From: Chiloscyllium plagiosum
Lineage: Eukaryota
NCBI RefSeq assembly: GCF_004010195.1
Contig: NC_057752.1
Location: 12,512,374-12,547,317, forward strand
DNA: 34,944 nt
Reading direction: 5' to 3'
The notes under the pieces are model-generated. The model was not told the origin of the DNA. It made no database searches and worked only from the letters and a program-made list of their open reading frames with translations. Below are positions 1 to 34,944 of the stretch, piece after piece. Positions within the stretch are counted from its first letter, which is position 1; each line of letters starts with the position of its first letter. The translations under genes and the position numbers were made by a program.

Positions 1-665
1 CCTTTATTCAACTGTTACACCATTACATCCGATTTTGCCTTCTCCCTTTCTAACTCCAGACTGAACTCTATCATATTATGGTCGCTACTTCCTAAGGATT
101 CCCTTACTTTAAGATCTTTTTATAGAGTCTGGTTCATTGCAAAGCACTAGGTCCAGAATAGCCTGCTTTCTTGTGGGCTCCATGACAAGCTGTTCCAAAA
201 ATCCATCCTGTAAGCATTCCATGAATTCCCTTTCTTTGGATCCACTGGCAACATTATTTACCCAGTCCACCTGCATATTGAAGTCTCCCATGATCAATGT
301 AACCTTGTCTTTCTGACATGCCTTCTCTATTTCCCGGTACATGTTGTGTCCCTGGTCCTGACCACTGTTAGGAGGTCTATACACAACTCCAATTATGTTT
401 TTTTTTTTGCCTTTGTGGTTCCTCAATTCCACCCACACAGACTCTACATCATCCGACGCTATGTCATTCAATACCATAGATTTAATTTTGTTCTTAACTA
501 ACAAGGCAACCCCACCCCCTCTGCCCACCTCTCTGTCTTTTCGATAAGTTGAAAAACCATGGAGGTTTAACTGCCAGTCCTGACCCCCCTGTAACCAAGT
601 CTCTGTGATGCCTACTACATCATAATCATTCACTATTATCTGTGCCATTAGTTCATCGGCTTTGT
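1..665 (-). mobile_element. CR1/HER1-type LINE ORF2, APE endonuclease fragment
   Basis: ORF 109..648 has APE motifs VVGITETWL, GGGVALLVK, GVVYRPP, IMGDFN, AILDLVL. Confidence 0.92.
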
Positions 666-666
666 T

Positions 667-780
667 AATCGAATTCCGGATAATCGAATGCCGGATAACA
701 TAGTTATCGGGACCTCACGTTCTTGCCAGATAATCCGATATTCGGATAACCAAATGCTGAATAATCGAGTTTCCTCTGTA
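667..780. mobile_element. One end of a Tc1/mariner pogo/Tigger-like MITE
   Basis: Ends ...GAATAATCGAGTTTCCTCTG+TA (reverse complement TA CAGAGGAAACTCGATTATTC, pogo/Tigger-type TIR with TA target); internal GGATAA(T/C) subterminal repeats; other end missing where the LINE begins. Confidence 0.6.
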
Positions 781-1385
781 CATCCTCTCCCTACGAATCT
801 TCTCCAAACATTTCCCTCCCAGCGGCCGAAGGCTCAGAGGCGCATGATTTTCCTCTTAAACAAAGGAACAACATTAGCTATTTGCCAGTCCTCTGGCACC
901 TGAAAGAGGGTACAAAGATCTTGGGCAAGGTCCCAGCAGTTTCTTCCCTGAACATTCTGGGACAGCTCTCATCAGGAGCTGGGGACTCACTTACCTTAAT
1001 GCTTTTCAAAACACCCAACACCTCCTCCTTTTTTATATCAGCATGCCCTGGAGTGTCATCATACCCCTCTCTCGGCTCACCACTCCCTAAATCCTGCTTT
1101 TTTGTGAATATCAATGCAAAGTAATGACCTCACCCACTTCCTCCGGCTCCATGCATAAATTTCTTCCCTTACCTTTGAGTGGACCTATTCTTTCCCTAGC
1201 TACCCTCTTGCTCCTAACATATGAATAAAAAGCCTCGGGATTTTCCATAATCCTGTTTTTGAAAGGCACGTCAAGGCCCCTTTTAGCCTTCCTAATTCCT
1301 TGTTTGAGTTCTTTCTTGCTTTCTTCATATTCTTAGAGAGTTCTGTCTGTCTTCCCCTCTCACAAACTTTTTCTGCTTTCAACAA
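781..1385 (-). mobile_element. Decayed CR1-type LINE ORF2 fragment
   Basis: Frameshifted CR1 linker/RT-start peptides (EEVLGVLKSIKV..SPAPDESCPRM; NVVPLFK). Confidence 0.8.
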
Positions 1386-2016
1386 GTTGGCGTATGTTTA
1401 TAGAGAGGGGCTACTGGAGCACTGCGGGGAATGGAAATACATTTCCCTACATGTGCAGGAGGCTCAGCCAGCCCCTTGAACTTGCAAATATTTTCCATTT
1501 TAGATTATCCTTTGAAATGTGGTCAGAAAATTTAACTGAACCAAAGGTTGCAAGTACAAAAAGCAATCAGACGAGCAAACCCATGGAAGGGTTCAAACGT
1601 CAGATGACTAAAATGCTGTTTTAATTGCATGCAATTAACATAAAAATAAGGTTTGTGGAACCGGCCAAGACTTGTATGAGTGAAATATTGTCAAACTGCA
1701 AGATGTGAGCTCTGTCATTTGCTATGGTATGAATTACTGCACATTACAGCTGTGGAAGCGATTTGAAGAACTATGAGAGCGATCCAATGAATGATAAGAA
1801 AGTCCATTCCAAAGATGATCCCCTCCCTGATAGCGTTGTACCCTACCCTGGACTGCAGTACTTCAAGAAAGCAGCCCCCAAGGACAATTAGGGATGCACA
1901 ATAATTGTTGTAGCAGCCTGCGATGGCCAAAGCCCACGAATGAGTGGAAACAAAATGAGAAAGACTGACCGAGTAAATATAGAATATGGAAATGGTATGG
2001 GAAATTCACCAAAAAG

Positions 2017-2645
2017 AGGGCAGCACGGTGGCTCAGTGCTAGCACCGCTGTCTCACAGCGCCAGGGACACTGGTTCGATTCCCGGCAACTGCGTGGGGTT
2101 TGCACATTCTCTCAAAGGTCTGCGTGGGTTTCCTCTGAGTGCTCCAGCTTCCTCCCAATCCAAAGATGTGCAGGTTAGGGTGGATTGGCCGTGCTAAATT
2201 GTCCCATAGTGTTCAGGGATGTGCAGGTTAGGGTGGATTGGCCATGCTAAATTGTCCCATAGTGCCCAGGGATGTGCAGGTTAGGGTGGATTGGCCATGC
2301 TAAATTGTCCCATAGTGCCCAGGGATGTGCAGGTTAGGGTGGATTGGCCATGCTAAATTGTCCCATCGTGCCCAGGGATGTGCAGATTAGGGTTGATTGG
2401 CCATGCTAAATTGTCCCATAGTGTCCAGGGATGTGCAGGTTTAGGTGGATTGGCCATGCTAAATTGTCCCATAGTGCCAGGGATGTGCAGGTTAGGGTGG
2501 ATTGGCCATGCTAAATTGTCCCATCGTGTCCAGTGATGTGCATGGTGACAGAGATGGGGTGTGTCTGGGTGGGATACTCTTTGGAGGGTCGGTATGGACT
2601 TGAGGGGCTGAATTGCCTGTTTCCCACACTGTGGGGACTCTATGC
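2017..2645 (+). mobile_element. HE1-type V-SINE with expanded internal tandem region
   Basis: tRNA head (A box TGGCTCAGTG, B box GGTTCGATTCC), V-domain-like GTTTGCACATTCTC..CTGCGTGGGTTTCC, CR1-like tail CCTGTTTCCCACACTGT. Confidence 0.9.
2165..2534 (+). repeat. 7 x ~53-bp tandem unit inside HE1 SINE
   Basis: GATGTGCAGGTTAGGGTGGATTGGCCATGCTAAATTGTCCCATAGTGCCCAGG starting at 2165, 2218, 2271, 2324, 2377, 2430, 2482. Confidence 0.95.
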
Positions 2646-2869
2646 CATGAATGGTGGTGGGTAATTAAAGAACTTACTGGGGGCAGGAGGCTCCACAGAT
2701 ATCGTCATCGTCAATAAACGGGGGGAGCCCAGTAAACGATATGGCTGGAGCATTCACAACAATCTTCATCCAAGGGTGTCAAAAGGACGGTTCACATGGG
2801 CCTCCTCCAAATGGCCCTGCATCACAGCTGCCAGCTTTGGCCTCAACACAAAATAACGAACTTCGGTCG

Positions 2870-3257
2870 CTGAAGATCTGAAACGCAAAGGAAAGAAATT
2901 TCTGGAAGAAACTCGCCAGTTCTGGCAGCACTTGTGGAGGGAGAAAGCAGAGTGAATGGTTTCGAATCTAGTGAGCTTTCTTCAGTAGCGAGAAAAAAGA
3001 TGGCGTTGAGGCTGAAGACAGGCATTGGGAAAGCAGTGGGTGGATAGGTGGCGACAGAGCCCAGTGGGAGAGGAAGACAGTTAGCCAGCTCAATATTCCA
3101 GGCGAAAATGGGTACTGCAGATGCTGGAGATCAGAGTCAAGATTAGAGTGGAGCTGGAAAAGCACAGCAGGTCAGGCAGCATCCGAGGTGCAGGAAGATC
3201 AACATTTCGGGCAAAAGCCCTTCATCAGGAATGAGGCTGGGAGCCTTGGGGGTGGAG
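2870..3257 (-). mobile_element. Penelope-like element 3'/pLTR fragments with decayed hammerhead motifs
   Basis: Minus strand reads CTGATGAAGGGCTTTTGCCCGAAATGTTG (3228-3200) then GATGCTGCCTGACCTGCTGTGCTTTTCCAGC; a second CTGAAGA..GAAA remnant at 2985-2955. Confidence 0.75.
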
Positions 3258-4175
3258 NNNNNNNNNNNNNNNNNNNNNNNNNNNNNNNNNNNNNNNNNNN
3301 NNNNNNNNNNNNNNNNNNNNNNNNNNNNNNNNNNNNNNNNNNNNNNNNNNNNNNNNNNNNNNNNNNNNNNNNNNNNNNNNNNNNNNNNNNNNNNNNNNNN
3401 NNNNNNNNNNNNNNNNNNNNNNNNNNNNNNNNNNNNNNNNNNNNNNNNNNNNNNNNNNNNNNNNNNNNNNNNNNNNNNNNNNNNNNNNNNNNNNNNNNNN
3501 NNNNNNNNNNNNNNNNNNNNNNNNNNNNNNNNNNNNNNNNNNNNNNNNNNNNNNNNNNNNNNNNNNNNNNNNNNNNNNNNNNNNNNNNNNNNNNNNNNNN
3601 NNNNNNNNNNNNNNNNNNNNNNNNNNNNNNNNNNNNNNNNNNNNNNNNNNNNNNNNNNNNNNNNNNNNNNNNNNNNNNNNNNNNNNNNNNNNNNNNNNNN
3701 NNNNNNNNNNNNNNNNNNNNNNNNNNNNNNNNNNNNNNNNNNNNNNNNNNNNNNNNNNNNNNNNNNNNNNNNNNNNNNNNNNNNNNNNNNNNNNNNNNNN
3801 NNNNNNNNNNNNNNNNNNNNNNNNNNNNNNNNNNNNNNNNNNNNNNNNNNNNNNNNNNNNNNNNNNNNNNNNNNNNNNNNNNNNNNNNNNNNNNNNNNNN
3901 NNNNNNNNNNNNNNNNNNNNNNNNNNNNNNNNNNNNNNNNNNNNNNNNNNNNNNNNNNNNNNNNNNNNNNNNNNNNNNNNNNNNNNNNNNNNNNNNNNNN
4001 NNNNNNNNNNNNNNNNNNNNNNNNNNNNNNNNNNNNNNNNNNNNNNNNNNNNNNNNNNNNNNNNNNNNNNNNNNNNNNNNNNNNNNNNNNNNNNNNNNNN
4101 NNNNNNNNNNNNNNNNNNNNNNNNNNNNNNNNNNNNNNNNNNNNNNNNNNNNNNNNNNNNNNNNNNNNNNNNNNN
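3258..4175. other. Assembly gap (918 N)
   Basis: Run of N. Confidence 1.
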
Positions 4176-4355
4176 CTGGTACAATTGCAACATTTAAGAG
4201 GCATTTGGATGGGTATATGAATAGGAAGGGTTTGGAGGGATATGGGCCGGGTGCTGGCAGGTGGGACTAGATTGGGTTGGGATATCTGGTCGGCATGGAC
4301 GGGTTGGACCGAAGAGTCTGTTTCCGTGCTGTACGTCTCTATGACTGTATGACTC
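4176..4355 (+). mobile_element. CR1/HER1 LINE 3' end
   Basis: ORF2 C-terminus TIATFKRHLDGYMNRKGLEGYGP, 3'UTR ending CTCTATGACTGTATGACTC; near-identical to 13674-13845. Confidence 0.9.
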
Positions 4356-4661
4356 GGTAGTTGCAGGGGGTTTCAAATTTGCTAACATGAACTGGGATTG
4401 CCTTAGTGTGAAAGGATTAGACGGGGTGGAATTTTTAAAGTGCACCCAGGAGACATTTTTTTTTGCCAGATAGTCCTAGTCGATGAAGTGTCAACCTGGT
4501 GAAGCAACGTAGATAGTCCCAGGAGATGAGGAGGCAGTACTAAACCTAATCCTAGGGAATGAAGCCAGTCAAGTGATCGCTATTTCAGTGGGAGAGCATT
4601 TTGGAGATAGTGACATAACTCAAAGGGGACAGTGATGACACAGAAGCTAAATGTCTAAATT

Positions 4662-6030
4662 TGCAACTCAGCTTGCAGCCAGCTCTTGTTCAACCTCAGA
4701 AGGCTGCACAGGAAAACGCACGGTTAAGGAGAAAGGGGAAGGTATTGCGATAAAGCAGCTAGTACTTGCACCGACGTTAGCACAGCCTCACAATGTGATG
4801 TGCCACTCTCGGATTCGAAATCTGCTGATCTTTTCAGATGGAGGGTTTATTTTGGAGCTGCTTATTCTGGGGTGGGTCCCAGCCTGGTCTCTCGGCCGGT
4901 GTTGGTGAGTCCCGGCCTGGTCTCTCGCTGGCTCATTGTGGGTCCCGGCCTGGTCTCTCAGTGGCTCATGGTGGGTCCCAGCCTAGTCTCTCGGCGGCTC
5001 ATGGTGGGTCCTGGCCTGGTCTGTCAGTGGCTCATGGTGGGTCCCGGCCTGGTCTCTCAGTGGTTCATGGTGGGTCCCGGCCTGGTCTCTCGGCGGCTCA
5101 TAGCGAGTCCCGGCCTGGTCTCTTGGCGGCTCATGGTGGGTCCCAGCCTGGTCTCTCAGTGGCTCATGGTGGGTCCCGGCCTGGTCTCTCAGTGGCTCAT
5201 GGTGGGTCCCGGGCCTGGTCTGTCAGTGGCTCATGGTGGGTCCTGGCCTGGTCTGTCAGTGGCTCATGGTGGGTCCTGGCCTGGTCTCTCAGTGGCTCAT
5301 GGTGGTTCCTGGCCTGGTGTCTCAGTGGCTCATGGTGGGTCCCGGCCTGGTCTCTCAGTGGCTCATGGTGGATCCCGGCCTGGTCTCTCAGCGGCTCATC
5401 GTGGGTCCCAGCCTGGTCTCTCAGTGGCTCATGGTGGGTCCCAGCCTGGCCTCTCAGTGGCTCACGGTGGGTCCCGGCCTGGACTCTCGGCCAAGCTCAG
5501 CCTAGTCTCTTGGCGGCTCCCGGCCTTGTCTCTCGGTAGATACCGGCTTGGTCTCTCGCTGGCTCTCAGAGTGGTCTCTCGCTGAATGTGTGGGGGTTGG
5601 TCTCTCGGCAGCTTATGATGGTATCCTGGCTCAGCGTGTGAGTGGATTCTGCCTGGGCATGTTCCCAAGGTACCTGGGGAAATCGGAGAGGCAACCGTTC
5701 CAGCACCACCAGCGGTGTTGAGAACAGGCAGCTGAGACCTCCCCAGAGAGCGAGATAGGCGGAGGACCCATCAAAGACTGTTAAACCTTAAACGTATTCC
5801 TTTATTTTCCTAGCTTAAACTATTATAGACTTAAATATAAATGACTACATATTTCTTTACTTAAAGTTTTAACTCACTTTCTCTTACTACTTTATACCTA
5901 ATTTTTTTGTCCCTCAGTCCCTTGGTACCTAAGATGACGCCATGTGTGGTGACATTACACACCTTTCACTGCGCTTTTATACTAGAGTACACATGACAAT
6001 AAAATCTAAAATCGAAAAATCGAGAAAAAA
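4662..6030 (+). mobile_element. ~1.37-kb non-autonomous retroelement with Rex1/Babar-like 3' tail and internal minisatellite
   Basis: Interrupts the host CR1 at AAATT..AAATT; ends TTTCACTG..GTACACATGACAATAAAATCTAAAATC; no RT ORF; related fragment at ~22925-23150. Confidence 0.5.
4870..5490 (+). repeat. 33-bp GC-rich minisatellite (~18-19 copies)
   Basis: Unit GGCTCATGGTGGGTCCCGGCCTGGTCTCTCAGT; gives 11-aa periodic ORFs (WLMVGPGLVSQ). Confidence 0.95.
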
Positions 6031-6192
6031 AATTGAGGGAAGGCCAACTTCAATATCATTAAACAGGAGCTGCAAACGTAGACTAGCAGGTACTTGCAAG
6101 TTAGTCTACATTTGGAAAGTGAGAAACGTTTATAAGTAATATAATGAGAGTTCGGGGCAGCATGTTCCTCTAAGATTGAAGGGGAAGGATAG

Positions 6193-6839
6193 TGTTATCA
6201 TTGTAACCAGGCCAGTCAGGTGGATCTCATAGAATCTGAGGTCCTTGACTGGGGCTGTTAACCTGGTTCAATCTGGGAGCCCTGGCTGACAGATATAAAC
6301 AAAAGTGTTGCAGGGAGTGGAGTGCATTATTTCCCCCTCTAACTCTATTTTGATTTAATCCCTACCCTCCCCTTCACTGTTTTGATCACACAGCACTGCC
6401 CTTTGATGTGAAGGGCAGTGTTTGTCACAAAAAAAAACAAAAGTGTCGCAGGGAGTGGAGTGCATTATTTCCCCCTCTAACTCTATTTTGATTTAGTCCC
6501 TACCCTCCCCCTCACTGTTTTGATCACACAGCACTGCCCTTTGATGTGAAGGGCAGTGTTTGTCACTGGCCACCCGGGTGTTTGCCGATTGTGAAAGAAA
6601 AAATAACCAGAAGATTCCGCGGTTACGTTAGGGCCCGGGTTAAAAAAAAATAAACAAAAGTGTCCTTGCTGGGTTTTCTGGTGGTCTGTTTAATAAAATA
6701 TATAAACAAGAGTGTCAGAGGTTCTGTTCACTCTGAGAGCTGGCTCTGAGGGAGCTGGGTCAGCATCAAGGACTCTCCACTCTCCAACTAAAGTGTGACT
6801 TGGTGATGGGATACTGGCCTCTGTGGGGGTAGTGTTTCA
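6193..6839 (+). mobile_element. Probable solo LTR, interrupted at 6309-6700
   Basis: TGTTAT...TTTCA termini, TATA-like GATATAAAC, ~240 bp once the insert is removed; TSD unclear (GATAG/GGCAG). Confidence 0.5.
6309..6700 (+). mobile_element. Three stacked short poly(A)/A-rich-tailed inserts, two of them L1/Tx1-like 3' ends
   Basis: Reads QGVECIISPSNSILI* then 3'UTR hairpin CACTGCCCTT/AAGGGCAGTG; A9 tails at 6429 and 6642; each unit bounded by (T)AAACAA(A/G)AGTGT. Confidence 0.7.
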
Positions 6840-7610
6840 GGCAGCGACCCAAGGCTTGAGAAAGGAAAAGAAGGAAGTGTATCGAGCACTAAGATCAGGG
6901 GAGGTTCTTCAGGTGTATAAAGATGTTGGAGGGGTGGGGAGGGTGCTTAAAAAAGAAATGAGGGCAAAGAGGAGCTTTGCTAGTTGGATTCAGGAAAGCC
7001 CTAAGGCAGTTTTTATGGCTATTAAGAGAATTGAATACCAGGGGTAGGCTGCAACCTATTAGACACCCAAAGGTGCATGGAGCAAAAAGGTTTGGGGGAG
7101 GTTTGAAAGGAATATTTCTCATCTGCATTCATAAGGGAGGTAAACACTGTCATGACGGATTTCAGTTGGGAAGGTGAGGTTCGAGAACATGTTCAGATTA
7201 ATAAAGGGGAGGCATTAGATGTTATAGCAAGCATTCAAGTGCACAAATCCCCAGAGTTTGATGAGATGTATCCCAGGATGCTAGGGGAGCCAAGGGAGGA
7301 GATTGCTGGAGCTTTGGCGGAAATATTTAATAATTCTCTGGCCACAGGTGAAGTGCCGAATGACTGGAGGATAGCTAATGTGGTTCCTCTGCTCAGGAAG
7401 GGCAGCAGGGGTAGGCCAGGTAATCACAGAGCAGATAGTCTGACAGCAGGTTGGGGGGGGAGGGGGGAAGTTATTGGAAACAATTTTGATAGGGAGCTGA
7501 GGGGGAAATCGGATTGAGGTAGACAAAATTATTCGAGGTGTAGATTGTGAGAATCTTTTCCCCATAGTAGATGGGTCTAAATTTAAGGTGAGCAGTAGGT
7601 AGTTCAGAGG

Positions 7611-7930
7611 ATTAGATTAGATTAGATTACTTACTGTGTGGAAACAGGCCCTTCGGCCCAACAAGTCCACACCGCCCCGCCGAAGCGCAACCCACCCTTA
7701 CCCCCTACATTTACCCTTTACCTAACACTATGGGCAATTTAGCATGGCCAATTCACCTGACCTGCACATCTTTGGACTGTGGTAGGAAACCGGAGCACCT
7801 GGAGGAAACCCACGCAGACACGGGGAGAACGTGCAAACTCCACACAGTTAGTCGCCTGAGGCAGGAATTGAACCCAGGTCTCTGGCGCTGTGAGGCAGCA
7901 GTGCTAACCACTGTGCCACCGTGCCGCCCA
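7611..7930 (-). mobile_element. Full-length HE1 V-SINE
   Basis: Minus strand GGGCGGCACGGTGGCACAGTGG head, B box GGTTCAATTCC, V-domain, (TAATC)n tail. Confidence 0.95.
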
Positions 7931-8254
7931 CGGATCTGAAGCATTTTTATTTCCATCTAGAGTGGGTGGTGGAGGCAGGTTTAAGAAACATTTAAGAACA
8001 CAACATTTCACAACATTTAAGAAGCATCTGGAGAAGCACTTACAATGCCAAGGCATAGTCAACTATGGACCAAGTGCAGGCAAATGGGAATAGTGTAGCG
8101 TGGTGTTCCTTGGTTAGCATTGACATGGTGGGCCAAAGGGCCTGTTTTGTGCTGCATGACTCCAAGACTTGAGCCAATTCAATTCACCTCACGATATCGT
8201 GAAATGAGTGGACGCACTGCAAAGCCTTTGGGAATTGACAACATTCTGGCTGGA

Positions 8255-8615
8255 GAATCTTGGAATGTCTACTGTGTGGAAAGAGGCCATTTTCCCCATC
8301 TGGTTTGCCCCAACACTCCAAACAGCATCCCACTCAGACCCCCCACCTCACCTTATCCCCGTAACCCTGCATTGCCCATGGCTGATCCACCTAGCTGGAC
8401 ATGCCTGGACACAACAGGCAATTTAGCATGACCAATTCACCCTGACTCGCACATCTTTGGACTGTGGGAGGAAACCGGAGCACCCGGAGGAAACCCACGC
8501 AGACACGGGGAGAATGTGCAAACTCCACACAGTCAGTCGCCTGAGGCTAGAATCAAACCCGAAACCCTGGTGCTGTGAGGCAGAAGTGCTAGTCACTGAG
8601 CCAGTGTGCCACCCC
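8255..8615 (-). mobile_element. HE1 V-SINE
   Basis: Minus-strand tRNA head, V-domain GTGTGGAGTTTGCACATTCTCCCCGTGTCTGCGTGGG, CR1-like tail. Confidence 0.9.
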
Positions 8616-8886
8616 AAATCATGCCAACCCCAAATAGTACCGGCCTGCTGTAGTAATAAAGACTTGTGCTCCAGAATGTGCCGCTCCCCTAGCCAAGCTG
8701 TTCCAGTATAGTTACAACACTGGCATCGACCCGATAATGTGGAAAATTGCACAGGTATGTCCTGTACACAGAAAGCAGGACAAATCCAACGCGTCCAATT
8801 ACCGCCCTATCAGCCTACTCTCGATCATCAGGAAAGTGATGGAAGGTGTCACCAACAGTGCTATCAAGCAGCACCTGCTCAGCAAT

Positions 8887-10535
8887 AACATAGAATATAG
8901 AACAATACAGCGCAGAACAGGCCCTTCGGCCCTCGATGTTGCGCCGACCTGTGAACTATTCTCAGCTCGTCCCCCTACACTATTCCATCATTATCCATGT
9001 GCTTATCCAAGGATTGTTTAAATCTCCCTAATGTGGCNNNNNNNNNNNNNNNNNNNNNNNNNNNNNNNNNNNNNNNNNNNNNNNNNNNNNNNNNNNNNNN
9101 NNNNNNNNNNNNNNNNNNNNNNNNNNNNNNNNNNNNNNNNNNNNNNNNNNNNNNNNNNNNNNNNNNNNNNNNNNNNNNNNNNNNNNNNNNNNNNNNNNNN
9201 NNNNNNNNNNNNNNNNNNNNNNNNNNNNNNNNNNNNNNNNNNNNNNNNNNNNNNNNNNNNNNNNNNNNNNNNNNNNNNNNNNNNNNNNNNNNNNNNNNNN
9301 NNNNNNNNNNNNNNNNNNNNNNNNNNNNNNNNNNNNNNNNNNNNNNNNNNNNNNNNNNNNNNNNNNNNNNNNNNNNNNNNNNNNNNNNNNNNNNNNNNNN
9401 NNNNNNNNNNNNNNNNNNNNNNNNNNNNNNNNNNNNNNNNNNNNNNNNNNNNNNNNNNNNNNNNNNNNNNNNNNNNNNNNNNNNNNNNNNNNNNNNNNNN
9501 NNNNNNNNNNNNNNNNNNNNNNNNNNNNNNNNNNNNNNNNNNNNNNNNNNNNNNNNNNNNNNNNNNNNNNNNNNNNNNNNNNNNNNNNNNNNNNNNNNNN
9601 NNNNNNNNNNNNNNNNNNNNNNNNNNNNNNNNNNNNNNNNNNNNNNNNNNNNNNNNNNNNNNNNNNNNNNNNNNNNNNNNNNNNNNNNNNNNNNNNNNNN
9701 NNNNNNNNNNNNNNNNNNNNNNNNNNNNNNNNNNNNNNNNNNNNNNNNNNNNNNNNNNNNNNNNNNNNNNNNNNNNNNNNNNNNNNNNNNNNNNNNNNNN
9801 NNNNNNNNNNNNNNNNNNNNNNNNNNNNNNNNNNNNNNNNNNNNNNNNNNNNNNNNNNNNNNNNNNNNNNNNNNNNNNNNNNNNNNNNNNNNAATTACCT
9901 GGGTCATCTCTACTGCCCTTGTTGAACAAGGGCACAACATTTGCAATCCTCCAGTCCTCTGGTACTAAACCTGGAGACAATGACGACTCAAAGATCAAAG
10001 CCAAAGGCTCTGCTATCTCCTCCCTAGCTTCCCAGAGAATCCTCGGATAAATCCCATCCGGCCCAGGGGACTTGTCTATTTTCACTCCTTCTAGAATTGA
10101 TAGCACCTCTTCGTAACTGACCTGAATCCTTTCTAGTCTAATATCTCGTACCTCATTCCTCTCCTCTACAATATTCTCCTTTTCCTGAGTGAAAACCAAT
10201 GAGAAATGTTCATTTAGCACCTCTCCGATTTCCACAGGGTCCACACACAACTTCCCACTTCTGTCTTTGACTGACCCTATTCCTACCCTCGTCATCCTTT
10301 TATTCCTCACAGACCTATAGAAAGCTTTAGGGTTCTCCTTTATTCTACCTGCTAAAGACGGCTCATGTCCTCTCTTTCCTCTTCTTAACTGTCTCTTTAA
10401 ATCCTTCCTAGCTAATCTGTAACTCTCCATCACCTCATCTGCAACATCTCATCTCATCGTCACATAAGCCTCCTTCTTCCGCTTAACAAGAGATGCATTT
10501 TCAGTAGTAAACCACAGTTCCCTTACCTTATCACT
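8887..10535 (-). mobile_element. Young CR1/HER1 LINE (5'-truncated), spanning a gap
   Basis: Open ORF2 (IKENPKAFY, DKSPGPDGIYPRILWEAREEIAEPL, DWRIANVVPLF) and C-terminus/3' tail; splits the host LINE between AGCAATAAC and CTCAGTGACACC. Confidence 0.92.
9038..9892. other. Assembly gap (855 N)
   Basis: Run of N. Confidence 1.
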
Positions 10536-10840
10536 TCTCAGTGACACCCAGTTTGGGTCCCACCAGGGTCACTCAGCTCCTGACCTCATTACAGCCTTGG
10601 CTCAAACATGGACAAAAGAGCTGAACTCCAGAGGGGAGGGGAGAGGGACAGCCCTTGACATCAAGGCTGCATTCGACCGAGTGTAGCATCAAGGAGCCCT
10701 GGCAAACCTGGAATCAATGGGTATCGGGGGCAAACTCTCCGCTGGTTGGAGTCGTACCTGGCACATAGGAAAATGGTTGCGGTTGTTGGAGGTCAGTTAT
10801 CTCAGCTCCAGGACATCTCTGCAGGAGTTCCTCAGGGTAG

Positions 10841-10969
10841 ATATTTTCGAATCAACCTGTTCAGAGATGATATTATACACCTCTGGAGTAGGTGAGATTT
10901 GAACAGAGGCTGCCTGGGCCGGAGGTAAGCACGCTATCACTGGGCCACGGGACTCCCCCCCCCCCTCTA
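10841..10969 (-). mobile_element. Short (~130 bp) tRNA-derived SINE with 15-bp TSD
   Basis: TSD AGTTCCTCAGGGTAG at 10826-10840 and 10970-10984; minus-strand A box TGGCCCAGTGA and B box GTTCAAATC. Confidence 0.75.
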
Positions 10970-12415
10970 AGTTCCTCAGGGTAGTGTCCTAGGTCTTTCC
11001 ATTCACCTGCTTCATCAATGACCTTCCCTCCATCATAAGGTCAGAAGTGGGGGGTGTTCGCCAAACATTGCACAGTGTTCAGCACCATTCGCAACTCCTC
11101 AGATACTGAAGCAGTCTGTGCTCAAATGCAACATGATTTGGACAATATCCAGGCTTGGGCTGACAAGTGGCTAATATTCATTCCACCCAAATGCCAGGCT
11201 ACGACCATCTCCAACAAAAGATAATTGAACCATTACCCCTTGACATTCAATGGCATCACCATCATTGAATTCCCAACTATCAACATCCTAGGAGTTACCA
11301 TTGACCACAAACTGACTGGCCAACCACAAAACTACAGTGGCTACAACAGCAGGTCAGAGGCTAGGAATCCTGCAGCAAGTAACTCCCCTCCTGACTCCCC
11401 AAAACCTAAGGCACAAGTCAGGAGTGTGATGGAATACTCCCCACTTGCCCTGGATGGGGGCAGCTCCAACAACACTCAAGAAGGTTGACACCATCCAGGA
11501 CAAAGCAGCCGCTTTATTGGCCCCACATCCACAAACACCCACTCCCTCCCCCCACCGACGCTCAGTAGCAGCAGTGTGTACCACCTACAAGATGCACTGC
11601 AGGAATTCACCAAAGATCCTCAGACTGCACCTTCCAAACCCACGGCCACTTCCACCTAGAAGGACAAGGGCAGATGCATGGAAACACCACATTCCCTTCC
11701 AAGCCATTTACCATCCTGACTTAGAAGTATCCCTTCAGTGTCACTGGGTCAAAATCCAGGAATTCCTTCCCCAATGTCATTATGGGTTAACCTAACGCGC
11801 GGTTCAAGAAGGCAGCTCACCCCTCCTTCTCAAGGGGTAACTCGGGATGGGCAATAAATGCTGGGCCCAGCTAGTGATGTCCATGTCGCACAAGTGAATT
11901 TAAATTAAACAACACTGTCAGAGACCCACAGTTGAAACTGTGAGACCACAATTGAAATTGCTTTCAAGATCTTTCCTGAGATCTTCCTTGCAAACCAGGC
12001 AGAATACTGGTGAACAGGAAGAGAAAGTTTTGGGATTTGAGCCAATTGCTGACTTCCCATCTGGTCAGCATTTTCCGATTTCCACTCCTGTCAGGATGGC
12101 TGCTGTCTGCAGCTTCTGTATCCAGCGTGTATGAAAAGGGGCTGGGTCTACAGTGTGGGTATCCAATGGGTTGCCCTACTGGTGCCAGCATTATCATCCC
12201 TTCTCGCAGTTTATAATGGTGAAGGTGGCCAAAGGGCCCAGAATAATGGACTGTCCTTAAAGGGCCCAAAAAGGGAGAAGATTCTTCTAGCTTCCACTCC
12301 CTCCATTTCATTCCAAGATGTCTTCATTCTAGATCTGTCATCACAGTAAATCCTTCTTCTGCTGGGTTTGCTTTTGATGGTTACGGTGAGTGAAAGCCAC
12401 CCTATGGGCTGAGGA

Positions 12416-13037
12416 GTGGCAGATCGAGTAGCCCACAAACCCACCGACACACTAAAACAGCAGCTAATGAACTTGAAAGGCCATATCCAGACAACAAGCA
12501 AAACTAATGTCATTTACAAAATACCGTGCAAGGACTGTAACAAACACTACATTGGACAAACAGGCAGAAAATTAACCACCAGGATACATGAACACCAACT
12601 CGCCACAAAAAGACATGACCCTCTCTCACTAGTATCCTCACATACGGATGAGGAAGGACACCACTTCTACTGGGACAATACATCCATCCGTGGAGAAGCC
12701 AAACAAAGACACGCACGAGAATTCCTAGAAGCATGGCATTCCAACTGGAACTCTATCAACAAACACATCGAGTTAGACCCCATCTACCACCACCTGAGAA
12801 AAAAGAACAGGAAGTGACTTCACTACAGGAAATGATGTCACCACTGGAAATGACATCACCAACCCAAAGAAAACCAAACATATAAATAGAATGCAGGAAT
12901 TATCAACAGTGCTTCACCTGAGGCCCACTGAAGATGTTACCTAGTAGGGTGACGAAACGTCTGGAAATGAACCTTCCAGCTTAGCGAGCAAACCTACATC
13001 CAAAATCTCAACCTGAGCTACCAACCTTCTCAAAACA
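12416..13037 (+). mobile_element. Penelope-like element 3' fragment (GIY-YIG endonuclease + pLTR)
   Basis: NVIYKIPCKDCNKHYIGQTGRKLTTRIHEH..REFLEAWH..SIN GIY-YIG domain followed by a hammerhead-containing tail. Confidence 0.93.
12925..12964 (+). ncRNA. Minimal type I hammerhead ribozyme
   Basis: CCA-CTGAAGA-T-GTTACC-TAGTAG-GGTGAC-GAAA-CGTC-TGG: core boxes, 6-bp stem II, CCA/TGG stem I, GUC cleavage triplet ending at 12961. Confidence 0.85.
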
Positions 13038-13852
13038 TCGAGTTTAATTTAGATACATGCGAGGTGCTGCACTTTGGAAAGGCAAACCAGGCAGGACTTA
13101 TACACTTAATGGTAAGGTCCTAGGGAGTGTTGCTAAACAGAGACCTTGGAGTGCAGGTTCACAGCTCCTTGAAAGTGGAGTCGCAGGTAGATAGGATAGT
13201 GAAGAAGGTGTTTGGTATGCTTTCCTTTATTGGTCAGAGTATTGAGTACAGGAGTTGGGAGGTCATGTTGCGGCTGTACAGGACATTGGTTAGGCCACTG
13301 CTGGAATATTGCGTGCAATTCTGATCTCCTTCCTATCGGAAAGATATTATGAAACTTGAAAAGGTTCAGAAAAGATTTACAAGGATGTTGCCAGGGTTGG
13401 AGGATTTAAGATTTAGGGAAAGGCTGAACAGGCTGGGGCTGTTTTCCCTGGAGCGTCAGAGGGTGTGGGATGACCTTATAGAGGTTTGTAAAATCATGAG
13501 GTTCATGGATAGGGTAAATAGACAAAGTCTTTTCCCTGGGGCGGGGGAGTCCAGAACTAGACGATTTAGGTTTAGGGTGGTGGGAAAAGATATAAAAGAG
13601 ACCTAAGGGGCAACGTTTTCACACAGAGGGTGGTACGTGTATGGAATGAGTTGCCAGAGGAAGTGGTGGAGGCTGGTACAATTGCAACATTTAAGAGGCA
13701 TTTGGATGAGTATATGAATAGGAAGGGTTTGGAGGGATATGGGCCGGGTGCTGGCAGGTGGGACTAGATTGGGTTGGGATATCTGGTCAGCATGGACAGG
13801 TTGGACCGAAGGGTCTGTTTCCATGCTGTACATCTCTATGACTCTACGCCTC
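13038..13852 (+). mobile_element. CR1/HER1 LINE 3' part
   Basis: RDLGVQVH, LYRTLVRPLLEYCVQF, LEKVQKRFTRMLPGL; tail CTCTATGACTCTA. Confidence 0.93.
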
Positions 13853-13905
13853 TAGCTTCTCCAAACCTAGAAAACTGGTTTAGGATTGAAGTAGATTTTA
13901 CGAGG

Positions 13906-14089
13906 ACATCTGGAATGAGTATCCAAGGCCTGGAATACCCATAGACGCACACATCTGGAGTGAGTGTCCGAGGCCTGAAATAGCCATAGACGCACACATC
14001 TGGAATGAGTGTCCGAGGCCTGAAATAGCCATAGACGCACACATCTGGAATGAGTGTCCGAGGCCTAGAATAGCCGTGGGCGCACACAT
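13906..14089 (+). repeat. 45-bp minisatellite, 4 copies
   Basis: ACATCTGGAATGAGTGTCCGAGGCCTGAAATAGCCATAGACGCAC at 13906, 13951, 13996, 14041. Confidence 0.95.
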
Positions 14090-14340
14090 GAGTGCGTGTT
14101 CATGCCCGTTCATTCACTGTAAGGTGCAGTTACAGATGATGGCATCAGCCAGGAAACAACAGAAATAGGACAGCAAAAAAACTGAATTTTAAAAAGAATC
14201 CAATAGTGAGAATATGTTATTTAGTCCGGCTGCCCACACGAGCGTAATTATATAGTACACATGGAGGAACTGTGTGTAATGCAAATGACTACACTTATGG
14301 AACTTGATGAAACATGACATGACATGAACAGTTCTGCTCT

Positions 14341-14623
14341 TTTCTTTTTTTAATTCCTCCCCCCACACTCCCACCTGATAGCAGTCGTGCTTATTTTTTC
14401 CCCACCACCCATGTTGTGTGTGTGTGCAGGTCTGAGACACAGTGAGAGACACAAGGTGCACGAATCTTTATTCAGTTTCCACCACCAGGAAGATAGGAAA
14501 CACCCGAGTGGCCAGTGACAAGCACTGCCCTTCACATCAAAGGGCAATGCTGTTTGATCAAACAGTGAGGGGAGGAGGGCAGGGGGAGGGCAGGGAGAGG
14601 GGGAAATAATACACTCCACTCCC
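14341..14623 (-). mobile_element. L1/Tx1-like 3' end with A-rich tail and 14-bp TSD
   Basis: Minus strand starts GGGAGTGGAGTG (GVECIISPS), same hairpin as 6309-6650; TSD AACAGTTCTG(C/T)TCT at 14327-14340 and 14624-14637. Confidence 0.8.
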
Positions 14624-14824
14624 AACAGTTCTGTTCTTCCTGTGAGTAAATAATCTTAGTTGCTCCTCCCACAGTTTTTTATCAATGCTGAGATTTAGCT
14701 ATATGCCATTTCATCATTGAGTCATAAAATGTGAATAATCGCCACAACAGAGACTGCCTGGAGTCACATATAAACATGTGAAGACCTGCTTACTTTTCTT
14801 GAACAACAGCCCTTCCTCAGTTTG

Positions 14825-16445
14825 ACTCATGGCTGTTTACAGCACAGGAGGAGGTCATCCATCTGCCCCAGGCAATAAGGACCTGACCACACTAATCCCA
14901 TTTTCCAACACTTTGGCCCATAGCACTGGAGGCTATAGCAATGCAGGTGACTATCAAAACACTAAGGAAATATTCCAAGAGTTTTAGACTCAATCATTCC
15001 TTCAAGCAATGAGTTCCACAGTCCCAGCACTCTCCAAGTGGAAAACGTTTTCCTCAACTCTCCGCTTAGCCTCTAACTCTGACCTTCAATCTATGTATTG
15101 CCTCCTCTAATGATGGGAAAAGTGTCTTCTCATCCACCCTATGGCCCTCATAATCGTATACATCTCTACTGGATCCCCTCTCAACATTCACTACTCCAAA
15201 GAAAACATCCACAGCCTCTCCAATCTTTCCCCCTTTCTCAACCCTTCCAGTCCAGACAGCATCCTGCTAAATCACTTCTGCCCCCTGTGTGGTGCAGTCA
15301 CACCCCTCCTGTAATGTGGTGACCAGAACAGCATGCAGTCCTCTGGTTGTGGCCTAACCAGCATTTGATACAGTTTCAGCATATCTCCTTCTTCCTGTAC
15401 TCTGTGCCTTGACTAATAAAGGGAAGTATACCATATGCCTTCTGAACCAGCTTAGCTGCCTGCCCTGCTACCTACAGGGTTCTGCGCGTATGTCGACCAA
15501 GGTCTCTCTGATCTCCAGTATTTTCCAGGGTCCTACATTTGGAGTGTAATCCCTTGCCTTGTTCGTTCTCCCCTACCTCACACTTTTCAGTATCAGATTC
15601 CATTTCTCACTGCTCTGCCCACTTGGCCAATCCACTGATGTCTTCCTGCAATCCATGGCCTTTCCTTCTCACTCTTTAACACCTTTCCAATTTTTGTGGA
15701 TTCTGCAAACTTGTTGCGCATACCCCCGACTTTCAAGTTCAGATTATGAACGCATACCACAAACAGTGAGGGTTCCAGCACTGGAAACAGGCTTCGTGAT
15801 AGAAACCATCCCCCTCAGCTTCCTGCCTCTCAGCCTGTGGATCCAACATGTCACCTTACCTTGAATTCCCATGGACCCTTACTGTCTTGATCAGTTTGCC
15901 ATGAGGGACCTTAGCACAAGCCTTGTTAAAGTCCACGTAAACCACATCAAGTGCATTCCCCTCATCAACAGTGCTGGTTACATCCTCAAAACATTCCATT
16001 ACATTCATCAAACATGGCGTTCCTTTAGCAAATCCCTGCTGACTATCCCTGATAAATCTTTGTCTCTCTAAGTGCAGATATATTCTGTCCCTCAGAATTC
16101 TTTCTAACTGCCCCACCATTGGGGTTAGATTGGCTGGCCTGTCATTTTCCGTTGTCCCTGCCTGCCTTTTTTTAATTCGGAGATGCCGGTGTTGGACTGG
16201 GGTGTACAAAGTTAAAAATCGCACAACATCAGGTTTTAGTCCAACAGGTTTGTTTGGAAGCACTAGCTTCATCTGATGAAGGAGCAGCATTCTGAAAGCT
16301 AGTGTTTCCAAATAAACCTGGTGTTGTGTGATTTTTAACTTTTTCCCTTTATTAAAATAATAATGGGACAACATCAGCAGTGCTCCAGATCTCTGGCACC
16401 TCTCCTTTGGCCTGAGGATTTGAACATTGCTACCCAACGGTCTCA
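14825..16445 (-). mobile_element. Old CR1 LINE, RT to 3' end
   Basis: DSQQGFAKG..C, DVVYVDFNKACAKVPHGKL; many frameshifts. Confidence 0.85.
16176..16342. mobile_element. Penelope-derived inverted-repeat (fold-back) mini-element
   Basis: Arms ~16209-16269 and ~16296-16342 are reverse complements; the centre holds CTGATGA..GAAAGCTA. Confidence 0.75.
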
Positions 16446-16759
16446 CAACAGCAGGTCACAGGTCAAGTTGTGCTCTGCCAATCCCCTCGGATGCCTGCAT
16501 CGATGATGGTGAAATGGTAGGACCCGACTCCTCGGGCAACCCCAATGGCACTGACACTTCTTAGGATGAGACTGCTCTGTGCTGTTGCCATAGACCCAAG
16601 GCGAGAATAGAACACAGTGGCACCAAGAAGCTAACGGTCTAGAAATTCGTTCATGCTCAGAGCTGTTGACGGTCAGGAGTCAAACATAGGCCAGACCAGG
16701 GGTAAGGACATTGGTGACCCAGATGGATTGTTTTTCTGACAATTAATTGTGCTTCCATC

Positions 16760-17762
16760 ATCAGTAGTGATGGAGGGTTATTGTTCAGGCTGGAGGCCTG
16801 TGACCAGCAGTGTGCCACAGGGATCGGTGCTGGGTCCACTGTTGCCCCTCATTTATATAAATAATTTGGATGAGAACATGGTTAGCAAGTTTGTGGATGA
16901 CACCAAAATTGGTGGTATAGTGGACAGCGAAGACGTTTACCTCAGAGTATGACGGGATCTTGATCAACTGGGCCAGTGGGTTGAGAAGTGGCAGATGAAG
17001 TTTCATTAAGATAAATGTGAGGTGCTGCATTTTTGTAAGACAAACCAGGGCGGGATTGACACAGTTAATGATAGGGCCCTGGGGAGTGCTGTCAAACAGG
17101 GAGACCTAGGGGTGCAGTCACATAGTTCCTTACAAAGTGACATCACGGGCTGCTGAAGAGAAGGAGTACAGCACACTTGCCTTCATCAGTCACAGCACTG
17201 AGTATAGGAACTGCGACATCATGTAACAGCTGTACGAGACGTTGGTAAGGCCGCATTTGGAATACTGCATACAATTCTGGTTGCCCTGCTCTAGGAAAGA
17301 TGTTATTAAACTGGAAAAGGTGCACAAAGGTTTTACCAGGATATGACCAAGACTGGAGGGTTCGAGTGATAACGAGAGGGTGGATAGGCTAGGACATCTT
17401 CTTCGTAGTGTGGGAGACTGAGGGTTGCAAGACCCATGAGGGGCATAGATAAGGTGAATAGCCAAGCTCTTTACCCCAGGGTAGGGGAGTCCAAAACTAG
17501 AGGGCATAGGTTTATGTGAGAGGGGAAAGGTTTCAAAGGGAACTTGAGGGCCTACTTTTTCTCACAGAGGGTGGTGCATACATGGAATGAGCTGCCAGAG
17601 GAAGTGGTAGAAGCCGATGAAAGACAATTGGACAGGTACAAGAATAGGAAAGGTTGAGAGGGATATGAGCAAAATACATGCAAATGGGACTCGTTCAGCC
17701 TAGGGAACTTGGTCAGCATTGACGAGTTGGGCCGAAGGGCCTGTTTCTGTGCTGTATGACTT
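16760..17762 (+). mobile_element. CR1 LINE, RT C-terminus to 3' end
   Basis: VPQGSVLGPLL..YINNLD..SKFVDDTKIGG; CR1 3'UTR. Confidence 0.9.
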
Positions 17763-17766
17763 GTCG

Positions 17767-17900
17767 TCAGACTCTTAATTCCAAATCTTTCTTGAATTCA
17801 AATTCCACTGACTGCCGTGGCGGGATTCGAAACCAGTTCCGCAGAACATTACCTGGGTCTCGAGATGAACAGTCAGGTGCAAATACCACGAGGTCATCCA
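17767..17900 (-). mobile_element. tRNA-derived SINE head (SacSINE/Deu-SINE-like)
   Basis: Minus-strand B box GTTTCGAATCC followed by GTGGAATTTGAATTCAA; related to 26960-27150. Confidence 0.6.
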
Positions 17901-18441
17901 GAGGGAGGAAGATGTAAACGTTCATCCTGGTGCAAAGGATCTCCATGACCTCCGTGTTCTTGGGTGAAGAGAGCATTGAGTCTGCAGCAGGTGCATCCTA
18001 CGCTAGGCTGAGGGAGAGGTTCTGCCTGAGGAAACTATCTGCAAGTATGACCTCTTTTCAAGGACCCTTCTCCTGCCTCCGCAGCACCCCCCCCCTCCCC
18101 ACCCCATTATCCTGCTACCCCTTCTCCTTGAGTAGCTCCTTCCCCTCTCTCATCACGCTTGCTGCTTCCTTTCCTCCTCCAGCCTGAAGGGGGACTTGTG
18201 GGACCACCCATGGCTGCAACATAACTCTCTCTGAGGCGAACTGACAGCAGTGCGACACCAGCAAGTATCTGTCGAGACAATGTGAGCGTTTGAGAGTCAG
18301 AAAGCACAACAGAGAACACCCAGAAAGCTTGCCACCAGCTAGAATTGAGACACCAACAAGTAACCTGCAAGCTCTGAGTAATCCTTTTAAATATCTTGGG
18401 TGAAGACTCAACCTGCTGTCACAGCCACATTGTGAGTTCAC

Positions 18442-18941
18442 NNNNNNNNNNNNNNNNNNNNNNNNNNNNNNNNNNNNNNNNNNNNNNNNNNNNNNNNNNN
18501 NNNNNNNNNNNNNNNNNNNNNNNNNNNNNNNNNNNNNNNNNNNNNNNNNNNNNNNNNNNNNNNNNNNNNNNNNNNNNNNNNNNNNNNNNNNNNNNNNNNN
18601 NNNNNNNNNNNNNNNNNNNNNNNNNNNNNNNNNNNNNNNNNNNNNNNNNNNNNNNNNNNNNNNNNNNNNNNNNNNNNNNNNNNNNNNNNNNNNNNNNNNN
18701 NNNNNNNNNNNNNNNNNNNNNNNNNNNNNNNNNNNNNNNNNNNNNNNNNNNNNNNNNNNNNNNNNNNNNNNNNNNNNNNNNNNNNNNNNNNNNNNNNNNN
18801 NNNNNNNNNNNNNNNNNNNNNNNNNNNNNNNNNNNNNNNNNNNNNNNNNNNNNNNNNNNNNNNNNNNNNNNNNNNNNNNNNNNNNNNNNNNNNNNNNNNN
18901 NNNNNNNNNNNNNNNNNNNNNNNNNNNNNNNNNNNNNNNNN
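18442..18941. other. Assembly gap (500 N)
   Basis: Run of N. Confidence 1.
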
Positions 18942-19016
18942 CATGGTGGCATTGTGAACTTTTGGTTTCAGGATTAACTAGTCCAGTGACATTCCCATTA
19001 CCAGCATTCACCATTG

Positions 19017-19602
19017 GACTTCATAGTGGCTCAGTGGTTAGCACTGCTGCCTCAAAGCACCAGGGACCTGGGTTCAATTCCAGCCTTGGGCAACTGTGTG
19101 GAGTTTATACATTCTGCGTCTGTGTGAGTTTCCTCCCGGTGCTCTGGTTTCCTCCTGCCACAGTCCAAAGATGTGCAGGTTAGGGTGGATTGGCGATGCT
19201 AAATTACCCATAATGCCCAGGGATGTGTAGGTTAGAGTGGATTGGCCATGCTAAATTACCCATAATGCCCAGGGATGTGTAGGTCAGGGTGGATTGGCCA
19301 TGCTAAATTGTCCCATAATGCTCAGGGATGTGTAGGTTAGGGTGGATTGGCGATGCTAAATTACCCATAGTGCCCAGGGATGTGCAGGTTAGGGTGGATT
19401 GGCCATGCTAAATTGTCCCATAGTGCCCTGGGATGGGCAGGTTAGGGTGGATTGGCCATGCTAAATTGTCCCATAGTTCCCAGGGATGCGCAGGTTCGAG
19501 TGGGTTAGCCAAGGGGAATGCAGGGTTACAGCGTGGAGGAGTGTGTCTTGGTGGGATGCTCGATGGGCTGAATAGCCTGCTTCCCCACTGTCGGGATTCT
19601 CT
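19017..19602 (+). mobile_element. HE1 V-SINE with 6 x 52-53-bp tandem units
   Basis: A/B boxes, V-domain, units starting at 19170, 19222, 19274, 19327, 19379, 19432. Confidence 0.9.
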
Positions 19603-19748
19603 TATTTGGTTTTTTTTTGAAAGGGTTCAGATTGTAAGAATTGCCTCCGCTGTGTTGAAACGGCAGCAGATTTCCCCTTGGAAAAGTTGTTCGATCGGGT
19701 CAGTGATGCCTGTTTGCATGTGCACCCTCTGCTTTGGTCTCTCTGCAG

Positions 19749-19866
19749 CATATTGATTTTGAAGGCTTTCGAACACTGATGACAATCTACCTGGACGTGG
19801 ACGACATTCCCAGTCAATTTTGTCAGCATCTCTTTCGCTCCTTTCAGACAAAGCCAAGTGAGAAAG
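19749..19866 (+). CDS. dgka: Diacylglycerol kinase alpha-like, N-terminal (RVH) exon
   Basis: ctctctgcag|HIDFEGFRTLMTIYLDVDDIPSQFCQHLFRSFQTKPSEK|gtgagg; resembles DGKA [32 protein letters not shown]; donor position uncertain (19857/19866/19917). Confidence 0.85.
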
Positions 19867-20149
19867 GTGAGGAGCTGGAAGGGTACCGAACCACAAAGCT
19901 GTACCATCCCTCAACATGTACGTTAGCTTCCTGCAGACTGCAGTCACCACTACGGACACCGTCAATGTGTTAGGCTTCACCTCAGTAGTGGGAGGGCACC
20001 AGACCCCTTTGACCCTCAATATTTGGGTATTTATTCTTCCCCATAAGCCCTCTCCCACAGCCCACTCAAGTGTCTCAAAGGATAGCAGCAACAGATATTC
20101 CAATGGATAACAGCAGCCATTCTTCAATGGGATAACACCTACAGATATT

Positions 20150-21680
20150 CCCCACCCATGTCCCTCGGCTGATGAATCAGTACTCCTCCGTGTTGAACAA
20201 CACTTATAGGAAGCACTGAGGGTGGCAAGGTCACAGAATGTACCCTGGGTGGGGGATCTCAATGTCCACCACCAAGAGTGGGCTCAGCAGCAGCATTACT
20301 GATCGAGCTGGTCAGGTCCTAAAGGACATAGCTGCTACCCTGGGTCTGCGGCAGGTGGTGGGGGGAACCAACAAGGGGGAAAAACATACTCAACCCCATC
20401 CTTACCAATCTGCCAGCTGCAGATGTATCTGATAATGGACACTGCAAAGGCTATGGGCCCTGACAACATTCCAGCAATAGTACTGAAGACTTGTGCTCCA
20501 GAACTTGCTGCTCCCCTAGCCAAGCTGTACCAGTACAGTTACAACACTGGCATCTACCCGACAATGTGGAAAATTGCCCAGGTATGTCCTGTACCCAAAA
20601 AGCAGGACAAATCCAACCCGGCCAATTACCGCCCCATCGGTCTCCTCTCGGTCATCAGGAAAGTGATGGAAGGTGTCACCAACAGTGCTATCAAGCAGCA
20701 CCTGCTCAGCAATACCCTGCTCAGTGACACCCAGTTTGGGTCCCACCAGGGTCACACAGCTCCTGACCTCATTACAGCCTGGGGTCAAACATGGACAAAA
20801 GAGCTGAACTCCAGAGGGGGGGGGTGGGGGGAGGGACAGCCCTTGACATCAAGGCTGCATTCGACCGAGTGTGGCATCAAGGAGCCCTGGCAAATCTGGA
20901 GTCAATGGGGATCAGGGGGCAAACTCTCCGCTGGTTGGAGTCATACCTGGCACATAGGAAGATGGTTGTGGTTGTTGGAGATCAGTCATCTCAGCCCCAG
21001 GACATCTCTGCAGGAGTTCCTCAGGGTAGTGTCCTGGGCCCAACCATCTTCAGCTGCTTCATCAATGACCGTCCCTCCACCATAAGGTCAGGAATGGGGA
21101 TATTCGCCAACGATTGCACAATGTCCAGCACCATTCGTGACTCCTCAGATACTGAAGCAGTCAGTGTCCAAATGCAGCAAGATCTGGGCAATATCCAGGC
21201 TTGGGCTGACAAGTAGCAAGTAACATTCATGCCACATAAATGCCAGGCAATGACCATCTCCAATAAGGGACAAAATCTCACCCACCCCCCCCCCGCCCAC
21301 CCATTGAAGTTCAATGGTTATACCATCACTGAGTCCCCCAATATCCTGGGGGTTACCATTGACCTGAAACTCTGCCGGGCTTGCCACATACACGCTGTGT
21401 CTACAAGAGCAGGTCAGAGGCTGGGAATCCTGCAGCGAGTAACCCCCCCTCCTGACACCCCAACGCCTGCCCCACCATCTCCAAGACACACGTCAGGAGG
21501 GTGTTGGAATACTCCCCACTTGCCCCTGGATGGGGGCAGCTCCAACAACACTCAAGAGGCTCAACACCATCCAGGACAAAGCAGCCGCTTGATTGACACC
21601 ATATCCACAAACATCCACTCCCTCCCCCCACCGACGCTCAGTAGCAGCAGTGTGTACCATCTACAAGATGCCCTGCAGGA
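20150..21680 (+). mobile_element. CR1-group (L2-like family) LINE ORF2, internally deleted
   Basis: KAMGPDNIPAIVLKTCAPELAAPL, ALDIKAAFDRVWH, GVPQGSVLGP, FANDCT (degenerate FADD). Confidence 0.9.
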
Positions 21681-21689
21681 ATTGGTCTC

Positions 21690-22233
21690 TGCTAATAGGT
21701 GCAAGTATCCCCTATGCCTTCTGAACCAGCTTAGCTGCCTGCCCTGCTACCTACAGGGTTCTGTGTGTATATACATCAAGGTCTCTCTGATCTCCAGTAT
21801 TTTCCAGGGTCCTACATTCATTCTCCCCTACCTCACACTTTTCAGTATCAGATTCCATTTCTCACTGCTCTGCCCACTTGGCCAATCCACTGATGTCTTC
21901 CTGCAGTCCACGGCCTTTCCTTCTCACTCTTTAACACCTTTCCAATTTTTGTAGATTCTGAAAACTTGTTGATCACACCCCCCTACATTCAATTCCAAAT
22001 CAGTAATGCGTCCCACAAACAGCGAGGCTTCCAGTGATAGAAACATTCCTCGACCATCCCCCTCAGCTTCCTGCCTCTCAGCCTGTGGTGGATCCAACAT
22101 GTCACCTTGCCTTGGATTCCCATGGACCCTTACTGTCTTGGTCAGTTTGCCATGAGGGACCTTAGCACCAGCCTTGTTAAAGTCTACCTCGACCACATCA
22201 AGTGCATTCCCCTCATCAACAGTGCTGGTTACA
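21690..22233 (-). mobile_element. Decayed CR1 fragment, near-duplicate of 15411-15983
   Basis: Long identical tracts and shared lesions with 15411-15983. Confidence 0.85.
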
Positions 22234-22254
22234 TCTCTAACCAAACTTTGTCCA

Positions 22255-22620
22255 ATCTCCCTCTCTTGCTCTCGCTCTCTCTGTCTGTCTGTCTCCCTCT
22301 CTCTCTCTCTGTCTCTCTCTCTCTCTCTCTGTCTCTGTCTGTGTGAAAACTCCCTCTCTCCAAGCCCTCTCTCTCCACCTGAACACCTCAACTCTGTCCA
22401 ATCTTCTTCTCTCATCGGAACTATCTCCCTGTCCAGTCACCCCTTCTCTCTGTCCGATATGTCTTGCTCTGTTTCTTCCTCTCTGATCTCTTTCTCTCGA
22501 GACAAAAACTCTTCCTCTGCAACCTCTCTCTCTCTTCCCAAACCTTGCCCCTGTGTCTGCTCGCTCTGTCTGTTCTCATTCTAACTTTCTCCTCTCATCC
22601 CTTTGGGACTGTCACTGTCT
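22255..22620. repeat. CT-rich microsatellite / low-complexity tract
   Basis: (CT)n and (CTGT)n runs. Confidence 0.85.
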
Positions 22621-22700
22621 CTGTTCAGGACTGGATTTTTTACAGGCTCTGCCTTTTGACGGGATCGGTGACTAATGATTGCTTCGCTTTCTCTCTAAAG

Positions 22701-22814
22701 ATGTTCAAATCCCCGATACAATCGATCCCACTGGGCCAGATGTTGTCTTTGTGAAGGACGTCGTGTGTTACTTATCCTTCCTGGAGGGAGGCCAGCCTGA
22801 AGATAAGCTCAAAT
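22701..22814 (+). CDS. dgka: Diacylglycerol kinase alpha-like exon (end of RVH domain)
   Basis: Branch-like CTAAT, pyrimidine tract, ctctaaag|(D)VQIPDTIDPTGPDVVFVKDVVCYLSFLEGGQPEDKLK|gtgagt; matches [26 protein letters not shown]; alternative in-frame start at 22740. Confidence 0.9.
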
Positions 22815-23177
22815 GTGAGTTCTGGATTGGATCAAATGTGTGTTTCCGATCTTTAGAAAATTTGGCTTGTTTCATGAGCTGCTCAACTTCCTGAAGATGT
22901 GAAGTTCCTCACACAACCTCAGTAGCGATGTGACAATGTTGCTAGGCCGAGTGAGCCTGAGACTGTGTGATACTTTTGATTTTTCTCGTTTATGTTAAGA
23001 ATGACTTTAGTGTTAACTATTATTTTTCGACTTCTTCTATGAAGGTCTGTGTCATGCTTACATTTTAACACTGTCTCTTTTACTACTTTGAACCTGAGTT
23101 TTTTTTAACCTAAAATGGCGCCGTGTGTGGCAATGTTAGACTTAGACACTTTGAGGACGAGTGGCAATCAACTAAAT

Positions 23178-23482
23178 TGGGGTGGCACGGTGGCTCAGTG
23201 GTTAGCAGTGTAGCCTCACAGCGCCAGGGAGGCAGGTTCGATTCCAGACTCGGGCGACTGTGTGTCTGTGTGGAGTTTGCACATTCTCTCCGCGTCTGCG
23301 TGGGTTTCCTCCGGTTTCCTCCCACAGTCCAAAAATGTGGATTGGCCGTGCTAAGTTGCCCGCAGTGTAAGATGCATTAGTCAGAGGGAAATGGGTCTGG
23401 GTGGGTTGCTCTTCGGCGGGTCGGTGTGGACTGGTTGGGCCGAAGGGGCTGTTTCCACACTGGAGGGAATCTAATCTAAAAA
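23178..23482 (+). mobile_element. HE1 V-SINE
   Basis: GGCACGGTGGCTCAGTGG, GGTTCGATTCC, V-domain, tail AGGGAATCTAATCTAAAA. Confidence 0.92.
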
Positions 23483-23907
23483 AATGGCCATGCAAGAATT
23501 TCAGTTTCGCTCACCAATAATTTATACTTCTTTTTCAAAAGTTGTTGTGCAGTTATGAGGTTTTTTTTTTAAAAAATTACTATTGTATTTTTGGGACTGT
23601 ATCTTGAAATGGAGGGTAATCGAAGTCCGACCTGATTGTTCAAGATGTTTGGAAGGTTTGAATTATTTCAATGCGAGGAGTCATTGGCAGCAGCCTCCGA
23701 GATTACAGCGACTCAGCTCTGAGTCTCCCGTGGTCCTGGGAGGGTATCGCTTTATAACCCGTACTGAGCCAAACTGTACGTTGACCTCGAAGCTAAAGAG
23801 AGTTGGGATTAAGGAGGGCTCATGAGCATTTCTGCCTGGACAAAGATTGAAATGAGTAAATAGGATCCGATAGTCGCCATGGGATGACAAGGACTGAACT
23901 CTGAATA

Positions 23908-24535
23908 TCAGAACGTAGAGCTGTACAGCATAGGGACAGGACCCTTCGGTGCAGGATGTTGTGCCAAATTAAACTCATCCCATCTGCCTGCCCTTGGTCT
24001 GTATCCCTGCACTCCTTGCATATTTGTGTGTTCATTTAAAAGTCCCTTAAACACCCCTGTCCTGTCTGTCTCCAACACCACCCCTTGCAACGTGTTCCAG
24101 ACTCCTACCACACTCTGTGTTAAATACTTAGCCCTCACAGCTCCTTTGAATTCTCCCCCTCTCACTGTAAATGCATGCCCATTAGTTTTAGACATTTCAA
24201 CTCTGGGGATAGAAGATTCAACACTATCTGTATGTCTCAGAATTTTATCAAGTCTGCCCTCAGCCTCTGCCATTCCGGAGAAAACAACCAGAGTTTTCCC
24301 AGCCTCTCAAGAGCTCATACCCTCTAATTCAGGGCAGCATCCTGGTCAGCCTCTTCTGCACCCTCTCCAAAGCCTCCACATCCTTCCTGTAATGTGGCAA
24401 CCAGAACTGAACACTATACTCTAAGTGTAGCCTAACCAAAGTTTTATAAAGCTGCAACATGACATCCCGACTCTTGTACTCAACTCCCCGACCAATAAAG
24501 GCAGGCATGTCATATGCCTGCTTTACCACCCTTTT
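23908..24535 (-). mobile_element. CR1 LINE 3' part
   Basis: LYKTLVRLHLEYSVQFWLPHYRKDVEALERVQKRLTRMLP and 3'UTR. Confidence 0.9.
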
Positions 24536-24539
24536 GAGG

Positions 24540-26750
24540 GCATATGATATTCCCACAGAAGAGGAAGCAACAATTACGGATGATCTCGGTTCAGGAAATC
24601 CAAATGTAAAATCGGTTTGGGCGGAAATGAGGAATAGGAGGGGCAAGGCGTCACTTGGGGGAGTGGTCTACAGACTCCCGAACAGTTACCATAACATGGG
24701 ACAAAGTTTACACGAATAAATATCGGGTGCTTGTGATAAATAGACGACAATAATCACAGGCGACGTAAATCTGCATGTCAACAGGAAACGTCCGATTGGC
24801 AGGAGTAACCTGGATGAGGAATTTGTCGAAGGCTTTCGAGAGAGCTTCTGAAACTGACCAGAGAGCAGGTTCTGTTTGGCCTGGCATTGTTTAATGAAGC
24901 AGGATGAATTAATAACCTTGGACTTCTATCGAGCAACAACGACAACATGACTGAATTTGGAAGGGGAGAAGAATGGATCTCAGACTAGTGTTTTAAACTT
25001 AAAAAAAAAGATAACTATGGCCATAAAAGCTGAGCTGGTTGAAATGAACTGGGATAGATTTGTATATATTTTATTATGTACAATTGAATACTTAGGATAA
25101 CTGTAAAGAAAAATTAACCATCCATGCTTAACCAATTATGTTAAATAAAGTACCAAACTTAAGGAAGAAACATCTAACGGCGTAAAGCTGAGTGGCAGAA
25201 CAGATGATGAGTCAGAACAGAAAGAATGGCAGGTAATGACAAAAACGGTTAGTCAGGAAAGAGAACTTCGAGGGTGAGAGTAAGCTTGCTAGAAATGTGA
25301 AAACAGACAGCAGGAGTTTCTGTAAGTATCCATAAAGGAAAGCAGTAAACCAAGTCTTTAAGTGTTGGTCCTCTAGAGAGTGAGGATGATGAGTTCCAGG
25401 AGATAAAGAAATGGTTGAATGACTGAATATTTTGCTCCTGTCTTCATTCTGGAGGATACAAAACGCAGTAAGAGCTGTCAATCCGGAGGCGAAAGGTACC
25501 TGTTGAAAATATAATCACAGGGGAAGCGTACCTGAGCAAGCTGCTAGAGCTGCGGGCTATCACATCTCTGGCGCCTGACTGACTTTACCCTCGGGTATAA
25601 AAGAGGCTGCCAATGAGGAGTAAATGCGATGGTGTCAATTTCCCAACATTCAAAGATTCTGGAAAGGTCCCACCAGACTGGCAAGTCACAAATATCACCC
25701 AGCGATTCAAGAAGGGAGGAAACTGGAAACTAAAGGCCGGTTAGCTTGACCTGTGCCTCGTCAGACTTGATCATAACTGGCCCTTTGGGAAAACTCAGGG
25801 TAATCAGGAAGAGTCGGTACGGTTTTATAAAAGAGAAATCCTGGATAACCCAATTAATTGGGATTCCTTGAAGGAGTAATGTGGGCTGTGGCTGACAGAG
25901 ACTCCATTGATGTGCTGTGCTTGGATTGCTTTGAACGCCTCATCTTCCACCTCGGGACCCTCCAACCCTACGGCATCAGTGTGGACTTCACCAGTTTCCC
26001 CTCCCCCCACCTTCCCCCAGTTCCAACCTTCCAGCTCAGCACCATCCTCATGACCTGTCCCACCTGCTGCTGTGCTTTTCCAGCACCACTCTAATCTTGA
26101 TTCTGATCTCCAGCATCTGCAGTACCCACTTTTTGCCTTGGATTTCCAGAAAGCAAGGTTCCACATAAACGGGGTTTTTTTTTTTGCATAAAACAGAAGC
26201 TTTTGGGGAAACATATTGGCTCGAACAGAAGACTGATCAGTTTCAGAAAACAGCGAGTCTGGTTCAATGGGTTTTGGTCTGACTGGCAGGAGTAGGGGCC
26301 TACAGGTGTCTCTGCTAGGACCTCAACTTCTCACCATTTCTATCAATGACTCAGCTGAGGCTGCTGAAGGCACACTCGCCAAACGTGATAGGCCGAGATA
26401 GGTCGAATCGGCTGTTGCAAAAACAACACAACAGCCTGATATCGATGGGCTAGTGAGTGGGCAGATGGAATATAATGTGGCAAAACGTGACAGGAAAAAA
26501 ACGGAAAGCAGTGTGTTATTTCAACGTGAAGGACTGTAGAGTCGGAGGTGCAGAGGAAGTTAGGTGTTGTCGTGCATGAGTCACTGGTCGGTACTGCACA
26601 CAATCGACAAGGCTGATGGGATGCTGTCCTCGAATGTAAGAGATATTGAACACAAAAGTAAGGAGATGAAACTTCAGTGATCCTGGTGAGACCAGCTGCT
26701 GAATGCTGTGTGCAGTTTCGGCCTCCTTATTTAAAGATAGATGCAGCACT
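24540..26750 (+). mobile_element. Old, heavily decayed CR1 LINE ORF2
   Basis: SVWAEMRN..GVVYRLPN endonuclease remnants through LDFQKA RT remnants. Confidence 0.75.
25928..26136 (+). mobile_element. Penelope-like 3' fragment with 8-bp flanking duplication
   Basis: ERLIFHLGTLQPYGISVDFTSF (GIY-YIG C-terminus) plus pLTR end; CTTGGATT at 25920-25927 and 26137-26144. Confidence 0.75.
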
Positions 26751-26959
26751 TTATGTTTGTGGCACTTTAAGGCATGAAGAAACGCACAAGATGTCAGCTC
26801 TCAGCTGCCAGTCAGAATCTCTTTGAAGGTGTTTGGCTTCCCTGGCAATTGTAGCGGGTGAGGTCACCAAGATTGAAGCTGTTCGATTGGTCGAGAAAAT
26901 TTCAAATGTCCCACTGACAGGTTTAAAGTGGGGTGGCGGGCACCTGGGGAGAGGGGGCG

Positions 26960-27150
26960 CTGGCGTCATGGTAACATCACTGGACTGTAGGCCGAGGCTA
27001 ATGCCTGCAGGTTGGAATCTCACACAACCGCTAGCGGAACATTAGGTGAGGCTCTGTGATGGGGACGACGCCACTATCAGCAAAAAAGAAAACACATGTG
27101 CTTCACAAATATCATTTGAGAAAATCTGCCATCCTTACCCAGTCTGGGAC
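26960..27150 (+). mobile_element. Decayed SacSINE/Deu-SINE-like element
   Basis: tRNA-like head and AAATCTGCCATCCTTACCCAGTCTGG core. Confidence 0.5.
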
Positions 27151-27644
27151 GGGGCAACACATGCAGGAGATACCCAGTGAATCCCTTCTGGAATTTCTTA
27201 CAGCCCTGGGCAGAGCAGATGCTGAGCCAGACCATCATGCCCCTGGACAGTCTGCTTTCAGTGGTAAGAGTCAGTGAGGGCCTTTGCTGAATTTGCTGAG
27301 CTGCCTGAGGAAGAAGAGGCAGCGTTGTTGTACCTGACTGACTGTCACATCTACGTGGGAGGTCCAGGACAGATTGACGGTGATCGTCAAGTGAAAATAA
27401 GTGACGAGAGACTCAGACATACAGTCTCACATAAAACATAGAGAGTTCAGTGCTGGTCAGAAGGTCAGAGTGAAAGTACACCAAGGTGAGAAGATGTGTG
27501 TGTGTGTGTGTGTGTCAACAGTTGTTGCGAAGAGACTGGAAAATTCAGCAATCTGATGATAATTAGTCAGAGACTGTATCATTGTCACATCGAATACTCC
27601 CTTGTAAAAAGGAAACGTGACTAAAGGAGAGCTTGAGAAACCTT

Positions 27645-27740
27645 TGGAAAGGTGACCTGACCTGAAACGTTAACTCCGATTCCTCTTCACAGATGCTGCC
27701 AGACCTGCAGAGCTTTTCCAGCAACTTCTAGTTTTGTTTC
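27645..27740 (+). mobile_element. Penelope-like pLTR remnant
   Basis: GAAACGTTAACTC..CACAGATGCTGCCAGACCTG..CTTTTCCAGCA. Confidence 0.6.
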
Positions 27741-28038
27741 TTATCACTGCTCACTGTCCCGGGCGGGGGAAATCACTGCTCACTGTGCCAGGGGTTTGAA
27801 TGTGAATTGATTCAGCGCTTTCCCTGGGTCCTGGGTTTTGAATTCCCTTGTGCACTGGGTCCCTGTGAATCCCCTGTCTCAGTGAAAACGGTTTCCCATG
27901 TTGATCTGGATGACTGATTGGTCACGATTTGTTCCCCATTGTGAGATGTCTGCACCTTTCTGAAGTGGCAGCTCAGCAGCTGATATTTACCCTGTGCCAG
28001 CTCACTCATCCCCAGCCGACTCTGAAGTGTTTGTCGTG

Positions 28039-28559
28039 NNNNNNNNNNNNNNNNNNNNNNNNNNNNNNNNNNNNNNNNNNNNNNNNNNNNNNNNNNNNNN
28101 NNNNNNNNNNNNNNNNNNNNNNNNNNNNNNNNNNNNNNNNNNNNNNNNNNNNNNNNNNNNNNNNNNNNNNNNNNNNNNNNNNNNNNNNNNNNNNNNNNNN
28201 NNNNNNNNNNNNNNNNNNNNNNNNNNNNNNNNNNNNNNNNNNNNNNNNNNNNNNNNNNNNNNNNNNNNNNNNNNNNNNNNNNNNNNNNNNNNNNNNNNNN
28301 NNNNNNNNNNNNNNNNNNNNNNNNNNNNNNNNNNNNNNNNNNNNNNNNNNNNNNNNNNNNNNNNNNNNNNNNNNNNNNNNNNNNNNNNNNNNNNNNNNNN
28401 NNNNNNNNNNNNNNNNNNNNNNNNNNNNNNNNNNNNNNNNNNNNNNNNNNNNNNNNNNNNNNNNNNNNNNNNNNNNNNNNNNNNNNNNNNNNNNNNNNNN
28501 NNNNNNNNNNNNNNNNNNNNNNNNNNNNNNNNNNNNNNNNNNNNNNNNNNNNNNNNNNN
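28039..28559. other. Assembly gap (521 N) next to a GT-rich tract
   Basis: Run of N followed by TG/GG-rich low complexity to ~28685. Confidence 1.
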
Positions 28560-28984
28560 GTGTGTGTGTGTGGGGTGGGAGTGAGGTGTGTGTCAGGGGG
28601 GAATGAGGTGTGTGTGTTGTGGGGGAGTGATGTGTGAGTGGAGGGGGAGTGAGGTGTGTGTCATGGTGCGGGGGTGGGGTGTGAGGCCCACAGCTCGTGC
28701 GGAAGTGCAGGCCAATCTGCACCCCTGATGTCCCCATCACTTGGGCGGTTGCTGCTGGGGTCCGATGTTAACTCCTTGTAAAGAGAATGTCTATCTCACT
28801 GACTGACTCACTAACCAGTAACACCTCATTTTTTACCTGCTTGACTTCTGATGTGCTTGAACATGAATCATGCACATTAAACAGGCTCTGAACATGGTCT
28901 GTGGATCTGTCCTTCATGTCCCTGGTATTCCTTAATCCATGCTTGTACAGAATCCCCAATCCCATGTGCCCTAATGTGTCTTCA

Positions 28985-29270
28985 CCAGACAGCATGGAAA
29001 CAGACCCTTCGGTCCAGCCTGTCCATGCCGACCATCATCCCCAAACTAATCTACACCCACCTGCCTGCTCCTGGCCCATATCCCCCCTATCCGGTCCTTA
29101 TCCATATATATTTTAAACATTGTGAACAAATGTTCAGGCTATGCAGCCTTTCTTTAGAAGTCATTCCTTCTGTCCCCAGCACCATCCTGGGAAATCTCTT
29201 CCCCGCCCTCTGCAGCTTGCTAATATCCTTCCCTCGACTCCCTGGCATGCTTCAACAAAATGCCCCTCAA
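28985..29270 (-). mobile_element. CR1 3' tail fragment
   Basis: ACAGCATGGAAACAGACCCTTCGGTCCA is the reverse complement of the CR1 3'UTR at ~13800-13830. Confidence 0.75.
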
Positions 29271-29369
29271 CACTGGCATCTCAGTTGAAGTGACGACTGA
29301 GCGTGTCTTTCTAACTGCTATCCCACAATCCTCGACTGATGCCAAGCTCTGGTTGTCTCCTTTCGAAAG

Positions 29370-29460
29370 GGTGAAGAACAAACTGTGGTATTTTGAGTTC
29401 GCTACCTCAGAAACCGTCTCGGCCACTTGCAAGAACCTACAGGACGTGTTGGAGATCGAA
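29370..29460 (+). CDS. dgka: Diacylglycerol kinase alpha-like exon (accessory domain)
   Basis: tttcgaaag|(R)[30 protein letters not shown]|gtgagt; 91 nt; [10 protein letters not shown] is DGKA-type. Confidence 0.93.
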
Positions 29461-29909
29461 GTGAGTGAGTCCACATCCAGCGCTGCTCCCTGGGGAAAGG
29501 GTTCAGGGTGGGAGAAAGAAGGGCACACTGGCACGAGTGGGCAACTGGCAGACCTCAATTCTTCGCTCTATCGTCCTACCGTGTTGCGCTGACTGGCAGC
29601 TTCCTGTCTGGGCTTCAGAGCGGCCTGCGACAGGGCCTGGTACGAATGGGCATCAGGTTGCCCGTTGACTGGTCGCAAACATGGTGGGAGCTAAAGCTGT
29701 TTGTACTTGCAACTAGAGCTCGACAATTAACGTGCCCCTTCACGACAGACTTTCGAACTGGTGTGAAGTTGCGCAGATCTGCCACACTTTCTACCAATTC
29801 GGCCATGGCCACCACCTGTGCCAGCCCACAGATCAGTGAAGATGGCAATGCAGGTAGATAAGGGAGTTAAAATAGAGGCCTTTGCCATGCCTGGGGGCAC
29901 TGAATATAG

Positions 29910-30110
29910 AGAGAAAGTGAGCACTGCAGATGCTGGAGATGAGTCGAGAGGGTGGTGCTGGAAAAGCACAGCAGGTCAGGCAGCATCTGAGGGGCAGGAG
30001 AATCAACATTTCGGGCATAATCCCTTCATCAGGTTTATGCTCAAAACATCAACTCTCCTGCTCCTCAGACACTGCCTGACCTGCTGTGCTTTTCCAGCAC
30101 CACGCTCTTT
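29910..30110. mobile_element. Penelope-derived inverted pLTR pair
   Basis: Arms ~29947-30020 and ~30035-30108 are imperfect reverse complements; minus-strand hammerhead remnant at 30032-30004. Confidence 0.75.
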
Positions 30111-30716
30111 GAGTATAGACAAGTTCTGCTGCAGCTTTATAGTACTTTAGTTAGGCCCCACTTGGAATATTGTGTCCAGTTCTGGTCACCACACGGCCAG
30201 AAGGATGCGGATGCTTTGGAGAGGGTACAGACACAGTTTACCAGGATGTTGCCTGGTATGGGCACGGTTGTTTGTTTATGAAGGAAGGTTGGCGAGACTG
30301 GGATTGTGTTCACTGGAACACAGGAGGTTGAGGGAGCGACCTGATCGAAGTTTATAAGATTGTGAACGGCATGGATAGAGTGGGAAGTATGAGGCTTTTT
30401 CCCAGAGTGGAGGGGTCAGTTACTAAGGGACACAGGTTCAAGGGGTGAGGGGAGGGGTGGGGGGGGTTAAAAGAACTGTGTGAGGCAAGTTTTTCACACA
30501 AAGGCTGGCGATTGCCTGGAGCGTGTTGCCAGGGAAGATGGTGGAAGCAGACACAATAACAGCATTCAGGAAGCACCCGGACAAATACATGAATAGGAAG
30601 GGAATAGAGGGATATGGATCCTGTAAATGAAGGCAGTTTTAGTATGGAAGGGCAACATGTGTCAGTGCGGGTTTGGAGGGTCGAATGGCCTGTTCCTGTG
30701 CTGTACTGTTCTTTGT
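30111..30716 (+). mobile_element. CR1 LINE 3' part
   Basis: LVRPHLEYCVQFWSP.. and CR1 3'UTR. Confidence 0.88.
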
Positions 30717-30845
30717 AACAAAGTGCTTCAGGTGACAAGTGGGAAGTTGGCATGTGGTGAGCATCTCCCCTTCCTCTGTCGAGGCCTGTGACCTTTCTGG
30801 TCCGGAGATGTGTGGCTGACCTTTTTTTTTTTTGGCTTGTGGCAG

Positions 30846-31026
30846 TGCTGTGGGGCCCTCTTGGACTTGAGCACCCTGTCCCTGGAGGGAATCGCCATCC
30901 TCAACATTCCCAGCATGCACGGCGGCTCCAACCTGTGGGGCGAAAACAAGAAAGAAAACAAGGCCTTGCCGAACAAAACGTACGCAGCGATAACCGACTC
31001 CGAGGCCCTCAAGTCGTGCATGCAAG
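30846..31026 (+). CDS. dgka: Diacylglycerol kinase alpha-like exon (accessory domain)
   Basis: Poly-T tract, ggcag|[48 protein letters not shown]|gtgggt; phase 0 to 1, compatible with both neighbours. Confidence 0.95.
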
Positions 31027-31474
31027 GTGGGTAACCGTGGCAACCTGAGCCCAAGAGAAGGCAGAGACGGAGAGTTGACAGCCATCGAGGTAGTTCTCCT
31101 ACTCTGTGGTTAAACCGCTCAAGTGATCCGACAGTGTAGATACAAAGGAATAGTTTCTTTGGGCAGGGGAGTCAAGGGTGAGGGGACATCATCTTAAAAT
31201 GACACCGGGGCTGTTCAGGAGAGAGACCAGGACATAACGTCTCCAGACAACAGGCTCACGGAAATCTGCAGCTCCCTCCCTCTCGAAGCTCGAGACACGA
31301 GCAGGTCTCGGAGCTTTCGAGGCTGAGAAGAATTGAATGATTTTCGGTCAGACAAGGTGTTTGCAAGAAAGGTGGCTGATGGAGTGGAGAGGCTGAGGAG
31401 GTGTGCTCTCCCTGACTCACATACTAGGCCCGACTCACCTGCCTCAGTTCAGCCATTTCTGGTGGCAGTTAAGA

Positions 31475-31812
31475 GTCGAAGAACAGTACAGCACAGGGAC
31501 AGGCCCTTTGGCCCACCACGACTGTGCTGACATATGACTCCTTCCTAAACTAAACCCCATTCACCTCCACACAGTCCCTCGCCTTCTATTCCCTGCCTGG
31601 TCATGAATCTGTCCAGATACCTCGGAAACATTGCGAATGGATTCATCTCCTCCATCTTCCCCTGGCAGCACATTCCAGGCACTGACCACCCTCTGTGTGC
31701 AAACAAACCGCCTATCACATCTCCTTTAAACTTACTCCCTTTTACCTTAAACCTCTGTCCCCTACCCTGGGAAAAAGACTGACTATTCATTCTATCCAGG
31801 CCTCTCATCATT
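31475..31812 (-). mobile_element. CR1 LINE 3' end
   Basis: MMRGLDRMNSQS..FKVKG..YLDRFM..GIEG and 3'UTR. Confidence 0.85.
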
Positions 31813-31927
31813 TAGTTCGTGGTTAGCACTGCTGCCTCAGCGCCAGAGACCCGGGTTCAATTCCCGCCTCAGGCGACTCTCTGTGTGGAGTTTGCACGTT
31901 CTCCCCGTGTCTGCGTGGGTTTCCTCC
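31813..31927 (+). mobile_element. Partial HE1 V-SINE cut by a 6-N gap
   Basis: GGTTAGCACTGCTGCCTCAG..GGTTCAATTCC..V-domain; N at 31928-31933. Confidence 0.85.
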
Positions 31928-31933
31928 NNNNNN

Positions 31934-33000
31934 CACCTCGCATTTGTCTGGATTAAACTCCATCAGCTACTTCTCCCCCCAAGTCTCCTGCTGCACCATC
32001 TGGCAATCTTCCTCAGTATCTGTGATGTTTGGGTTGCCTGCAAACTTACTAATCAGGCCACCTACACTTTCCTCCAAATCATTATATCTATTACAAACAA
32101 CAGGGGTCTCAGCACTGATCCCTGCAGAACACCACTGGTCATAGAGCTCCAGTCTGAAAAACACTCCTCCATCGCTACTCTCTGTCTTCTACGACTAAGC
32201 CAGTTCTGGATCCATTTTATCAACTCACCACGGATCCCGTGTGACTTCACCATGATGGAGCTTGCTAAAGTCCATATAGACAGCATCCACCACCCTGGCC
32301 TCATCAATTACCTCTGTCACTCCCTCCAATCCCATCGGGTCCTACCCTAATGCTTTTTAAAACACCCAACAACTTCTCCTTTTTTCATAACAACATTCCC
32401 AAGAATTATCAACACGCCCCTCTCTTGACTCACCATCCAGAGGTCCTGCTCCTTTGTAAATACTGATACAAAGTATTTGTTAAGGCCCTCAGTCACTACC
32501 CTCCAGTTACATTCCCTCGTTTGTCCTTGAGTTTCTCGGTCTACCCTCTTGCCCCTTATACATGTACGAAACACCTTGGGATTATCTTTAATCTTGTATG
32601 CCGAAGATATTTCATGGCCCCTTTTTAGCGCTTTATAACTCCTCATATTCTTCCAGGGCTGTGTCTGTCCTCAGGTTCCTAAACCTCACATCTGCCTTTC
32701 TTATTCTGGTTGACGAAGCTCACAATTTCTCTTGTCATCCTAGCTTCCTGTATCATGCCATCCTTATCCTTCAGTTTCACGGGAACAGACTGTGTCCTGA
32801 ACTCTAACCAACCGGCCTTGCGAGGATTCCCACATGTCAGATGTGGATTTACCCTCAAACAGCCATCCTCCCCTATCTACTGCCTAATACAGTCATAGCT
32901 CGCCTTCCCCCAGTGTAGTAATTCCAATTGTGGGGTACTCTTATCCTTATCCATAAGTTAAAACTTACTGAATTATGGAGTTCCTCTCCATTGAACAGAC
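31934..33000 (-). mobile_element. Old CR1 LINE ORF2 with internal deletions
   Basis: WIQNWLSRRRQRV..SGVLQGSVL; IKDNPKVF. Confidence 0.8.
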
Positions 33001-33599
33001 TTCCAGCAGTAAACAGATGCCACCAACTCTGGCTGGTGCCATGTTCACCATTAGAGTAGCTTTCACTGCGACACTTATTCATTGAACTGAATGTCTAGCA
33101 GCCAATAGGGTGGGACTCAAACCCATGTTCCCAGAGACATTAGCCCCCTGGTCCCAGCTTGGACTCGAAGCCACAACATGACTCTGACATCTAGAGCAGA
33201 GAGAGAGAGAGAGAGAGACCCCAGTCTGGAATGTGGAGAGAGATCTTTGGCGACTGTGTACACGTGTCTGAGTTCAGACAGTGACTTCACCTGACAGTGG
33301 AGCAGCTATAACCCAGTGACCTCTGGCTGGGATCCCAATGCACAGGGAGCGGGATTGGTTCCAGGCCGGTCCCTGGCTTCTGTCTCAGAGGGATGGAAGG
33401 GATCCACTGCTGACAACCAACTCATGGAGATTAAGGGTCCTGCCGTCTCTACATTCACCCAGCCACCCTCACAAAGCAGTCCACACCCACTCTGTTCCCC
33501 GCTCCCTTCGATTCCCTTCCGTCCGGACCCCAGATGTCCTCCCCACCAGCTGCCGCTCCCAAAAGCCATCCAACTGTGATAAATTAATGCAGCACTACT

Positions 33600-34010
33600 T
33601 TTTCAAATCTACTTGTAGGACGTGGGAGTCACAGGCTGGGCCCAGTATTTATTACCCCGTCCCTCGTTGCCCCCCTTGAGAAGGTGGGGGTGAGCTGCCA
33701 TCTTGAACCGCTGCAGTCCATGTGCTGTGGGTTGACCCACAATGCCCTGAGGGAGGGAATTCCAGGATTCTGTTCCCAGTGACACTGAAGGAACGGCGAT
33801 ATATTTCCAAGTCAGGATGGTGAGGGGCTCGGAGGGGAACTTGCAGGGGGTGGTGTTCCCATGTCTCTGCTGCCCTTGTGCTTCTAGATGGAAGTGGCCG
33901 TGGGTTTGGAAGGTGCTGCCTGAGGATCTTTGGTGAGTTTCTGCAGGGCATCTTGTAGATGGTACACACTGCTGTTACTGAGCGTCGGTGGGAGAGGGAG
34001 TGGATGTGAT
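33600..34010 (-). mobile_element. CR1-group (L2-like family) LINE 3' end
   Basis: CTIYKMPCRNSPKILRQHLPNPRPLPSR; matches 11555-11900. Confidence 0.88.
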
Positions 34011-34276
34011 GTTGCTTTGTCCTGGGAGTTGCCTGAGTGTTGCATGTGATTAGAGGTCACAGGGTCATGGCACATGCCCCAAACCTCTCACTGATGACCC
34101 TCCGGGATTGCCTCTGCCAAAGATGGACAGGTATTCCCCAGCTATGCAACACACATAGTCCCCACCAGGATTAGGCCTCGGTGTCAGTTGGAGGCAGAGG
34201 TGTGAGGGTTTCTGGGAAGGGAGGGATACGTTGGATCCTTGTGAGTGAGACGTGACTGTTGTATTTCTCCTGGCAG

Positions 34277-34397
34277 AGTTGAGTGATAAGCTGCTGGAAG
34301 TGGTCGGCCTGGAAGGAGCGATTGAAATGGGGCAGATTTACGCAGGCCTGAAGAGTGCTGGGAAACGATTGGCTCAATGTTCTGACGTCATCATCAG
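34277..34397 (+). CDS. dgka: Diacylglycerol kinase alpha-like exon (accessory domain)
   Basis: tttctcctggcag|(E)[39 protein letters not shown](R)|gtgaga; 121 nt, phase 1 to 2; not in the ORF track. Confidence 0.95.
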
Positions 34398-34529
34398 GTG
34401 AGAGTGACGCTCGGGAATGAGAGCGCTGTGCGGCCAATAGCGCACGGGCCCACAATCTCTGGTCGCTGCATTGATGAAGGCAGCTCACCTTTGCCCTTGT
34501 ATGTGTCTCTCTCTCTCTCTCTCTGTCAG

Positions 34530-34590
34530 GACAAAGCAGCTGCTGCCAATGCAGATTGATGGAGAGCCATGGCTCCAGCCACCGTGTACA
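34530..34590 (+). CDS. dgka: Diacylglycerol kinase alpha-like penultimate coding exon
   Basis: (CT)n tract, gtcag|TKQLLPMQIDGEPWLQPPCT|gtaagt; conserved PMQIDGEPW motif; 61 nt. Confidence 0.95.
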
Positions 34591-34944
34591 GTAAGTCACA
34601 GTTCACCACACCGACCTTCTCAAGGAGAGGCAGCCATCTTGGATATTCGAAAATACATCCTGACCAGACAAAAGCACAATCACACTGGGCAGGCCACCGG
34701 GCATCGAGAGACTGGCAGGGGACAGGTCAATGAGAGACTGGCAAGGGGACAAAGCAGCTGCTGCCAATGCAGATTGATGGAGAGCCATGGCTCCAGCCAC
34801 CGTGTACAGTAAGTCACAGTTCACCACACCGACCTTCTCAAGGAGAGGCAGCCATCTTGGATATTCGAAAATACATCCTGACCAGACAAAAGCACAATCA
34901 CACTGGGCAGGCCACCGGGCATCGAGAGACTGGCAGGGGACAGG
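34530..34944 (+). repeat. 218-bp tandem duplication containing the exon and its donor
   Basis: 34748-34944 is identical by eye to 34530-34726 and runs off the window end. Confidence 0.92.

Follow-up and report, generated by a model that had tools for sequence, protein, structure and literature searches.

Stacked LINE fragments at a recurrently struck site within an LTR-like repeat of Chiloscyllium plagiosum

How do fragments of one retrotransposon come to lie one behind another inside a different repeat, parted by copies of the same short motif? The question is raised by a locus of Chiloscyllium plagiosum which a sequence-only reading had interpreted as three retro-insertions stacked at one target site of a probable LTR, as if an endonuclease had cut its own regenerated target duplication again. 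We analysed the locus within a window of 34,944 nt (the whole stretch of DNA under analysis), which is gapped, repeat-rich eukaryotic DNA with five runs of N and with decayed LINE ORFs that give Pfam matches to reverse transcriptase and endonuclease. The window was matched at 85% likeness to four public data sets, namely the contig sets X15 and X1 and the raw-read sets X19 and X20, the last two being samples of about 4 in 100 of the run, with 1,934 million letters apiece. All four sets carry a single organism label, and a relationship of X15 or X1 to the assembled sample is possible.

The host repeat and its empty site

The repeat that harbours the array is divided into two halves, both on the + strand. 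The left half (6202-6308) starts with TG and contains a TATA-like box at 6292-6299 and the first copy of the motif at 6297-6308; the right half (6716-6839) ends with CA. Besides sequence, the left half was delimited by repeat contigs that begin at 6200 and by read depth, which in X19 is 0-1.3 over the unique flank, climbs from ~10 to ~2,290 into the left half and reaches ~2,560 over the right half, with loose read ends behind 6780 and 6826. Once the inserted block is taken out, the host measures ~231 bp. TG at 6202, the TATA-like box, CA at 6839 and the high copy number correspond to the layout of a solo LTR, and most host copies also contain an AATAAA poly(A) signal near 6785 (behind 6780) that has been lost from this copy. 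A flanking duplication of 4-6 bp was found at none of the six start and end pairs tried in this copy, whose ends may be misplaced or decayed, and the window holds no gag/pol-type internal domain linked to the host. The earlier suggestion of an LTR host is thus backed by layout, poly(A) signal and copy number but not by a flanking duplication, and on its sequence features the host is probably a solo LTR of an LTR retrotransposon. The host-repeat pattern had 0 matches in viral contigs.

The host repeat is itself embedded in a decayed LINE ORF (5990-6195 and 6840-7520). Its right flank matches another LINE ORF remnant at 9894-10247 (tblastx E 2e-27 to 9894-10133), and its left flank, up to 6195, presumably reads like the same decayed ORF, a likeness judged by eye only. 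The purine tract at 6178-6189 was considered as a polypurine tract and rejected, since by translation it reads as a probable part of the decayed left-flank LINE ORF.

According to the sequence-only reading, removal of the inserts would restore a contiguous host. This empty form occurs naturally, as a joint that skips the 407-bp block was present in 200 X19 reads, 142 X20 reads, 9 X15 contigs and 12 X1 contigs. Regarding the filled form, one X15 contig matches 6602-6729 with zero differences, and in the unique left flank the match is exact up to 6298 for X15 contigs and up to 6292 for X1 contigs, so that an assembly artefact can be dismissed for the right half. The same check gave less for the left half, where the junction between inserts 1 and 2 was spanned by none of the best 16 of 35,115 pieces and X15 depth falls to 0 at 6440-6441, a hole that is no proof of absence.

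Target duplications and anatomy of the inserts

The 12-mer AAACAA(A/G)AGTGT starts at 6297, 6435, 6652 and 6704 and at no other position on either strand of the window, so that the four motif copies noticed before (at 6294, 6435, 6651 and 6701) are real and had been placed within 3 bases. Exclusion of the duplicated unit leaves three copies, a number reached in 0/500 dinucleotide shuffles (maximum 2). Copies 2, 3 and 4, all on the + strand, are preceded by A6, by T plus A8 and by AATAAAAT, which define target duplications of 12, 14 and 16 bp with a common right end and a differing, A-rich left end. The A6 tail and copy 2 (6435-6446) occupy 6429-6446, the T plus A8 tail and copy 3 (6650-6663) occupy 6641-6663 within the exact X15 contig, and copy 4 with its 16-bp duplication occupies 6700-6715. 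A-rich tails (A6, A8 and AATAAAA) therefore precede all of copies 2-4. A fixed right end together with a variable A-rich left end suggests that the top strand was cut at a fixed point and that there was some play in the bottom-strand nick or in priming.

The letters of the motif also carry information about order. At motif positions 6 and 7, 79-87% of host reads show G. Both its sequence and the read letters show that copy 4 keeps the G at position 7, as do ~80% of host reads, whereas copies 1-3 have A there. Compared with the majority host letters, copy 4 is changed at one motif position and copies 1-3 at two, the second change being common to the three, which suggests that insert 3 most likely arrived first and that the copy on its left then changed and was cut again. 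Reads and contigs that cross copies 2 and 3 carry the majority G at 6440-6441 and 6657-6658 (at 6657, 10/15 and 8/14 reads), which shows that other loci have similar tail-plus-target junctions.

Insert 1 consists of a LINE piece, A′ (6309-6428, + strand), that was recognised by translation, alignment and high read depth. It contains the last 15 codons and the stop of the ORF, ~70 nt of 3′ UTR and a 13-bp hairpin at 6392-6422, assigned through its twin in the following piece, and it is cut at both ends. Insert 2 opens with that following piece, A (6447-6583, + strand; hairpin at 6530-6560), which begins at the same base of the LINE and is 17 nt longer. Reads with loose ends mark its limits: 1,475 and 1,418 reads break off before 6447, and 3,818 and 3,568 behind 6583, where the 3′ UTR of the family diverges. 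In the former reads the family continues upstream of 6447; the latter continue differently, so that both A and A′ stop within the 3′ UTR, short of the true end of the family. A′ ends 6 and A 23 bases behind the hairpin. Inserts 1 and 2 form a 138-bp near-repeat that is 97% alike, with 3 differences in 132 bases, and share not only the first base but also a variant (6340/6478) found in 191/4,749 and 170/4,316 reads (~4%). The same start base, the small number of differences and the common rare letter indicate that both inserts derive from one source.

Such a likeness might also be expected if insert 1 were a later 138-bp duplication at the DNA level, or if the assembler had joined two haplotypes, and the site would then have been struck fewer times. 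Apart from the period-138 repeat itself, at 97% likeness, this explanation can draw on the junction at which X15 depth is 0 (6440-6441) and for which there is no spanning record among those listed, and on a gapped window that closes with a 218-bp repeat of 100% identity. It fits poorly with the six bases in front of copy 2, which are all A as against AGATAT in front of copy 1 and would require three directed changes (P ~4e-7 given the observed rate), or with the three places at which the units differ, one of which has the majority read letter in unit 2 and another in unit 1. The pure-A junction makes a plain DNA duplication unlikely, and we consider this origin, in either form, very improbable.

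Behind A, the segment 6584-6616 (+ strand) comprises 10 nt, an A-rich run and, at 6603-6616, what is probably a degenerate fifth copy of the target that agrees with it at 10/14 bases. Shuffle tests gave p 0.074 for such a match anywhere, 0.012 for a match in register with the next piece and 0.002 when the A-run was included (15/19). The next piece, B (6615-6640, + strand), is a 26-nt internal fragment of the LINE ORF that in intact copies lies upstream of 6447: the joint from 6640 to 6447, which goes back 194, was found in 361 and 324 reads, and 347 reads have a loose end before 6615. The depth over B is about the share expected from the joint reads alone. Insert 2 is therefore a composite of piece A, the A-rich run with the degenerate target and the out-of-order piece B. 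As a whole, it folds no better than shuffles (z -1.08). We also observed the 7-mer CCCGGGT at 6573-6579 and 6634-6640; it ends 4 bases ahead of the internal 3′ break point of A and exactly at that of B, the array having three such points.

Insert 3 (6664-6699, + strand) is 36 nt long, ends with AATAAA and has a depth near single-copy. The idea that it is the 3′ end of a high-copy element finds no support in this depth, although read matching apparently misses short stand-alone matches. It bears a weak likeness to the distal 3′ UTR of the LINE, with p 0.018 for a chosen 61-nt part and 0.053 for the whole of the dispersed copy discussed below. The sequence-only reading had seen three separate insertions, each with a poly(A) or A-rich 3′ end. 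The A-rich tails and the motif between the inserts speak for that description, but A′, A and B stop internally, insert 2 is composite, and inserts 1 and 2 are a near-repeat with a common first base and the 4% variant.

The LINE family and its landing site in other host copies

The LINE family to which A, A′ and B belong is abundant, with a summed X19 depth of about 5,200-5,400. A dispersed copy lies outside any LTR on the - strand of the window (14327-14638). Its 3′ end is complete and A-tailed, and it is flanked by a 15-bp duplication with one mismatch (14624-14638 and 14327-14341), which indicates an ordinary target-primed insertion. It is 5′-truncated only 4 nt away from where A and A′ begin, a near coincidence hinting at a truncation hot spot near the end of the ORF. 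The duplication agrees with the motif of the array at 9/14 bases (p 0.008 against all 14-mers of the window, 0.07 against A-rich starts). The LINE is poly(A)-tailed and may be of the L1/Tx1 type, and the end of its ORF presumably resembles the ends of Tx1 ORF2. Proteins from two frames of the window had zero matches at E<=10 (41 and 2 candidates). When eight frames were compared with Pfam, three fragments were named, all unrelated to the array, and the three array-related frames had no match, one of these pieces being, at only 21 aa, too short to expect any. Members of the Tx1 clade are recognised by an APE-type endonuclease and by a reverse transcriptase that groups with those of Tx1L, Keno and Kibi/Koshi; within the window there is no reverse transcriptase or endonuclease domain of the array LINE family. 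A 20-nt pattern from the LINE hairpin was found in 11 metagenome loci and 1 viral locus and rejected as chance, given that 11/12 match over 20-24 bases only and one over 70 nt at 76%; the LINE pattern had 0 matches in prokaryote genomes.

Whether other copies of the host are struck at the same site could be read from joints between host and LINE. Our joint evidence consists of the best-supported rows, that is, 15 of 543 joints and 12 of 603 between-letter rows. Among them are 11 distinct joints that lead from the host left half into the LINE, all in the same sense; the remaining rows are empty-site or host-variant joints and one LINE-internal joint. Nine of the 11 fall within one base of 6308/6309, right after the motif (between-letter rows being read against the window), and the remaining two are either 7-18 bases further upstream or not clearly placed. 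For these rows only, which are a best-supported selection, such clustering has P ~2e-15 against uniform placement. The LINE starts at at least seven different points among these joints, between about +37 and +114 when counted from the first full codon, and at none of them does it start at the -2 of the array. All 11 joints come from X15 contigs (one also from X1), and the six listed with a side have a short side of 21-36 letters. In the rows at hand they have zero raw-read support, which is what a depth of roughly 0.5-1-fold would give for single loci. Other copies of the LTR-like repeat are thus hit at this site, by insertions that are independent in their truncations and uniform in target position and orientation. 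That the target duplication is regenerated at a recurrent site, as had been proposed, agrees with the joining of one host base to differently truncated LINE copies and with the G/A pattern, which fits re-cutting of the 5′ copy.

Occupancy of the site was estimated by read depth and not copy by copy. At position 6701, A replaces T in 90/147 and 94/137 counted reads and in 33 and 54 contigs. We take these letters to be A tails in front of the host right half, empty copies being clipped there, and the A-tailed site so deduced would amount to about 3.5-6.6% of host depth (at most about 9.5%). This is some thousand- to 30,000-fold above random placement. Seen from the LINE, the site accounts for about 1.8-2.9% of its depth at 85% likeness, and ~97% of the depth lies elsewhere. 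The data fall short of strict target specificity, given this small share of about 2-3% and the dispersed copy at 14327-14638 outside any LTR. In the accessible text of Kojima's survey, a Tx1 family counts as target-specific when more than 20% of its copies are at the target (PMC4494074), a level that the broad LINE family, with about 1.8-2.9% of depth at the site, does not reach. A dedicated target-specific subfamily within the LINE pool is possible.

Might there be no real preference at all, with one old insertion spread by amplification of the host, or with the A/T-rich TATA box serving as a generic L1-type target? The LINE being mostly elsewhere (about 97% of depth) is compatible with this, as are the contig depths at the joints, 88-252, which exceed the X15 single-copy depth of 13-21. 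Against a single spread insertion stand the at least seven LINE truncation points at the same host base, and variant host letters at the joints suggest that these truncation points are distributed across unrelated host subfamilies. A generic A/T-rich target is at odds with the fixed point of the duplications, which is their G/T-rich right end and not the A-rich left end. We regard the absence of preference as most improbable. The well-supported conclusion is that this site is a strong hot spot for LINE insertion.

Growth of the array and related systems

To account for the array on such a hot spot, we favour, with moderate confidence, a model that combines a preference of the LINE endonuclease for the TATA site of the LTR-like repeat with growth of the array from right to left in at least two rounds, using A-tailed pieces of RNA. 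The endonuclease of the abundant LINE would prefer a sequence that is well fitted by the TATA-box site of the ~230-bp LTR-like repeat. It would nick the bottom strand in the T-rich TATA region, at a point that can shift by a few bases, and would cut the top strand right after the GTGT of the motif. Every insertion would leave a duplication of 12-16 bp and so rebuild the site. Insert 3 would have come first, after which the target copy on the left would have mutated from G to A; later rounds, perhaps a single multi-template event, would have cut this left copy and copied in broken, A-tailed RNA pieces (B, A and A′) of one source element. Broken A-tailed RNA of one element is suggested as the template by three features: A and A′ begin at the same base, the tails are internal, and B is out of order. 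Several observations sit uneasily with the model: independent rounds explain poorly the common start and the 4% variant of A and A′, the order of insertions depends on one base, the A′/A junction has no spanning record among those listed, no more than about 2-3% of LINE depth is explained by the site, and the dispersed duplication resembles the motif weakly when measured against A-rich starts (p 0.07).

With the same hot spot, most of the array could instead have arisen in one messy event, in which the reverse transcriptase, on reaching the end of an RNA piece, switched to the cut top strand, used the target as template, added T's and primed anew on another or the same piece, this cycle being repeated several times. 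Human L1 ORF2p is described in the accessible text of PMC10830420 as making concatemers by non-templated addition and template jumping, and several features of the array have this character: A and A′ share their start base and family variants, the tails follow internal positions instead of the 3′ end, and B is out of order and preceded by a target that looks miscopied (4 differences in 14 bases, against 3 in 132 between A and A′). However, in a single event copies 1 and 4 would represent both strands of one original site and would be expected to agree throughout, and they differ at motif position 7, where copies 2 and 3 side with copy 1. We rate the one-event origin as rather unlikely. A hybrid, with insert 3 first and one multi-template event afterwards, fits everything and is in part already counted within the sequential model.

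Less likely still, in our estimation, is a more far-reaching version in which a LINE subfamily marked by the 4% variant of A and A′ is dedicated to the LTR TATA box, captures the promoter and loads RNA fragments by template jumping. If this were true, landing in sense behind the TATA box would allow full-length copies to take over the LTR promoter while disabling it, and arrays would document both the decay products of RNA and multi-template insertion in the vertebrate germ line.

Returning to the sequential model, its central elements have precedents, since aimed and stacked insertion is already described for related elements, both as Tx1-type LINEs in transposons and as arrays split by target duplications. 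According to the accessible text of Kojima 2015 (PMC4494074), the crocodilian Tx1 families Tx1-8_Crp and Tx1-4_AMi insert preferentially into LTR retrotransposons. They resemble the array LINE in preferring specific LTR repeats, but there a family is called target-specific if more than 20% of its flanks are the target, as against about 2-3% for the array LINE, which is likened to Tx1 by insertion behaviour (PMC4494074). The same source describes tandem copies of SINEU-3 / Tx1-Mar in Mariner-N4_AMi that sandwich a 16 bp duplication and are read as sequential insertion (PMC4494074). Tandem insertion around a target duplication within another transposon is what the two cases share; in SINEU-3 the host is a DNA transposon, the cargo is a snRNA-derived SINE and 313/347 copies are on target, whereas here broken LINE pieces are inserted and the share is small (PMC4494074).

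A close parallel in architecture is found in the R1 arrays of Drosophila 28S genes, in which, as far as the accessible text goes, copies are separated by a 14-bp duplication and insertion takes place into the duplication 5′ of the resident element (Stage and Eickbush 2009, PMC2718515). Also reported there are a top-strand cut at a fixed position and microhomologies where the 5′ ends are truncated (PMC2718515). Copies parted by the target duplication, re-cutting of the 5′ copy and the fixed top-strand cut are features that both share; R1 differs in its rDNA target, its clade, its fixed bottom-strand cut and its true 3′ ends, whereas in the present array the A-tail side varies by 4 bases and there is no true 3′ end (PMC2718515). 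Likewise, the portions available to us describe Tx1L of Xenopus as inserting, as determined by its endonuclease, at one site of another transposon, Tx1D (PMC1950540, PMC4494074). This one-site insertion into a transposon resembles that of the array LINE, but Tx1L is stringent and its endonuclease specificity was demonstrated in vitro, whereas for the array LINE a preference is suggested by its insertion sites (PMC1950540, PMC4494074). Literature on this LINE family or site in cartilaginous fish was not found in a search whose scope lay outside subscription papers, Repbase, Dfam and the supplements of PMC4494074.

With thousands of host copies, of which a few percent are occupied at one base, the repeat offers a natural data set on nicking and preference by a vertebrate LINE endonuclease, and data on nick position and preference would benefit work on site-directed retroelement tools. 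In turn, arrays whose pieces are internally tailed could serve to gauge the frequency with which a LINE reverse transcriptase uses broken RNA or switches templates in vivo.

Other features of the window were recorded alongside. A bacterial promoter scan of the window had no match, this type of scan being unsuited to eukaryotic DNA. The 218-bp tandem repeat at the end of the window (34529-34944, 100% identical) is probably an assembly overlap. Minisatellites are found at 4871-5488 (period 33 bp), at 2165-2542 and 19170-19511 (53 bp) and at 13906-14089 (45 bp). A frame at 12413-12817 (+ strand) has a weak Pfam match to GIY-YIG (E 0.0017, below the curated cut-off) and, judging from this match, is probably a Penelope-like fragment. 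Finally, 15413-15984 and 21692-22235, about 6.25 kb apart, share three colinear direct-repeat blocks of 91-95% identity, which suggests a local duplication or a composite repeat.
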